Shown piece by piece: positions 1 to 64,000 of a stretch of 64,000 bases of DNA. The stretch lies in sequence record OQ992562.1. One strand, 5' to 3'. The notes beneath the pieces were generated by a model. That model ran no database searches. It was given only the letters and a program-made list of their open reading frames with translations, and was not told the DNA's origin. The position numbers were made by a program, and so were the translations under genes. Positions within the stretch are counted from its first letter, which is position 1; every line of letters begins with the position of its first letter.

Positions 1-201
1 TCCCTGATTCTCAATAAACCAAATAAAGATCCGGTTGTCATTCCCTATGATGCTATCTACGAGTTGAACATTCCTCTGGAATATAGTGAACAAGCAGAAA
101 AAGAAGGTTGGATGTATTACAACCTTCTCGGGGAATCGATATTCATGTATTTGGATACCGGTAAAGAAGAGAAACTTCAACTAGCTAAGGTAGAAGCCTG
201 A
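1..201 (+). CDS. 3' end of a hypothetical protein (partial, enters from the left edge)
   Basis: Frame 1 is open from base 1 (SLILNKPNKDPVVIPYD...KVEA) to TGA 199-201, which overlaps the ATG of the next gene. Confidence 0.7.
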   Translation, partial: SLILNKPNKDPVVIPYDAIYELNIPLEYSEQAEKEGWMYYNLLGESIFMYLDTGKEEKLQLAKVEA

Positions 202-1022
202 TGGATCCACGTCACCCAGTTAGCGATGAAATGCGCGCAACGGTAAACGCTGAACTTGACCGAATTGAGAGGAGGTACGGTGTAAAGATTATTTACGCTT
301 GTGAGTCTGGTAGTCGTGGTTGGGGTTTCGCTTCTACTAATAGTGATTATGATGTTCGCTTCATTTACGTTAATCATCCTAACCATTATATTCGTGTAGA
401 CAATGAAGGTCGCGATACTATCGAAGAGATGGTATCGAAGGAATTGGATTTGGCTGGTTGGAATATCACCAAGACGCTTCAGTTGGCTTACAAGTCTAAC
501 CCCACTCTCCTGGAATGGCTAAACTCCCCAATCGTTTACCGTAAGGTTGATTGTGACTACAAGTTAATCCGTGACGCTGCACTAAAGCACTTCATCCCTG
601 TATCGAGTTACATGCATTATATCTCGATGGCCAAACAAAACAAAATGCGTTGGTTGTCAGATGGGAAGGTTCGGATGAAGAAATACTTCTATTCATTGCG
701 TCCTCTCCTTGCAGCATTGTGGGTTGAGACTAGCCATGAACATCCGCCCATGGTTTTCCATGAACTATTACCTATCCTGTCAGATCCTATCTTGTATAAA
801 CGTATCCAAGAATTAGTTAACGCTAAGGTAGGTTCTACTGAACAGGATCTGATTGATCATTGTCCAATACTAGATCATTTCATTGATTCCCATCTGGCTA
901 AAAAGAAACCCGACTTCGGTGAATATGAACGTCCGGATATCTACAAGCTCAGTGAACTTGCTTGGCGTATCGTTGAACAGTATAAGTTCGACACATTTGC
1001 GCGACCACAGGACACCAGATGA
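201..1022 (+). CDS. Pol-beta superfamily nucleotidyltransferase, YcgL/RlaP-like
   Basis: Signature YACESGSRGWGFASTNSDYDVRFIY (GS...DxD), DLAGW, SNPTLLEWLNSPIVY, KKYFYSLRPLLA. Confidence 0.85.
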   Translation: MDPRHPVSDEMRATVNAELDRIERRYGVKIIYACESGSRGWGFASTNSDYDVRFIYVNHPNHYIRVDNEGRDTIEEMVSKELDLAGWNITKTLQLAYKSNPTLLEWLNSPIVYRKVDCDYKLIRDAALKHFIPVSSYMHYISMAKQNKMRWLSDGKVRMKKYFYSLRPLLAALWVETSHEHPPMVFHELLPILSDPILYKRIQELVNAKVGSTEQDLIDHCPILDHFIDSHLAKKKPDFGEYERPDIYKLSELAWRIVEQYKFDTFARPQDTR

Positions 1023-1082
1023 AGAAAATATTAGTCAATAAAGAAAAAAGTCTAATACCATCTTATTAAAAGGAAATATACC

Positions 1083-1577
1083 ATGTTATTTAAAAAAGAA
1101 GTATGTATTGAGAATATTCTAGTACTAGAAAAACTATACATAGTTACTAATCGTAAGAATAATATCTATCCTAATCCAGAGGTAACTTATAAAGATATTA
1201 AGAATTTTACCAAAACCTATGGTAAAATTCCAATGGACTTCTTAGGTCCATTATTACATGAGATTGTTGAACGGGAAGATTATATTCTAAAAGAAAAAGA
1301 AGCTCAAGAATACATTGATAAAATGCCTATTATTGTAGAACACGATAATAGCCGTATTGTTAATGAATACACTATTTTGAATTATATTATTCCAGTTACT
1401 ACTCATCCTAATCTTAATAATCGACCATATACCATCAATCTTTATAAGTATGTCGACTGCCTAGAAAATACTACCAAAGCATTAAAACATTTTAGATGGA
1501 CGAATAATAAAGATTATAATTTCTTAAAGACGGTGCATGCCCGTTTACTAGATATTCATGATATCATGGAAAGTTAA
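1083..1577 (+). CDS. hypothetical protein
   Basis: 164 aa ORF, AAGGA RBS. Confidence 0.7.
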   Translation: MLFKKEVCIENILVLEKLYIVTNRKNNIYPNPEVTYKDIKNFTKTYGKIPMDFLGPLLHEIVEREDYILKEKEAQEYIDKMPIIVEHDNSRIVNEYTILNYIIPVTTHPNLNNRPYTINLYKYVDCLENTTKALKHFRWTNNKDYNFLKTVHARLLDIHDIMES

Positions 1578-1666
1578 TATGTTAAAAACATATTCATCTA
1601 ATATACTCCATTACATACGTTACCCTACTCCATATCGGGGTAGGGGTGTTAATGTGGAGTATAAAA

Positions 1667-1960
1667 ATGTCAAGCAACAAACTAGCTGCACAACTCAATC
1701 ATCATCACAATACTCGTATAGTTAATTATTATGTCTCACTAGCCGAAAGTCGTTATGGAGACACCAATCCTTCAGCAAAAGCTAAAGGTAAATGGCGCAA
1801 ACATAATCCATTTAATTGTGGTAGGTCTCGTTGTATGCTATGTGGTAATCCCCGTAAGCGTTGGAATAGACTTACTCTTAATGAGATTAAAATTAATATT
1901 TCATTAAAAGAACAATTAACTGAAATTAGTAGAGACATTGCTGAGCTAAATGAGGATTGA
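1667..1960 (+). CDS. small basic protein with a CxxxxCxxC cluster (possible Zn binding)
   Basis: KHNPFNCGRSRCMLCGNPRK; start moved to ATG 1667 after GGAG. Confidence 0.65.
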   Translation: MSSNKLAAQLNHHHNTRIVNYYVSLAESRYGDTNPSAKAKGKWRKHNPFNCGRSRCMLCGNPRKRWNRLTLNEIKINISLKEQLTEISRDIAELNED

Positions 1961-2031
1961 ACAATGCATGAAGAATACGAAGCAATTTAATAGTTTAGAT
2001 TAACCATTCGAAATAAATTTGGAATAATTAA

Positions 2032-2154
2032 ATGAAAGTTAAAAATAAGCAACAGTCTAAATTTGTCAATCTAGCCACTATGCAAGCAGCATGGCGTTTA
2101 AATAACGCAGAGCTTAAAGCTAAGCGGGAAGCTAAAGAAAAGCAAAAAGAATAA
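2032..2154 (+). CDS. 40 aa basic microprotein
   Basis: Read manually: MKVKNKQQSKFVNLATMQAAWRLNNAELKAKREAKEKQKE; GGA RBS; stem-loop follows. Confidence 0.5.
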   Translation: MKVKNKQQSKFVNLATMQAAWRLNNAELKAKREAKEKQKE

Positions 2155-2319
2155 AACTATTTGATTGCATAAAGAGAGAGGATAAATTCCTCTCTCTTTT
2201 TATGTTGTTTTATAACTTATATTTAGTCTAAAAGATAATTATGGAATAAACAAAAAATATCCTAACTGATATGTTTGTTCTTTATTCTTGACTTATTGAA
2301 CCCAAAGAGGATTTTTAAA

Positions 2320-2802
2320 ATGACTGATATTTTAAATAAAGATAACTTCTTTTCATGGGGTGCTGTGGTAGGTGGTGCACTATTACAGTATTTTGAAAAT
2401 GGTAAACTTGAAGGTGGTTATGATATATTTAAATTCGGTGGTGATGCTGATGGCCTGATTATTACAGGTGGTATAACGCATCGGAAAAATATCGGGATCC
2501 TGTGTGGTCAAGGTGATGATGAAGATCTATTTTTAGTATTTGTCATAAGTAATACCAATAGTCCATATGTCGTATGGTATTATGATATTTATAAAGATAA
2601 TGAAGGTATTAGTTTTACAAATGCTTCACCTACCAGTGGTCGTATTTTTAAATCAGATATCGATGAAAATAATGACCTGTCAATAAGTCAATTACTTAAA
2701 GTAGTTAAACACTTAGTAGATGAACGAGTTCGTTTAAATAAAAATATAGTTAATTCACCAGGTTATGAAATCATTGAAGAAGATAAAGACTTTCAACTAT
2801 AA
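2320..2802 (+). CDS. hypothetical protein
   Basis: ORF; ATG 2320 follows GAGGA. Confidence 0.7.
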   Translation: MTDILNKDNFFSWGAVVGGALLQYFENGKLEGGYDIFKFGGDADGLIITGGITHRKNIGILCGQGDDEDLFLVFVISNTNSPYVVWYYDIYKDNEGISFTNASPTSGRIFKSDIDENNDLSISQLLKVVKHLVDERVRLNKNIVNSPGYEIIEEDKDFQL

Positions 2803-2829
2803 TAAGTCTTTTACAAAGTTACCATAAAT

Positions 2830-2850
2830 ACCTCCCTTCGGGGAGGTTTT
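2830..2850 (+). terminator. intrinsic terminator, UUCG hairpin
   Basis: acctccc-ttcg-gggaggt followed by T tract. Confidence 0.85.
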
Positions 2851-2866
2851 ATATTGTGTTTTTTTG

Positions 2867-2895
2867 TATTCAAACATATTTAAACAGTATATTAC
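2867..2895 (+). promoter_or_regulatory. phiKZ-type early promoter (extended TATATTAC)
   Basis: tattcaaacatatttaaacagTATATTAC; near-identical copies elsewhere; TATATTAC is the described phiKZ early (virion RNAP) motif. Confidence 0.8.
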
Positions 2896-2931
2896 ACATA
2901 TGAATTCAATCTTGAAAAAAGGAGATATGTC

Positions 2932-3261
2932 ATGAATATGTCATCTATTTCCACTGGTGTTCTGGTGCTTGGTGGTATTGCATTTGGTTACCATCTCTTT
3001 GATGGGGCGCGCTCCATTTACAAAGAATGGTCTATGGAATACATTTACAAAAAGCAAATGGCTAAGGTAAAGGAGCAGCTTACCGAATATGAAAATAAGT
3101 ATGTTGAGATTCCATCAATAGCTGAAATAAATATCTATATCGAACCAGTTCTAACTGAAGCTTTAAATAAACTTGATCGGTATAGCTACAGCTGCTTCTT
3201 ACATGATGTCGAACAGTACATCGAGTTTATTATTGATAATTATCGTGTAGTTAATCGATAA
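2932..3261 (+). CDS. hypothetical protein with N-terminal hydrophobic anchor
   Basis: GVLVLGGIAFGYHLF; GGAG RBS. Confidence 0.75.
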   Translation: MNMSSISTGVLVLGGIAFGYHLFDGARSIYKEWSMEYIYKKQMAKVKEQLTEYENKYVEIPSIAEINIYIEPVLTEALNKLDRYSYSCFLHDVEQYIEFIIDNYRVVNR

Positions 3262-3273
3262 TAAGAGCATATG

Positions 3274-3293
3274 GCCCTCCCTTCGGGGAGGGC
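3274..3293 (+). terminator. UUCG stem-loop
   Basis: gccctccc-ttcg-gggagggc. Confidence 0.75.
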
Positions 3294-3319
3294 TATTGCA
3301 CTAAATTTTATTTGAGATA

Positions 3320-3327
3320 TATATTAC
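3320..3327 (+). promoter_or_regulatory. early promoter core TATATTAC
   Basis: Motif between stem-loop and ORF 3373. Confidence 0.65.
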
Positions 3328-3372
3328 ATGTGTGTATTACAAAATCAAATTAATGTGTCGAGGTTTTAATAG

Positions 3373-3810
3373 ATGGACGTAGTTACTAACATTTGGGAGG
3401 ACGTTCTTACGAACGTGCATCACAAACTAAAGGTAATGGCCACTACTGCTGGCGATGTCATTCATACAGTGGAACCCAAATTAAATGAAATGATTAAATC
3501 GAATATTAATCAACTACAGACAGAAAGGTATAGTCTTAGTTTAAACAAAACTAAAGACAATAAATACTACGCAAAATACCATGATAATCATCATGGCTGG
3601 GATGTTTATTTATTTGTTGAACAAACTAGGTATGGGGCTATTGTTGGTAGTGGGTTACGCCATCGTGCTAAAGAAGCTTGGGGGCTTAATAAATTCAGAG
3701 AATATAATCTTATCAAAGTAAGGTGTACTCGACAAAATAGTGTTGTTGATAGTATTGTCTTCTTCGATGATCCATCTGAATATTTTCTTAGAGCTGTAAA
3801 TAAATTTTAA
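3373..3810 (+). CDS. hypothetical protein
   Basis: 145 aa ORF, GAGG RBS. Confidence 0.75.
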   Translation: MDVVTNIWEDVLTNVHHKLKVMATTAGDVIHTVEPKLNEMIKSNINQLQTERYSLSLNKTKDNKYYAKYHDNHHGWDVYLFVEQTRYGAIVGSGLRHRAKEAWGLNKFREYNLIKVRCTRQNSVVDSIVFFDDPSEYFLRAVNKF

Positions 3811-3830
3811 ATTAACTAAAAGGTAAAAAA

Positions 3831-4727
3831 ATGAATAATCTACAAGTTAATACCACTATTAAAGAATTACATAAACTTTTAATCTGTAATATTATTGATG
3901 GTAAACTAATTGAATATAATGATATTGTGAAAGAACTGAAAATTACTAATGATGAATTAGATAATCTACTAATAGCTATTTCAAAGCTATCTGATACACC
4001 AATTAATAATATCTTTAAATCACTTTCACTAGCAATTGATCTACGTACAATTACATCCGTCATTGAAAAACTTAGTAATTCTACGAAACTATCTAAAAAA
4101 GAAATCCAGCTAGATCTGTTAACTAGGTTAGGAATAAAAGATAATTATTTTTCGAATAGTTTTACCAACGTGTATCATGAACTAAGTGATATTATCAAAA
4201 AGCTTGAACATAGTGATAAACTATATCAAACAGATTATCAAAACTTTATTATTGATAAAGTAACTAGTCATTTTAAAGATGTATTGTATTCGGCTGGTTA
4301 TGCAATCAGTGATATTTATAAGTACACTGATTCTAAAGTAGTTAATGTAGATAAAAATGGACTATTGATAGGTATGAGCATTACCAATTATGACTTCCAT
4401 AATGAGGACGAACCAATTAGAACTATTGGTTTTTCATTAATTGATGAAACTAAGGGTTGTGTTGGAAAATCTGAAACTATTAAAAAGTTTGATGTTGAAT
4501 ATTTTCTTAATGCAATGGATACTATCAATATTAACCCTGCTGTTATTATTTTTTCAAATCAGTATCGAGAAAAAGACTTAGCCATTCATAATGCTATCAT
4601 GAATGAATTTAAGGTGAACAAGATTTCAAATAATACACGTGACAATATAGTATCTTATCATACTGTCATGATGGGGCATAACTGTATTATCTCATTTAAT
4701 CACAATGGGTTCCTATTGAAAATTTAA
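3831..4727 (+). CDS. hypothetical protein
   Basis: 298 aa ORF, AAGGT RBS. Confidence 0.75.
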
Positions 4728-4784
4728 TAGAATATCAATTAAAAATTATCTTATGTAGTTTATCTAATTAAGGAAACAAAAAGA

Positions 4785-5141
4785 ATGCCAACTTATATTG
4801 AATTAATCAATATTGTCAATGATGATACTCCTGTAGATGATGCAGTTATTAGTGATCTGATGAGTCAAATGAATGATAAACAAACTGTTCTTGACAGTTG
4901 TCGTATCAATCATAAAGGCTATGCTTATTTTAAGTTCCATGTTAAGGGATCAATTAGTAAGGATAAACTTAAGGCTCTAAATGAAACTTTAAAAGATTCT
5001 AATCTTGTTGTGACTGATGCTAGTACACAACGTGGTTTCATGCCACCTAATAAGTTTGATGATATCACTTATACTGAAGAGAGTGTTGGTTATAGGGCAA
5101 TGGTCTGGACAAGCTTCACTATTGAAAAGCTACTTGTATAA
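4785..5141 (+). CDS. hypothetical protein
   Basis: 118 aa ORF, AAGGA RBS. Confidence 0.75.
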   Translation: MPTYIELINIVNDDTPVDDAVISDLMSQMNDKQTVLDSCRINHKGYAYFKFHVKGSISKDKLKALNETLKDSNLVVTDASTQRGFMPPNKFDDITYTEESVGYRAMVWTSFTIEKLLV

Positions 5142-5142
5142 T

Positions 5143-5165
5143 AAGAGCCCTTCGGGGCTCTTTCT
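5143..5165 (+). terminator. intrinsic terminator
   Basis: aagagccc-ttcg-gggctctt plus T tract. Confidence 0.8.
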
Positions 5166-5191
5166 ATTTCGCAATTAGGTATCTGTATTAA

Positions 5192-5626
5192 ATGGATAAG
5201 TATCCTATTCTACAAGCTATGTCTAAAGAAGAGGCATTTAGACTTTTAGACATACAAGGTGAGTTTAGAAAAACTCAAATGAAAGAAAGGTATTGGAATG
5301 AGGAAACTGGTCTATGGTGGTGGGAACAACATCCCGATGTGAAATTAAGGATAGTTGCCGCCTGCAATAGATGGAAGGATGTTTATTTCATTGCAGCGAG
5401 GCATTCATCAATCATAATGACTCAACAACAGCTAATGTATGGTGGTCTTAAGGTATTGCATGAATATGCAGGAGATGATCATGAACAAGGTTTTATTGAT
5501 CAGTATGAAAACTTCCACTCTAGGGAAGAAGCAGTAATTATCGCTAAGAATAATAATCAGTTATATCGAGCTGAATTAGAAAATAGATTAGTAACTAAAT
5601 ATTTATTTAGTGAAGACCTATATTAG
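5192..5626 (+). CDS. conserved phage hypothetical protein
   Basis: Pattern AARH...EQGFIDQ...SREEA...LFSEDLY, which I recall as common in phage hypotheticals. Confidence 0.75.
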   Translation: MDKYPILQAMSKEEAFRLLDIQGEFRKTQMKERYWNEETGLWWWEQHPDVKLRIVAACNRWKDVYFIAARHSSIIMTQQQLMYGGLKVLHEYAGDDHEQGFIDQYENFHSREEAVIIAKNNNQLYRAELENRLVTKYLFSEDLY

Positions 5627-5656
5627 GTTTCCAATAATTTAAATAGGAATATAACT

Positions 5657-6313
5657 ATGCTAATGAATGAAATTATCGATATTCTAGAAGGAGGGAAAGA
5701 GAATATTCTCTTAACTAACCATCTAGGTAATGGCAAATATTCCAATGCGGGTAATGCAATGGCTGCATCATATGCCATTGCGGCACATACTGCTGTTGGT
5801 CAATTGCGAGATGGTTCAGGAAAACCTTACTGGCATCATTTATTACAAGTAGCTGAGATGGCGCAATTATTCGACCTATCTCACGCTGCTTATAAAGCAG
5901 CATGGTTACATGATGTAATTGAGGATACTGCTGTAACTGCTTCTGATCTAACTAAACTATTCTCAATCCCTGTTGTTAATTTAGTAACTGAACTAACAAA
6001 TGTAACTTACGAAGGTAATCGTAAAACTAGGATTAGTTTACAACATGAAAGACTTTCTCGCATTTCATGGAGTGGTCAATCTCTTAAGTTACTAGATTCC
6101 ATTTCAAACATGTGGTCGATTGTTAATGATAAGCCTGATTTTGCTGAACTGTATCTGACTGAGAAAGCTCAACTAATCAGTAAGTTAAATAATTGTCACC
6201 CCGCTATTAAAGATCTGGCTATATCTGTTCTCTATGGCAGGTGTACTATGGTTGGTGGGGATGCACTAAAAGAATATAATAAACTATTTTCTGATAATGA
6301 AATTGTATGTTAA
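5657..6313 (+). CDS. HD-domain (p)ppGpp hydrolase-like protein (small alarmone hydrolase/Mesh1-like)
   Basis: AHTAVGQLRDGSGKPYWHH, AAWLHDVIEDT, LVTELT, LKLLDSISN match the RelA/SpoT hydrolase motifs. Confidence 0.85.
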   Translation: MLMNEIIDILEGGKENILLTNHLGNGKYSNAGNAMAASYAIAAHTAVGQLRDGSGKPYWHHLLQVAEMAQLFDLSHAAYKAAWLHDVIEDTAVTASDLTKLFSIPVVNLVTELTNVTYEGNRKTRISLQHERLSRISWSGQSLKLLDSISNMWSIVNDKPDFAELYLTEKAQLISKLNNCHPAIKDLAISVLYGRCTMVGGDALKEYNKLFSDNEIVC

Positions 6314-6331
6314 AATAATTACTTAATATAC

Positions 6332-6398
6332 ACCCTCCCTTCGGGGAGGGTTTTATTTATCTTTTTTTGTATTTAAACTATTTAAAAAGCTATATTAC
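6332..6398 (+). promoter_or_regulatory. terminator hairpin plus early promoter (TATATTAC 6391-6398)
   Basis: accctccc-ttcg-gggagggt, T tract, gtatttaaactatttaaaaagcTATATTAC. Confidence 0.8.
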
Positions 6399-6431
6399 AA
6401 ATATGAATTTAATAACCAAGAGGGCAATACA

Positions 6432-6695
6432 ATGACTGAACGTTTGAAATCCGTATGGTGCGCTTGCAGCTTACTGCGTGAACGCTGGAGACACATCCAA
6501 GACATTGCTGTCGGGGATGAACATCATGTCATAGTAAAAAACGATATGCTGATGGTGTTTCGTGGTCAAGTACCGGTAGGTAGCATGTACCGGGGTGACA
6601 GTGACCCACTCATCTACGAGGGTGGTGCACTGGAAGAATTTACTAAAGTTGTATTGGATTTAGAATTCAATACTCGTGGTGAAACCAATAGTTAA
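6432..6695 (+). CDS. hypothetical protein
   Basis: 87 aa ORF, GAGG RBS, first gene after early promoter. Confidence 0.75.
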   Translation: MTERLKSVWCACSLLRERWRHIQDIAVGDEHHVIVKNDMLMVFRGQVPVGSMYRGDSDPLIYEGGALEEFTKVVLDLEFNTRGETNS

Positions 6696-6721
6696 TAAAA
6701 TTAATTTTGAGGTAATTCATT

Positions 6722-7129
6722 ATGAAATATGTAATTGCATTTATGTTGTCTATTGTAACTATCACTGCTAACTCGGCTGTCATGTACACTAATCGTGATT
6801 CATGCATCGAGTTTGTAAAACAGGCAGATGAATTGTTTGTAAAAGGTGCATCTGTAACTGAAGTGCAAATGAAGACTTATGAAAGGATTCATTATATCCT
6901 TAATAACACTAAAGATCTAAAGACCAACCAGTCTAAAGTTGAAGAACTCACTGGTCTATTTTACCTATGGTCTAAGGTAGATAAAATGGCAATTGAGGCA
7001 AGTTTGCCACGTGCAACAAATGCTGCTAAAGTCTATAAGACCACTCCTGAGAAATTCATCATTGATGGTTATTTCCAGCGTTGTGTAGCGGCAGGTGCGT
7101 TTGAAGCAAAACCACTTACTCTAAAATAA
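6722..7129 (+). CDS. exported two-Cys helical protein, paralog 1
   Basis: Signal peptide MKYVIAFMLSIVTITANSA; DSC near N-terminus, QRCVAAG near C-terminus. Confidence 0.75.
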   Translation: MKYVIAFMLSIVTITANSAVMYTNRDSCIEFVKQADELFVKGASVTEVQMKTYERIHYILNNTKDLKTNQSKVEELTGLFYLWSKVDKMAIEASLPRATNAAKVYKTTPEKFIIDGYFQRCVAAGAFEAKPLTLK

Positions 7130-7141
7130 TGGAGGTACAAC

Positions 7142-7501
7142 ATGCTTAAGAATTGGCTATTATTCCTTTTCCTGCCAATCCTGTCCATTGCATGTCAGCC
7201 TGCCCACGCTGTAGAAGTGGGTATTACTAAGAAATCATGTAATGTGGCAGTAAATCTTTCACAAAAAGCAACTGAGCTTTATGATAAGAACCTATCCCAA
7301 TTTGAGATAATGATGCAGTTAGACATGATCTCTCGTAAGGATATGGATGACTTGGAGTTCTATGCAGGTGCGGTATATGCCAAGTTAAACTTAGTTGATA
7401 TTCGAGTAAATAAACGAAAAGGATTTACCAATGGAGCTATCCTAGATAGGTTAGCTGAAAATTGTGTTGAAGCAATTGGTACTAAATTTAACTTGGAGTA
7501 G
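7142..7501 (+). CDS. exported two-Cys helical protein, paralog 2
   Basis: Signal peptide ending PAHA; TKKSC...CVEAIGTKF. Confidence 0.75.
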   Translation: MLKNWLLFLFLPILSIACQPAHAVEVGITKKSCNVAVNLSQKATELYDKNLSQFEIMMQLDMISRKDMDDLEFYAGAVYAKLNLVDIRVNKRKGFTNGAILDRLAENCVEAIGTKFNLE

Positions 7502-7504
7502 ACT

Positions 7505-8299
7505 ATGATTAGTATCTATATTGTCATTATGCTCATGGCTATGCTAGCTGCATTGACATGTGGTAATTTGGTAGATAGTTGGGTAAGGCCAGCTATTCTA
7601 AAATGGTTGAATGATGATGTTGCTATTCATTTCACCAAGGCCACCTGGATGGTTGGGGGAATCCCTAATGATGTTCCAGTGCAACTAGGTAAAGCTGTTT
7701 GGTTACCCAAATACGTGGGTGATGGAATACGTCTTTACATTACGGCTGATGAAATAAAATTTGGATGGAATGGTAAAGAAAAAGATGCTTTAGCACGAGC
7801 CATTGTTGAAGTTATCTTTATCGGTAAGAATCCAAATAGTAAACTTCTTGAAGTAAGTATTAAACCTATTTGGTTACACCCTTCTATCCAAAAAGAAAGT
7901 TTCTATTTAATGTTTGATTGGGAAAAGCTTTATACAAAAAATGAAGAGATGCGTATTTGTTGGAAGACAATACGTCACACTTTTTTCTATGGATTCCTAG
8001 GTTTGCTATTTGGCGGTAGTGCCAATGCAGATAACCTTGTATTAACTGAACGTGGATGTGATCAATATGAAGCAATGGTGAGAACTATTGCATCTAAAGC
8101 TTATATTGGATTAGATCCAGTTATGGGTAGGGAATTCATTATTAATGATCCTGATATGTTAAATGCCCGTGAGAAAGCACAACGTAATACCCGTATCATT
8201 ATCGATATGGTGGAAACTGGACAAGAACCCAAAGACATTGCATTATGGATGAATACTCAATGTAAACAAGAAGCAGTGTCAAATTTAATCAAACAGTAA
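7505..8299 (+). CDS. membrane protein whose C-terminal half is paralog 3 (possible internal start at 7949)
   Basis: N-terminal hydrophobic stretch; internal MRICWKTIRH-FFYGFLGLLFGGSANA signal peptide followed by TERGC...TQCKQE. Confidence 0.7.
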   Translation: MISIYIVIMLMAMLAALTCGNLVDSWVRPAILKWLNDDVAIHFTKATWMVGGIPNDVPVQLGKAVWLPKYVGDGIRLYITADEIKFGWNGKEKDALARAIVEVIFIGKNPNSKLLEVSIKPIWLHPSIQKESFYLMFDWEKLYTKNEEMRICWKTIRHTFFYGFLGLLFGGSANADNLVLTERGCDQYEAMVRTIASKAYIGLDPVMGREFIINDPDMLNAREKAQRNTRIIIDMVETGQEPKDIALWMNTQCKQEAVSNLIKQ

Positions 8300-8312
8300 A
8301 AAAGGCATAGAT

Positions 8313-8696
8313 ATGAAAAGAAATTTTGAAGATGATCACGTGGTAATGGCAGTGGAAGTATATGAGAAACTGAAAGAAGCTGCTGCTTATTCATTACACT
8401 CTTCTGAAATTAGTAAGATCGAACGACATATGCGTAAGTTTAATCGTGTTCAACGCGATAAACATATTGAAAATATGCATATGGAAATGCTTGAGAAACG
8501 CGAGGCTATTAGAAAAGCAAAATCTTTCTTTTCTCAAAATGCCGGTAAAATTGGTTGCGTAGTAGATAGGCTTGTCAAAGTATGTGAAGTGTATAAAATG
8601 GATAAGTCTATGGTGGTTGTTGAGTTTCTCCAACATAAATCTAAAATTAAAGTTCCAGTAAATCCTGAAAAAATTACTATTCTTACCATTAAATAA
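8313..8696 (+). CDS. hypothetical cytoplasmic protein
   Basis: 127 aa ORF. Confidence 0.7.
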   Translation: MKRNFEDDHVVMAVEVYEKLKEAAAYSLHSSEISKIERHMRKFNRVQRDKHIENMHMEMLEKREAIRKAKSFFSQNAGKIGCVVDRLVKVCEVYKMDKSMVVVEFLQHKSKIKVPVNPEKITILTIK

Positions 8697-8713
8697 ATGA
8701 AGAAGGATTTAAA

Positions 8714-9169
8714 ATGAAAAATGTAATTGCAGCAGCTTTCGCTGGTCTCATTGCCATTACCGGTATCATGTTCAATACCGCAATGGCTGAAATCAAGATT
8801 GGTAAAAAAGATGCTCAACTCACTGTGCAGTCGTGTGCAATGGTTGAAACCATTACTAAACAAGCTGTATTTCGAATGAGTGAAGGTCATAGCGCAGATG
8901 AAGTTGGTGTGCTTATGCTCAACAACTCTGCTAAACTCAAAGATGAGTTGGATACCAATAATTGGATTGCGTTAACATTCGTATTCAATAGTCTTAATAA
9001 AATCAATAATGACCTTAACAGTAAAGAGATCCATGATTATATCCGTAGTCAAGGTTACAATGTGACTACTCCTAATCTGGCAGCTTTTATCAGCGGGTAT
9101 TATGGCAATTACTGCATGAAGCATATTGGTGAGAAATTCACTCACATGGTAATTGTTGAACTCATTTAA
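8714..9169 (+). CDS. exported two-Cys helical protein, paralog 4
   Basis: Signal peptide ending TAMA; TVQSC...CMKHIGEKF. Confidence 0.75.
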   Translation: MKNVIAAAFAGLIAITGIMFNTAMAEIKIGKKDAQLTVQSCAMVETITKQAVFRMSEGHSADEVGVLMLNNSAKLKDELDTNNWIALTFVFNSLNKINNDLNSKEIHDYIRSQGYNVTTPNLAAFISGYYGNYCMKHIGEKFTHMVIVELI

Positions 9170-9201
9170 TTCATATCGAATACTTTCAAAAGGAAAATAG
9201 G

Positions 9202-9579
9202 ATGAAATACGTCTTCTCGCTCATTATCACTATGGTAGCAATGTCGGTTAATGCACAACCCGTAACCGTGTCATCTTGCTACGTGCTGCACAGCTTGGCA
9301 AAGAATATGGTTCAATTCTACACTAATGGCGGTGAGCCATTGGAGATGTATGCAATACTGCAAGATGAACTATCCATTGCCATAGATAAAAACCAGAGTG
9401 ATAAGGCACTCGCTATTAATATCGCATTGGATAATGTCGATGTAATATACCAAAATCTCACTGATCCCGCACTTAAGCTTTTGGCAAAGAGCGAGGGAAG
9501 TGATCTTGGTGAGATGCTGACTGAAAAACTCAGTAATGGGTGTTTCAATATAGTCGGCGAGGAGTTGTATGATAACTAG
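9202..9579 (+). CDS. exported two-Cys helical protein, paralog 5
   Basis: Signal peptide ending SVNA; TVSSC...CFNIVGEEL. Confidence 0.75.
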   Translation: MKYVFSLIITMVAMSVNAQPVTVSSCYVLHSLAKNMVQFYTNGGEPLEMYAILQDELSIAIDKNQSDKALAINIALDNVDVIYQNLTDPALKLLAKSEGSDLGEMLTEKLSNGCFNIVGEELYDN

Positions 9580-9808
9580 AATCATCCTAATTGTTGCATG
9601 GGTATGGGTAATCTCTCTTATGGGAATGATTACGTATGTTCTTTATGATACGTATCAATTTCGTAAGAAATTAGAAATGCCTGTTGTAGAATGGGAAGAT
9701 AAGGCGAAGGACACTCCTGTTAAGAAGTGTCCAGATGAAGTATTATTCGCTGAAGACCCAAAGGATGGCAAACTCAAAATGGGATGCCCTGAGAGTTATA
9801 AGAAATAA
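9569..9808 (+). CDS. single-pass membrane protein with two C-terminal Cys
   Basis: IILIVAWVWVISLMGMITYVLY; KKCPDE...MGCPES. Confidence 0.7.
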   Translation: MITRIILIVAWVWVISLMGMITYVLYDTYQFRKKLEMPVVEWEDKAKDTPVKKCPDEVLFAEDPKDGKLKMGCPESYKK

Positions 9809-9810
9809 TT

Positions 9811-9834
9811 AGAGGACCTTCGGGTCCTCTTTTT
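9811..9834 (+). terminator. intrinsic terminator closing the exported-protein operon
   Basis: agaggacc-ttcg-ggtcctct plus tttt. Confidence 0.85.
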
Positions 9835-9890
9835 AACCGACTGGACGGTTAAAACTAGGTGGGATAAATTAAACTATTTGAGGAAATCTA

Positions 9891-9998
9891 ATGCAACTTA
9901 GTAATGAACTTTTCTATGTGGGTATGGTAGCTGTATCAATGTCAATCGGTATGCTATTTAGCTATATTTATCACACTCATAAGAAAAAATATAAATAA
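9891..9998 (+). CDS. 35 aa single-TM microprotein
   Basis: Read manually: [35 protein letters not shown]; GAGGA RBS; hairpin 10008-10027 follows. Confidence 0.6.
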
Positions 9999-10054
9999 AG
10001 TCATAAACCCTCTCCCAAAGGAGAGGGCTTTTACATTAAATTTTTTTTGAAATC

Positions 10055-10062
10055 TATATTAC
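10055..10062 (+). promoter_or_regulatory. early promoter core TATATTAC
   Basis: Motif after hairpin, upstream of ORF 10102. Confidence 0.65.
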
Positions 10063-10101
10063 ACTAATACAACATTAAACTATTAAATAGGTAATTAAAA
10101 A

Positions 10102-10476
10102 ATGAATGAAAATATTAAACGCTCATTTATTGGTATGCCACTGTCTATCAATATTGGTAAAGATATTGATTTATCAATGTATGAACGAATTGTATTTGTA
10201 TCACAAGTAGATAAAAATGATATAAAATACTTTGTTTATAAATTAAATAAATCCAAATTTAAACATGAACCAAATGTAGTTAATTACGCCGAAACAGATA
10301 AGGATATTATTATTTATCCCCCGCTTGATTTCATTCAGACAATTAATGAATATTATCGAGTATCATTGGAAAATGAATTTATGTGTCATCCTGTTATTCT
10401 AAAAGCAGATGATAGTAATAATCAAGAAGTATTTTTGAAAACTATTAAAATGGTACATGAGTATGTCGATGAATAA
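10102..10476 (+). CDS. hypothetical protein
   Basis: 124 aa ORF. Confidence 0.7.
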   Translation: MNENIKRSFIGMPLSINIGKDIDLSMYERIVFVSQVDKNDIKYFVYKLNKSKFKHEPNVVNYAETDKDIIIYPPLDFIQTINEYYRVSLENEFMCHPVILKADDSNNQEVFLKTIKMVHEYVDE

Positions 10477-10924
10477 CTGCGCATTTATTAATTTAAGGCA
10501 ACGTTTAGTTAATGATAAACTAACCTATGTGATTCATCCCATAGTGAAGGTTTATGATTTCACTAGAAAGGCTATTAGACAATTAACTGATTTTGCTATT
10601 TTAGATAGTTATAACTTCCCAGAGGAAACTTCCAATATTAGTGTTCAGCCAACTATCACAGATGATACTAATAATAGAAATTCTTTGATACATCTTGGGG
10701 TTATAGAAGAGCCTGATTTTGGACCAACTAGATTATACGCCATCTTAGATAGAGAAATCAAAGATGATTCTAATCTAATTGAAACAACTGATGATGGCTG
10801 GTATACATTGGATGAGTTAATTCTAGTTGAAGACGATATGGATGAATTCGCGCGACTTATTGTTCAGTACTTGCGAACTATTCCGAGGAAGCCACAATGG
10901 TTAACTTCGACAAAAGATGTTTAG
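10457..10924 (+). CDS. hypothetical protein, possibly degenerate Nudix fold
   Basis: ITDDTNNRNSLIHLGVI and GWYTLDEL...MDEFARLIV resemble the C-terminal half of some Nudix-fold proteins; no Nudix box. Confidence 0.5.
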   Translation: MSMSMNNCAFINLRQRLVNDKLTYVIHPIVKVYDFTRKAIRQLTDFAILDSYNFPEETSNISVQPTITDDTNNRNSLIHLGVIEEPDFGPTRLYAILDREIKDDSNLIETTDDGWYTLDELILVEDDMDEFARLIVQYLRTIPRKPQWLTSTKDV

Positions 10925-11127
10925 AAATAGAGCCTAATCAGTTAGGTTATGTATTTACAAAGATCGGTTGGGAAATATGTGTTACTATTGGCATACGACA
11001 TATATGTGCTAAAACCTATTATACAGTGTATTCACTTAATGATAAATGCATTTATTACATTGAGCATTCAGCGCAATTTACTAAACGCATAAAACCAAAC
11101 TATATACAAAGGTTTCATGTTCTATGA
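10897..11127 (+). CDS. hypothetical protein (start uncertain)
   Basis: 76 aa ORF filling the gap, ATGA overlap with next gene. Confidence 0.5.
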   Translation: MVNFDKRCLEIEPNQLGYVFTKIGWEICVTIGIRHICAKTYYTVYSLNDKCIYYIEHSAQFTKRIKPNYIQRFHVL

Positions 11128-11810
11128 TCAATACAACCGATAAAACTATAGTTGGTATAGGATTTGAAACAAAGGTTTCAGATTCACCGATTGAACAACC
11201 TGTAAAGAAAACTAAGACTCCTAAGATAAATAAACAAAAAGAATGGGAGAAAGTAGATGATCCGAGAGAATATACAAAAGAGGAACAAACTTCTCTCTTT
11301 GTAAATTGGCTTCAAAGCACACGTAATTACTGGCATAAACAGTATACCGATACTCAAAATACAGATAAGGCACTATCTATCAGAGATATGCTTGATGGAT
11401 TTATATATAGCATCGCAGCTGGCCTAGATGGCAATGATCCAAATATACCCGGATTCAAACTTATACCTAATGTTACTCAAGAGGATATTGACTACCTAAT
11501 AAGTATTGGTGAGAATTATTGGCCAGTAAACCCAGTTGAAAATTTAAAAGATAATATCCGTGCAAAGTGTGATGCAGTTGATATTTCTGGTAATCTACGT
11601 TATCAAGTTTCTAAGACATTTACGGAACCTTTCAAAGGACCACATGCACTATTGAACCATTTCCTTAGTTTAGCAGGTGAGAAACCTGTTAAGTATTACT
11701 CGGGTAATTTTACGCAAGAGCAACTTGCTATGTTAGTAGAAAAAGCTAAAGAAAAAGCGGAAAAGATACAATCACAAATAGCTGATGATATCAGTCGAAT
11801 AATGCGTTAA
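11124..11810 (+). CDS. hypothetical protein, paralog family B member 1
   Basis: LDGNDPNIPGFKLIP...VDISGNLR aligns with ORF 11855. Confidence 0.75.
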   Translation: MINTTDKTIVGIGFETKVSDSPIEQPVKKTKTPKINKQKEWEKVDDPREYTKEEQTSLFVNWLQSTRNYWHKQYTDTQNTDKALSIRDMLDGFIYSIAAGLDGNDPNIPGFKLIPNVTQEDIDYLISIGENYWPVNPVENLKDNIRAKCDAVDISGNLRYQVSKTFTEPFKGPHALLNHFLSLAGEKPVKYYSGNFTQEQLAMLVEKAKEKAEKIQSQIADDISRIMR

Positions 11811-11854
11811 TGAACTAATAAATTTATAAGCTACTGATAACAAGGTATGTAATT

Positions 11855-12229
11855 ATGATCTATTTTGAAGGCGATGGTAATGTTAAACCTGTAACACAGG
11901 AACAAGTTAAAGAACTATTTATTAGTAGTGTTGTCAATATGCGTGATAATGCTATCAATAACTCTAAACTTGATCAATTTACAGAACCAGCTGATCGGGA
12001 CAGGGCTGTAGCAGATAGTGTCATTACAGGTATGCTAGATATACTAGATGGCAATAATGACGATTGCCCAGCATTTCATTTAATTCCGGCAGTTGGTGAG
12101 GAAGAATATTTAGCGGCTGTGGAAGCAGGTGCTGATTATATTCCTTATGATGATGGCAGTGATAATTATCAGCCATTAGATTTAGCTGGTGAACTACGAG
12201 ATTATTTTATCTTTGTTAATAGGGGTTAA
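11855..12229 (+). CDS. hypothetical protein, paralog family B member 2
   Basis: LDGNNDDCPAFHLIP...LDLAGELR. Confidence 0.75.
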   Translation: MIYFEGDGNVKPVTQEQVKELFISSVVNMRDNAINNSKLDQFTEPADRDRAVADSVITGMLDILDGNNDDCPAFHLIPAVGEEEYLAAVEAGADYIPYDDGSDNYQPLDLAGELRDYFIFVNRG

Positions 12230-12231
12230 TA

Positions 12232-12666
12232 ATGACTGAGATAGTGATTGCACTCATCCTGTCAGCAATTATTGTTTATCTAATTAATATTTTTAAACAC
12301 CCAAAAATAATTTATGCCAATAGTGTAAATGATAATGTCTTCATTGTTACTGGTTGCTCTTATATATCTGAAAATAATGAAGATGGTACATTAACAACTT
12401 TTTCACCTAAATTAAATAATAGGTTAATAATTGATTTAACTAAAGGTCAGCCCAATAAAGACTTTTATATTTCAGTATTAGATAACACACTTAAATTCCA
12501 TCACACTGTTGATGAAATTATCACAGCTAATAAATGGGAAGCTTTATTTAAAATTAGCATAACTAAAGAGGATGTGTGTATCTCAGGAATACCTCTTAAA
12601 AATAAAAATATAAAATGTAATTTACACTGGGTTATAGCACCAAGTAAAATGGTGAATAAATTGTAA
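12232..12666 (+). CDS. N-terminally membrane-anchored protein
   Basis: IVIALILSAIIVYLINIF. Confidence 0.7.
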   Translation: MTEIVIALILSAIIVYLINIFKHPKIIYANSVNDNVFIVTGCSYISENNEDGTLTTFSPKLNNRLIIDLTKGQPNKDFYISVLDNTLKFHHTVDEIITANKWEALFKISITKEDVCISGIPLKNKNIKCNLHWVIAPSKMVNKL

Positions 12667-12679
12667 TAGTTATTATAAT

Positions 12680-12747
12680 GCCCTCCCATTGCGGGAGGGC
12701 TTATATTTTATTTTTTTGTATTTAAAGCATTTTAAACAGTATATTAC
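12680..12747 (+). promoter_or_regulatory. terminator hairpin plus early promoter (TATATTAC 12740-12747)
   Basis: gccctccc-attgc-gggagggc, T tract, ttttaaacagTATATTAC. Confidence 0.8.
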
Positions 12748-12790
12748 AAATGTGATAAAACTATCTAAATTGCAAATAGGTAAATCAATT

Positions 12791-13150
12791 ATGTTGGACT
12801 ATGCTTTGGAAAAGTGTCGTGAAATCCCTTATGTAAAACATCGTCAACGTGTTTATTCAGTCATTACTGATAAACGTGGTAGGATCATTAGTGAAAGCCA
12901 AAATATGTATGGTAAAACACATCCTGTTCAGAAACGTTATTCTCTAAAAGCAGGATTGTCCGATCTACGTTGTGAGATGCATAGTGAGTTGCGCTCTATC
13001 ATCCTCTCCAAGGGAAAAGGATATAGGATCTATGTTGCACGTGTCGGCGCTGATGGTAGGCCACTGGATGCATACCCATGCCCCACTTGTCAAATGGCAA
13101 TTAATGACCATGGCAAATTAAAAGAGGTAATTGTATCTATTGGTAAATAA
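12791..13150 (+). CDS. Zn-dependent cytidine/deoxycytidylate deaminase-fold protein
   Basis: HSE (HxE) and YPCPTC (PCxxC); start moved to ATG 12791 because the longer ORF starts inside the terminator/promoter. Confidence 0.8.
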   Translation: MLDYALEKCREIPYVKHRQRVYSVITDKRGRIISESQNMYGKTHPVQKRYSLKAGLSDLRCEMHSELRSIILSKGKGYRIYVARVGADGRPLDAYPCPTCQMAINDHGKLKEVIVSIGK

Positions 13151-13195
13151 TAACACTATAGTTAATTTAATTATTTATTTAAAAAGGAAAATACA

Positions 13196-13726
13196 ATGCC
13201 TAATGATTATTTAAATAATAAACCATCCAAATATCTTAGGAGGATTCACCTTACAGCAAATGGTACACTGACTACAACTGTAGAAGCATGCCTAGAATAT
13301 CAACCAGTTAGTGATGTCCATAAGTTTTATCCTTACTTCAATTTTACACCAGCAGAACTTTGGAATATATTTTCTGAATCTAGTTCTAATGTATTAACTA
13401 TTTTTGGTAAACCTGATACCAGTAAGTCAAACCTCACTAGAGAAATGCTGAATCATCGAGGCTGGGACGATAAAATTTATTTAGTTGATCGGTCTGATGT
13501 TTTAGAACATCCTGAATTTGCTAATCTCATTAGAGATTTTCCAAATGGGTCTGTTATTATTGCCGAGGATGTTGATAACGTAGTGCGTACACGCACAGGT
13601 GGTAATGGTGTTATGGCAGCTATCCTTAATGCCAGTGAAGGAATTGCCAAACGTAATATCAAATTAGTCATCACCACTAGCCTACCAGTACTTAAGGATA
13701 CTGATGTAGGTGTTTTGATGTTCTAG
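13196..13726 (+). CDS. degenerate/truncated AAA+ ATPase-like protein
   Basis: GKPDTSKS (broken Walker A), VIIAEDVD (Walker B), ILNASEG, LVITTS; ends before the Arg-finger region. Confidence 0.6.
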   Translation: MPNDYLNNKPSKYLRRIHLTANGTLTTTVEACLEYQPVSDVHKFYPYFNFTPAELWNIFSESSSNVLTIFGKPDTSKSNLTREMLNHRGWDDKIYLVDRSDVLEHPEFANLIRDFPNGSVIIAEDVDNVVRTRTGGNGVMAAILNASEGIAKRNIKLVITTSLPVLKDTDVGVLMF

Positions 13727-13746
13727 AATTTAATTAGGATCAAACT

Positions 13747-14166
13747 ATGAAAAATAAACGTCTAGTTGAAGTAGCAAAATATGCTTATTGTCTGGTTGGT
13801 GGACTTCCTAAACCAGAAGAAATGGATGAGGCTGAAAAAGAGTATTGGGCATCTATACCAAGTGTGGATATTAAATTAGCTTCATATTGGAAAATGGTCC
13901 CACCGCCACTATATGACCTAGTGATGAAATATAGTGAAACTGATTACGAAAGGTTTTATCCTCATCCTGGTGGCCCTTCTCTTAACACTGATGAACTTGA
14001 AACATTCAGGATTCCAGGTGAAGATGAGGGCGCACTTATTTGGCGCGATGTCTGCATTACTTGGTATAAACGACCAGGGCGTTGCATGTGTGTTTCACGC
14101 GACATCACAGATTATGAACTCGCGCAACTTGAATTGGAACTTATCAAGGCTATCGCAAAACCATGA
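13747..14166 (+). CDS. hypothetical protein
   Basis: 139 aa ORF, AGGA RBS. Confidence 0.75.
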   Translation: MKNKRLVEVAKYAYCLVGGLPKPEEMDEAEKEYWASIPSVDIKLASYWKMVPPPLYDLVMKYSETDYERFYPHPGGPSLNTDELETFRIPGEDEGALIWRDVCITWYKRPGRCMCVSRDITDYELAQLELELIKAIAKP

Positions 14167-14301
14167 CTGTATATTTCGAAGGCGCTGGTGAACCGCGTGC
14201 AGCCACATTCAGTGAAGTACGTGATCTGTTTGTAGACGCGGTGAAAAGCAATCGATATTTCCGATGGATTAGTCGATTATTTCAAACTGGTGAATAGTTG
14301 A
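14163..14301 (+). pseudogene. internally deleted, frameshifted remnant of paralog family B
   Basis: MTVYFEGAGEPRAATFSEVRDLFVDAVK joined out of frame to AIDISDGLVDYFKLVNS*, matching the two ends of ORF 11855. Confidence 0.7.
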
Positions 14302-14367
14302 TGAACTACAGCATCATCTAAACTCCCATTCTTGTGAGGATATCTCTACGTTCGATAAGGTTAACAC

Positions 14368-14580
14368 ATGAATGACCAAGCTGATCTATTGATCGAGTAT
14401 TATAAATCACGTGGTCTTGGTGGCGTAATGGCTACTCATAACCTTCATACTCAGATCAATGAACATCACACTATCTATGGTGGTGGTTGGACTGAGGAAA
14501 CAGAGAAGGCTGCCAAATCTATCCGCCGTCGGATGAACCGTAATTCCATCGTAGAAATAAACGTGTGGAAGAAGAAGTAA
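14368..14580 (+). CDS. hypothetical protein
   Basis: 70 aa ORF, AAGGT RBS. Confidence 0.65.
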   Translation: MNDQADLLIEYYKSRGLGGVMATHNLHTQINEHHTIYGGGWTEETEKAAKSIRRRMNRNSIVEINVWKKK

Positions 14581-14620
14581 TTTATTCATATTTTTTAATC
14601 CAACTAAAAGGAAATTGTAA

Positions 14621-14854
14621 ATGCAACATGTAACTGTAAAAACTATGAACTCTGGACTGAAAGTTATTGATCTGGATGGTATCCGACTCAAAGACAAAAA
14701 TATTATCCAGCTACGTTCTATTATGAATCACGATGCTGCAAAGCAATCATCAGCTTTCATGCATCACGATAGCCAATTCAATAATGTACGTATTGAATTT
14801 TGGCGCGAACCATCAGCGCGAATTATCTCGCTGATTAAAGATGCGGTCGCATGA
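14621..14854 (+). CDS. hypothetical protein
   Basis: 77 aa ORF, AAGGA RBS. Confidence 0.7.
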   Translation: MQHVTVKTMNSGLKVIDLDGIRLKDKNIIQLRSIMNHDAAKQSSAFMHHDSQFNNVRIEFWREPSARIISLIKDAVA

Positions 14855-14881
14855 CCGCTTTCTTTCAAGAAGGTAACTAAT

Positions 14882-15160
14882 ATGTCTATCTCTGATGTAG
14901 TATTTGAAGCTGCTGTCAAAAGTGGCGTTAGTCTTGAACACCTTGATAAAGAAGAACCTATTCTAAAAATTCGCTCTGTTAAAGAAAGTGATGGATGGGA
15001 TATCATCCTCTATTATCCTGGTAAGATTACCAAGACTGTGAAACTACTATCAAGCGATGTAGCTGGGTCAGATGCATCAAAGTTTATTGAACATGTATTT
15101 GGAGATGTTCAATTTGCTAAAGAAGCAGTACGCAATGCTGAAGGCATTGTAATAAAATAA
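14882..15160 (+). CDS. hypothetical protein
   Basis: 92 aa ORF, AAGGT RBS. Confidence 0.7.
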   Translation: MSISDVVFEAAVKSGVSLEHLDKEEPILKIRSVKESDGWDIILYYPGKITKTVKLLSSDVAGSDASKFIEHVFGDVQFAKEAVRNAEGIVIK

Positions 15161-15186
15161 TCAATCTGGAAAAAAAGGAAATATAA

Positions 15187-15606
15187 ATGTATATTGATGA
15201 AAAGTACTGGGCTCATTCTGTAAAAGCTATGGATAACAAACATCCAGTTTTGATGAATGTGCATGGTCTTCATTGGTGTTCACCATCTTTGGTTAATTGG
15301 AGCCTAACTGCTGTCAAACGGGATGGGTCACTTTCATCAAAAGAAGTGTTTGATATCACTAGCAAATATGTCAGCCATCTCATTGATCATGAAGTTAAAA
15401 TCGTTAATGATCAATTGGTCTACCTGATCAAAAATAATCTGATTAGTGGCATTACTGAGCTTGATGATGGTTTCTTTGTATTTGCAAATATTGATGGCGA
15501 GTCATGGTCCATGCATGTTGTAATTGAATGCTTGATGGAACATGAAGAAGATTGGGAAAAACTCGCTGCCGTTAAGTACAATGAGTTGACCATTTCTGCA
15601 TTCTAA
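15187..15606 (+). CDS. hypothetical protein
   Basis: 139 aa ORF, AAGGA RBS. Confidence 0.75.
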   Translation: MYIDEKYWAHSVKAMDNKHPVLMNVHGLHWCSPSLVNWSLTAVKRDGSLSSKEVFDITSKYVSHLIDHEVKIVNDQLVYLIKNNLISGITELDDGFFVFANIDGESWSMHVVIECLMEHEEDWEKLAAVKYNELTISAF

Positions 15607-15684
15607 TTAATTATGAAAATGGGGGTCTAAAGACCCCCTATCTATTTAATAGAATGAAACTAATCTTAATAATGGTGAATACTA

Positions 15685-15981
15685 ATGAATAAATATTACC
15701 ATTTGAAGAAACAGAAGGATGCTACATGGACAATTGAATTTCTAGGAAAGATGCGTAATTTTAAATTCAACCATGTAACTAAAAATAAAAATAGTTGGGT
15801 TAGCATGGGTATTGAAGGTTATCCAGCACTTAAATTTAACTGTGATGGATTTGGTAGATTAGAAAGTATTCAACCCATTGATGATGATTTAACCATCGAT
15901 GAAATATTTATTCCACGTAAACATTCTGTTTCACAGTGTATCGATATAACAACACTTTATATGGGTGGTCAATGTGACTGA
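15685..15981 (+). CDS. hypothetical protein
   Basis: 98 aa ORF. Confidence 0.65.
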   Translation: MNKYYHLKKQKDATWTIEFLGKMRNFKFNHVTKNKNSWVSMGIEGYPALKFNCDGFGRLESIQPIDDDLTIDEIFIPRKHSVSQCIDITTLYMGGQCD

Positions 15982-16411
15982 GATAATATTAGTTATTTTA
16001 TCATTGTTTGTTCTTTCAGTCATAACCGGCTATTGTATAACCCGGTTAGAGAAAACCGAAGATATAGCCTATTATGTTAAATCAATTACGTATTACTTAG
16101 GTGAACCCGGTGATACATTTTTTAATAGTGAACCCAAAGTAATACAGCTGGATAACCCTGTAAAACTAGTTTTCACTAATGAACCAGTTCAAATAAAAAC
16201 ACTTTATTTAGACCTAAATAAGAAAGAATTATACCTTAATCATCCCGAACATGCTTGTATTGTGATGCGTGTTATTTTCTTTTTAAATTATCATAACCAG
16301 AAAAAACTCATAGGTTATTCAGATGAATACTATCATGACAATGAGTATGTTGATAGTGAGTTTGATATGACCATAAAGAAAATTAGCGTAGAATGCTATA
16401 AAGGTTTATAA
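15965..16411 (+). CDS. N-terminally membrane-anchored protein
   Basis: IILVILSLFVLSVITGY. Confidence 0.65.
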   Translation: MVNVTEIILVILSLFVLSVITGYCITRLEKTEDIAYYVKSITYYLGEPGDTFFNSEPKVIQLDNPVKLVFTNEPVQIKTLYLDLNKKELYLNHPEHACIVMRVIFFLNYHNQKKLIGYSDEYYHDNEYVDSEFDMTIKKISVECYKGL

Positions 16412-16447
16412 TGGTCAATTTTATAGACCATCAATCAGGAGTTAATA

Positions 16448-16879
16448 ATGAGTGTTCTACAACCGCTAGGAAGTTTCCCAGTATATAAGAAAACTATTGG
16501 TGAAACTCGATTTCTATTAGACCATGATGTTGCTATCAGTATGGTTACAACTGAGCAAGGTAGTTTTATGACAGCCCCACTGAAAACAGATGGGGTAGAG
16601 TTTAATCTATCTGAAGTCTTTGGTGATTACAAAAAATTTGATAATGTGATTGTAGATAAACTCTACTATCGTGATTTATCTGGTAAAATGCAGTCAAAGG
16701 TAGTGCCAACTATCCCTCAGCTTTATAAAGACATGGCTGTATTCAAAAGTGGTTATACCACTAAAATAAATAATCTCCGTTGGGGTTATTGTTTAACTAT
16801 TAAAAATGATGGTACTGCAAAAATTTGGACAGATGACAATAGTCCTATTTGTGGTGTGTCAATTCGTTTCACAATGTAA
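16448..16879 (+). CDS. hypothetical protein
   Basis: 143 aa ORF, AGGAG RBS; UUCG hairpin 16890-16907 follows. Confidence 0.75.
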   Translation: MSVLQPLGSFPVYKKTIGETRFLLDHDVAISMVTTEQGSFMTAPLKTDGVEFNLSEVFGDYKKFDNVIVDKLYYRDLSGKMQSKVVPTIPQLYKDMAVFKSGYTTKINNLRWGYCLTIKNDGTAKIWTDDNSPICGVSIRFTM

Positions 16880-16941
16880 CGTCATAATGGCCTCCCTTCG
16901 GGGAGGCTTTTATATCCTTTTATATAAACAGGTATATTCAA

Positions 16942-17244
16942 ATGAAAATGAATGATAAGGTAATCAAATCGACTCAGTATATGTTGGATAATACTGATAA
17001 ATTCATAAGTGCTGTTTTCTCTGGTGAGGATCGATACATTGATGCATGCGCTGGTCTGGTTGCTGCACATGGGGATAAAACTGAACAGTATCGTTATATC
17101 TGGGAAGAAGCTGGATTGGACTTTAACAAAGCCCAAGTAATATATTTTCTAACGTACACCAAATTACTAGGTGATACTCCTAAACATATGTCATGCCAAT
17201 GGGTTATCGATAACTATAATAAATATAATAAACTATTACCTTAA
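16942..17244 (+). CDS. hypothetical protein
   Basis: 100 aa ORF, AGGT RBS. Confidence 0.7.
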   Translation: MKMNDKVIKSTQYMLDNTDKFISAVFSGEDRYIDACAGLVAAHGDKTEQYRYIWEEAGLDFNKAQVIYFLTYTKLLGDTPKHMSCQWVIDNYNKYNKLLP

Positions 17245-17329
17245 TACGGGGTAATAGTTTATTATAATAAAATTTAAAGTTATATAACAACCATGCCAAA
17301 TAAAATAAATATTATCTGAGGTATCACAA

Positions 17330-17482
17330 ATGGAAGGAATGAAATATGTAGCATTGTTTTTAGTTATAGCGGTTTTAGGTAGTACGCTAATTGGTATTAA
17401 TAAAATTATCAATATAGGTGATATCGATGGATACCGATCAGAAAAAGAAAGAATCACCGAAATTCAATCCTATCATAAATAG
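17330..17482 (+). CDS. 50 aa single-TM microprotein
   Basis: Read manually: MEGMKYVALFLVIAVLGSTLIGINKIINIGDIDGYRSEKERITEIQSYHK; GAGG RBS. Confidence 0.6.
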   Translation: MEGMKYVALFLVIAVLGSTLIGINKIINIGDIDGYRSEKERITEIQSYHK

Positions 17483-17538
17483 CATCTTTAACAAGTCATG
17501 GCTGACTGAAGAGAAGAGTTGTAAAGAGGTAAAAAGAA

Positions 17539-17841
17539 ATGAGTTCAACAGTGAGCTGTCTAGCAAACGCGCTAGCTAATGGTATTAGTCTTATCGCTAA
17601 GAATAAAGTTCAAGTTGGTATGATTCTACAAGCAACACAGGATATTTGGATCATGCGTACTTGTAAAAAGAATGGTTATCTAGAATGGAAGTTTGCCGAT
17701 GAAGGAGATGACCTAACCGTATTAGGCGTTGATGAGGGTAATCCCGAAGGCGGCTTTAGAGTTTTAAATGCCGACAATTATAATCAAATTGAAACTGTAC
17801 AATGTACAGATATGGATGATATTCTTCACGCATATAACTGA
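17539..17841 (+). CDS. hypothetical protein
   Basis: 100 aa ORF, GAGG RBS. Confidence 0.75.
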   Translation: MSSTVSCLANALANGISLIAKNKVQVGMILQATQDIWIMRTCKKNGYLEWKFADEGDDLTVLGVDEGNPEGGFRVLNADNYNQIETVQCTDMDDILHAYN

Positions 17842-17849
17842 GGTGGTAT

Positions 17850-18062
17850 ATGTCAAATTCATTTAAAGCCGGTGACAAAGTTGTAGTCAATACAGATATT
17901 ATTAATAGCACCGGTGAATGCGGTTATGATCTTACACTATGTAAAGCTGGTACTGTAGTTATAATCGAATCTGTTAATGGAGACCATCTGTTAGTTTATC
18001 CATCTAATAGTGGTCCTAGTAATGGATTTTATGTTCATCTACATCAGGTTAATGCACAATGA
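17850..18062 (+). CDS. small beta-rich (SH3/KOW-like) protein
   Basis: FKAGDKVVV...KAGTVVIIESV; GAGG RBS. Confidence 0.6.
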   Translation: MSNSFKAGDKVVVNTDIINSTGECGYDLTLCKAGTVVIIESVNGDHLLVYPSNSGPSNGFYVHLHQVNAQ

Positions 18063-18436
18063 AACTTGAATGCATAAGAGATACTGCACAGATCTTCTAC
18101 AGTAAAAGAGCTTTTATAAAAGGTGATTATATTGGTAGCGAATATCATATTTACCAATTACTAACCCATCTTCATCATCGTATCGTTAATACACTTATTG
18201 AAATATATGATGATGATTCACTAGCTGATGTGCTAAATAAAAGTCCTGATGATATTATCATCATGTTCTCTAAACATGCGACTAATGCGTATCAGCATTA
18301 CAAAGTTCTTCGCCAAAATATAAATGCTAAGATTGAAGAAGTAAATGCATCACGAAATAGGTATACCCTGTGGTCTAACTTAGTAGAGGATATTCTTAAG
18401 TTTAGACTATATTGCAGTAAACTAAAGGTGGGTTGA
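18059..18436 (+). CDS. hypothetical protein
   Basis: 125 aa ORF, ATGA overlap. Confidence 0.7.
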   Translation: MKLECIRDTAQIFYSKRAFIKGDYIGSEYHIYQLLTHLHHRIVNTLIEIYDDDSLADVLNKSPDDIIIMFSKHATNAYQHYKVLRQNINAKIEEVNASRNRYTLWSNLVEDILKFRLYCSKLKVG

Positions 18437-18437
18437 G

Positions 18438-18800
18438 ATGATTGAATTTAATGCGACTGAAGTGGAAATGCTTGTTAAAACAGTTACTGGTGATTTATTT
18501 AACATCACCTATGGCGCACATCCTGCTGAAATTAATTGGATGCTTAAAGCAGATGTTGCAATGTTGGATGCATGGTTTGCTAAGGTTTATCAGTTTGGTA
18601 TGTCAAAGCAAATCCCATATGCCAGTATCCCATTTACCAATCTAGTGGATGTGTCAATTGAGTGGCTATTCCAATACATGGCCAATCTGGCAGCTAACCT
18701 AGGTGATTTTGAAGAGGTCCAAGAACCTATTTTCAATATCATCAATAAGATCCATTCAATGTGGTTAGTTTATGATAAGTATTCATGGACTGGTAGCTAA
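18438..18800 (+). CDS. hypothetical protein
   Basis: 120 aa ORF. Confidence 0.7.
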   Translation: MIEFNATEVEMLVKTVTGDLFNITYGAHPAEINWMLKADVAMLDAWFAKVYQFGMSKQIPYASIPFTNLVDVSIEWLFQYMANLAANLGDFEEVQEPIFNIINKIHSMWLVYDKYSWTGS

Positions 18801-18843
18801 TACTTGACCGTCCAATTAGATAGTTATAGGACGGGAATTAACC

Positions 18844-19179
18844 ATGTTTATAGTTGATGATAAGTGTTATAGTTGGTCAAGTACTTCGCACGGTCGTGGG
18901 AAAAGAAGCGAAATAGTTGGAGCAGGTGTTTATGTTATTGAACACATTGCAACTGGGAAGTATTTGGTAGGGCTTTCAAAGACTGTTAGTAATGAAGTTG
19001 ATAAACATATCGCTGCATTACGTAATAATAGTCATCAAAATAAGGCAATGTTAGGTTTAGTACATCGGGACATGGATTTACGTTTATTAGAATATCCCAT
19101 TAGTAAGGTTAGTGATCAAAAAGCACTTATTGCTAAGATCCGAGCCACTACTGAACCTAAATATTTAATGCTTAATTAG
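18844..19179 (+). CDS. GIY-YIG-fold protein, probably catalytically degenerate
   Basis: GVYVIEHIATGKYLVGLS...KH...LRNNSHQNKAM; conserved Arg position appears to be Glu. Confidence 0.65.
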   Translation: MFIVDDKCYSWSSTSHGRGKRSEIVGAGVYVIEHIATGKYLVGLSKTVSNEVDKHIAALRNNSHQNKAMLGLVHRDMDLRLLEYPISKVSDQKALIAKIRATTEPKYLMLN

Positions 19180-19225
19180 GGAGGGTAATACCTCCCTTTT
19201 CTTATATAAGAAAAGGAAATATACA

Positions 19226-19912
19226 ATGAGTAATCCATTAGTTATCAAATCGGCAAGTGATCTAGTAGAACCAAAAGAGATAGATTACAAAGCACCTATT
19301 TTTAAGGCCAGTCACGAATATGAATCTATTCGTGAGAATAGCAGACAGTTAATTGAAAAGCAAATGAAACTATCCAAAAAACCTTTTGCCGTGGTTGAAC
19401 GAGAAGGTGATATTGGTTCCAATGTTGTTTATTACACGTGTGGATGTAATAAAGAAGATCCACTCTTTCCTGAACTGGTGATCACTGCCTGCATTACTAA
19501 GGAATCGGCAGTAAATACCTTTTACGCCATTTTTGAAAAATTAAAAGAAGTGAAACAGATCACGGGTGGCGTAGAGATTGCAGATTTACTGAGTGCATTT
19601 GAAGAAGATCAACGGATGGGACGCCAACCTAAATTTGGTATTCGCCTAATTGATACTCGTCAATTTGTATATGGTTTTGGTGGTAAACTCCACGCATACT
19701 ACAATATGGATGACTATTATAACCAATTGCCCATCTGGCAAATTCTCATCAGTGATATTGAAGGATTCCTACCCACTGATAGTGGTTATCTACAAACAGT
19801 TTGTCCGCAGTTTCTTCTAGCCGATAAACCTTTCGGACAAGCTGGTAATATCTATCCTACTGACATTTTTAAAACTATGAAATGTCGTCCTTCTGCAACA
19901 GTTATTCATTAA
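19226..19912 (+). CDS. DUF4262-like protein
   Basis: YYTCG...PELVIT...WQILISDIEGFLPTDSGY...PQFLL resembles DUF4262 (YTvG...PEL...QlvwpD.eG.fPw..gy...QPlL). Confidence 0.6.
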   Translation: MSNPLVIKSASDLVEPKEIDYKAPIFKASHEYESIRENSRQLIEKQMKLSKKPFAVVEREGDIGSNVVYYTCGCNKEDPLFPELVITACITKESAVNTFYAIFEKLKEVKQITGGVEIADLLSAFEEDQRMGRQPKFGIRLIDTRQFVYGFGGKLHAYYNMDDYYNQLPIWQILISDIEGFLPTDSGYLQTVCPQFLLADKPFGQAGNIYPTDIFKTMKCRPSATVIH

Positions 19913-19924
19913 GAGGTTAATATA

Positions 19925-20164
19925 ATGCGTGAGTTTCGTACTGGTCAATATTGTATTACTAAAATTGATATTCCTCATCCAAAACCCAATGCATTAACTG
20001 GCCCAACTTATTTAACAGCTGGACAGCAGTGCCAAATTATCGTTTATGATCCATCGAAAACACCTTCTACTGGTATTCGTAAAGAAGGTGAAAACTTTGC
20101 AATGGTTTATGTAGACGAATCTGCACTAATTGCTGATCCATCAAAACCGGTTCCAACTCTATGA
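19925..20164 (+). CDS. small beta-rich (SH3-like) protein
   Basis: FRTGQYCIT...LTAGQQCQII; GAGG RBS. Confidence 0.6.
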   Translation: MREFRTGQYCITKIDIPHPKPNALTGPTYLTAGQQCQIIVYDPSKTPSTGIRKEGENFAMVYVDESALIADPSKPVPTL

Positions 20165-20520
20165 TATTTAAATTCTTTGATGTTAATGGAGAGTATGATC
20201 CACGTAACTTGTGGTTGCCCGCTGAACGTCAGCTATATATCTCTATTATTAATCCAGAGGGCCATGAGGTGCTCTGGTATGCTAGAAAACCAGGCACTAA
20301 TGTAGCTATGTTGACACCTAAGCGAGATGATTATGAACTTGTAAATTGTTCAAATATTCTGAAGGCTAGGGATGTTCTATTGGTTAATCATGAGGCTGGT
20401 TCAGTAGAAAAAGCATTACGTTATTTTGACTTACCTGTTAAAGGTAAATATAAATTAGCAAGTCGTACATGGGAATGTAGTGAACTATTCACTCTTCAAT
20501 TTATTGAATATAATTTTTAA
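20161..20520 (+). CDS. hypothetical protein
   Basis: 119 aa ORF. Confidence 0.7.
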   Translation: MIFKFFDVNGEYDPRNLWLPAERQLYISIINPEGHEVLWYARKPGTNVAMLTPKRDDYELVNCSNILKARDVLLVNHEAGSVEKALRYFDLPVKGKYKLASRTWECSELFTLQFIEYNF

Positions 20521-20534
20521 ATAGGTAATTATAA

Positions 20535-21056
20535 ATGGCTCTTATTTGTGGATATGGTGAAAATGCCGTGCTATTTGGTGGCGATGTTGATGTAGTCGAC
20601 TATGCGATGTCTCAAAGAAAATATACCTTAGATAATAAATTCATTATCCGTGGTATTGCTGTTATGAGTGCTGATAAAGAAGCGCGACATAGTTTCTGCC
20701 GAGCTAATAGTGAGCTGTTTCTTAGCCATCGCACAAAAGACTATAATGTAATCACACAACAATTCCAAGAATCGGTTAATAATTATAAAGTGATGGTTTA
20801 CATTGTATTCGATGACGAACTAGCCGTCTTTGTACCGAATACACCAATCACTGTACTGAATTATAAAAATAATCCAGATGGAGTTACTGTGATTAATAAA
20901 GGTTTCCGATATAAACAAAGGGAGAGGCTTAAAGTTCTCATTAAAACATATCACGATGATCTATTGTTATTGGCTAAGAATATTGCAGATAATTCATTGA
21001 AAGATGTTAATCAACTAACTGTCTTTAAAGACGGAACTACCCAACGGTTTATTTAA
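20535..21056 (+). CDS. hypothetical protein
   Basis: 173 aa ORF. Confidence 0.75.
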   Translation: MALICGYGENAVLFGGDVDVVDYAMSQRKYTLDNKFIIRGIAVMSADKEARHSFCRANSELFLSHRTKDYNVITQQFQESVNNYKVMVYIVFDDELAVFVPNTPITVLNYKNNPDGVTVINKGFRYKQRERLKVLIKTYHDDLLLLAKNIADNSLKDVNQLTVFKDGTTQRFI

Positions 21057-21067
21057 GGTATCTTTAC

Positions 21068-21367
21068 ATGACCACTAAACAACAGCGCATTACCTATCAC
21101 TATCATTGTAAAGGTCTTAAACAGACATATCACCCAGTCATTGGTAAAGATGGGGAATTGAAACTGTCTGTACTTACACCTGATAATATTTATAGTCAAT
21201 ATCCATTATACGAGGATGTAGAAGATGAAGCTATCGATAAATTATGCGATCAGGTAGAACTACTACTGAGAAAAGAACTTGTGGGTGTAATTGCTATTAA
21301 ATATAATGTCGATTATCTAGCTACCCCTGGTGAGAAATTAAAAGAAGTATATAGACTCGTAATTTAA
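21068..21367 (+). CDS. hypothetical protein
   Basis: 99 aa ORF; UUCG hairpin 21381-21398 follows. Confidence 0.7.
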   Translation: MTTKQQRITYHYHCKGLKQTYHPVIGKDGELKLSVLTPDNIYSQYPLYEDVEDEAIDKLCDQVELLLRKELVGVIAIKYNVDYLATPGEKLKEVYRLVI

Positions 21368-21425
21368 TAATGGTATAATTGCCCTCCTTCGGGAGGGCTT
21401 CTATTTCGTAAAAAGGAAAATACAA

Positions 21426-21866
21426 ATGAAAGCGTTCATCCCAAAATGGCGCCAAGACCCAAATAACGTTGACCATAAGTATGGTTATGAACTGAATGCA
21501 TACACCTCTGTTTCTGGTACTCGCGTCTTCATCGAACGTCGTGTTGAATACTACAATAAGAAAAAGAAACAATGGTGCGATGAAACAATTCAAGTAATTC
21601 ATCTTGGTAAACTGAATTGTTATATTTGGAAACACTATCCAGTTATCAGTTTCAGAGATGTTGGTGTAATCTACGGTCGGTTAGAATTTGATGAACTAAA
21701 GAAAGTAAATAAACTTATTCAGAGTTCAAATTCCGTATCTATTGAACTGATGGAATCTATTTCAAAAGAATATCAGGTTTATATCACAGCTGTAATTAAT
21801 AACATCAAATATGTGTTCAGCCCTGAACGTACTTATGTATCTGATGAGGGTTACGTAGATGACTAA
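21426..21866 (+). CDS. hypothetical protein
   Basis: 146 aa ORF, AAGGA RBS. Confidence 0.75.
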   Translation: MKAFIPKWRQDPNNVDHKYGYELNAYTSVSGTRVFIERRVEYYNKKKKQWCDETIQVIHLGKLNCYIWKHYPVISFRDVGVIYGRLEFDELKKVNKLIQSSNSVSIELMESISKEYQVYITAVINNIKYVFSPERTYVSDEGYVDD

Positions 21867-22320
21867 AGCAACTACTAATATCGTAATACAAGAGAAGCTT
21901 AAAGAACTCCGTCATAATAGTGATTGGATGTATTACATGACTTCCCAGTTCACTAACTGGATGTCAATGACTCCAGGTGCACTGAATTATAAAAACAACA
22001 TGACACCAGATGAGTATTACGAGCATCTGGTAACTTGGCGGGTGATGACTGAGGATCTAATCCGAGTTCGTAAATCAATTGGTATCAGTATGTCAGGTAT
22101 GATTAGTGATACACTAACACATCTTGATGTAAATGAAGTAATGTGTGAGTTCAGTGTATCAGCTAAACTACGTGTTCATCGCAATCATTGGAAAACCAAT
22201 ATGCTTTACTTGGGTCTTGACTGCGGTGATCATCTATGGCGTCCTAAAGAACGAGTATTCGTAGTTGGTCAAACGGAATGGTCTCGTTTCCGCGATGCTA
22301 TTGTCAATGGTGTTTACTAA
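21859..22320 (+). CDS. hypothetical protein
   Basis: 153 aa ORF. Confidence 0.75.
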   Translation: MTKATTNIVIQEKLKELRHNSDWMYYMTSQFTNWMSMTPGALNYKNNMTPDEYYEHLVTWRVMTEDLIRVRKSIGISMSGMISDTLTHLDVNEVMCEFSVSAKLRVHRNHWKTNMLYLGLDCGDHLWRPKERVFVVGQTEWSRFRDAIVNGVY

Positions 22321-22352
22321 GTGATTCCTTTATGTATTTAGGATAATTAAAA

Positions 22353-22865
22353 ATGGCAAAAACACTCCGTGTAGTACGTGTCCGTGATGGGATCGTTGAT
22401 AGTCTTAATAACGATGGTCTATGGGTTAACAAACATACCTTTTGTATGGAAGAGGTATGGGAAGCCCACAAACAAACAACCCAATTCCAGTCTTACAACT
22501 GGGGGACTATGTACTTCGTTAGTGAAAATGATGTAGCATGTAATCCATATCCTCATCATCAATACCGTGAAGTATGGATCTGTCAACGAGGTGTGCAACA
22601 AAAACTAGAACTATGTGAGGATTTAGAATCCGGTATAGTTGGGGATGATCATGTTGTAGTTATTATGACTACCACGGATGGATTAGATTATAGTTTTGTG
22701 AGTGGTGTGTATGGCGACCGTATTAACTACAGTCCTTACTATGGTGATGCCATTTCTATACCTTGTACCAATAATCAAGAAGCAGACGATGTCTATCATA
22801 TTCTAGCTAAAATGGCTAATGGCATAAGTCTATCTGTTCCTCTAGTAATGAAGCTGATTAAATAA
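22353..22865 (+). CDS. hypothetical protein
   Basis: 170 aa ORF. Confidence 0.75.
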   Translation: MAKTLRVVRVRDGIVDSLNNDGLWVNKHTFCMEEVWEAHKQTTQFQSYNWGTMYFVSENDVACNPYPHHQYREVWICQRGVQQKLELCEDLESGIVGDDHVVVIMTTTDGLDYSFVSGVYGDRINYSPYYGDAISIPCTNNQEADDVYHILAKMANGISLSVPLVMKLIK

Positions 22866-22872
22866 AGGAGTA

Positions 22873-23238
22873 ATGATTATGGATTATAAATGGCATGATA
22901 AGTTCATTATAGAAATTATTAGTAAAAGTTGTAAAAAAGATGGAATTGGTAAAAGTTACTTAGTGCGTAAAGATTGGAGAGATGTTAATCAGCGTGATTA
23001 CGCCATTCTATCACGTATTGGTTTCCATGATGCTCTTTTGCTTGATGAACATGAAGTCGAATACTATTTGAACAATGTAGCATTTGATATCGCAAAGGCC
23101 GTATGGGAGTCTGAAGGTAAACCAAAAGATACTGATATGCATATTCGGGCATTGCGCGTAGATATGGATAGCCTATCTAATAGATTCAAGATATATACTG
23201 ATATAAAACTAGATATGGATAAGCACCGGAAATCGTAA
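22873..23238 (+). CDS. hypothetical protein
   Basis: 121 aa ORF, AGGAG RBS. Confidence 0.75.
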   Translation: MIMDYKWHDKFIIEIISKSCKKDGIGKSYLVRKDWRDVNQRDYAILSRIGFHDALLLDEHEVEYYLNNVAFDIAKAVWESEGKPKDTDMHIRALRVDMDSLSNRFKIYTDIKLDMDKHRKS

Positions 23239-23278
23239 AAGATATCCATCGTATACATTTATTAATAGGAACCTACAA

Positions 23279-23635
23279 ATGCAACTAGATAAAGACAAAT
23301 TGAAAGAATTGGTAAATATCATTGAAGAGAATACACGCCTTAAAGGTAAAGTATTCCACCAGGAAACCTACTCCAGTATTCATGGTGAAATAGAGGTTCG
23401 CAGTTACGCTGGTAATTTCATTTTCTATAAAAATCATACTACTGAACAATATGCAATGTTCAATGTAGAGTTTGACACACATGGTAAGGTAGTTAGATTC
23501 ATAGCACCTGCACTATTACGTGCGACTATTATTTGGGAATTGAACGAAGAACCAGAATACTACAAAATCAACATCGAGCAAATGCTGATCGAAGCAGTAA
23601 CCAATCACTTCAATACTGCCACACTACTACCTTGA
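23279..23635 (+). CDS. hypothetical protein
   Basis: 118 aa ORF, AGGA RBS. Confidence 0.75.
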   Translation: MQLDKDKLKELVNIIEENTRLKGKVFHQETYSSIHGEIEVRSYAGNFIFYKNHTTEQYAMFNVEFDTHGKVVRFIAPALLRATIIWELNEEPEYYKINIEQMLIEAVTNHFNTATLLP

Positions 23636-23681
23636 AGTTAATTGATAACCATAACTCTTATAAAGCATAGTGGATTTTATT

Positions 23682-24197
23682 ATGAATAAACCAGAATTAC
23701 TTTACCATGGTTCTCTTTATAAACAAGATGAATTAATGCCAGGATTTAAAAGATCTGGTGAACTTGTTATGTGGGATGGTATTGAGTCTAACCAATACCT
23801 ATATGCAACGTCATCTGAAAAAGATGCATCTTATTTAGGTATTGGTAGCGCTATCGAAAAGTTATTTGATAGTGATAGATATGCTACTGTTGATAGGGAT
23901 ATTACAATCTATTGTCAAAATAATATCGATAAAAGTGATATTTTAAAAATGGTTGTGTATGTTTATACCATTCCATTTAGGGACTCTGACAAATGGATTA
24001 AGAATAATAATCCTCACAATAGCATTGATACTGAGTGGATTACGAAAAACACTATCCATGATGTTACTGTAAGGAAATTAGATATTGGTGAATTTTTAAA
24101 AGGTGCTCGCTTAACTGTCACTAAAGCACCAGTGGATGTTGATCCATTAAACATCATGTCACAATATCGTTCAGTAACAGAGCGTTATCTGTTTTAA
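23682..24197 (+). CDS. ADP-ribosyltransferase-fold protein (Arr-like H-Y type)
   Basis: LLYHGS...YLYAT...VYVY, the strand pattern of small ARTs. Confidence 0.6.
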   Translation: MNKPELLYHGSLYKQDELMPGFKRSGELVMWDGIESNQYLYATSSEKDASYLGIGSAIEKLFDSDRYATVDRDITIYCQNNIDKSDILKMVVYVYTIPFRDSDKWIKNNNPHNSIDTEWITKNTIHDVTVRKLDIGEFLKGARLTVTKAPVDVDPLNIMSQYRSVTERYLF

Positions 24198-24212
24198 TTA
24201 AATAGGTTAATT

Positions 24213-24677
24213 ATGTATCACATATCGACAGTATACCTTGGGGATTATGTTTTATTAAGGCCATATATTCCAAGTAATAGAGCTGATGGCGAAGACAGTG
24301 TAACCAACCGTATATGTGTGGCCCCATCAGTTATTGAATGTATTGCAGCTAAAAGCGGGAGTTATGATATCGATCTTAATTTACTTGGTTCTAAATCAAC
24401 TATTTACGCATACCGAAGTAATTCTACTGACTACATTATAGGAAATGTACCTGATCAAAAACAATATAGGGAACACTGGTATTTAAAACCAACTTTATTT
24501 GCGTATGTTGGCTCTCTGCAATTATTAGAGACTGGGGTGATTAAGGTAAGTAGTGAAGTCGATATGTATTCTAAATTAATGGTATCACATCGGTTAAACT
24601 ACTTCAATAATATTATTAGTAAAGAAGAACTAATACACCATTGGCATATAGAGGCTTTATCTATTTTAAATGGTTAG
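24213..24677 (+). CDS. ADP-ribosyltransferase-fold-like phage protein
   Basis: MYHIS...LRPYIP...ED...RICVAPS...C...REHW. Confidence 0.5.
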   Translation: MYHISTVYLGDYVLLRPYIPSNRADGEDSVTNRICVAPSVIECIAAKSGSYDIDLNLLGSKSTIYAYRSNSTDYIIGNVPDQKQYREHWYLKPTLFAYVGSLQLLETGVIKVSSEVDMYSKLMVSHRLNYFNNIISKEELIHHWHIEALSILNG

Positions 24678-24697
24678 ATCATAATTTATTTAAGATC

Positions 24698-24705
24698 TAT
24701 ATTAC
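24698..24705 (+). promoter_or_regulatory. early promoter core TATATTAC
   Basis: Intergenic motif upstream of ORF 24733. Confidence 0.65.
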
Positions 24706-24732
24706 AAGTGTACTATCAATAAACTAATAGGA

Positions 24733-25095
24733 GTGATACAAGTGGATTTTATAATTGAAATTATCGATAATCCCAATAGTGATACTGCGTTGTATGTTTA
24801 TGATTATTGGGGTACCCTAACTACGGTTGTGGGTAATGCAAAAACCCTGGCAGAAGCATATAGTTTTAAATATTCATCCATTGACAGCATTGAAAAATTA
24901 AAAGCTGTCATTGGTAAAAATATCGAATGCATTTTTAAAGAAATGCATGATCAATCGAATAAGGTAATTCGTGTTAATATCGTAAAAGTAGATCTAGAGA
25001 ATAAGATTATTAGTAAGCGCATCGAAATTGTAAAAAGCTATAGTGTTATCAATAGTGATGGTGAACTTATTCTAATCACAGATGTAGTACGGTAA
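24733..25095 (+). CDS. hypothetical protein
   Basis: 120 aa ORF, GTG start after AGGAG. Confidence 0.7.
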   Translation: MIQVDFIIEIIDNPNSDTALYVYDYWGTLTTVVGNAKTLAEAYSFKYSSIDSIEKLKAVIGKNIECIFKEMHDQSNKVIRVNIVKVDLENKIISKRIEIVKSYSVINSDGELILITDVVR

Positions 25096-25136
25096 TTGAA
25101 TAAATAATTCATTAATTTAACATAGGTGATATAACC

Positions 25137-26009
25137 ATGGCACGTCGTTCTAATAAAATTCGTATTGGTTTTAACGTATCGCTTAAAGCGCTTGAACGAA
25201 ATGGATCTGATGTAATTAAACTACATGATGACATCATATCTTGTTTTAGTGAACTATATCAAAATTACGTAAAAATTGATACAACTACTGACAAAGATGA
25301 CAAATCACTAAAACAAGGCATTATTGATGTCGTGGTGTATGTCGATCTAAATACAGCGAACCAAGCCATTCGTTTTAAAGGTATTAGTGATCTGGTAAAC
25401 CATCTACAGTTTAATGTAATGGCGAATGATGTTATCGTCGATACAAGTGAATATATTCAGCCTAGCCATATGTCATATATCGAAGATGGTCACCTGAATA
25501 TGTTAGTGCGTCGAGAAGGTAAAGAGGTTATCAAAACCATTTTCACTGATGAATATGGTGTTGATCCACTAGTTAATAATGGATCAATAGGAGATGGATG
25601 TAGTGTTTCCGGGATCTATCTAATCGGTGAAGAAAATCGGGTTAATAAACTGGCACGTATTGTTTCTAACAACATTCGCAACGGAGAGTTTAATTTCAAG
25701 ACCGAAATAGGTATCCGTAAATTCTATTGGAGTGTACTCGGAAAACCAAGTGCGCAATTTAAGTATATCCACAGTGTGGTATTTAAGTACATCCACAATG
25801 AAATATGGAACCGTAATAGTTTCTATGTGGATACACTGATTAAGCTAACCAATGGCAAAGTTTATAGCTATGCTAAGAATGGTTTTGTTGGTGGACCTAC
25901 TGAACTAGAATTCCATTATTATGGTGTAACTGATCGAGAAAATTGGGATAATGCGTCAGACAATTTCCTATATCAGGAATTCGAGCAAAGTTGGTCTGTA
26001 AAAATCTAA
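25137..26009 (+). CDS. hypothetical protein, paralog family C member 1
   Basis: CSVSGIYLIGEENRVNKLARIV aligns with next ORF; UUCG hairpin 26014-26037 follows. Confidence 0.75.
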   Translation: MARRSNKIRIGFNVSLKALERNGSDVIKLHDDIISCFSELYQNYVKIDTTTDKDDKSLKQGIIDVVVYVDLNTANQAIRFKGISDLVNHLQFNVMANDVIVDTSEYIQPSHMSYIEDGHLNMLVRREGKEVIKTIFTDEYGVDPLVNNGSIGDGCSVSGIYLIGEENRVNKLARIVSNNIRNGEFNFKTEIGIRKFYWSVLGKPSAQFKYIHSVVFKYIHNEIWNRNSFYVDTLIKLTNGKVYSYAKNGFVGGPTELEFHYYGVTDRENWDNASDNFLYQEFEQSWSVKI

Positions 26010-26065
26010 TACATAAAGGGCTCTTCGGAGCCCTTTATTTTTTCTTTATTTGGCAGGAATATAAA

Positions 26066-26851
26066 ATGCATCGTCGAACTATGTACAGATTTAGCTTATC
26101 ATATTCCAATAAACTTATTAATAATAACCCACTTGGTTTTACAGTCGAGAGTTATCTTGAAAGCTGGTTTGACAAACTCAAGTGTCGATTAACTAAAGGT
26201 TATACCAAAAGCCATGCTATTCATTTTCGTGGAAGTTGGAAATACTTTGAATTAGATCAATATAAGAACAATGCTTTCTTCAATCAATATCACATGGTGA
26301 TGCAGTCACTAGAAGATCTAGAAAGAAAGATTAGTGGAGTGATTGGGTTAAGTATCAAAATCACTAAACCAGAACGACATTTATTTCATGTTCTATTTAA
26401 CCATGAAAAGATTATTCTATCCCCTAATGGCATTATCTTTGATGTACGTGTTCCAAAACACACCGTGATAGCTAATCCTGATGTTATGGGATATCGTAAT
26501 TGCAATGTAGATAAACTGACGGTATTTGGCGAGCGCTCTAAAGTTAACTATGTGGTTAAACAAGTACGTTATGCCTTAAAGCAGAAAGGGGTGACAACTG
26601 TTGCCAATAGTTCAATGACTCGTTTTTTATATGACCTATTTCATCCAAAATACAGAGACAATCAAATTTATAACTACGGCATGACTATGTCTGATGTTTA
26701 TGTAATGGCCGTATTCAAAAATGGGTATACGGAAATCTATGGTAAAGATGTAGGTGAAATATTTGAAAGTCATACTCTAGATTTTCTAGAACGTGAATAC
26801 ATGATCTGTGGACAATATTTTCCTAAGCTATCCAGAGGGATGCTAGTATGA
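26066..26851 (+). CDS. hypothetical protein, paralog family C member 2
   Basis: Start moved to ATG 26066 (AGGA RBS, after terminator); CNVDKLTVFGERSKVNYVVKQV. Confidence 0.75.
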   Translation: MHRRTMYRFSLSYSNKLINNNPLGFTVESYLESWFDKLKCRLTKGYTKSHAIHFRGSWKYFELDQYKNNAFFNQYHMVMQSLEDLERKISGVIGLSIKITKPERHLFHVLFNHEKIILSPNGIIFDVRVPKHTVIANPDVMGYRNCNVDKLTVFGERSKVNYVVKQVRYALKQKGVTTVANSSMTRFLYDLFHPKYRDNQIYNYGMTMSDVYVMAVFKNGYTEIYGKDVGEIFESHTLDFLEREYMICGQYFPKLSRGMLV

Positions 26852-28374
26852 TTATAGAAACCTTATTGCAATATTACGCCATGTTCATCGATATCTCTCA
26901 GAAGAATATGGTTATGGGTGGAGCTATCGGAATGGCAATTGGTGGTTTATTCTGGACCACTCTAAGAGGCTTACCAAGTAAACTAGCTAGGTTCGCATTA
27001 AATCAGTTTACAGTTAGTCTACATATTACCAACATGGGTAATGGGCTGAACGAGAAGAACTTTGATTGTTTCATGGAATGGTATATTAAGCAGCCATTAG
27101 CTGGATTTAATCGACGTTTTTCAACTAATGTTGATGAGCAAAGTTATAGTGCAACTAAACAGAAAATTGGTGTTGGTTTTGGCTTACATTTCTTTCTGTT
27201 TAAAGGTAGGTTATTCTGGTTTGTAAAAGCACGCCGGGATAGTCAAAATGCCAGTCGAGATCAAATGGATATTACTATCCGTGGATTATCTAGGAGTAGT
27301 AAACTAATTATTGATTTAGTAGATGCTTACCATTGGCGCCCAAATGAAAGGGGTCTGACTATTTCACATTGGGATGGTAACCGTTGGGGCAATGAGATTG
27401 AAGTTACTAAACGCGATATCAACACGGTGATTTTGCGTAAAGAGATCAAAGAAGAATTCCTTAATAAGATTGAAGAATTCTATTCTGATCGGAAATGGTA
27501 CGATGATCGTGGACTACCCTATAAATTCACTTGTGTTCTAACAGGTCCTCCTGGTACTGGTAAAACCTCAATCAGTAAAGCGATTGCCTCACATTTTAAT
27601 AAAAATGTTAGTGCACTGTCATTAGCCTCTATGACCAATGATAGTCTTAGGCGGGCATTTACTACACTACCTAAAGGTAATATTCTTCTAATTGAAGATT
27701 TCGATGATACCCCGGCAGTTAAAGATCGTGTTTTAAATGATCCTGTAAAACTAGATAAAGAGATAAAGGAATTAGAGAGGAAATATTCTTTTATTGATTT
27801 AATTGAAAAATATCCGTCTGCATGGGTTGATCTTAAAGATGACTATGAAGGATACTCTGTAGTTGGGTTTAATGACACCATCTATATCTTTGATGAAAAT
27901 AGCGATGATCAAGGTTTTGGGATAAGTGCTTATGCTATGGCTGAACTGGGTGTTTCAAAATGGGCCGATGAAAAAGATCCATTATTTACCACAATTCGCC
28001 GATGGTGGAAATTAAAGAAGTGCATGAAGAATGGAATCACGTATGAACAACCAGCTAGCGGATTAACTTTGTCAGCTCTATTAAATGGGCTAGATGGCAT
28101 TGTTCCACTAGATGAGACTATGACCATTCTAACTACAAACCATCCTGAGAATATTGATAAAGCACTTCTAAGGAAAGGTCGCGTTGATTACATGGTGGAG
28201 ATTCCATATCTACGAGATCAAGAAGTTAGGGAGTATATTAAACTAATGTTCCCTGACTTCGATATTCCTGAAGATATCAGATTTAAAGATCAGCCAGGGT
28301 GTGATGTAATGGCGGCTTTTTCAAATAACCGTTATGACCCTAATGCTTTTATCAATAGTCTATTGAAATATTAA
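26848..28374 (+). CDS. BCS1-like membrane-anchored AAA+ ATPase
   Basis: N-terminal TM (MGGAIGMAIGGLFW), BCS1_N-like region (GFGLHFFLFKGRLFWF), GPPGTGKTS, LLIEDFD, LTLSALLNGLDG, TTNHPENIDKALLRKGRVD. Confidence 0.85.
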   Translation: MIIETLLQYYAMFIDISQKNMVMGGAIGMAIGGLFWTTLRGLPSKLARFALNQFTVSLHITNMGNGLNEKNFDCFMEWYIKQPLAGFNRRFSTNVDEQSYSATKQKIGVGFGLHFFLFKGRLFWFVKARRDSQNASRDQMDITIRGLSRSSKLIIDLVDAYHWRPNERGLTISHWDGNRWGNEIEVTKRDINTVILRKEIKEEFLNKIEEFYSDRKWYDDRGLPYKFTCVLTGPPGTGKTSISKAIASHFNKNVSALSLASMTNDSLRRAFTTLPKGNILLIEDFDDTPAVKDRVLNDPVKLDKEIKELERKYSFIDLIEKYPSAWVDLKDDYEGYSVVGFNDTIYIFDENSDDQGFGISAYAMAELGVSKWADEKDPLFTTIRRWWKLKKCMKNGITYEQPASGLTLSALLNGLDGIVPLDETMTILTTNHPENIDKALLRKGRVDYMVEIPYLRDQEVREYIKLMFPDFDIPEDIRFKDQPGCDVMAAFSNNRYDPNAFINSLLKY

Positions 28375-28397
28375 TATACTAAAAAGGAATCTGTAAA

Positions 28398-28586
28398 ATG
28401 AGTCTACTCAACATTCTAAATACCGTTGCGGCTGCTAATGGTAGGGAAGTAGATGATTTTAATATCACTTATTTAAACGATACGGATGTGTCATCTAGTT
28501 ATACCTCATTTCGATATCGGTATGTTGATGAGGATCGTATTGCACATATTTTCATTGTTTCTGAAAAAATCGAACAGGTTCGCTAA
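28398..28586 (+). CDS. hypothetical protein
   Basis: 62 aa ORF, AAGGA RBS. Confidence 0.65.
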   Translation: MSLLNILNTVAAANGREVDDFNITYLNDTDVSSSYTSFRYRYVDEDRIAHIFIVSEKIEQVR

Positions 28587-28734
28587 TTTGTATTGTTGGC
28601 AAAACTAACTGGTTACAATGTAACTGTAAATACATGTATTTAATTTTGAAAACATACTGGAGTTATTGATGTATTGAGTTGAAACTCAATAATAACTCCT
28701 ACTTTAATTTAAAAAATACAAAAGGAATATTTCC

Positions 28735-29388
28735 ATGGCGTCAATCATTAGTCTACCTTTTATCAAACTAGTAATCAGCCGTAATAATAATTACACTGTT
28801 AACCATCAGTCAGGTGCTGATAATGTACCTCATCTATGTGTTAAAGTAAAACATTCTAACGGTTATGCCTGGTTCGGTATTATCATTGTTGATTATGAAA
28901 AACGTACCAGTGGTTGGACTGAAGAAGAATTCAATGCAGTTGTAACTCGTTTCCATGAAGCAATGAATTCTCAATGTGATATCCAACGATTAGAAACAGA
29001 CATTAACCGACTAATGGATTCCATCCAAGATGTTGTTACTGGTCGGAAACGACCAACCCTATTCGGCGGTGATAGTAATGACTTCATTCAAATGCATCTT
29101 CAAAATAATATCCAACTTGATATTTATCGGAATGAAATTAACGAAGATACTCTAACCTATGGTGGGTATCGTGGTAAAGTAAGTCTTCGCCATGGTTATG
29201 ATGAATACAGCTTCTTCCTGTATCATCGTGGTATTATTCTAAACCATTACATCGATGCAGAGATTGCTAAAGAGCTAATTGAAGATGCTCTTAATAAGAC
29301 TTTCCCGGAGATTACTTATCTACCGCGAGCCACTGTCGAACCTACAGCAGTGGAACGCACTCGTAATAGACATCTGGATAAAAGTTAA
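28735..29388 (+). CDS. hypothetical protein
   Basis: 217 aa ORF, AAGGA RBS. Confidence 0.8.
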   Translation: MASIISLPFIKLVISRNNNYTVNHQSGADNVPHLCVKVKHSNGYAWFGIIIVDYEKRTSGWTEEEFNAVVTRFHEAMNSQCDIQRLETDINRLMDSIQDVVTGRKRPTLFGGDSNDFIQMHLQNNIQLDIYRNEINEDTLTYGGYRGKVSLRHGYDEYSFFLYHRGIILNHYIDAEIAKELIEDALNKTFPEITYLPRATVEPTAVERTRNRHLDKS

Positions 29389-29389
29389 A

Positions 29390-29803
29390 ATGACTAGTCA
29401 ACTTATCGTAGTTGATTTACAAAACCCTAGAAATAAACATATATACAGTGAATTAACTCATGAACACCCTAGAACAATAACATCACATCTAGTTGAAGAA
29501 TTAGATGATTTTGATGTTCATCAATATTCATACCAAGCGGAGTATAAATCTGGGATTGATCTTAGATTAATATTCTTTTGGGATGGACCATACACTGAAC
29601 CAAGAGAAGAAGGTTACGAACCAACTGATCTAGAGAAAAGGTGTGTGAAGTTGTGTAGGCAATATGAGGCTGCGATTAACGGGCAATTATCTGTAGTTGA
29701 TCACTCTCGGTTCCGGACGGTGTGTACCTTCAGATCAGATAATAGTTTACCAACAACTTTAGACTGGATTCATAAAGAACCCCCATCTAAAGAGGTTGTG
29801 TAA
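29390..29803 (+). CDS. hypothetical protein
   Basis: Start moved to ATG 29390, immediately after the upstream stop. Confidence 0.7.
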   Translation: MTSQLIVVDLQNPRNKHIYSELTHEHPRTITSHLVEELDDFDVHQYSYQAEYKSGIDLRLIFFWDGPYTEPREEGYEPTDLEKRCVKLCRQYEAAINGQLSVVDHSRFRTVCTFRSDNSLPTTLDWIHKEPPSKEVV

Positions 29804-29944
29804 AAAATAGTAAAAGAAATACACTATTCTATGTAGTTCCTTTACGATTGCTCTTTTATCTTAGTTTCAGTTTTGCTGAAGAAGTACCAATGAGATACCC
29901 TCCCCTGATCGGGGAGGGTTTTTGACATCTAAGAGGAAAATATA

Positions 29945-30325
29945 ATGTGCAAACAACATCGTGTAGTATCTATGAAAGTTACATGCACGCAAGCTCGCTA
30001 TCCGATCGGTCTGTGCGATCTCGGATTTGATAATGCTGCTGATGCTCGGCAATATCTACTAGATGTCGTCGAGTACAATATGGATCGTCTCCACCCACAA
30101 CATGCTAATACATTCCAGCTACAAAATCTACAAGACGGGTTCGTAGTATCCTACGATATCGAAAAAGATGGATCCGTTTATCTTCGGTTAACACTGGCGG
30201 CTGTAGCTTATCAATCAATCGATCTTGAGTTGGGGGTTACCGTTAAAGAAAATGAAGGGATCAGTGTTGTAATCAAAAATTGGATCAATGGTGATTATAC
30301 TGCGGGGAACAAATACTTGCAGTAA
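29945..30325 (+). CDS. hypothetical protein
   Basis: 126 aa ORF, GAGGA RBS; hairpin 29897-29919 upstream. Confidence 0.75.
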   Translation: MCKQHRVVSMKVTCTQARYPIGLCDLGFDNAADARQYLLDVVEYNMDRLHPQHANTFQLQNLQDGFVVSYDIEKDGSVYLRLTLAAVAYQSIDLELGVTVKENEGISVVIKNWINGDYTAGNKYLQ

Positions 30326-30333
30326 TACCATAT

Positions 30334-30455
30334 GTAAAGAATACCCAAATCGGGATCTCCCGGACTATCTCCCTTCAGCGTTCCCGTCCGCAAATGAAGG
30401 TGCCGCCGAGATCCCACCTATTGATAATGCCCTCCCTTCGGGGAGGGCTTTATTT
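30334..30455 (+). ncRNA. candidate structured ncRNA
   Basis: TATGTA at 30331, GC-rich 64-nt nested stem (gggatctc 30352-59 with gagatccc 30408-15; ccttca with tgaagg; gcg with cgc), then UUCG terminator 30429-30448. Confidence 0.5.
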
Positions 30456-30491
30456 CGCTTAAGCCTATTTATTTTATTATAAGGAGTGAAA

Positions 30492-31223
30492 ATGACATAT
30501 ATCGTAAATGATGGTAAAGTCATGATTGCAGACTGCCTATTAATTGAGCGGAATAATGCAACTGATAGCATTGGGCGACTTCCAGTATTAGATAACGGTT
30601 ATATTGATCTAACTGCTAAAGCTGAAGGTGTAGATGTATATTACAATGATTGCCACAAGATAATTTTTCATCCGACTGTTACTTGGCAAGGCAAACGTGT
30701 TAAAACTATGGCTTTTGCTGGAACTATAGATAATGTTTATGATCTATTGAATGCCCTTACCGCAGGTGTTGATTTAGCTGATTGGTTTAAAGTTGAAGTA
30801 AATATCTTGCCAGTCATAGAACGCAGGTTGTTTAATGGTAATACTTCTATGATGTTCACTATGGAGAATGGTGACATATATACAGTTATTCTTAAAGACA
30901 TGGGTATCAACATCACCAAGAAAGATTGGGCTCATTTGGGTAGTGGTGTAGATGCAGTTAATAGTGTACTTGAGTTTATCCCTAATTGTAATGATAATGG
31001 ATCAACCAAACTAACTGCACTTGAAGCATTTGCTATTGCATGTGCACATACTACTACTGTAAGTCGTAAATTTGATTATTACATCCATGCTACAGGTGAG
31101 TACAAGCAAAATCAAGAACTATCAACTAAACAACTAAAATGGATACTAGCGCGCATTCAAAAGCGGATGGATCTTACCCGCATTTTCAATGACCGCGAAT
31201 ATGCCAATAACATATGGGGTTGA
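30492..31223 (+). CDS. Ntn-hydrolase (HslV/proteasome-beta-like) protein
   Basis: Met-Thr start MTYIVNDGKVMIAD, AFAG, HLGSG, ALEAFAIAC; AAGGAG RBS. Confidence 0.6.
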   Translation: MTYIVNDGKVMIADCLLIERNNATDSIGRLPVLDNGYIDLTAKAEGVDVYYNDCHKIIFHPTVTWQGKRVKTMAFAGTIDNVYDLLNALTAGVDLADWFKVEVNILPVIERRLFNGNTSMMFTMENGDIYTVILKDMGINITKKDWAHLGSGVDAVNSVLEFIPNCNDNGSTKLTALEAFAIACAHTTTVSRKFDYYIHATGEYKQNQELSTKQLKWILARIQKRMDLTRIFNDREYANNIWG

Positions 31224-31228
31224 TTTGT

Positions 31229-31744
31229 ATGAGTAATTCTAATATGGATATGCTATATTACACTAATGTAAATTGGGAGCAATATTTTCATCATGTGAAA
31301 CAACGTGCAGATGATACTGTTAAAGTAATGTATAAACCTGAATATGAAGATCTTATTGATGAAGCATGTAGGCCATTAATTAAATGGTTTAATCAATTTA
31401 CCAATGTTGCAACTATTTATTGCTGTTCAGGCCATGTTGATGAAGAAACTGGTGGTAGCCCTGGATACATTAGTCTTTTATTTAAAGATACCAATGCAGA
31501 GAATTCTGCAATGCGTTTATTGCGTGAAGCAATGTGTAAGGGGCGTGAGTGTAAGATCCCATTCGAAATTGAACTGGGGGCTTATTTCGGGCATCTACAT
31601 GAGACCATTGATCAGAATCACTGGGTCGCCAATCTAGTCATCCGCACCAATAGTTACAAACGTAAAAATACGTATGATCGCTATTGGCATCGTCTTTACA
31701 ATATCATAACAACATGTAATACTGAGGGTTTATACACCGTCTAA
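31229..31744 (+). CDS. hypothetical protein with TYW3-like motif
   Basis: IDEACRPLIKWFN...VATIYCCSGH resembles D..i..l...lN......T.sSCsG. Confidence 0.55.
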   Translation: MSNSNMDMLYYTNVNWEQYFHHVKQRADDTVKVMYKPEYEDLIDEACRPLIKWFNQFTNVATIYCCSGHVDEETGGSPGYISLLFKDTNAENSAMRLLREAMCKGRECKIPFEIELGAYFGHLHETIDQNHWVANLVIRTNSYKRKNTYDRYWHRLYNIITTCNTEGLYTV

Positions 31745-31762
31745 AAAATCTGAGATAATTTA

Positions 31763-31912
31763 ATGAATGATATTAAAAATACATTATTAGTTAGATTAGA
31801 GAGGAAACAAAAAGCTAAGCGTATAGATAAATTACAAAGACTAGGTTTATGGTTTATTCTATTGCTATGTGTATCTAATCTATTTGTCCAATTAATAAAA
31901 GGTATATTCTAA
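31763..31912 (+). CDS. 49 aa microprotein with C-terminal TM
   Basis: Read manually: MNDIKNTLLVRLERKQKAKRIDKLQRLGLWFILLLCVSNLFVQLIKGIF; stop abuts next ATG. Confidence 0.55.
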   Translation: MNDIKNTLLVRLERKQKAKRIDKLQRLGLWFILLLCVSNLFVQLIKGIF

Positions 31913-32593
31913 ATGGTAGAAAAGCTCAGTTTTGCTGATATATTTAAGATGGCTAAAGAGGAAAATGTTAAGCTTGAATTGCATTGTCTAATTGGTACTC
32001 GACCAGTTAGGGGTCTTATTAAAAGTTTAAACTTTAATTCAATCAGACCTGATATATGTGAATCTGTTAATTTATATGTAAATGTATTTTCTAAAGTAGT
32101 AGAGGCTAGAGTAGATCTATCAAGTACTACTGCTGATTATGGTTGCTGGAGAATGACGCCAGAAACTAAGAATTATGTAGATAGTAAATATAACTTACCA
32201 GAAAAAATTGATATCACTAATCCAGATATCGTTAGGAGTAATATTAATTATTACCTCAGTTTACCTACTAAGGAACGCACTGAGTTATTTAATAAAATAA
32301 ATAATCCTAATGTCATTGAGGCAATAAACAAAGAATGGTCTAAAATGGTTGTAGAGTATTATCAATTTGAGATCGATTCGTTTATTGGATTAATTGATTT
32401 CGATCATGTCCTTATCAGTAAGTTCATGGTATTTAACTGGATGGATGATCTGTTTGAATATGCTTTAAATATCCCATTAAAACAAACCAATACAGTAAAT
32501 GAAGGCACCTGTTGCTTACTGGTTCACAAAGATAAAAAGGCAACATATACCCATTTTACTGATATTAAAAATCTTATCAAAGTAAGTGTATAA
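31913..32593 (+). CDS. hypothetical protein
   Basis: 226 aa ORF. Confidence 0.75.
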   Translation: MVEKLSFADIFKMAKEENVKLELHCLIGTRPVRGLIKSLNFNSIRPDICESVNLYVNVFSKVVEARVDLSSTTADYGCWRMTPETKNYVDSKYNLPEKIDITNPDIVRSNINYYLSLPTKERTELFNKINNPNVIEAINKEWSKMVVEYYQFEIDSFIGLIDFDHVLISKFMVFNWMDDLFEYALNIPLKQTNTVNEGTCCLLVHKDKKATYTHFTDIKNLIKVSV

Positions 32594-32605
32594 TTACGGC
32601 ATAAA

Positions 32606-32627
32606 CCCCTCTCCGTATGGAGAGGGG
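32606..32627. terminator. stem-loop at convergent strand junction
   Basis: cccctctcc-gtat-ggagagggg between + and - gene blocks. Confidence 0.75.
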
Positions 32628-32653
32628 ATATGTCTTTATTTTTTTATTTAAAC

Positions 32654-33043
32654 TCACTTAGAAAAATCTTCTACTGGAATATCATCCAGCCAATCATTAA
32701 GTAGTTTAAATTGATGAGGGTGTTGCATCTTAGTAACTTTACCATACTTAACACTAACTGCTTTACCAGTAGACACGGCAAGATCAACTAGTTTCTTTTC
32801 ATATGCATTAAACTCATCATACCACCGAGTATGAATAAGTTTTGCTAGGCGATCGTAAGCCGTCTTTCGATAATGATCTTCTTGTTCGCGACGCTGTTCG
32901 TCAAGTAGTTCTTTTTGACGTTGTTCTTGCTGACGCTTTTCTTCTTCCTTTTTCTCTTTCTCTAGTCGTTTCTTCTCAGCAAAATATGATAGAACCGGTA
33001 GTTTGAAAAGTAGGCTTAGAAGTAGTTGAAAGAATTGTTTCAT
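32654..33043 (-). CDS. protein with hydrophobic N-terminus and charged coiled coil
   Basis: Start at MKQFFQLLLSLLF (GAGGA RBS); EKKRLEKEKKEEEKRQQEQRQ. Confidence 0.7.
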   Translation of the reverse strand: MKQFFQLLLSLLFKLPVLSYFAEKKRLEKEKKEEEKRQQEQRQKELLDEQRREQEDHYRKTAYDRLAKLIHTRWYDEFNAYEKKLVDLAVSTGKAVSVKYGKVTKMQHPHQFKLLNDWLDDIPVEDFSK

Positions 33044-33123
33044 TAGTATTTCCTCAGTTTGATTAAATAGATAATTTACAAATGGCAATCCGCCTAGTTA
33101 CATACTAGATAGCTGTAAGTATT

Positions 33124-33534
33124 TTAATCCGTTACAATGTCTGGATAACGTTCATCAATTAATGATTTTCTATATGCAAACTCACGCACCTCTGCTTCTA
33201 ATTTTTCTTTAGTTGCATCTGTAGCACCGATCACAATAATTGAATCATTATTAATTGATAACTCTACGTCATTATCTTTTCCAAATACTAATTTAAAAAC
33301 AGTATTTAATTCATCTAATTGATCTTGAACGGTTACTGTATCATCATGGATTGCCCTAGACGGTTCCTCTAATAGACCCTCTAGCACTTTATAAGACTTT
33401 ATAAAAAGAGTATCATTAAAATCTTCTTTTAACCATGTTAATTCAAGTGTATATAAATCAACCACTCTATTAAGATTTGAAGTAGTTATATCTGTTTTCC
33501 ATTCATAACCTAGATAGTTAGTTTCATTACTCAT
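33124..33534 (-). CDS. hypothetical protein
   Basis: 136 aa ORF, AAGGAG RBS. Confidence 0.75.
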   Translation of the reverse strand: MSNETNYLGYEWKTDITTSNLNRVVDLYTLELTWLKEDFNDTLFIKSYKVLEGLLEEPSRAIHDDTVTVQDQLDELNTVFKLVFGKDNDVELSINNDSIIVIGATDATKEKLEAEVREFAYRKSLIDERYPDIVTD

Positions 33535-33576
33535 TATAAACTCCTTTGATTAATACATATTAAATAATCTGGAGTA

Positions 33577-33753
33577 TTATTTCTTTGTAATGCGATAACC
33601 AACTGACCATAAATCTATACGGACGAAACCTTTTCCCTCATGTTGACCGTATAAACATACACGTAACATTCTATTACCTGGCTTCATATCAATTCGTGTT
33701 ACCTCAAATTTATTAGTAATGTATTCTTGGATGATAAATAATAGATGACTCAT
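33577..33753 (-). CDS. 58 aa hypothetical protein
   Basis: Read manually: MSHLLFIIQEYITNKFEVTRIDMKPGNRMLRVCLYGQHEGKGFVRIDLWSVGYRITKK; AGGA RBS. Confidence 0.6.
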   Translation of the reverse strand: MSHLLFIIQEYITNKFEVTRIDMKPGNRMLRVCLYGQHEGKGFVRIDLWSVGYRITKK

Positions 33754-33882
33754 TTTATATTTTCCTGATTAATGACAAACATAAGCCCCTCCATATGGAG
33801 GGGCAATATGATTTACTGAGTCTTTCGCGTTCAATCCCATCCTAACTAATATATTTAAGAATAGTTTAAACCTCAGTAAATT

Positions 33883-33959
33883 TGGTGCCGCCACTCCGAA
33901 TCGAACGGAGGACCTACGCATTACAAGTGCGTTGCTCTACCTAGCTGAGCTATAGCGGC
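33883..33959 (-). tRNA. tRNA-Thr(UGU)
   Basis: Cloverleaf GCCGCTA...acgca-CTTGTAA-tgcgt...GTTCGATT...CACCA, CCA encoded. Confidence 0.95.
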
Positions 33960-34021
33960 GGAATCTTCTACATATAGTGTATATGAAAGTATTATTTTAT
34001 TTATTATAATAAATAAAGTTA

Positions 34022-34062
34022 TATTCAAACATATTTAAACAGTATATCATTAACTTGATATT
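34022..34062 (+). promoter_or_regulatory. early-type promoter on + strand inside the - strand block
   Basis: tattcaaacatatttaaacagTATATCAT-taacttgatatt, near copy of the 51216 promoter. Confidence 0.65.
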
Positions 34063-34106
34063 ACTAAAAGTAATATTTTCTATTAATTGTAAATAGGATA
34101 CTAAAT

Positions 34107-34244
34107 ATGAATATTGATCCAAAAACTCTTGGCATTATTATTAGCACCACTATTGGCACCGTAGGTGCTCTTATTCTTACGTATGGTATTGCGAGAGCAG
34201 TACGTTGGAATAATAAACCTGATGTAAAAGATGTAGCAGAGTAA
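34107..34244 (+). CDS. 45 aa single-TM microprotein
   Basis: Read manually: MNIDPKTLGIIISTTIGTVGALILTYGIARAVRWNNKPDVKDVAE; AGGA RBS, own promoter, hairpin agctagccc/gggctagct after stop. Confidence 0.65.
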   Translation: MNIDPKTLGIIISTTIGTVGALILTYGIARAVRWNNKPDVKDVAE

Positions 34245-34301
34245 GATAACATAAAGCTAGCCCATTAGGGGCTAGCTCTTATATTTATTTTTTTATTTGT
34301 T

Positions 34302-34931
34302 TTAACTTAGAGTACTATAATAAATAAATTTAGTTAATTCATCTTGTTGCTCTTTGATTATATTATTTTTCGTTTGTTTAACATTAATGTAATATTCAAT
34401 AAATAACCAACGTCTATCATGTTTGGCTAAGTCTTTGAATTCAATTTTCTCAAATCGCCATGACTGTACAGTAGTCCTAATGAGATTACCGGATTTATTG
34501 ATAATATACCCTTGCATGGTGTTAATTTGATCATCGATAGTAGGCGTTGGTAAAAATATCAAATAAACACCATCTGTATTTTTAGTGTGCATACTTTTTA
34601 ATTTATACATCATTGGGTTAAAGTATTCATCACTTTTATGATAATCGCTTAATTCTAACACAGCATCAATCATCATTTTAGCGCTTTCAGTAACACCAAC
34701 ATTTAGTAAATAATCATTAAGCTCTTTTAATGAATTATCTGTAAGTGATGCATCTATGTGTTCTTCACTTATAGGTTCATTATAAACTAGTTTATTAATA
34801 GTTGAATTAACAATATTTAGCCTATCGATATCATAAACTGCTAGTGTTTGTTTACCAACATTTATTTTTAAGTCTTTACCTGATTCATTGATAAAATCAT
34901 TTAAATCTACTTCAGTAAAATGAAAAGCCAT
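34302..34931 (-). CDS. hypothetical protein
   Basis: 209 aa ORF, AAGGT RBS. Confidence 0.75.
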   Translation of the reverse strand: MAFHFTEVDLNDFINESGKDLKINVGKQTLAVYDIDRLNIVNSTINKLVYNEPISEEHIDASLTDNSLKELNDYLLNVGVTESAKMMIDAVLELSDYHKSDEYFNPMMYKLKSMHTKNTDGVYLIFLPTPTIDDQINTMQGYIINKSGNLIRTTVQSWRFEKIEFKDLAKHDRRWLFIEYYINVKQTKNNIIKEQQDELTKFIYYSTLS

Positions 34932-35402
34932 TTTTATACACCTTTATGTTTTCCGTAGTGTTAAATTTTATTAACACCCGGTTTCAAGTTGAGTTATGTG
35001 TAGAACTAATCTACAAATAATATTAACTCTATGTATAATTTTACTTATAAATAGACCACTCTATATAGAGGGGTATTAAGTCATATAAAGTTATTTTAGT
35101 GTGGGTCTAAATACAAACATTACGTCTACTTCATCAGTTGGGTCGACATCATATTCTGTCCCAGTATTATCAATCGCAACCAACATTCTCACATTCCTCG
35201 GTAAAGGGCTTTATGTGATTTAGATAGGCGAGTGATAAAATACCTAAATGCACTGAGATATTCTCTGATAAATCCTTTACCTTTATTAAAATTATCACCT
35301 ACATGGACCATTCAATCACTTTTATGTAGCTTGATTTCAATCAATTAAAGGGTATAACGAATGTAATGTATTTATACACGAATATAGTTATCATAAGCTC
35401 AA

Positions 35403-35693
35403 CTACTTGGGGTAAAAGAGTGGACGGAGATCAGTCTCATGGTATTCATCTTTGATATGGGAAAAGTACTTATTGAAATTATCCACACTATACGAAGTTC
35501 TAAGCCCATTTGGCCAAATCACTAACATGTCACCAACTTCGAATGCCGTGATCATAGCCTCAAAGTCTTTTATGTTTACATGATCATTACCAAGTTTCAC
35601 GAATCGACATGCACGGAAACCACATTCCCAGTCAGACGACATCCATTGACCAGCCTCAGTAATCAGCTTTGCACGAACTAATGTCTTAGCCAT
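35403..35693 (-). CDS. hypothetical protein
   Basis: 96 aa ORF; VGDMLVIWPNG...DNFNKYF resembles the tail of ORF 46886. Confidence 0.7.
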   Translation of the reverse strand: MAKTLVRAKLITEAGQWMSSDWECGFRACRFVKLGNDHVNIKDFEAMITAFEVGDMLVIWPNGLRTSYSVDNFNKYFSHIKDEYHETDLRPLFYPK

Positions 35694-35871
35694 ACTTGGT
35701 ACCCCAGTTTATCGTTTTGTCGAGAAGAGCTTGACTAGGTCGTTTATTACGAATCTGATTCTTAATAGACTCATTTAGCTCTTCCATCGTTTTCCGAACT
35801 TTAACTAATCGTTCCTTTTGTTCATTTGTAGGAACACTACTAACTATATCTTGCAATGCTTTAAGTGACAT
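35686..35871 (-). CDS. hypothetical protein
   Basis: 61 aa ORF. Confidence 0.65.
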   Translation of the reverse strand: MSLKALQDIVSSVPTNEQKERLVKVRKTMEELNESIKNQIRNKRPSQALLDKTINWGTKYG

Positions 35872-36002
35872 GTCTTTACCCTATTTGTATTCAGCTATAA
35901 GATTCAACTACTGGGTACTTTTACAAGACGACATAAAGGCAGCTAATGCTGCCTTTATAGTTTACATAGTAGTGAAATATAACTAAATCTAAAACTATGA
36001 AT

Positions 36003-36078
<76 letters not shown>

Positions 36079-36239
36079 AGAATTATGGCGATTTTATATT
36101 AGAGATGAGTTACTGACAACCTAATATAGATATGTAATAACTACATATTATTACAATCTGAGTATTATTTATTTCTTGTTATGACATTATGTAAATAACG
36201 TGTAGTTAATCTTATTAGAAACTATCAAAGTTACTAATT

Positions 36240-36752
36240 CTAACTAAAACGAACCACCATTACCTCTGTACCAAAAGTATCTGCAACCCACTGGTTAAAT
36301 TCTTTATCAGTGATACCGCGTAGGTTCAGATTAAATGAGGCATTGTCAACAAGAATATATTTTACAGACGATATTAATTCTTCTTTAATATCTTTTTGAA
36401 TAGATGATTCTTCAGGTTGATGAATATATTTGCGGAGTTGGTGTGTAATTAAACAAGAAACAATATTATCTTTAGCATTCTGGAACTTAGCCAGTACAGC
36501 CTGTTTAATTTTATCTTCTACAAATACAGCTAGACATTCGCCAGGGTGACGATTAGCAAACTCAATCAATGCAGTTGTACTACCACATTGCCGACCTACA
36601 AATAATCCAACAGTCCTGTATTCACGAATAACAATATGACCAATAGAATTAGATCGATAATTAACCCAGTTCTCATTCGTTTTTTGAATTAAAGCATCTA
36701 GGATATCTTGGTACTTTACAATAGTTCTTACAAACGGATTAGAGTTAGTCAT
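36240..36752 (-). CDS. P-loop-like protein with degenerate Walker A
   Basis: TVGLFVGRQCGSTT (compare terminase RQxGKT) and YILVDNAS (Walker B-like). Confidence 0.65.
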   Translation of the reverse strand: MTNSNPFVRTIVKYQDILDALIQKTNENWVNYRSNSIGHIVIREYRTVGLFVGRQCGSTTALIEFANRHPGECLAVFVEDKIKQAVLAKFQNAKDNIVSCLITHQLRKYIHQPEESSIQKDIKEELISSVKYILVDNASFNLNLRGITDKEFNQWVADTFGTEVMVVRFS

Positions 36753-36874
36753 AATAGACTCCTTTATTACAATGTAGCATAGATTCAGTTTTTTAACTGG
36801 AATTAAATGCCGATTTTGAAAAGGTGATAAAACCTTTTCTCATCTATAAATGAATTTATAATAGTAACAATGAA

Positions 36875-36984
36875 TATAACCAGGGGTGGCAAACCCCTGG
36901 CATTTAGACACACTCTATAATAAGTTCTACCACCGAGTGTGTTTAGTGGATAGATTTAAGAATACTTTATTATAGTACTCTTAC
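36875..36984 (-). ncRNA. candidate structured ncRNA or structured leader
   Basis: TATGTA on - strand at 36987-36982, then three hairpins (36959-36982, 36904-36947, 36881-36900). Confidence 0.35.
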
Positions 36985-37036
36985 ATAATATCATCGTGCC
37001 AGTATAATTATCTAAATAGTTATAAATATTATTATT

Positions 37037-38044
37037 TTAATCAATGATTAATGGTGCTAGTTTTACCTGATAGATACCTGATAACAATTGGCTTTTCAAC
37101 ATATATGCTCCACCACCAACTGGCATTTTAGATCCACCTACAATGATCATGCTATTATCCGGACCTTTAGCTATAGATGAAATATTAAGGAATCCGATAC
37201 CTAGTTCAAATGGTTCAGCCCATTTCCGGCGCCTAATATTAAAACGTTGTGCAAACATTTTAGTTACACCGCCGACATCAACAGCGTTAAGGTAATTAAA
37301 ATAGTCCCCATCTACATAACCATTACCTTGCCAGATTGTTCCTTTATCAGCAGGTATAATCATCCAAGGTGTTTGCTCCCATATTAAGGTAGTTGCATTA
37401 TATCGATAAACTTCAAGATTAGGTATGTTCTTTGTATTATCCCAACCACCAAAATGGTAAAAGTAACCATTATAAAAGAATAACTGTTGACCTGAACGAG
37501 CACCACCTGAATAGTCTTGCCCGCTAAGCCAAGACTTACTTGATGGTTTTAATCGCATTGCGTTTACGCCAATTGGGTTAACGCATAGAATAAGATCATT
37601 ACCATCTGATGCGGAGGCTGTGCCCCAAAGTGGTACGGGACCACTATATCGCTCAACCCTATTGCCTGTAGCTATATCAAAATGTTGTATAAAGTTAGAT
37701 GTTCCCGTACCACCATTACCAGCCGAGTTCCATCCAGTAATACCGCCATAAACAATAAAGTTATTCTTATGTAATGTCCCAAATCCTAAAGATACCCCTG
37801 GTAAGAATGTTCCAGAAGCAGTTGCACCTATATCGGCAAATGGCGATATGGTAAAACGTCTGAACACAGTTGCAGCTGTTTGTCCTTCAGTATGATGACC
37901 AGATCCAACATACAGTGTATTTCCATCCACATATGACATTGTACCAGCTAACGCTACAGGTAGATCACCTAATTTAATAATTTCATTAAATCCAACCAAG
38001 GGTAACTCTTCGCCTATATCTGGTGATAATAGTAATTCAAACAT
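37037..38044 (-). CDS. Kelch-repeat beta-propeller protein (probably virion-associated)
   Basis: Repeats of LYVGSG, IVYGG, YHFGGW, IIVGG with downstream Y/W, typical of Kelch blades. Confidence 0.75.
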   Translation of the reverse strand: MFELLLSPDIGEELPLVGFNEIIKLGDLPVALAGTMSYVDGNTLYVGSGHHTEGQTAATVFRRFTISPFADIGATASGTFLPGVSLGFGTLHKNNFIVYGGITGWNSAGNGGTGTSNFIQHFDIATGNRVERYSGPVPLWGTASASDGNDLILCVNPIGVNAMRLKPSSKSWLSGQDYSGGARSGQQLFFYNGYFYHFGGWDNTKNIPNLEVYRYNATTLIWEQTPWMIIPADKGTIWQGNGYVDGDYFNYLNAVDVGGVTKMFAQRFNIRRRKWAEPFELGIGFLNISSIAKGPDNSMIIVGGSKMPVGGGAYMLKSQLLSGIYQVKLAPLIID

Positions 38045-38128
38045 GAGTGTGCTCTCAAGTAAATCATTTTAATTCATAAGATAACCCATGGCAACATAAA
38101 AGAGTAGCCGAAGCTACTCTTTAGAATA

Positions 38129-38204
<76 letters not shown>

Positions 38205-38210
38205 ATTAAA

Positions 38211-38287
38211 TGGCGCGCCCAAGGGGACTCGAACCCCTGACCACCCGCGTGACAGGCGGGTATTCTAACCAACTGAACTATGAGCGC
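38211..38287 (-). tRNA. tRNA-Asp(GUC)
   Basis: cccgc-CTGTCAC-gcggg anticodon arm, GTTCGAGT, CCA end. Confidence 0.95.
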
Positions 38288-38339
38288 AAACGTATGGACA
38301 TGTCTTCCTACATAGTATTACATAACCAGTAATATTTTA

Positions 38340-38687
38340 TTACGGGCGATCAGTCCAGTGCTTGAAATAGTTACCATCCTTGGGACAATCGTACTTAGCA
38401 AGAATATTTTTAAGTTCTTCGCCGGACAACTTAATACTATCGCCTACTGGGCTATCCAGTTCAGGGCAAGGTTCAGTTTTACGTGTAATGATTAAATTAT
38501 CAGTCCCATCTTTGAAGATAAAGATAAACTGCGTTTCATTAGCACTAATCTTTTTCTTAACGCAATGCTTTACTTCTGGATGTTTCTTGTGGATCACTAC
38601 AAAAGATTCAACAAGAGTTAGCTTTATAAACTCAGGGCTAATAAATGTGAAATATACAGCGCTCTGCGTTGGGGTTAGATGATCCAT
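38340..38687 (-). CDS. hypothetical protein
   Basis: 115 aa ORF, GGAG RBS. Confidence 0.7.
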   Translation of the reverse strand: MDHLTPTQSAVYFTFISPEFIKLTLVESFVVIHKKHPEVKHCVKKKISANETQFIFIFKDGTDNLIITRKTEPCPELDSPVGDSIKLSGEELKNILAKYDCPKDGNYFKHWTDRP

Positions 38688-38689
38688 AT

Positions 38690-38977
38690 TTACTCCGTAT
38701 GTTTGAGATAGGCTTTAACTGCTTTAAGACCTTTATTAAAGAACATAGCTTCAACATAAGTAATGTTACTTACATCCTCGCCGATAAGTTCCCATTTGAT
38801 GCAACGTGTAACAGCGTTGATTGTAATATCTAATCCGTTTGGGAATAGGGTTACTTCATCGGTCAGGTGAATCCAATCGGGAGCCTTCGCTCCATTACGT
38901 AAACGGGGACTAAAAGTAAGATTATAAAGTGTTTGTAATGGTTGTCTCAATAGTTCTTTTTGTTCTTGATGTTCCAT
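38690..38977 (-). CDS. hypothetical protein
   Basis: Start moved to MEHQEQ after AGGA. Confidence 0.7.
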   Translation of the reverse strand: MEHQEQKELLRQPLQTLYNLTFSPRLRNGAKAPDWIHLTDEVTLFPNGLDITINAVTRCIKWELIGEDVSNITYVEAMFFNKGLKAVKAYLKHTE

Positions 38978-38985
38978 GTATTTTC

Positions 38986-39207
38986 CTAGAGACATTTAAA
39001 AATATAAATAGAATGGTTATCTCTTTCGGTTATCTTTAGAGTATTCTCATTTCGAATAACTTCAAGAGACTTGTATTTATGTTCCAGAATATCCAGATGA
39101 GAAATACACTGTTCCCTATTTTCAAATAGGATATTACTTTCATTAGTCGAAATGAGACCAAATAATCCAACTTTGATAGATAATACCAACATTATTACTG
39201 TATTCAT
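38986..39207 (-). CDS. small protein with N-terminal hydrophobic segment
   Basis: Start MNTVIMLVLSIKVGLFGLIS after GAGGA. Confidence 0.65.
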   Translation of the reverse strand: MNTVIMLVLSIKVGLFGLISTNESNILFENREQCISHLDILEHKYKSLEVIRNENTLKITERDNHSIYIFKCL

Positions 39208-39259
39208 GTTTTCCTCAATGAGACAGTATAAAACCTCCCCCAAGTGGGAGGCTAGTATA

Positions 39260-39336
39260 TGGTGGGCCCAGCAGGACTTGAACCTGCGACCAAGCGATTA
39301 TGAGTCGCCTGCTCTAACCAACTGAGCTATAGGCCC
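39260..39336 (-). tRNA. tRNA with CAU anticodon, most likely tRNA-Ile2 (lysidine) rather than Met
   Basis: GAGCAGGCGACTCATAATCGCTTGGTCGC as in ileX-type tRNAs; C4:G69 and C5:G68; no initiator features. Confidence 0.85.
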
Positions 39337-39343
39337 TTTTTAT

Positions 39344-39637
39344 TTATTCTGGTAAGAATGTTCCATCTTTTTGACGGACTAATACACCTGACCATTTGAA
39401 TGTATTTGTATCACTAGCAGGGCACTCTCTAATTACATTGGTTCTAAATGTGCCATGTGGATAGGTTACAGTGAATGTAATATGGTTATTACAAACATGT
39501 AATACAGAAGACTTTGCTTCTGTTAGATAGTGTAAGCCTTGAGCTAATTGAATATTAGTTAATTCAGGGTCACTAAGAATAGCGTAAAGAGCTGTTCCTA
39601 TAATTTGATGTTCCCATGATATCCATTTATTATCCAT
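39344..39637 (-). CDS. hypothetical protein
   Basis: 97 aa ORF, AGGA RBS. Confidence 0.7.
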   Translation of the reverse strand: MDNKWISWEHQIIGTALYAILSDPELTNIQLAQGLHYLTEAKSSVLHVCNNHITFTVTYPHGTFRTNVIRECPASDTNTFKWSGVLVRQKDGTFLPE

Positions 39638-39658
39638 CCTATTTACCTATTATTAAAA

Positions 39659-39734
39659 TGGTCGGAGTGGGGAGACTCGAACTCCCGACATCCTGCTCCC
39701 AAAGCAGGCGCGCTACCAACTGCGCTACACTCCG
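39659..39734 (-). tRNA. tRNA-Pro(UGG)
   Basis: CGGAGTGTAGCGCAG...cctgc-TTTGGGA-gcagg...CCA. Confidence 0.95.
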
Positions 39735-39743
39735 TATTTAAAT

Positions 39744-39828
39744 TGGTGCCCGAAGTCGGATTCGAACCGACAAGACCGTAGCCGGAAGATTTTAAGTCTT
39801 CTGTGTTTACCAATTTCACCATTCGGGC
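39744..39828 (-). tRNA. tRNA-Leu(UAA)
   Basis: 85 nt with long variable arm, gaaga-CTTAAAA-tcttc, CCA end. Confidence 0.95.
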
Positions 39829-39886
39829 ATTGTGCTTCAATACATAACATGTAATGCTAGGTATTTTATTACAACTTATTTTAAAT

Positions 39887-40339
39887 TCAACGTGGCCATT
39901 GTAAAGAAGTTATCTTATTACCATTAATGTAGACATCGGTCACTTCGCACCAATCATTAATTCTGTGTTCAATAATTGGAACATCATTTCGGCCAGCCAC
40001 TCCAATCATATTCCATTTAACATAAATATTCATTAGATCAATTGTTAATTTCTCTTTTATGAGTTTAGGAGAAATTAATTTAATATTATTAATGTTAAAG
40101 AAGTAATTATTAACTTCTTCTAAATATTCATTAGTATTAGTAGTACTAACTTTGCCTTCATGTTCAAGTGAGGATGGTTTATTCTGATTTACAATATTGC
40201 TCACTAGACTTCTTAAAACGGCACTTGCCCTACCAGCTTCGCGTCTTTTATACTTATCATAGTCTTTTACATTAGCTGCAATTTTATCAAATTCTTTTTG
40301 GGCATAGATTAGCCCTGGTAAAAGTTCATTTTTGATCAT
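39887..40339 (-). CDS. hypothetical protein
   Basis: 150 aa ORF. Confidence 0.7.
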   Translation of the reverse strand: MIKNELLPGLIYAQKEFDKIAANVKDYDKYKRREAGRASAVLRSLVSNIVNQNKPSSLEHEGKVSTTNTNEYLEEVNNYFFNINNIKLISPKLIKEKLTIDLMNIYVKWNMIGVAGRNDVPIIEHRINDWCEVTDVYINGNKITSLQWPR

Positions 40340-40394
40340 TTTATAATTACTCTATGTTGTTTATACATATTTTAATATACATACGTAAAAACAA

Positions 40395-40537
40395 AATATA
40401 AAGCCTCCCCGAAGGGAGGCGATATATCGTCATTAATGCCCAGCAAAGAGTTTTACTCTCTGGGAGCCAGTTGGAAGGGGGACTGGCTCCGATCTATTAT
40501 GACTAATGTAGAAACAAGGGGGAGGGATTATTTCTAC
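40395..40537 (-). ncRNA. candidate sRNA with C-rich loops
   Basis: TATG(TAG) at 40540-40537; hairpins 40507-40538 and 40463-40490, third stem about 40438-40464; UUCG terminator 40403-40420. Confidence 0.55.
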
Positions 40538-40552
40538 ATAATATTAGATACA

Positions 40553-42493
40553 TTACTGGTAGTTTTCATTACCCATTGCTAACCTACCTTTTATAGACCG
40601 ATCTACCCATTTTGCGGCGGCCTCCATGATATCAATGAATGAGTGGTATTGCCGCATTTTATTAACTTCCATCACATCATCATCAATCCCAGGGCCAAAG
40701 CATGCGAATAACAAATCATTCCAATCATAGTAATCGATACCAGCTATTGGACTAGGGTTATCCAACATATCGTAGATTAGTCCTTCCAGTGGATCTGGTA
40801 AATCAGGGAACTTGAAGCTAAGAGTTATCTGACGTTCCAATGCCGATATAATTAAGTTCATGGCCTTAGCTGCTTCTTCTTCAGTAAGAGCTTTGAGTTT
40901 ACTATCAGTAGATGGATATTTCGCGACCACGGTGCGAGGTGAATTATAGGTACCCTTACCTGTAATAGTACCGGCAGGCCATTTAACACTAGTCTTGAAT
41001 CCAGCACGTGCCTTGTCTACGATAGCCTTTGCTTCTTTGTATACGTTAGCGTCTAGGTTATGTGCATTCTTAATGAGTAGATCCAATGCAGGTTTAGTCT
41101 TCTGCCTGTAAGACTCCATTTCGCGATTAGACTTTTCTTCGAGTTTGAAGAATGGTTCTACTGCACGAATGGCATCCTCGATACTGACTTTACCATTAAT
41201 ACTCAGTACGTTAGCTATACCATTACTATTGATATCGCCAGTAACGAATACCTGCTTATTAAGCCATTGTGGATTGCCAAATGTAGATTCTAGTTGTTCC
41301 AGAAATCCTCTTGCACTGGACGATGAACGCCAGATACGTTTCTGATCACCTCGATTAGAAATGCCAAGAACTTTTTTGATTGAATCGATAAGACCTTCAT
41401 TTGAGACTTGTATAAAACCGGGAGTATTAATGATGGACTTCTCTACATACCCGCCACGAATAACCCGATTTATAAAACCATTAAGACCACTACCAGTTTC
41501 GGCCATATCTTTCATGATTTCTATATTCGTTTCACCGGCACTTTGGGCATTGTATAAATAATAAGAACCATCTTTGAATTTCAGTATAATCCAGTCATCC
41601 CCAGTTAGATATGAATCAATATTACTATCATTCATACTTTGATATTTAATGAATTCTGGATTAGTACTTAATACTTCTTCAATGAATTCTTCTAATGCCG
41701 CAGAATTATTAATAGCATCAACCGGTAGAATTTCACCATCAATGGGTTCAGTAGTTGGACCAGTAACAATGGCAGGTAACGGATCCTCCTCTACAATAAC
41801 AGTTTCTTCCACTGGTAGAGCACCGCAAGATAAATCAATTAGTTTATTAAAACTACTAATGATCTCACCAAGTGCTACAAGAACTGCTGGCTGTTCAACT
41901 TGTTCAACTTTAGCAATACCAGTTTCTGTAAATTCTTCAGTAATTCGGTTATAGACTTCCACTAATTGATTAGTAAGCTCTGCTACTTTTGGCAGAGTCT
42001 GCTTAGACAGAGGTTCAACTACAGTTGTATCTGCTTCAACAAAAATAGAGTCATCTTCTTCTAAACGGCTAGTATTAGCTGAGCCAGCTGTGAAGTTATA
42101 AGGCATATCTTGAATTACTTCATTAATTTCAGATGCCTCCATATCTTCATTTAGACGACCACTATAAGTACGCATCATACCTTCTGCTTCTTTAATAGTG
42201 GAATGCGCTAAGCGTCCCCAATCACCACGCATAATACCGCGCTCGGTAAGACCGCGTGCAGCTGAACCAAGATCAATAGGTTCTTCAATAAATGATTGTT
42301 CTTCAACCCACTCTTCATTACTGTAACATTCTTTTAGAATGGTTTTAAATTTAGTACTAAAGGGTTGTAGAATCTTTTTATCTACTTGTTCAACATTTGT
42401 TTTAAAGTGTTCTAGACTTGGTGTAGCTTTTGAAGATACTTTTTCAGTACCGCTATATAGCGTACGGTTTAGGAAGTTTAGCATTTTATTCAT
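40553..42493 (-). CDS. phiKZ gp303-like internal head protein
   Basis: 646 aa; several S/A/G-x-E head-protease-type sites (SLE, ALE, SNE, GNE); position next to the nrdB operon as recalled for phiKZ. Confidence 0.7.
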   Translation of the reverse strand: MNKMLNFLNRTLYSGTEKVSSKATPSLEHFKTNVEQVDKKILQPFSTKFKTILKECYSNEEWVEEQSFIEEPIDLGSAARGLTERGIMRGDWGRLAHSTIKEAEGMMRTYSGRLNEDMEASEINEVIQDMPYNFTAGSANTSRLEEDDSIFVEADTTVVEPLSKQTLPKVAELTNQLVEVYNRITEEFTETGIAKVEQVEQPAVLVALGEIISSFNKLIDLSCGALPVEETVIVEEDPLPAIVTGPTTEPIDGEILPVDAINNSAALEEFIEEVLSTNPEFIKYQSMNDSNIDSYLTGDDWIILKFKDGSYYLYNAQSAGETNIEIMKDMAETGSGLNGFINRVIRGGYVEKSIINTPGFIQVSNEGLIDSIKKVLGISNRGDQKRIWRSSSSARGFLEQLESTFGNPQWLNKQVFVTGDINSNGIANVLSINGKVSIEDAIRAVEPFFKLEEKSNREMESYRQKTKPALDLLIKNAHNLDANVYKEAKAIVDKARAGFKTSVKWPAGTITGKGTYNSPRTVVAKYPSTDSKLKALTEEEAAKAMNLIISALERQITLSFKFPDLPDPLEGLIYDMLDNPSPIAGIDYYDWNDLLFACFGPGIDDDVMEVNKMRQYHSFIDIMEAAAKWVDRSIKGRLAMGNENYQ

Positions 42494-42548
42494 GTCTACT
42501 CTCTCGTTGATGACTGTTAATAAGAGTGCTATAGAATTGTTAGCATAA

Positions 42549-42570
42549 ACCCTCCCAATTAAGGGAGGGT
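42549..42570. repeat. 22 bp palindromic terminator, identical copy at 44223-44244
   Basis: accctcccaattaagggagggt twice. Confidence 0.85.
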
Positions 42571-42578
42571 CATTATGT

Positions 42579-42992
42579 CTACATTATATCTCGTGTACCA
42601 TCATTCATTTCAACAACAGTGACTTTATCACCAACCTTTGGTTTTTCATTGGTAACTGTTTGAACCATGTACTGCTTGCCATCTGTATTAACAATCAGTT
42701 TACATTGAAATGTTTCAGTAGCACTAACATTATTACCGACTGCGCCGCCTGCGGCACCACCGATTAAACCACCTACCCAACCTCCAGATTTACCAAAGAT
42801 TGCTCGACCTAACACAGCGCCTGCGGTGGCTCCAACCGCACCTCCAACAGTAGTGCCGACAACACTACTATCTTTAGCAACTAGCTGACATTCTGAATGT
42901 GCAATAATACCATCTGTAGTTGATTTTACTTCAGTTGCTGCAAATAGGACAGTGGACCACATTAAAACTACGAATGCGATAATCTTAATCAT
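42579..42992 (-). CDS. exported glycine-zipper 2TM protein (SlyB/17 kDa antigen-like)
   Basis: Signal peptide ending LFA; GTTVGGAVGATAGAVLG...GGLIGGAAGGAVGNNV; C-terminal PKVGDKVTV. Confidence 0.8.
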   Translation of the reverse strand: MIKIIAFVVLMWSTVLFAATEVKSTTDGIIAHSECQLVAKDSSVVGTTVGGAVGATAGAVLGRAIFGKSGGWVGGLIGGAAGGAVGNNVSATETFQCKLIVNTDGKQYMVQTVTNEKPKVGDKVTVVEMNDGTRDIM

Positions 42993-44152
42993 AAGAAGTC
43001 AACCTCAAATTCTTCTTCTTCACCAACATCATTTACAACGTTGACCATGTAATCAGGCTTCTCTTCTTCCTGAGGAGATGCTTGGGTTGATGAAATATCT
43101 AGGTAGTCTTCCATATAAAGAAGTGGGTTCTTCTCTGGCCAAACAAAATCAAATCCAGCTGATTCTTTAAACTCCACTTGATACTGTTCTACAACATCAT
43201 TTTCAATACTTAGGAATGTTGCTGCGGCATTAGCATTGAAAAGTACCCAGTTAATAAGTTTAGTCGCATTAACACCAGTTAGTTCACGACCTTCAGAGAA
43301 TAGATAATTAACCCAGGTAACTTCAGTCTTTACAATTTCCCATAGTAGTTCAATGATTTTATCTTTACATTGACTGTAAGCGAGTTTACCGCGTTCAGTT
43401 GCCAGTAGTGCACGAATAACTTCTTGTCCATATTGTGCATGGATTTCGAATTCGTCTTGGGCAATTTTCTTAACAGCGGCTGCAATTTGCTGGAATGCAC
43501 CAGTACGACCAATAGCAAAGGTTACTGCAAAGGATGCCATGAACTGGATACGTTCTAGGAAATATAGAGCGATGAAGAACATGAATACTTTATTGTAAAG
43601 TTCTTGATCATTGGGTACCTGATTAAGAGCATACGCATGAACTGCGTCATGTGCTTCACCCATAGTGCGGGCTACTGCAACCATTCGTTCTTGTGCTTCT
43701 TCTACCCTAAGAATTTCGTCTAGAATAACTTTAGGATCTTTAAAGCTATTACGTACAATTTCAGAATAAGTTAAAGCATGTACGTCTTCATTATCATTAA
43801 TACGTACATATCCCGCCCATACTCGTGAATCTGTCATGACAGGTGATAGAATATTAACAATGGAACGACTGGCTACAGAGTCAGCTTCCCATTGCCAGGC
43901 CAGTGTCTTAATCATCATGTCATAAGTTGATTTATCACACGTTTCAAATTCTACTAGACAAGTGGAAAAGTCAAATTCTAGCTCATCCCAATCAAGCATC
44001 TTTAGACGCTTATATAGCTCCCACATTTTAGGATAATGAGTGTGGATTGAATCTAGTAGACCTGGATCATCTCCAAGAATAATTTCCGGTAGATGATAAT
44101 CACTCTTAGCAACATTGAAGATTTTCTTTGGTAGTTGAGATTTAGTAGACAT
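42989..44152 (-). CDS. nrdB: ribonucleotide reductase class Ia beta subunit
   Basis: NEDVHALTY (ExxH plus radical Tyr), FLERIQFMASF, DEFEIH, C-terminal SPQE. Confidence 0.95.
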   Translation of the reverse strand: MSTKSQLPKKIFNVAKSDYHLPEIILGDDPGLLDSIHTHYPKMWELYKRLKMLDWDELEFDFSTCLVEFETCDKSTYDMMIKTLAWQWEADSVASRSIVNILSPVMTDSRVWAGYVRINDNEDVHALTYSEIVRNSFKDPKVILDEILRVEEAQERMVAVARTMGEAHDAVHAYALNQVPNDQELYNKVFMFFIALYFLERIQFMASFAVTFAIGRTGAFQQIAAAVKKIAQDEFEIHAQYGQEVIRALLATERGKLAYSQCKDKIIELLWEIVKTEVTWVNYLFSEGRELTGVNATKLINWVLFNANAAATFLSIENDVVEQYQVEFKESAGFDFVWPEKNPLLYMEDYLDISSTQASPQEEEKPDYMVNVVNDVGEEEEFEVDFL

Positions 44153-44222
44153 ATCAGTTCCTTTACAATTTAAAAATATTTCTTACAATAAATAATAGAG
44201 GTTAGTATAAATTGGGAATAAC

Positions 44223-44244
44223 ACCCTCCCAATTAAGGGAGGGT
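44223..44244. repeat. 22 bp palindromic terminator between nrdA and nrdB
   Basis: Identical to 42549-42570. Confidence 0.85.
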
Positions 44245-44252
44245 GTATACAC

Positions 44253-46541
44253 TTAAAGAGTGCACGAACCGCCTGCACACCCAACTTCAGTATTAGTTAC
44301 CTCAACAGCACGTTCAAGTGATTTAATATCAAGTCCTGCTGCTGTTTCTAGATTTACATAATACCGGGTTTTCATTCCACGTTTCACCATGTAGAAGTGA
44401 TTACCTAGCATTTCATTAGAAGAGATCTTTTCAGAACCTACAATGCGTCGGTAGAGGTCCGCACTGATTGTTTGATCAGTCCACTTTTGAATAATGGCAT
44501 AGCAATCAATAAGATCTTTAGTGGGGATATCATAAGCTGATTCATACACATAGGAGTCATCATCTCCATATGGAGCAGCCCATAGCACACGTGCACCATT
44601 ATCAGTCTTATTAAGAATTAGGCGACGTACCGGGTATGGACCATTAGTTGACCCTAGTGCCTTAGATGATGCTTCACCAGGCATGTATGCAGCTAGTACG
44701 GAGTGTGCAATACCACCATTCTCCTTAATTTCTTTCTCTAGCTCATCCCATGGATAAAGTTCTTCAAAGCCGCCTTCAATGATAGTATCCACTGACTTAT
44801 TATAAGTCTTACGTGGAGTCCATCCCTCTGGCCATTTAGTCTTATGAATCCAAGGCGCATTCCCGCGTTCTTTAGAAATCTTAAGTGACGCCTTGATAAG
44901 GAAGTACATATGCCGTTCAGCAATGAAGTGGATTTCAGCTTTACCAGCATCGCTGCTATATTTAAGGCCAGCACGTGCCATATGTGTGGCTAGACCCATG
45001 ATACCAACACCAGCACTCATTCGATTCTTAGCGGTTAGTGCAAGGTGTGGGAAAGCATACTCTGCATTAAGGATACAATAGTCAATCATCTTAAGTGCGT
45101 AGTAAGCCGCCATTTCATAAGTTTGCTTATCAGGAACGTTATCCACTGCAATAGCAGCCAGTGAACAAGTAGCAATCTCACCGCGCCCGTGATCCTCACT
45201 AGAATAAAGATCTTCCATTCGATAGTAAGGCTTAGTGGGTTCTGCGATTTCAAGGCATAGGTTAGAACTGTAAATAGGTTCTTTAAATGGTGTATGATGA
45301 TTGAGTTCATCAATTTGAGCTGAATAGATGGTTCCAGTCTCATATGCTTCAACTAGCATTGATTTGAGAAGATCCCGAGCATTTACATAAGTTTTCTCAA
45401 ATTTAGGATCCGCTTCATATTTTTCATAAAGCTTAATAAACTTATCAATATCACCACTATAGAAAGCATCATGTAGATCTGGAGCAGTAAATGGATTGAA
45501 TACAAAGATCATGCCATCTTTCTGAGCCGCTTTCTTAGCAAAGAACTTATTACTTAGGAATGCATAGTGAAGATCACGGTTCTTCCTATCCTCAGTAGAA
45601 CGTGGATTACGTAGCTGAGTAATCATATCTGCTTCAGGATCGAAAGCACTGTAGTAACACGTAACAGCACCACCTCGACCATTTTGTAGGTTAGCCTTTA
45701 CTGCTTTACCCATTACATCGATGTATGGTTTCTTACCTTGGTGAATGATTAGGCCATTACGGATAGGATCACCAATTGACCTAGTCATTAAGTTAACACC
45801 AATGCCTGCTGATGATTGGGTCATGATGTTAGCAATATAATCGCCCATTGCCAGTGATACACCATTATCACCAGAAGCAAATAGGCAACATGATGCAAAA
45901 CCACGAAGCTTAGTACCTAGGTTAACATAATTAGGTGTTGGAGCGCTAAGAATCTTATTAGATAATAGTTTATAGAAATTCTCAACATGAGTCATGCGGG
46001 TTTCAACTGGTTCTTTCTCAGCTAATGCCATTGCCATACGCATGTACACAAATTGTGCAGTTTCATATTCTTGACCAGTTTTACGATTACGTAGAGCATA
46101 CTTTCCACGAATGTGATGAAGTGAAAAATGCGGACAAAGTAGGTCAAGATCGTGATCAATGATCTTTTCAATCTGAGCGTATTCTTTACTACTATAATCT
46201 AATTTAACAATGATACCATCTTTACGCATCCTGGTTTGAAGCGCTTTAACAGTTGGGATGCCATTTAGACCATAGAACTTCTTACGAAGATAAATCGCAT
46301 ATAGTCTACCAGCCATCAGGTAATATGACCAGGTCTTGCGATTTAGACATTCTTCAATAAGTTGTAATTGTAGTTCTTGTGATGAAGTTTTATCACCAAG
46401 AGCTTGAACAGCATCCATTACAACACTGCTCCAATCTACCTTATCACCAAGATGTTGGGCTGCCCATTCACCCCAACCATTGATCTTAGCAGGTGAGTAT
46501 GCTTCTTCAGTACCGTCTAGTTTAATGATAGTTTTTAACAT
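44253..46541 (-). CDS. nrdA: ribonucleotide reductase class Ia alpha subunit
   Basis: ATP cone (IIKLDGTEEAY), APTP, SCCL, QNG-RGG, SSNLCLEI, AYMPGEASS, KTRYY, C-terminal CAGGSCTL; start moved to ATG 46541. Confidence 0.97.
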   Translation of the reverse strand: MLKTIIKLDGTEEAYSPAKINGWGEWAAQHLGDKVDWSSVVMDAVQALGDKTSSQELQLQLIEECLNRKTWSYYLMAGRLYAIYLRKKFYGLNGIPTVKALQTRMRKDGIIVKLDYSSKEYAQIEKIIDHDLDLLCPHFSLHHIRGKYALRNRKTGQEYETAQFVYMRMAMALAEKEPVETRMTHVENFYKLLSNKILSAPTPNYVNLGTKLRGFASCCLFASGDNGVSLAMGDYIANIMTQSSAGIGVNLMTRSIGDPIRNGLIIHQGKKPYIDVMGKAVKANLQNGRGGAVTCYYSAFDPEADMITQLRNPRSTEDRKNRDLHYAFLSNKFFAKKAAQKDGMIFVFNPFTAPDLHDAFYSGDIDKFIKLYEKYEADPKFEKTYVNARDLLKSMLVEAYETGTIYSAQIDELNHHTPFKEPIYSSNLCLEIAEPTKPYYRMEDLYSSEDHGRGEIATCSLAAIAVDNVPDKQTYEMAAYYALKMIDYCILNAEYAFPHLALTAKNRMSAGVGIMGLATHMARAGLKYSSDAGKAEIHFIAERHMYFLIKASLKISKERGNAPWIHKTKWPEGWTPRKTYNKSVDTIIEGGFEELYPWDELEKEIKENGGIAHSVLAAYMPGEASSKALGSTNGPYPVRRLILNKTDNGARVLWAAPYGDDDSYVYESAYDIPTKDLIDCYAIIQKWTDQTISADLYRRIVGSEKISSNEMLGNHFYMVKRGMKTRYYVNLETAAGLDIKSLERAVEVTNTEVGCAGGSCTL

Positions 46542-46885
46542 TGTTAATTTCCAATTGTGAGTCGTAAGTTCATGTGAAAAAGTATTCAACATATCTTTAG
46601 ATCAACTTAGTATTTTTACGACCCATTTTAAATGAATTTAGTTGATCTATTGTAAAAGCATACTATGGTACATTGGATATCTTTATCTTAAAAATCCTTG
46701 TAGCCTTAGTGTCTTAAGGGTTACAGCCATATAGTCCAATATCGTTCTACCACGCTATTTAAGAGCTTTAAACAATAACCCGCTATGTACCCTTAGGTTT
46801 TATTTTATCCGCAATATAGCTTAAAATAGAAATATACCTAAGTGCTTTTTACTATACTACTATTATTTATCGGAGTTAATTAAGA

Positions 46886-47275
46886 ATGTCTTTTTATCTA
46901 CCGAGATACACCGATCCAATTGAAGCAATCGAATGGAAAAAGAACGGTGATATACCTGGTGATGGCGTTATCAACAATATCAATCAAGGTGCTATTGTTG
47001 GTTATGTCATACCTACTAAAGAGTCTACTCTTAGTAATACGATTTGTCCATTATGTAATCTAACTGAATCTAGTCATGGTATTTTACGTGTGGGTTCAGA
47101 TAAAGATAAAATTGTCTGTCCGGGTGATTTTATTATTTTAATTCGTAAAAATAATGGGCGTATATTAGATTACAAATTAATGCGTCAACGTGAATTTAAT
47201 AAACTTTATCAACTGGTAACAAAAGAGGAAGCTAAACAATGGGTAATGATGTTGGATCCAGAAAAGAAGGACTAA
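46886..47275 (+). CDS. conserved phage protein with CxxC...H motif
   Basis: IEAIEW...CPLC...HG...PGDFII pattern common in phage hypotheticals. Confidence 0.75.
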   Translation: MSFYLPRYTDPIEAIEWKKNGDIPGDGVINNINQGAIVGYVIPTKESTLSNTICPLCNLTESSHGILRVGSDKDKIVCPGDFIILIRKNNGRILDYKLMRQREFNKLYQLVTKEEAKQWVMMLDPEKKD

Positions 47276-47823
47276 AGTTATATGAAGCTTTAGTTGAGGA
47301 TATAATCATCACCAATGATCTTGGTACTGGTCTTCGACCATCTCTTAATATAACCACTAATGATGGTGTAACTAGGAATGTTACATTTGATCAACTTGAG
47401 AATTTTATTAAAGTTATAAAAGCCACGCATGATACGCAAACTGTTGGCACTCCATTACAATGGTGTATTTACAGGTATGCTCCTAATTTAGTTAAAGCTC
47501 GGTATATTGCAACTAGTTGGAAAATAACTGTAGACCATGTTAAAAAGACTTTGAATTTTCAAGGTACTTTAAACCACGAAGGTACTGTAGTTGATCATCC
47601 TAACTATGATCCAGATATTACCGCAAGAGAACTAATGTTCGATGAAACTATTACTGATTTTAGTCGATTTGAACAAATTGCTCTGTCTGGAAATATCGCT
47701 AACTTTAAAGAAGAATTCAAAATGATGAAATATAGTTTTGACTTTAGTTACATTATTGAAGTTAGTAATGGCATGACTAGACTCAAGGAGTTAGCTAATG
47801 ATCAAACTGGATTATCAGATTAA
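47239..47823 (+). CDS. hypothetical protein
   Basis: 194 aa ORF. Confidence 0.75.
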   Translation: MGNDVGSRKEGLKLYEALVEDIIITNDLGTGLRPSLNITTNDGVTRNVTFDQLENFIKVIKATHDTQTVGTPLQWCIYRYAPNLVKARYIATSWKITVDHVKKTLNFQGTLNHEGTVVDHPNYDPDITARELMFDETITDFSRFEQIALSGNIANFKEEFKMMKYSFDFSYIIEVSNGMTRLKELANDQTGLSD

Positions 47824-48304
47824 ATCAGAAGTCAATCATCTATTAAATAGATTATTAGTTAAAAACTTAGATGGCACTGTTTATTTTAGAACAACTATTA
47901 AAGAAGACGATTTAAAAGACTTACCTGTTAATCTGATTAGTCTACAAGTACTTATAAATCTATTGATAGGTTATGAAGGACTAGATATTACAACTAGTAT
48001 TGAGGAATTCACACAACAGATTAGTCTGATTCTTTGGGACATGCCTATACTAGAAAAAGGCGAAGTGGAATACCTCTATATTGAACAAGATATTAAGTTG
48101 AATGAATTAGTTATTAAACATAAAAGACCTGGTGTATTGATTGATGAGAAAGTATATGGTGAATTAACGCTATTACAAATGGCTCAAATTAATTACCTAT
48201 TAGCGTCTACATTTAAGTTTAAAACTAATTTCACTTGCTGTAGTTGGGCTATTGAATTTAAAGATAATGAAGTATCTTGTAAATTCTGGCCTAAGGAAAA
48301 TTAA
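47798..48304 (+). CDS. hypothetical protein
   Basis: 168 aa ORF. Confidence 0.75.
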   Translation: MIKLDYQIKSEVNHLLNRLLVKNLDGTVYFRTTIKEDDLKDLPVNLISLQVLINLLIGYEGLDITTSIEEFTQQISLILWDMPILEKGEVEYLYIEQDIKLNELVIKHKRPGVLIDEKVYGELTLLQMAQINYLLASTFKFKTNFTCCSWAIEFKDNEVSCKFWPKEN

Positions 48305-48825
48305 TGGCTATTAAATTAATCGTTGCCCATGACCTAAATGGTGTCATTGGATATAATAATCTATTACCTTGGCATATACCTGAGGATTTAGCTTTCTTTA
48401 AAGAAATGACAACTGGTTGCTGTGTTATCATGGGTAAAAATACTTTCTTATCCTTAGGTAGTAAACCGTTACCTAATCGTAATAACATTGTTGTATCATC
48501 AAGTTTATATCGTAACGGTAATTATCCAGTAGCCTATGATAATAAATTAGGTGTACTCCCTAATCTAAGTGCAGCTATTGTTTATGCCACTCATTTCAAT
48601 AAAGAAACTGGAAAGGATGTATGGATCATTGGCGGTTCTCAACTTTATAAAGAAGTCATTGAAAAGGATATTTTAGACGAAATGTACATTACTACTGTCA
48701 AGATGGAAATAGATAATAGTAGTTGTGTTTATTTCCCTAAAGAAATCATTAAATGGGATAAATGGAAATCAACCATTATTAAAGAAACTGACCTATGTAC
48801 ATATACCCATTGGATTAAAACATAA
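48304..48825 (+). CDS. folA: dihydrofolate reductase
   Basis: LIVAHDLNGVIG, LPWHIPEDLAFFK, VIMGKNTF, PLPNRNNIVVS, WIIGGSQLY. Confidence 0.97.
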   Translation: MAIKLIVAHDLNGVIGYNNLLPWHIPEDLAFFKEMTTGCCVIMGKNTFLSLGSKPLPNRNNIVVSSSLYRNGNYPVAYDNKLGVLPNLSAAIVYATHFNKETGKDVWIIGGSQLYKEVIEKDILDEMYITTVKMEIDNSSCVYFPKEIIKWDKWKSTIIKETDLCTYTHWIKT

Positions 48826-48829
48826 TAAT

Positions 48830-48889
48830 AGCCTTCCCCAGGGGAAGGCTTTATGTCATGTATTCAAACATATTTAAACAGTATATTAC
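48830..48889 (+). promoter_or_regulatory. terminator hairpin plus early promoter (TATATTAC 48882-48889)
   Basis: agccttccc/gggaaggct then tattcaaacatatttaaacagTATATTAC. Confidence 0.8.
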
Positions 48890-48931
48890 AAAGGTGAATT
48901 AAATATAGATTATTCTATTTATTATTGAGGA

Positions 48932-49345
48932 GTGCAGTCCATGAAAAACTCTAAGAAAACAACTTATAATGCAATCGATCTAAGTAAATTAAGTAAAGAT
49001 ATGTTCAGTGGTGGTAGAACCTGGGCAGCGGTTGAGTTTGCAATAAATTGTGCAAATGAGTTAATGGAGTTAAATAGTAAAGGAAATACTATTTTATTTG
49101 ATGACGATATTGTCGACAAAGTTGAATTTGAACTTAAGATCTATGATTGGTGTGATGCACCACATGGCTGTTATCTTTATAGATCTTTATGGAAGAATAC
49201 TCAGGAAATTGTCTTTGGTGATAATGTAAATAAAGATGGAAGACTTGTATTGACTAAAGAAGAAGTACGTGAATACTTTTCAAGATTCAAAATTTTCCGT
49301 AGTGTCATGTACTTATCCAACAGTATTAAAAAGTTAAAAGGGTAA
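48932..49345 (+). CDS. hypothetical protein
   Basis: GAGGAG RBS; start GTG 48932 or ATG 48941. Confidence 0.75.
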   Translation: MQSMKNSKKTTYNAIDLSKLSKDMFSGGRTWAAVEFAINCANELMELNSKGNTILFDDDIVDKVEFELKIYDWCDAPHGCYLYRSLWKNTQEIVFGDNVNKDGRLVLTKEEVREYFSRFKIFRSVMYLSNSIKKLKG

Positions 49346-49376
49346 CCCTCCCCTACCGATAATACATTCAAACCAT

Positions 49377-49429
49377 TTTAAACAGTATATTACTAACTTG
49401 ATATTTAACCTTCAATTAATGTAAAAAGG
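49377..49429 (+). repeat. 53 bp promoter-leader-RBS repeat, copy 1 (TATATTAC 49386-49393)
   Basis: Identical to 51228-51280. Confidence 0.9.
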
Positions 49430-49439
49430 AATCTATACC

Positions 49440-49955
49440 ATGTTCGAAATTAAATTTTCTAAAAAAGAACAATTCCCTGGCCGTGGTCACTGCATCGAAC
49501 TTTATGGTGATTATGTCACCGAGCGTGTATGGCATGCAGTGAAACAAATGGTTGAATGTAACATTACCAATCACGAGTTTTATAAGGCAAAAGAAGGTTT
49601 CTGTGTATTCTTCCAAGGTGGGCATGATAACCCTCATGGGAAATGGATCCTTCTGGAATTCTGGGTAGACGACATCGAGAAGACTCGTGAGTTCGTTCGT
49701 CTCTTGACCATCACTATTAATCGAGTATTGACGGAGCGTTTTACTCAAATCTGCGTTAACCCTAATCAAATGGGTTATGCAGATGGGGCAGGTGCATATA
49801 CTGTACTTGGCGAAATCCATAAAGAAACTGGATGTCGTGTTAATTGGGGTAGTCCGACTACACCCATTACCTTCTATCCAGAAAATAACTTGGAACATCG
49901 TAAAGTACTCGACTTGTGTGAAACCTTCGAACTCCCAGTAACTAAATGGGTATAA
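49440..49955 (+). CDS. hypothetical protein
   Basis: 171 aa ORF behind early promoter. Confidence 0.8.
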   Translation: MFEIKFSKKEQFPGRGHCIELYGDYVTERVWHAVKQMVECNITNHEFYKAKEGFCVFFQGGHDNPHGKWILLEFWVDDIEKTREFVRLLTITINRVLTERFTQICVNPNQMGYADGAGAYTVLGEIHKETGCRVNWGSPTTPITFYPENNLEHRKVLDLCETFELPVTKWV

Positions 49956-49972
49956 TTAGAGGATAAAGTACC

Positions 49973-50209
49973 ATGTACATCGTTATCCACAGAGACGAGT
50001 CTGAAAGACATGAATTGACTGTAGGTGATCCTAAAGATCTTATCGCGATCTTAGTCATTCTGGAGAATAGTGATAAAGTCATTGAATATAAGGTTATCGA
50101 TTCGGATGTTGGTGTAATCAAGGACTTTAGATACTCATTTGGTTGGGGTAACGGGTTCTTCACTAAAAATGCAAAAGATAATTTTAACTGGAATCAATCG
50201 AGGAAATAA
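49973..50209 (+). CDS. hypothetical protein
   Basis: 78 aa, GAGGA RBS. Confidence 0.7.
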   Translation: MYIVIHRDESERHELTVGDPKDLIAILVILENSDKVIEYKVIDSDVGVIKDFRYSFGWGNGFFTKNAKDNFNWNQSRK

Positions 50210-50211
50210 TA

Positions 50212-50424
50212 ATGGCTAACAGTAAAATCAGTGGCGAAGCTGTAATGAAATATCTACGTTCTCGAAATGACCACGTGGATTTTATGCGAGATAAACTGTC
50301 GGTTTACATTGAAAATGATGAAGTGGTAGTTAAGATTATAGATACTACTTCAGGTGGTTCTGCAACACACCACTCAGGTTATGATGTAAACAACTTTGAA
50401 AGAACGTATGGTCAAACTAACTAA
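50212..50424 (+). CDS. hypothetical protein
   Basis: 70 aa, GAGGA RBS; UUCG hairpin 50456-50473 follows. Confidence 0.7.
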   Translation: MANSKISGEAVMKYLRSRNDHVDFMRDKLSVYIENDEVVVKIIDTTSGGSATHHSGYDVNNFERTYGQTN

Positions 50425-50525
50425 ATAAATTAGTAACACTTATTGGCGACATACACCCTCCCTTCGGGGAGGGCTTTATTTTCAATATAGATATATTTTT
50501 TTAATACATTAGTTGGAGTTTAAAA

Positions 50526-50858
50526 ATGTTTAATAAAAATTTTATCAATGGTATTCAAATTTTTGTTGCCGCAACTACTGTTGCTACAACCATTGTTAAG
50601 TTAGTCGAATCATACAACAAATTAAATGAAGAAAAATCGGCTAACGATGTATGTAAGAAAATCCATATGGAAATCCATGAATTAACTAGCCTATTTATCG
50701 AACAAGATATACCTAATGAAGAACGCTGTGTTAGGTTACGTAAAACTGTTGATACATTAGTTAATAAACACTGCTCTAAATTAACTGGCCGGCGGCGACT
50801 CAGGGCTGTTGCAGAAATCACTCGACATGTAGATGACTATTGTCGTCTGTGGAAATAA
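50526..50858 (+). CDS. N-terminally hydrophobic protein
   Basis: GIQIFVAATTVATTIV; GGAG RBS. Confidence 0.7.
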   Translation: MFNKNFINGIQIFVAATTVATTIVKLVESYNKLNEEKSANDVCKKIHMEIHELTSLFIEQDIPNEERCVRLRKTVDTLVNKHCSKLTGRRRLRAVAEITRHVDDYCRLWK

Positions 50859-50939
50859 AATAATACATTCAAATCATTTTAACCAGTATATCACAAAAGT
50901 GTAATTAAACCTATTAAATCAGTAAAAAGGAATCAAACT

Positions 50940-51200
50940 ATGACAACTTTCCTGACTTTTAAATCTGACGAAGACTTGGAGAAAGAAGCAATCCGTCGTG
51001 CACGTGCTATCATGGGTTTCCGTGGTAACCGTGATGCAGCTACTCGTCAGGTATGCATCAATCCTGTACGAGGTAAGGATTACCGTAACTGGTTATCCCA
51101 TAGCGCTACCTGGAAAGATGGTAACATTGTTGTTGATGAAGATAGTCTCATTGAGCTAGCCCGTGCCATCATTGATGAGACCTACCTGCACGATATGTAA
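50940..51200 (+). CDS. hypothetical early protein
   Basis: 86 aa; TATATCAC promoter variant at 50887-50894; AAGGA RBS. Confidence 0.75.
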   Translation: MTTFLTFKSDEDLEKEAIRRARAIMGFRGNRDAATRQVCINPVRGKDYRNWLSHSATWKDGNIVVDEDSLIELARAIIDETYLHDM

Positions 51201-51227
51201 TAACTACTACTCCCTTATTCAAACATA

Positions 51228-51280
51228 TTTAAACAGTATATTACTAACTTGATATTTAACCTTCAATTAATGTAAAAAGG
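51228..51280 (+). repeat. 53 bp promoter-leader-RBS repeat, copy 2 (TATATTAC 51237-51244)
   Basis: Identical to 49377-49429. Confidence 0.9.
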
Positions 51281-51290
51281 GACTTTAAAA

Positions 51291-51440
51291 ATGAAAGCAT
51301 TCGCACTAGTGGTTATTGGTTTGACTTTTGGTGGACTGTTTGTAAACGCTAAGTTTGAAGAGCAAACTATTTCTAATGAAACTGTTATCCTCGGTCATCG
51401 TATCGGTCCCAATGGTCAAGAAATGCTCGTAACTAAATAG
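51291..51440 (+). CDS. 49 aa exported or single-TM microprotein
   Basis: Read manually: MKAFALVVIGLTFGGLFVNAKFEEQTISNETVILGHRIGPNGQEMLVTK. Confidence 0.65.
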   Translation: MKAFALVVIGLTFGGLFVNAKFEEQTISNETVILGHRIGPNGQEMLVTK

Positions 51441-51450
51441 AGAAATAAAA

Positions 51451-51792
51451 ATGGAAAAGTCCGTAGCAGTTAAAGTAATCGACAACATGTGCCGTCCGAA
51501 TATCGTTGCTCGCATGAATGGTAAACTGGTCTACCATGCTCGTAATGTAAAAATAGTAGAAGGTAAGGATCTATGGCCGAACCGCACTGACGTAGATGAT
51601 GTTCGTGTACTGGTCGGTGAAGCCTTCCGTAACGGTGAATGGGTACCCATGCGCAGTTCTAGCCTGGTTAACGTAGATGCTGTTACCGGTGTATACGAAA
51701 CCCTCAACTCTGTTTACATTGCTCCGGATCTTCTGGGAAGTCTCTCGGTGGGTCCTGATATCTTCAATGATGATGCAACTTTGAAAGGATAA
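51451..51792 (+). CDS. hypothetical protein
   Basis: 113 aa, GC-richer codon usage. Confidence 0.8.
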   Translation: MEKSVAVKVIDNMCRPNIVARMNGKLVYHARNVKIVEGKDLWPNRTDVDDVRVLVGEAFRNGEWVPMRSSSLVNVDAVTGVYETLNSVYIAPDLLGSLSVGPDIFNDDATLKG

Positions 51793-51797
51793 TCAAT

Positions 51798-52190
51798 ATG
51801 AACTTCATCAAAGAAAACGCACTTGGTCTTATTGCACTGGCAGTTGGCGCAACAGCCGTTGCTGCCATCCTCGCGGTCAAAGCTACCGTAAAGGAAGACG
51901 GCCAGGCTGTAGCCGAACAGATCGAAAGCAGTATCTCTGATATTCTTATCGATAAGATCTCCACCTACCGCAACAGCGAACAACATCGCAAGCTGGTAAG
52001 TCGTATTCGTCGTGATCGAAATATCACAACGGAAGAGTTCATCAGCCGTATCCAGTTGGATATCGCCATGAACGTCCTGCCGGAAGTAGAAGTACTTCTG
52101 GAATCGCATCGTGACCAGGTAACCGAAGAAGAATTCGAACGCCTGGTAGCCAACCTTCAACACTTCGTACAACGGATCATTGCCAAATGA
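51798..52190 (+). CDS. membrane-anchored protein
   Basis: ALGLIALAVGATAVAAILAV. Confidence 0.8.
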   Translation: MNFIKENALGLIALAVGATAVAAILAVKATVKEDGQAVAEQIESSISDILIDKISTYRNSEQHRKLVSRIRRDRNITTEEFISRIQLDIAMNVLPEVEVLLESHRDQVTEEEFERLVANLQHFVQRIIAK

Positions 52191-52363
52191 AAGTAAAGAT
52201 CGGAATGGGATTCATTGCAGTACTGATGGGTATCGCTGCCGCAGGTGGTGAGTTCTATTACGATCTCACTAAACCTGAGGGCAATGTATCTAAAGAGTGG
52301 TGCCAACACCCGGCTAAGCCGAAATGCACCATGTACGCATTCAACGTCAAAGAGGACAAGTAA
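52187..52363 (+). CDS. 58 aa membrane microprotein with two Cys
   Basis: Read manually: MKVKIGMGFIAVLMGIAAAGGEFYYDLTKPEGNVSKEWCQHPAKPKCTMYAFNVKEDK; ATGA and TAAATG coupling at both ends. Confidence 0.7.
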   Translation: MKVKIGMGFIAVLMGIAAAGGEFYYDLTKPEGNVSKEWCQHPAKPKCTMYAFNVKEDK

Positions 52364-52966
52364 ATGGAACAGCGTCTCCTGAAAGCTTTCAAGAACATGG
52401 ATCCCGTGTTCACGCAGAAACAGCACAACGAGTTGATCGATCGACGCGGTGCCGACATGGGTTTGACTGTTAAGGTCGACGCCATGCTACTGTTGATCAA
52501 GAACGACCCGGTCAAGTACAAAGACCTGGAAACCAAGATCATCGAAGACGCCATCGCCTTCATAAAAGGTGAGCGTTCCTCCGATATCGCCCTGGGCCTG
52601 TTCAACAAGATGGTCTATCAGGACGAAGGTCCCGATGCCGTCGGCCTGCTGGAATACGCCAAGGTTTCCGAGTACAAGAACATCCACGTGGATGAGTCCT
52701 GTGCTTGGATCAACGTCTACCGTGACAAGCTGAAGACCTTCATGGTTACATTCATCTCCCAATGTGCCGGTAACGCTATGGTACGTTCGGAACTGAAGAC
52801 TCTTCAACATCAGCGTTACAATATCGCTAAGCAGAACTTCCGCGACATGAACAAACCTGTGCCTGAAGGTACTGTGAAAGAACTGGCCAAAATGTACGGT
52901 AAATCCATCTCGGAAATCCGTCGCATGAAAGCCGAAGGTCGTCTTGGGGAACTGACCCAAGAATAA
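52364..52966 (+). CDS. hypothetical protein with possible C-terminal HTH
   Basis: TVKELAKMYGKSISEIRRMK. Confidence 0.75.
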   Translation: MEQRLLKAFKNMDPVFTQKQHNELIDRRGADMGLTVKVDAMLLLIKNDPVKYKDLETKIIEDAIAFIKGERSSDIALGLFNKMVYQDEGPDAVGLLEYAKVSEYKNIHVDESCAWINVYRDKLKTFMVTFISQCAGNAMVRSELKTLQHQRYNIAKQNFRDMNKPVPEGTVKELAKMYGKSISEIRRMKAEGRLGELTQE

Positions 52967-52971
52967 TAGAT

Positions 52972-53025
52972 GGGTCTCTTCGGAGACCCCATCTCAATGC
53001 GTCTTGAAAAGGATGCATTGAGATG
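52972..53025 (+). promoter_or_regulatory. tandem UUCG and GAAA hairpins in leader of the 370 aa gene
   Basis: gggtctc-ttcg-gagaccc abutting a 16 bp stem (52990-53025) with GAAA loop; no U tract. Confidence 0.6.
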
Positions 53026-53060
53026 TACTCAACCCAATCAATCGTAAAAAGGAAATTACC

Positions 53061-54173
53061 ATGAAACAGTATCGTGAACCCGTAACCCGTCTGACCAAAG
53101 AAAAACTGGAATGGGTTATCAGCCGTCGTAAAGAAAGAAAGGCCGAACAACCTTTCGGTCGTGCCCATTTCCCTGCCGGTACTCGTGCTATCTTCGAATC
53201 CTGCTCCCTTCGTTACCTGGATGAGAATGAACGTGTGTATCCTGGACAGCGCTACGAGACATTCGAAGCTACTGTTCTCGGCGTTGTGGCCAATGGTCAT
53301 AACAGTTATGTCGCTATTCTGGACATGCCCTGTGATCTTACTGAAAGCCGTAACAAGGCAATCAACGTCAGTTGGTGCCGTGGTATTGTATCGCGCGGTG
53401 AAGGTAATTTCACCTGGTTCAAAGAAGAGTCAACCGAGTATGATCGCAATCATGGTTGGAACATCCGTGAGAAACATCCGACTGTTCGTTGGGCAGAAGG
53501 TCCTCGTCCTACTAAAGTACGTAGCCTTACCTGGGCAGAGGAATTCGATTATAACCGCGCAGTAGATCCGGTATACATCGAAATCAACAAACATCACAGT
53601 CAGTACTATATCACTGACATGCGTTCGTTTGTGATGTTCACTCTTCGGGAACATCCTGCTTATGCAAACTCGTTTAAAGATCATCTGCACAAACTGGACA
53701 AGCTAGTCATGGCGCTGTACTCCGATCCGACTATCAAAGCAGCTGAAGTAAAGCTGTCTCGCTACTCTGTTAGCTGGTTGATCAGCAAGAAGAAGTTCCA
53801 TAAAGTCCTGCAACGCCTGCTTCCGTTCTACAAGACTTCTCGTCGTAAGGCGCAAGAAGAAGACGATAAAGCAATTAGCGAGATGTATGAGGCTGAACTG
53901 GACCGTGACCTCAGTGAACAGTATGGTGAGTCTGATGATACCTCGGATGAATCAAGCTATTCATGGAATGACAGCACGCCCCTGGATGATGATGATCTGA
54001 ATGTGTTTGATATGTACGACGACTCGGCATGCTCGCGTGAAATCAGTGATGATGTTCAACCCAAAACTATTGGTGAACTCCTGCGTGAAGCAATGGGGAA
54101 CCCTGAAGAAGAGAAATCCAAATTAGTTATTGGAAGTATGGAAACTCTTTCTAAAGCGGTTATCATCAAATAG
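53061..54173 (+). CDS. 370 aa protein with acidic C-terminal tail; by gene order likely the phiKZ014 (ribosome-associated factor) counterpart
   Basis: Counting genes from DHFR (gp004 in phiKZ) lands here; D/E/S-rich tail; identity inferred from synteny only. Confidence 0.55.
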   Translation: MKQYREPVTRLTKEKLEWVISRRKERKAEQPFGRAHFPAGTRAIFESCSLRYLDENERVYPGQRYETFEATVLGVVANGHNSYVAILDMPCDLTESRNKAINVSWCRGIVSRGEGNFTWFKEESTEYDRNHGWNIREKHPTVRWAEGPRPTKVRSLTWAEEFDYNRAVDPVYIEINKHHSQYYITDMRSFVMFTLREHPAYANSFKDHLHKLDKLVMALYSDPTIKAAEVKLSRYSVSWLISKKKFHKVLQRLLPFYKTSRRKAQEEDDKAISEMYEAELDRDLSEQYGESDDTSDESSYSWNDSTPLDDDDLNVFDMYDDSACSREISDDVQPKTIGELLREAMGNPEEEKSKLVIGSMETLSKAVIIK

Positions 54174-54188
54174 ATTACACGCAATAAT

Positions 54189-54211
54189 GGGAGTCTTCGG
54201 ACTCCCTTTTA
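54189..54211 (+). terminator. intrinsic terminator
   Basis: gggagtc-ttcg-gactccc plus T tract. Confidence 0.85.
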
Positions 54212-54295
54212 TTTTCTACATCGTAATATTTTTTTATTTAGCAATATATTCATAAACTGTAAAATATTCATAAACTGTAAAAAGGAAGATATCTC

Positions 54296-55297
54296 ATGAT
54301 CATCAATGCAACCATCACTCGCGCAATGTTGAGTGCTCAAACTACAGAATCATCGCTTCTGTTTATTCTGACACACCTACATGGCAGTCCAGATGCTACT
54401 TCGTCGGATATGAACGACACCAAGCGCATTCTCGCCTCTAATGATCCTCTAAGTACCCTGTGGCAATGTGGTTGCCATTTGGTCGTATCGGAAGACGAAC
54501 GCTGGTTCATTTCTCCATTCGGTGATACTGTACGCCTGGCATACCAGCACAAAGTACGTGGTAGCTGGATTACTTTCGGCATAGACCTGTTCGATCCGGA
54601 AGAATCCGAATCGGTACTATTGGCTATCCGTAGGCGGCTCCGCACCGGTTTCCCAGCAGATGAACTTGAAGTTAACTGTGGTATCAAAGGTTACCTCGAA
54701 GAAAGTTACGAGGTCAACGGGACCGGTTTGTGGAGCGTAGGTCGGATCATTCTGGCTCTGCATCCCACCAGTCCTTTCCGTTTTGCTACTCTGGAACGTT
54801 TGTACGAGATTGCTAAGTTCCATAAGAACTACGCTGACATCGTGGATAATGTCGGGATCAATCATGATCGTAATTACCTGAATAACATCGTTGATGGAAA
54901 ATGGGTGGTCGAAGAGAAAGATGCTCAAGCTGTATTGAACAGCTACTTCACTTCGATGCTGAAGTTATTCTTCGACCGTGGTTTCTACTATCAGGACACT
55001 ATCGATGGCGGTAGGATCGATGTTCGTAGCAATGAAGGATCGTACTACCTCATTGGTGGTAATGCCACTGTAAATACCATCAATATCACTTACCTCAGTG
55101 CTAACAAAATAGAGATTCGTGATGGAGAATGGGAGTTTGCTTGGGACTGCAACAATACCGAATACTTCCCCATTGAAAATCCGGTAGATGCTCTGCTTGG
55201 TTTCCACAAGCGTGTAGACCAGGAACATATCTACATGGCTTCTGGTCTGGGTACTAGCCTGGAAGACATCCACAAGGTTCAACATATTCTAAAATAA
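54296..55297 (+). CDS. hypothetical protein
   Basis: 333 aa, AAGGA RBS. Confidence 0.85.
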   Translation: MIINATITRAMLSAQTTESSLLFILTHLHGSPDATSSDMNDTKRILASNDPLSTLWQCGCHLVVSEDERWFISPFGDTVRLAYQHKVRGSWITFGIDLFDPEESESVLLAIRRRLRTGFPADELEVNCGIKGYLEESYEVNGTGLWSVGRIILALHPTSPFRFATLERLYEIAKFHKNYADIVDNVGINHDRNYLNNIVDGKWVVEEKDAQAVLNSYFTSMLKLFFDRGFYYQDTIDGGRIDVRSNEGSYYLIGGNATVNTINITYLSANKIEIRDGEWEFAWDCNNTEYFPIENPVDALLGFHKRVDQEHIYMASGLGTSLEDIHKVQHILK

Positions 55298-55309
55298 GGA
55301 AAATTAATT

Positions 55310-55789
55310 ATGTCGTATAGCTTAGGTATTGTCACTCGCAATAAGTCGGCACTGATTGTCACCAATGATTACAAATATGATGAGTTCGTTCTACTAAAAC
55401 CGACCAGTGGTCTCAAGGTAGAAGGTCAGTTGGTGCAATTGGTCTGTATCTGTTTCGGTGACAAGGAAAAGCGTTCTCTGACTCACAAGATCATGACCAA
55501 TGCTGAACAAGCAGATTACACCAAGGAAGACATCCTGGCTATGATGAAGGAACACGGTGTAGAACTGCGAGTGATCACTGATAAGGCAGTTCATGTATTT
55601 CAGTACATTCGTGATGTGGCTATCCATGGTGTGGTTGATTCCAATAACACCACCTTCTGGTTCGGCGACACGGAACACCGAAAATTGTTTTATCCGTATT
55701 GCGGTATTGAAGGTAAATCTTTTCATCATGCCCATCGTGATAAAGAATTGTGTCGGGTATTTGAGTTTGTCGCTGTAATCAATTGGTAA
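55310..55789 (+). CDS. hypothetical protein
   Basis: 159 aa, AAGGA RBS; UUCG terminator 55798-55819 follows. Confidence 0.8.
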   Translation: MSYSLGIVTRNKSALIVTNDYKYDEFVLLKPTSGLKVEGQLVQLVCICFGDKEKRSLTHKIMTNAEQADYTKEDILAMMKEHGVELRVITDKAVHVFQYIRDVAIHGVVDSNNTTFWFGDTEHRKLFYPYCGIEGKSFHHAHRDKELCRVFEFVAVINW

Positions 55790-55845
55790 CGATATAAATA
55801 CCCTCCTTCGGGAGGGTATTTATTTTGTGATTAGAGGAATAAAAA

Positions 55846-55989
55846 ATGGTAGGTTATCGTATTATTGCTTTTAATGGTACTCAGTGGGAATCTCCGAGTG
55901 GGTACACCATTCAGCAAGCGGTGAATGAGTTCCTAAAGAAATATGATTTACATGAATTAGATATTCGCAGTATTACCGCATTACACTAA
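55846..55989 (+). CDS. 47 aa microprotein
   Basis: Read manually: MVGYRIIAFNGTQWESPSGYTIQQAVNEFLKKYDLHELDIRSITALH; GAGGA RBS. Confidence 0.6.
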   Translation: MVGYRIIAFNGTQWESPSGYTIQQAVNEFLKKYDLHELDIRSITALH

Positions 55990-56017
55990 ATCCAATTTTA
56001 AATAGGAATACGTATTA

Positions 56018-56410
56018 ATGAATTATAATGCAGAGAAATATGCCGCACTGCTAGTTTCAATTGCAGCAAACATTGACACTGTAAATAAACTCACCAAAGA
56101 AATTTTATCGTCTTCTGATAATAGGGATTTTCTCTATGATGTGCATCAAATGACTGACATGTCCCTCGCCAGTCTTCATACGCATCTAACTAAAGAAGTC
56201 GAAAAGTTGGTAGAAACAATGGATCTAGTTAAAGATGGTCTATATGTCCAGGATGTTGAACTCATTAAGGGTAAGGGAAACTGGCGACATATCGCGGATA
56301 ATGAACCTACCATCAACGCTATTAAAGCACTGCGTAAACACATTGGCGAAATCAGTGCATTAGAAGCTAGAACTGTTGTTAAAGGTTACAAGGCAGGTGT
56401 CTTAAAATAA
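56018..56410 (+). CDS. hypothetical protein; C-terminus resembles a ribosomal L7/L12 CTD-like motif
   Basis: TINAIKALRKHIGEISALEARTVV (compare IxAIKxxRxxtgxgLkEAKxxV). Confidence 0.6.
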   Translation: MNYNAEKYAALLVSIAANIDTVNKLTKEILSSSDNRDFLYDVHQMTDMSLASLHTHLTKEVEKLVETMDLVKDGLYVQDVELIKGKGNWRHIADNEPTINAIKALRKHIGEISALEARTVVKGYKAGVLK

Positions 56411-56472
56411 CATCGAATAGTATTAAGTCTATCTTCTAGGAGGTATACTTAATAAATCATGAGGAAAATATA

Positions 56473-56802
56473 ATGTCCAATATGAAAAAATCTAGTTTGA
56501 AAGAATTCTTCGAACATATCACTCAGGCTGATCCATTTAATCCTTATTCCTTCATCTACTCCAGACCTATACAATACATTGGTGAAGATAGCGAGTACGC
56601 ACTACATGTTACGTATGTGCATGGTGCAGCTTACATTGAAGGTCTTGTTGGCCATGAAGGAATCAGAATCAATGTATTCTACAATAAACTCCAAGGTATT
56701 CAACTTTGGACATACTTTGATAACGAACCTCGTGTTGATTCATGGCCGTATTATCAAGTTGATGCAGCTTTAGAAGAAATCATCCGCCTAACTAAACTAT
56801 AA
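56473..56802 (+). CDS. hypothetical protein
   Basis: 109 aa, GAGGA RBS. Confidence 0.75.
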   Translation: MSNMKKSSLKEFFEHITQADPFNPYSFIYSRPIQYIGEDSEYALHVTYVHGAAYIEGLVGHEGIRINVFYNKLQGIQLWTYFDNEPRVDSWPYYQVDAALEEIIRLTKL

Positions 56803-56822
56803 ACTCTATTTATAAAAAATAG

Positions 56823-57041
56823 GTGAAGAAAATGATCTATCTGGGATGGTTTACCATTATCTTTGTTACAATGAGTCTATGTCTGTTTTATGTATTTTGT
56901 CACCGTAGTATTCGTGAATCACACCCAGGTGTAATAGAAAAACAGACTACTCGAAAAATTGTTATTTGGGCTGGTATTCTATTGGCACTCGCTTACTTAA
57001 ATGAAATCAGCCGAGTCTATATAGAGCAGATGGTAACCTAA
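56823..57041 (+). CDS. small 2-TM membrane protein, copy 1
   Basis: MIYLGWFTIIFV...LAYLNEISRV; paralog of 59520. Confidence 0.75.
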   Translation: MKKMIYLGWFTIIFVTMSLCLFYVFCHRSIRESHPGVIEKQTTRKIVIWAGILLALAYLNEISRVYIEQMVT

Positions 57042-57098
57042 ATATTCAATAACTCCGAAATAATCAAAACTATTTAATATATCAAAAGGAATATTTCA

Positions 57099-57386
57099 AT
57101 GTTCGAAACCCAAGTCGCTCTTACTGATGAACTCAAACAGACTTTTGATCAGATGACTCAAGAATTCATCCGTGAAAAAGGTTACATCACTTGTGAATTC
57201 TCGATTCAACAAAAATACCTCGTGGCAGCGCACGACTACGTTTATGTGAAAAACCGCGAGCTGCCTTCGTATGGAATGTGGCGTATCTTCAAATGCGAGG
57301 CATGTATCAGCCATAATGTGGATCATCCTTATCATGTCGAAATCGTGGCACTGGCGGCCATCGATACGAAGGAACACAATATCTAA
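57099..57386 (+). CDS. hypothetical protein
   Basis: 95 aa, AAGGA RBS. Confidence 0.75.
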   Translation: MFETQVALTDELKQTFDQMTQEFIREKGYITCEFSIQQKYLVAAHDYVYVKNRELPSYGMWRIFKCEACISHNVDHPYHVEIVALAAIDTKEHNI

Positions 57387-57436
57387 CAACTGGAAGATAT
57401 TCATAATGTCCAACATACTAAATGTGAGCCCACCGT

Positions 57437-57742
57437 GTGGGAACAAGAGAAGTGATTAACATTAATCATGATCTACCTATCTGGATATTACTACTGTTAA
57501 GTACAGCTACATCATTCATCTATGCCTTTGTAAAAACCTTTCAACAAAGAAACATCTTTCATGGGTACAAAAAAGCTGCTTTCTTCACCTCATGGGGTAT
57601 CAGTACCCTTGAGTTGACCACCATTGGACTATTTGTAATAGTGGGTCTTCCTGCTATCATATCCAGCGGTCTAGGTGGTTCGATAGGCGTCGTGTTGGCA
57701 ATGACGTTCCATGATAAGATTTTTCGTAAAACAACAGAATAG
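57437..57742 (+). CDS. small multi-TM membrane protein (SMR/DUF5698-like)
   Basis: FQQRNI...AAFFTS...GLGGSIGVVLAM; three hydrophobic helices. Confidence 0.65.
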   Translation: MGTREVININHDLPIWILLLLSTATSFIYAFVKTFQQRNIFHGYKKAAFFTSWGISTLELTTIGLFVIVGLPAIISSGLGGSIGVVLAMTFHDKIFRKTTE

Positions 57743-57753
57743 GAAAAAACATA

Positions 57754-58092
57754 ATGTCTAGGAAACTTGGAAAGAAACATCCTCGCAATCATCACGAAGA
57801 TGCAAAGAAATACGAAACTCGGCTACGTACCGAGAAAGCTGAGTTGGCTAACTGCCGGCTTGGTCAACTGTACTCGGTTCGAATCCTGAATGATAACTGC
57901 TTCTTGCGTAATCGATTCATGTGTCAGGAACAAGATATGTTCGATCCTCTTCGCTTGACCCGTGCTAAACGAGAACGTTATTTCAAAGGGGAGCGTTACT
58001 GGCTAAATGCCGCCGGCGCTAAGTTCATCCGTTCCGATTATGAAAAGAACTGGGCCAAAAACAAACGTAAGGAGATGGCCAATGAGCAGTAG
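57754..58092 (+). CDS. basic hypothetical protein
   Basis: 112 aa, Arg/Lys rich, AGGA RBS. Confidence 0.75.
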   Translation: MSRKLGKKHPRNHHEDAKKYETRLRTEKAELANCRLGQLYSVRILNDNCFLRNRFMCQEQDMFDPLRLTRAKRERYFKGERYWLNAAGAKFIRSDYEKNWAKNKRKEMANEQ

Positions 58093-58222
58093 TTATAATC
58101 CACCGGTGGACACCGTTGATGTCCTCCATATCGACTGCGAGTATGAAAAGTTCTCGTTTGGCAAGTTGTTCCAACGAATGATCGATCATTTCGGTGTTCG
58201 AAACTCAAGGCGTTCTTACTGA
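58082..58222 (+). CDS. short ORF, possibly fragment of a disrupted gene
   Basis: MSSSYNPPVD... after AAGGAG; TGA overlaps next ATG. Confidence 0.45.
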   Translation: MSSSYNPPVDTVDVLHIDCEYEKFSFGKLFQRMIDHFGVRNSRRSY

Positions 58223-58479
58223 TGAACTCTGACAAGCTACGAGGGATACTGACTGACCTCGGTATACTCCCACCTCGCTTTGTTGAGAGCACCGATATCC
58301 GTGTCGGCAACTTCCGATTTCAGCGCTGGAAAACCCAGGTCCTCAAACCTGCTGCTCCTGGTTATCGGAAGTGGATTGACGTGGGTAGGTTAGAATGGGT
58401 GGAGGTTAAATACCACCTCAACAAATTACTTAAAGAGAATAATCTCAATATCCAAGAAGAAAGTAATCGGTCTGGATAA
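58222..58479 (+). CDS. hypothetical protein (possibly frameshifted)
   Basis: 85 aa; an alternate frame stays open to 58565. Confidence 0.5.
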   Translation: MNSDKLRGILTDLGILPPRFVESTDIRVGNFRFQRWKTQVLKPAAPGYRKWIDVGRLEWVEVKYHLNKLLKENNLNIQEESNRSG

Positions 58480-58625
58480 CCTCCGGAAGCTCCTGTCAGA
58501 TCAACTCAACCCGCCACGTCAGTTAACAGACGCTGTACGCGAGAAAAATCTTCACAGCAAGTAACGATATAAGGCCCCTCCCTTCGGGTAGGGGTTGTCT
58601 ATTCATTTCTTAACAGGAAATTCTA

Positions 58626-58961
58626 ATGGAAGACTTCAAAGAAATCGAGATTTACAGTATGACGTTCATCGACCATTCGGAAAATGCTTCTCGTGTAGTG
58701 ATTGCACAGATCACTACTCTGGATGATCGTACTGTTTACGGGGTAATGGAGGTCAATGGTTTCGGCGGTCAGGCCACTACTAATCTGCGTCGGTTCGAAC
58801 AGAACCGTCAACACGCTCGTTACTTCTTCACCAAGTCGGTAGCCACTGCTCACGCCGAGGCTTACGTCAAGTACCTGAATGACGACATGGTCGAACAAGA
58901 CTACCTCGATATGAATACCGGCTACAACTACACCGAATTTATGAACATGGTAAATATCTGA
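58626..58961 (+). CDS. hypothetical protein
   Basis: 111 aa, AGGA RBS. Confidence 0.75.
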   Translation: MEDFKEIEIYSMTFIDHSENASRVVIAQITTLDDRTVYGVMEVNGFGGQATTNLRRFEQNRQHARYFFTKSVATAHAEAYVKYLNDDMVEQDYLDMNTGYNYTEFMNMVNI

Positions 58962-58968
58962 GGTCATC

Positions 58969-59523
58969 ATGGACAAAAAATTGAAGGAATTCCAAGCAGT
59001 GACCCCTGGTGTTGATCGTTTCGTTTACTGTGAGAAGACTGACACCTGGCTTCCGAAGGCTACTCATCCTCTGGATTGTCACCGTAATAAAAACGCGATA
59101 ACAGCATTCGATAAAGCCAACGAAGAAATTCAAGAACGTTGGTTCTACTGGTGCATTGCATGGGAGAAAGCTTCTGTTCGCCCTACAATGGAAACCGAAC
59201 TCTGGAAGAACCCGTTCATCTCTGTTGAAGAACGACTGGAGATTGCAGAAGGCGCCATCGCGTTCCGTAACGAGGTCATCAGAAATCTCCAGGGGCGTTT
59301 AGTTTCGCCAACGATTGCCGAGTTCAAACTTAACGACGAAATGGTGGAAGCTATCTTGGATAGCAGTTACACTGTAAAAGATTTCGATCGGAACTCGGAA
59401 ACGGGCGAAGTAGAGCTTCAGTATCAGATTTCCAATAACTTCCACAATCGCGAGTTGGCACGTGATACTGTTCACCGTATCATCAATGCCCTCAAACAAC
59501 TTACCCCGGTGCAACAGCAATGA
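58969..59523 (+). CDS. hypothetical protein
   Basis: 184 aa, GAGG RBS. Confidence 0.8.
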   Translation: MDKKLKEFQAVTPGVDRFVYCEKTDTWLPKATHPLDCHRNKNAITAFDKANEEIQERWFYWCIAWEKASVRPTMETELWKNPFISVEERLEIAEGAIAFRNEVIRNLQGRLVSPTIAEFKLNDEMVEAILDSSYTVKDFDRNSETGEVELQYQISNNFHNRELARDTVHRIINALKQLTPVQQQ

Positions 59524-59729
59524 TCTACCTTGGTTGGTTCACCATCATCTTCGTGGCGATGGGTCTTGGTTTATTCGGTGCTTTCTGTCATCGAATAGTT
59601 AATTCCACTAATCCTGGATTGGAAGAGAAGCGTACTACACTGAATATCGCTATCTGGACAGGTATTCTTCTAGTGCTCGCTTATCTCAATGAAATCAGTC
59701 GAGTCTTTATTGTAGGAGTAGTTACATGA
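59520..59729 (+). CDS. small 2-TM membrane protein, copy 2
   Basis: MIYLGWFTIIFV...LAYLNEISRV; paralog of 56823. Confidence 0.75.
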   Translation: MIYLGWFTIIFVAMGLGLFGAFCHRIVNSTNPGLEEKRTTLNIAIWTGILLVLAYLNEISRVFIVGVVT

Positions 59730-59968
59730 CATTACAAGAGCTGCGTGAACTTCTTTATAAAGAAGCTGGTATGGAATCAATCCATGCTAAAATTAAGCAA
59801 CGGGCGCTCGGTGGTGATTCAGAGGTAAACTTCGATTACAGCAACGAGAACACGCCAGTTGAAGGGAAGATGAATAATCGTCAAGCGGAAATCCTCCGTA
59901 AAGACGGTTACATTGTTGAATACAATAGTGCCTGTCTCTGGTACGAAGTAAAAGGATGGGATGAATAA
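59726..59968 (+). CDS. hypothetical protein
   Basis: 80 aa, AGGAG RBS. Confidence 0.75.
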   Translation: MTLQELRELLYKEAGMESIHAKIKQRALGGDSEVNFDYSNENTPVEGKMNNRQAEILRKDGYIVEYNSACLWYEVKGWDE

Positions 59969-60234
59969 TGGGACTCCGTTACATGGGTTATTCCGTTAAA
60001 GCAACTGTGACTGACCGTGAAGGCGAGTCGCATATCTTTGACGGCTTTGCCAAGCCTGGCGAGGGTAATTCGGTTTATCCCGGAGCTAATGGTGAAGGTG
60101 ATAAGCGTCTTGCAGCTCGCCGCGCACTGGAAGCCTTCATGGATAGTCCAGTCTTCGAGGAACTAACATCGGATATGTACGATACGTTCGATGTTCGTTT
60201 CAATTCTCTTGTGCACACTGGAATGCCGGAGTAA
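59968..60234 (+). CDS. hypothetical protein
   Basis: 88 aa, TAATG coupling. Confidence 0.75.
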   Translation: MGLRYMGYSVKATVTDREGESHIFDGFAKPGEGNSVYPGANGEGDKRLAARRALEAFMDSPVFEELTSDMYDTFDVRFNSLVHTGMPE

Positions 60235-60239
60235 TAAAA

Positions 60240-60677
60240 ATGTCGATGTATACCAAAGACAACGCTGAACTTTACACCCACAAAGAAGATGGTGGTATTT
60301 ACTACTACCATGGCTTGGCTCATGGTACCGGTGATCAACGTGGAGAACTGCTGCACATCTACAGTGATTACTTCACTGACATGATGTACTACCGTAACCA
60401 CACCTGGTCTACTCGGATGGAACGCGTTTCTGCTCCAGGGCTTCGTCTGAGTCGTTCCTTGCATCCACGTCTATGGATCACCACTCTGATCGGTTTGATG
60501 ATCATTATCATTACTCAGGTTGTTTTCGGCACCGAGTTCAATGCAATCACTCTCCAAGAGATTGTCGGTACAGCCGTCGCTGGTGTACTGGCACTGGGTC
60601 TTCCGAGTTTCATCCTGCACCAACTGTACAAGTGGAAGTACAAGAAACCTGTTAAACAGAAGTCCGAAGCGGCATAA
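60240..60677 (+). CDS. protein with two C-terminal TM helices
   Basis: WITTLIGLMIIIITQVVFG and IVGTAVAGVLALGLPSFIL. Confidence 0.75.
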   Translation: MSMYTKDNAELYTHKEDGGIYYYHGLAHGTGDQRGELLHIYSDYFTDMMYYRNHTWSTRMERVSAPGLRLSRSLHPRLWITTLIGLMIIIITQVVFGTEFNAITLQEIVGTAVAGVLALGLPSFILHQLYKWKYKKPVKQKSEAA

Positions 60678-60930
60678 AAGGAAATCCCCATTGGCCGCTA
60701 AACCAATGGGGTTCCAAACAGTGCATTCGCGACTACACTGTCAGCAGGTGTCGTCCAAGAGAACTGCGGATTAGCTACTTACCCCTCGTGGGCATTTTCA
60801 CTAGCAGTATTATAACAACACCGTACGTTCTGAAAAGATTAGCCCTCCTGTGCAACCAGGAGGGCTATATGTCGTCAAGTTTAAGCTTGACTTTTTGCCC
60901 AAATGGGCCCACTTGCAGAGGAGACTCCTA

Positions 60931-61197
60931 ATGAAAGTCTTTGAAACAAGTTCCAGACCAGATCCCCACCACGGGTACTTGACTGGTCTAGAGGTAACAG
61001 CATTCAATGGTAAGCCGATCGTCTATGGGCGAAATGAGCAAATCAAAGTTGCTGTATACGATGGTAAGATGTTCCTTGGTTACATTGGCAATGGTCAGCT
61101 TGTAAACAAGCTTTCCGATGCTAAATGGATTGACGGATCGTCTAACTATCATATTAATTCTAACTCCAGTAATCTTTTGTTCGCTAGAGTTGCTTAA
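60931..61197 (+). CDS. hypothetical protein
   Basis: Start moved to ATG 60931 after GAGGAG. Confidence 0.65.
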   Translation: MKVFETSSRPDPHHGYLTGLEVTAFNGKPIVYGRNEQIKVAVYDGKMFLGYIGNGQLVNKLSDAKWIDGSSNYHINSNSSNLLFARVA

Positions 61198-61204
61198 CTT
61201 CAAA

Positions 61205-61229
61205 TACCCTCTTCATTGCGAAGAGGGTA
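61205..61229. terminator. stem-loop at convergent junction
   Basis: taccctcttc-attgc-gaagagggta between + block and terL. Confidence 0.75.
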
Positions 61230-61251
61230 ACGTATTATTATTTTTTTTTGT

Positions 61252-63405
61252 TTAATACCAACTATTTCTAGAATATCTGTTAATACGCACTCTACGTGTA
61301 CGCTCTGCACGAGCTTGATTTAACATGGCATCAATACCTACACCACTGCTATCATCAATATTAACACGTTTAGACAATTGTTTCAAACGCATTTCTAATT
61401 TAGCTGCAATCATCGGGTTCTTTTCACCGCGAAGCTGCTCAATTATCTCTTCAAATTCTTTGCGACCTTGCTGTTCTTTCTCTTCATGATATTTTTCAAG
61501 TTGACTTGGTTCTTTATCACGTAATTTTGATTTACCTAAGATGGGAACATTGATACCATAATAAGATAAATTCTTACCTTGTATTAATAACCAATGAGCT
61601 AATAATAATGATACCACTAAGTCGTCATGGTTCCCCTTAGCATGGTCAATTCTACCATTACGGATAGTAAGTGCTAATAACTCCGTGCTAAGTGGTTTAT
61701 CATAGATGGTCCTTACCCCATAATGCATTGCTGATGGTAATGCCACCTTAAATAGATTATCACGAGAATACTCACCAGTACCTGACGTCGCATAGCCAAA
61801 ATAACGTTTAAACCTATCATAGAACGATGGTTGTCTTGCTGATAGCGGAGTTTGAATGTCTCTGAAATCATTTTCTCTTTCTGATGATTCATTGACAATT
61901 CTGTTAAAGATACGCCGGAATGGATCTACTCCTTTAGTATGTAGAATCAAGATAACATGGTCAATTAACGATATACCTATTGATTTACGTTCTGGTATCC
62001 AAAGAATATTAGGATATCTCAATAGCATTGTTGCAAAGAAATTACCCATTGATGGCACTGATGATTCATTGTATCTACCAACACACATAACCTCATGTGT
62101 TTCTACGTCAACTACAACTGTGCCGGTGGCGTCATTATCTTCACCAAGAAGTTCAGATGGGTCGGTACCCATAACGAACCTACCTTTCATCATCCGTGAG
62201 GCTACTTCTTCTTTTGGTATATACCAACGAAGTGTGTAACCATCATCCGTGATTTCTGTCCAGCTTGGCTCACGCATATTGTTTTTAAGTTTATCTTTCT
62301 CATCTGATGATAAGGGTGAACCTTCACCACCAACTGTCCAAATATTGAAGAAGTCCCTATCGGCAATTTCACCAAATGAACCTGATTCACGAAGTGTGTT
62401 ATATAACCACCCATCGGTACGTCCTAATTGACGGTGGTTAAATGCACCATAAACTAGAGGTTTCTTTCCAGTAGTGCCTTTTTCTACAACACGATGTAGA
62501 GTTTTCTGATCTGGTAGATCAAAGAATTCCTCTGACCATGGGCAGCCACCTGTTAAGAAGTGATATGCAAATTCACCATCACGGGTAGTGATGTTACCAG
62601 CTGTAGTTGTATAGATGTTACCATAAGGCTGGTTCTCACGGCGAGCTTCATCACGAGCTGCTGAACCTGACGCAAGTGCAACAGGTAGTGAAACACCAAT
62701 TAAGTTAATATAGGCAAGTTCGTCAAAGTGCATATTTGGTACAGTAAGACCACGACCTAATTTATCAGCTGCGTTAACATCATTTCGACCAACAGCTGTT
62801 AAATACCTATTACCTAATCTAATACATGTCATCAATTCGGAGTTATCCGCATCTAATGGATCGGTATAGTGGATATACTCTGGTAACAAATCACGCATTA
62901 CTTTTAGACGCTCGATGTTAGCATTGCGTAGTTTGTTATCTTTAGTAATAAGGTTAATCTTAGTGTTCTCGCCCCAGATATACATCATGCCTGTATTGAG
63001 CACGTCAGTTGATACGGACTTACCTGTCTGACGAGGCTGTAATAAACCAAAATCTACGTGATTGAAATAACACCAGAATAAAGCAATATTACCACGGTTA
63101 GCTTGGAATGGAATTGGGTTATTACCCGAGTTAGGGGGGATTCTTGCCACTTCCCTAAAAAAATACCAAGGATTATATTTGCATTCCATGTTAATACGGA
63201 ACTTCATTTCTTCGCTAAGATTAGGGTCATATGGATCCACCCCAATTAAACCTTGGTCCAATATAGCTAGTATAAATTTGTAATTTTTAATACCCATCTT
63301 TTTATAAGTTAAAGCTAACTTTATAAAAGATTTATTTTTAGTAGTAAGATCAACACTAGCGCTGTAGTATTTATCCCAATCACTATTGAAAAGTATAACG
63401 TCCAT
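61252..63405 (-). CDS. terL: terminase large subunit (phiKZ gp25-type)
   Basis: NPWYFFREV, QPRQTGKS (Walker A), MHFDE (Walker B), TTTAG, GTDPS and HDDLV (RNase H acids). Confidence 0.92.
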   Translation of the reverse strand: MDVILFNSDWDKYYSASVDLTTKNKSFIKLALTYKKMGIKNYKFILAILDQGLIGVDPYDPNLSEEMKFRINMECKYNPWYFFREVARIPPNSGNNPIPFQANRGNIALFWCYFNHVDFGLLQPRQTGKSVSTDVLNTGMMYIWGENTKINLITKDNKLRNANIERLKVMRDLLPEYIHYTDPLDADNSELMTCIRLGNRYLTAVGRNDVNAADKLGRGLTVPNMHFDELAYINLIGVSLPVALASGSAARDEARRENQPYGNIYTTTAGNITTRDGEFAYHFLTGGCPWSEEFFDLPDQKTLHRVVEKGTTGKKPLVYGAFNHRQLGRTDGWLYNTLRESGSFGEIADRDFFNIWTVGGEGSPLSSDEKDKLKNNMREPSWTEITDDGYTLRWYIPKEEVASRMMKGRFVMGTDPSELLGEDNDATGTVVVDVETHEVMCVGRYNESSVPSMGNFFATMLLRYPNILWIPERKSIGISLIDHVILILHTKGVDPFRRIFNRIVNESSERENDFRDIQTPLSARQPSFYDRFKRYFGYATSGTGEYSRDNLFKVALPSAMHYGVRTIYDKPLSTELLALTIRNGRIDHAKGNHDDLVVSLLLAHWLLIQGKNLSYYGINVPILGKSKLRDKEPSQLEKYHEEKEQQGRKEFEEIIEQLRGEKNPMIAAKLEMRLKQLSKRVNIDDSSGVGIDAMLNQARAERTRRVRINRYSRNSWY

Positions 63406-63512
63406 ACACTGCCCTTTAAGGTACTTATTTTAATGTGCCATAATAAAGCCGTATTGAACGGCAATTGTAAAGTATAGTCTCATATGGATAATGTGTTAAA
63501 AGACGTTATAAA

Positions 63513-63537
63513 GCCCCCTAGGTGATTCCTAGGGGGC
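63513..63537 (-). terminator. stem-loop after the last gene
   Basis: gccccctagg-tgatt-cctagggggc. Confidence 0.7.
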
Positions 63538-63544
63538 AGTATAT

Positions 63545-64000
<456 letters not shown>

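Follow-up and report, generated by a model that had tools for sequence, protein, structure and literature searches.

The window, that is, the whole 64,000-nucleotide stretch of DNA analysed here (record OQ992562.1), belongs to Pseudomonas phage PA7/phiKZ; over positions 6300-9900 its identity is 100% with PA7 and 99.1% with phiKZ. The locus described below spans phiKZ gp247-gp253 and is laid out as follows.

6332 to 6351, plus strand: hairpin of an intrinsic terminator that closes the preceding unit, behind gp246 (8-bp stem with six GC pairs, then a T run)
6362 to 6398, plus strand: phiKZ early-promoter motif, an AT-rich upstream element plus TATATTAC at 6391-6398
6432 to 6695, plus strand: gp246.1, an ORF of 87 aa that opens the unit; lacks an export signal and lies outside the family
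6722 to 7129, plus strand: gp247, of the gp247 type and possibly a distant member of the family; predicted signal peptide at aa 1-18, Cys at positions 28 and 121
7142 to 7501, plus strand: gp248, short-type family member; predicted signal peptide, lipobox-like Cys18, A-x-A at aa 21-23, domain Cys33 and Cys108
7505 to 8299, plus strand: gp249, predicted membrane protein with two hydrophobic segments that carries a probable family module; N-terminal hydrophobic segment aa 3-20, middle domain aa 21-157
7976 to 8029, plus strand: internal signal-like segment of gp249, aa 158-175
8030 to 8296, plus strand: C-terminal, probable family domain of gp249, aa 176-264, Cys185 and Cys253
8313 to 8696, plus strand: gp250, 127 aa, without an export signal; breaks up the array, not a family member
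8714 to 9169, plus strand: gp251, long-type family member; predicted signal peptide aa 1-25, Cys41 and Cys134
9202 to 9579, plus strand: gp252, family member; predicted signal peptide aa 1-18, Cys26 and Cys114
9569 to 9808, plus strand: gp253, 79 aa, one N-terminal hydrophobic segment, Cys54 and Cys73; overlaps the end of gp252
9811 to 9830, plus strand: hairpin after gp253, 8-bp stem, T run of five including the last stem base; weak or partial terminator
9891 to 9998, plus strand: gp253.1, hydrophobic ORF of 35 aa between the hairpins at 9811 and 10008
10008 to 10027, plus strand: hairpin of a strong terminator; another TATATTAC motif comes next, at 10055

The gp247-gp253 region is well supported as one early transcription unit of phiKZ/PA7. 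A preliminary description of this DNA had placed an early promoter at 6391, and this was borne out: TATATTAC stands 3′ of the hairpin at 6332-6351, is the published core of the phiKZ early promoters (PMC7058600), and its extended upstream motif is common to the early-type sites at 2888, 12740, 48882, 49386 and 51237. Both the hairpin and TATATTAC are kept in the diverged relative L008, the latter directly 5′ of the gp247 homologue. In phage Churi, the protein product of a gp248 homologue was detected at 15 min post-infection (PMC11849849), which, together with an extended early-promoter motif right after a terminator, argues for early expression. At the distal end of the unit, a terminator had been proposed at 9811; a hairpin is indeed present there, but it has only a short T run and the stronger terminator lies at 10008-10027. 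Between the two hairpins, gp253.1 is preceded by an SD-like GAGGA.

Two genes of the unit fall outside the family. The first, gp246.1, is missing from L008 and has a shorter annotation in the PA7 RefSeq entry. The second, gp250, corresponds to PHROG 26931, its N-terminal 80 aa also matching phrog_18482, and evolves fastest in the unit (60% identity, dN/dS 0.23). The most conserved gene is gp253 (96% identity to L008), and its single hydrophobic segment and two Cys agree with its earlier description as a two-Cys, single-TM protein. Small one-TM, two-Cys ORFs also lie 3′ of family members in Phabio, PS119XW and the sequence L015, a likeness by layout only.

Signal-like starts occur in 17 of the 412 ORFs of the whole window, and six of these are adjacent at 6722-9808. 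The N-termini of gp247, gp248, gp251 and gp252 open with a basic residue, continue as a hydrophobic run free of charges and reach a small-x-small site, and the mature part of each of the five copies (these four and the gp249 C-terminal domain) contains exactly two Cys. The first Cys lies 8-16 residues past the predicted cleavage site and the second 11-18 residues from the C-terminus, with a spacing of 68-93 residues between them. The ORFs, the Sec-type N-termini and the N- and C-proximal Cys pairs were found as first described. The proposed short motifs hold in part: T stands at −4 of the first Cys in four of the five copies but at −5 in gp247, and C-x3-[IV]-G at the second Cys is present in gp248, gp251 and gp252 but absent from the other copies.

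These features extend to the wider family, in which all 44 members have exactly two domain Cys and both Cys columns of the alignment are invariant; T at −4 is found in 30 members, a hydrophobic residue at +4 in 36 and G at +5 in 38. Pairwise similarity among the copies is near noise. With a domain-only family profile, however, gp248 (E 6e-28), gp251 (E 3e-20) and gp252 (E 6e-15) align with their Cys in register, and leave-one-out hhalign gave 97.5% for gp251 and 95.3% for gp252, so that by sequence profile these three proteins are firmly assigned to one family. When the domain-only HMM was run on 419 ORFs, its best three non-members were gp249, PS119_31 and gp247. The closest relatives of gp251 are Psa21_333, RVTF4_61 and PS119_30.

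The preliminary description had treated the 3′ part of gp249 as a separate exported ORF starting at 7949. This start has no well-spaced Shine-Dalgarno sequence upstream, and gp249 is kept as a single protein of 252-264 aa at 30% identity; because it is conserved as one protein, we regard the 7949 segment as a domain of gp249 and not as an ORF of its own. The homologue in L016 has the same layout (30% identity, E 2e-40). Basic residues precede the internal signal-like segment and acidic residues follow it, and the middle domain of about 135 aa is predicted to be cytoplasmic. When the C-terminal domains of three gp249 orthologues were compared with the family by hhalign, the match was 78.7% with P 1.7e-5, and controls gave P of at least 0.1. 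Together with the structural match given below, this makes the C-terminal domain a probable family member.

For gp247, the corresponding hhalign comparison gave P 0.009, colinear and with both Cys in register, and gp247 and PS119XW QEM42031 are reciprocal best matches with a common C-terminal motif. The AF2 model of gp247 is poor (pLDDT 57) and finds only itself by structure. Of the five paralogs originally proposed, three are therefore firm and the gp249 domain is probable by profile and fold, but gp247, which has only the architecture in common with them, is no more than a possible addition.

Orthologues of gp248 occur in phiPA3 (gp303), Phabio, PS119XW, Psa21, RVTF4, 201phi2-1 and Viktualia. 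The AF2 model of gp248 (pLDDT 93.3, pTM 0.83) shows a bundle of five helices, flanked by one short strand at the N-terminus and another at the C-terminus. In Foldseek searches of BFVD, this model matched a 151-aa entry, the length of gp251 (prob 1.00), a 264-aa entry, the length of gp249 (prob 0.97, TMq 0.69), and PS119_31, the relative of gp247, with prob across the three ranging over 0.90-1.00; gp252 was not identifiable among the listed matches. The signal-peptide features, the two Cys in 44 of 44 members, the profile memberships, the AF2 model and the BFVD fold matches to paralogues and orthologues together support a family of small, phage-specific proteins, predicted to be Sec-exported, with a helical domain of 90-130 aa and two invariant Cys, which we consider well supported. 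Export, signal cleavage, lipidation, disulfide formation and periplasmic location are predicted throughout.

The signal peptides suggest more than one destination. A Cys falls in one signal-peptide column in 24 of the 44 members, in 14 of them in a canonical lipobox context, as judged by the rule that [LVI]-[ASTVI]-[GAS]-C closes the hydrophobic region. The lipobox of gp248 is atypical, with S at −3 and thus off this strict rule, although it fits the looser PROSITE-type rule; it is also non-canonical in the Psa21/RVTF4 clade. In UniProt, the Phabio orthologue is named 'Lipoprotein'. On these signals, gp248 and its orthologues may be lipid-modified and not soluble, but for gp248 cleavage by signal peptidase I is equally possible because the A-x-A site lies just past the lipobox-like Cys18.

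In a set of 1.84 billion proteins the family forms about 40 clusters, and no relative of it was found in Pfam, NCBIfam or the PDB. All identified sources are Pseudomonas chimalliviruses (nucleus-forming jumbo phages) or jumbo-sized metagenome contigs, the longest of 196-317 kb. Copy number varies from 1 to 5 between genera, and phiKZ has what is well supported as the largest known set, namely gp248, gp251, gp252, the gp249 C-terminal domain and possibly gp247. The copies are deeply diverged (identity below 20%, mature pI from 4.2 to 8.8), gp252 being very acidic with pI 4.2 and a net charge of −10. Thus the array is diversified, as had been claimed, in the long term, but its recent evolution is purifying: dN/dS is 0.08-0.16 for gp247 (0.08), gp249, gp252 and gp253, the copies gp248 and gp251 having yielded no dS estimate. 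Every Cys is retained in a relative with 72-96% identity, and distant jumbo-phage contigs preserve both the array and the layout of gp249; together with the low dN/dS, this argues for a real function. The earlier picture of an early, conserved, exported family with two invariant Cys is upheld, with export as a prediction. The phiKZ region orf184-304 is described as largely non-essential and rich in host-interaction or defence-related genes, and a viable transposon insertion in orf252 has been reported (bioRxiv 10.1101/2025.11.23.690004), hence orf252 is dispensable in the laboratory. The insertion, the non-essential region, the narrow distribution, the variable copy number and the diverged charge all point to an accessory, conflict-type role.

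What could such a role be? As the best explanation, offered tentatively and by analogy, we propose that the copies are periplasmic binder or inhibitor modules that act in the manner of T4 Spackle (gp61.3) and are distributed over the outer membrane, the periplasm and the inner membrane. Spackle is an early protein with a signal peptide and a mature part of 75 aa that forms a bundle of five helices; its single disulfide links two Cys, one lying 7 residues past the cleavage site and the other 16 residues from the end, and it inhibits the gp5 tail lysozyme in the periplasm (PMC7677548, PMC7650644). In phiKZ, the virion RNA polymerase would transcribe the unit within minutes of infection, and Sec would export the products, whose two invariant Cys would become oxidised once they reach the periplasm. 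One scaffold with very different surfaces would then be put at three places, gp248 perhaps lipid-anchored, gp251 and gp252 soluble and gp249 at the membrane; these placements are suggested by the lipobox-like Cys in 14-24 of the 44 members, including the gp248 orthologues, and by the internal signal-like segment of gp249. The copies would bind or inhibit proteins working in the periplasm in a stoichiometric manner, the likeliest targets being cell-wall-degrading or penetrating tail parts of later-arriving phages, so that an already infected cell would be protected, as by Spackle against gp5, and several copies would cover several targets.

The likeness to Spackle lies in an early, phage-encoded, small helical protein with a Sec signal and a Cys near both ends, export and the disulfide being predicted for phiKZ. 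In contrast to Spackle, the phiKZ domains are longer (90-130 versus 75 aa), have terminal strands in the gp248 model, and come in several copies with lipobox-bearing and membrane-tethered forms. Searching all PDB sequences at E ≤ 10 with the family profile, and also with four proteins individually, retrieved no Spackle structure (6X6O, 6XC0, 7CN6) and revealed no sequence relation between the two, and the Spackle fold is absent from the best 50 of 110 Foldseek PDB matches (E ≤ 10) to the gp248 model; the parallel is therefore one of design and not of demonstrated fold or ancestry. Literature searches found no published evidence of superinfection exclusion by phiKZ. Envelope proteins that exclude later phages are familiar elsewhere: Cor of phi80/N15 is an early phage lipoprotein that blocks later phages, and superinfection-exclusion lipoproteins such as Llp and Cor mask an outer-membrane receptor. 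The lipobox-like Cys of the gp248 orthologues recalls them, but their folds and sequences differ from those of the phiKZ family, and most phiKZ copies are without a lipobox. Llp of T5 is likewise described as an early envelope lipoprotein blocking later phages (bioRxiv 10.1101/2022.06.28.497910).

The evidence for an early, exported module with diverse surfaces also applies to targets in the host. The copies might be binders or decoys directed at host envelope proteins, not other phages, and by inhibiting the host's peptidoglycan hydrolases, its proteases, its sensors of envelope stress or an anti-phage defence located in the envelope they might keep the infected cell intact and silent; this idea is unlikely but carries some weight. 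The enrichment of orf184-304 in non-essential, host-interaction or defence-related genes fits such a role, and the isolates with the family all come from one host genus, as expected for host-specific targets. However, the family has no anti-defence or inhibitor match in Pfam or NCBIfam, and lysozyme-inhibitor and T6SS-immunity folds do not appear among the best 50 of the 110 Foldseek matches.

Those best 50 matches are led instead by saposin C, saposin A and Na-SLP-1, and prosaposin appears in the PDB sequence-profile search, which raises the rather unlikely prospect that the exported bundles open up to take in phospholipid, LPS or the acyl chains of lipoproteins. By doing so they might reshape or steady the envelope of the infected cell while the long latent period lasts, or help to form the membrane-bound early infection vesicle, again rather unlikely; chimalliviruses are reported, in references cited by PMC11849849, to begin infection in a lipid vesicle. 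Both saposins and the gp248 model are compact helical bundles, and the invariant Cys of the family lie in the first and last helices, which in saposins are tied together by disulfides. Yet the structural matches (E 0.6-1, prob 0.75-0.82, TM 0.49-0.63, with TM by target 0.55-0.63) and the prosaposin hit (E 1.2-1.4) are non-significant, and small helical bundles easily match one another. Saposins are eukaryotic lipid-binding proteins without a sequence relation to the phiKZ family; they have six Cys in three disulfides as opposed to one Cys pair in all 44 members, and lack the terminal strands of the gp248 model. Moreover, some copies have strongly charged surfaces, as in gp252, and five very different surfaces are not obviously needed for a single lipid-handling job.

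We consider it improbable that one or more of the copies are lysis-timing sensors, detecting a later phage in the periplasm while gp249 signals across the inner membrane to a cytoplasmic holin regulator. phiKZ lyses more slowly at high multiplicity, and a lysis-inhibition-like system with a periplasmic signal has been proposed for it (PMC12894885); gp249 combines an exported module with the predicted cytoplasmic domain in a layout kept at 30% identity, although this topology is only predicted. Against this, the array is far from the lysis cassette gp141-144, and the known regulator, gp143, is cytoplasmic (PMC12894885). In T4, the early exported antiholin RI reports superinfection in the periplasm by binding the large periplasmic domain of the holin, whereas that of the phiKZ holin is small (PMC12894885), and no similarity to RI was detected.

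The preliminary description had also named Rap1a/Tai4-like immunity folds. Rap1a and Tai4 are small helical proteins of the periplasm whose task is to neutralise cell-wall enzymes arriving from outside, and the neighbours of P. aeruginosa include bacteria that carry type VI secretion systems; the phiKZ proteins are likewise predicted to be small, periplasmic and helical with a probable disulfide. This fold nevertheless found no backing, as neither Rap1a, Tai4 nor any T6SS immunity protein was among the best 50 of 110 Foldseek PDB matches or in the PDB profile search, and no immunity family matched in Pfam or NCBIfam, so a role against type VI secretion peptidoglycan amidases is barely plausible. 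Least credible of all is that there is no family, only unrelated small exported proteins alike in signal peptide and two Cys: the near-noise pairwise similarity and the poor model and P 0.009 of gp247 would allow it, but the hhalign results against their controls, the HMM ranking of gp249, PS119_31 and gp247, the gp251- and gp249-length matches of the gp248 model and the invariant Cys columns speak against it.

Altogether, the exported two-Cys helical family of phiKZ is new, and protection of the infected cell by Spackle-like periplasmic binders is the role that we tentatively favour. A highly unlikely elaboration would make the array a periplasm-wide system of detection and relay, and not just a set of inhibitors: soluble and lipid-anchored copies would catch parts of the tail of a second phage on its way through the envelope, and gp249, with the module outside and its conserved domain of about 135 aa inside, would relay the event across the inner membrane to the cytoplasm. 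If this were true, the array would supply the periplasmic input of the lysis-inhibition-like behaviour proposed for phiKZ.

Over 6300-9900 the sequence matched Pseudomonas phage PA7 at 100% identity and phiKZ at 99.1%, and the 47 records that matched this region were all P. aeruginosa phiKZ-like phages. The ORFs of the array correspond to phiKZ gp247, gp248, gp249, gp251 and gp252, with gp250 between them, gp253 last and gp246.1 first, all annotated as 'hypothetical'. Pfam and NCBIfam searches of the array proteins gave nothing above noise, PHROGs placed each protein in a separate, function-unassigned group, with only a weak match of gp251 to the group of gp248 (E 0.0026), and our literature searches found no study of gp247-gp253. 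A Shine-Dalgarno-like sequence precedes every annotated start in the unit. A separate gene from the internal ATG at 7949 was rejected, as no Shine-Dalgarno sequence lies at a usable distance and the fused gp249 layout is conserved. The unit is bounded by the following features.

6332-6351, + strand: terminator hairpin, after which the unit starts
6391, + strand: AT-rich element with TATATTAC; the same extended upstream sequence is found at several other sites in the window
9811-9830, + strand: hairpin with a short T run, directly after gp253
10008-10027, + strand: strong terminator, after the 35-aa gp253.1

TATATTAC is the published phiKZ promoter core (PMC7058600), and AT-rich early promoters of this kind serve the virion RNA polymerase (PMC8244752, PMC10914365). 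Sites with common extended flanks occur on the + strand at 2888, 3320, 6391, 10055, 12740, 24698, 48882, 49386 and 51237, several of them directly 3' of terminator hairpins, and judged by sequence these nine resemble an early-promoter set spread over the window. The motif at 30637, 31254, 9442 (-) and 17137 (-) is without these flanks, and these appear to be chance matches. The preliminary description had the unit run from a promoter at 6391 to a terminator at 9811; the promoter motif bears out its start, the hairpin at its proposed end has only a short T run, and the strong terminator lies further on. Proteins detected at 15 min in phage Churi include a gp248 homologue (PMC11849849).

Several annotations around the array call for comment. 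The gene gp246.1 (6432-6695) is absent from L008, a Logan contig from a diverged phiKZ relative whose promoter directly precedes the gp247 homologue, and the PA7 RefSeq record has it in a shorter form only; it is perhaps not a genuine gene. The non-exported gp250 (8313-8696) also matches phrog_18482 over its first 80 aa (E 7e-13). Near-identical fragments of gp246.1-gp252 exist as many short 'partial' NCBI proteins labelled Klebsiella pneumoniae (P0003-P0006, P0036, P0037, P0079, P0095-P0103 and others in our set) on contigs of 200-1200 bp, which look like phiKZ-like DNA carried into assemblies and not Klebsiella genes. In PS119XW (L005 4908-5336, QEM42029), the annotated start adds a 25-aa extension before the signal peptide; to judge by the PA1C orthologue, which has 118 aa as annotated, the true start is probably an internal Met.

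We identified signal peptides by a simple rule that requires a basic residue followed by a hydrophobic stretch free of charges and a small-x-small site. Classical signal peptides were found in gp247, gp248, gp251 and gp252, while gp249 carries a hydrophobic segment at its N-terminus and, at aa 158-175, another that is signal-like. The rule was passed by 17 of 412 ORF starts in the 64-kb window, and six of these adjoin one another in the array. Each mature part contains exactly two Cys, 8-16 residues past the predicted cleavage site and 11-18 before the C-terminus, so that the array of exported two-Cys ORFs is largely as first described. The motifs proposed to accompany the Cys held less uniformly, T-x-x-(S/G)-C being present in four of five copies and C-x3-(I/V)-G in three. 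A sixth candidate, a 137-aa ORF at 42579-42992 (-) with a signal peptide and two Cys, was rejected as a family member: it has a long glycine-zipper stretch and is likely another envelope protein, unrelated to the gp248/gp251 family. Small one-TM, two-Cys proteins lie 3' of family members in several loci, namely gp253 (9569-9808), L004 5351-5506 (Phabio), L005 6348-6518 (PS119XW) and L015 8452-8652 (a further related locus); the Phabio and PS119XW proteins share a C-x2-Y-P-L-x-C motif that gp253 does not have.

Whether these ORFs are related at all could be doubted from pairwise BLAST, which among the array proteins was near noise (top score 29 bits, gp251-gp252). Orthologues of gp248 occur in phiPA3 (gp303), Phabio, PS119XW, Psa21, RVTF4, 201phi2-1 and Viktualia, and in several of these phages the adjoining genes also encode signal-peptide, two-Cys proteins. 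With signal peptides removed, the gp248-orthologue profile had gp251, Psa21_333 (a Psa21 relative of gp251) and gp252 as its top non-self matches among 419 ORFs, and leave-one-out hhalign gave 97.5% for gp251 and 95.3% for gp252. When searched against 1.84 billion representative proteins, the family profile retrieved only 40 clusters at E <= 0.001, all of 104-178 aa and all with an N-terminal signal. In a 44-sequence alignment both Cys columns are invariant, at a spacing of 71-93, and other Cys occur in the domain in none of the 44; the residue at Cys1 -4 is T in 30 of 44, that at Cys2 +4 is hydrophobic in 36 and that at +5 is G in 38. The gp248/gp251 family is real and new to databases, and it is extremely improbable that the ORFs are simply unrelated.

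Of the five paralogs first proposed, gp248, gp251 and gp252 are proven. The C-terminal domain of gp249 is a probable member: three orthologues (phiKZ, L008 and L016, a metagenome contig) aligned to the family at 78.7% in hhalign (P 1.7e-5, 83 columns, both Cys in register), with six unrelated neighbouring genes as controls at P >= 0.1. gp247 is a possible member: it aligns to the family over its full length with the two Cys columns matched, at P of only 0.009, and it is homologous to PS119XW QEM42031 by reciprocal best hits and a common C-terminal motif. In a search of the 419 ORFs with a domain-only HMM, gp249, PS119_31 (a PS119XW relative of gp247) and gp247 were the top three non-members. 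A word-index protein search returned near-identical relatives only, a viral-contig search with the gp247 alignment found no locus beyond the phage itself, and tblastn with gp251 found no match outside phiKZ-like phages. P0062 (1045 aa; 14 matched stretches, E 1e-7) was left out as a Cys-rich repeat protein with a eukaryotic-looking N-terminus, the match probably being spurious.

An AlphaFold2 model of gp248 (from Cys18; 45-sequence alignment) reached a pLDDT of 93.3 and a pTM of 0.83. Its five helices are preceded by a short strand and followed by a closing one. One invariant Cys stands where helix 1 begins and the other where helix 5 ends, and we infer a disulfide between them from their invariance and the predicted export. 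In BFVD the model matched phiPA3 gp303, Psa21_331, two 201phi2-1 proteins, further Phabio and PS119XW proteins, Psa21_333 and PS119_31 (prob 0.90, TMq 0.57). It also matched a 151-aa entry and a 264-aa entry (prob 0.97, TMq 0.69, 94 columns), taken to be gp251 and gp249 because of their exact length and common accession series. PDB sequence searches with the family were empty, and a PDB fold search with the gp248 model gave nothing reaching E 0.001. The predicted fold is of high confidence, and the family has neither a solved relative nor a Pfam entry. For gp247, an alignment of 8 sequences gave a poor model (pLDDT 57), which in the fold search matched nothing but itself.

The family members appear to be placed differently in the envelope. 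An extra Cys occupies one signal-peptide column in 24 of 44 members, 14 of these in a canonical lipobox context; the group includes gp248 and its orthologues, and the Phabio orthologue is named 'Lipoprotein' in UniProt. Lipidation of gp248 is likely, not certain, because its lipobox departs from the usual pattern at -3 and an A-x-A site comes after it. The sites in gp251, gp252 and gp247 are of signal peptidase I type only. In gp249 (7505-8299), the N-terminal hydrophobic segment is followed by a ~135-aa domain without known relatives; next come an internal segment exactly resembling a cleavable signal peptide and, last, the family domain. Basic residues before the second segment and acidic residues after it suggest, in accordance with the positive-inside rule, that the family domain faces the periplasm and the middle domain the cytoplasm; gp249 might be cleaved to give two proteins, or it might cross the membrane twice. 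This layout is kept in a 195.7-kb metagenome contig (L016 8322-9080; 30% identity, E 2e-40), where it is likewise preceded by a gp248-type gene and by an HD-domain gene resembling gp246. Altogether, soluble, probably lipid-anchored and membrane-tethered forms are predicted.

In L008 the promoter, the terminator and the seven genes gp247-gp253 are all retained, with every Cys conserved. Amino-acid identity is 60-96%, or 72-96% leaving out gp250, which evolves fastest in the unit (60% identity, dN/dS 0.23); gp253 is the most conserved (96%). For gp247, gp249, gp252 and gp253, dN/dS was 0.08-0.16, these four and gp250 being the genes for which dS could be estimated. A transposon insertion in phiKZ orf252 yields viable phage, and orf184-304 are described as largely non-essential (bioRxiv 10.1101/2025.11.23.690004).

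Among isolates, the family was found in Pseudomonas chimalliviruses only. Ten further clusters that we looked up all came from metagenomes, several on contigs of jumbo-phage size (98-317 kb) and others on short contigs. Copy number in the syntenic locus varies, and the fold search suggests that some genomes may hold further copies elsewhere.

Copies of the gp248/gp251 family in the syntenic locus
phiPA3, Phabio, 201phi2-1, Viktualia: 1
Psa21, RVTF4: 2
PS119XW: 2, plus one of gp247 type
Metagenome contigs: 2-3
phiKZ: 3 firm, 1 probable, 1 possible

These results point to accessory, early, envelope-directed binding modules with one rigid scaffold and very different surfaces, the mature phiKZ copies ranging in pI from 4.2 (gp252) to 8.8 (gp247). 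The closest known design is T4 Spackle, an early protein with a cleaved signal peptide and a 75-aa five-helix bundle, closed by a disulfide from a Cys just past the cleavage site to one near the C-terminus, which acts against superinfecting phage by inhibiting their tail lysozyme (PMC7677548, PMC7650644). For this reason we rank first a Spackle-like protective role in the envelope, which the array copies may tentatively be given. The likeness is one of analogy only, because fold and sequence comparisons did not join the two: Spackle was absent among the best 50 PDB fold matches listed for the gp248 model. Our literature searches also found no report of superinfection exclusion by phiKZ. Host-directed inhibition or decoy activity is a less likely role for these copies. 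Somewhat less likely still is saposin-like lipid binding: saposin C, saposin A and Na-SLP-1 were the top PDB fold matches of the gp248 model (prob 0.75-0.82, TM 0.49-0.63), at E of only 0.6-1.0. A sensor of lysis timing, with the two-segment gp249 as relay (compare PMC12894885), seems improbable. A lysis function proper (spanin or antiholin) was set aside, the phiKZ lysis cassette being elsewhere, at gp141-144. A Rap1a/Tai4 fold, put forward in the preliminary description, found no backing, neither being among the best 50 PDB fold matches listed for the gp248 model, and T6SS immunity is very unlikely.

Nearly all work on phiKZ, the model for nucleus-forming jumbo phages, has concerned the cytoplasm (nucleus, vesicle, polymerases). 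Our analysis suggests that phiKZ also directs a dedicated, expanded, predicted-exported family to the cell envelope within minutes of infection, a family that a profile, a high-confidence predicted fold, invariant Cys and three predicted placements now define, and for which about 40 clusters have been counted. If its members are Spackle-like inhibitors, no earlier system for superinfection exclusion or envelope protection would have been described for chimalliviruses, and evolution would have arrived independently at the Spackle design. If they instead bind lipids or host enzymes, they would mark an unstudied envelope step of jumbo-phage infection.
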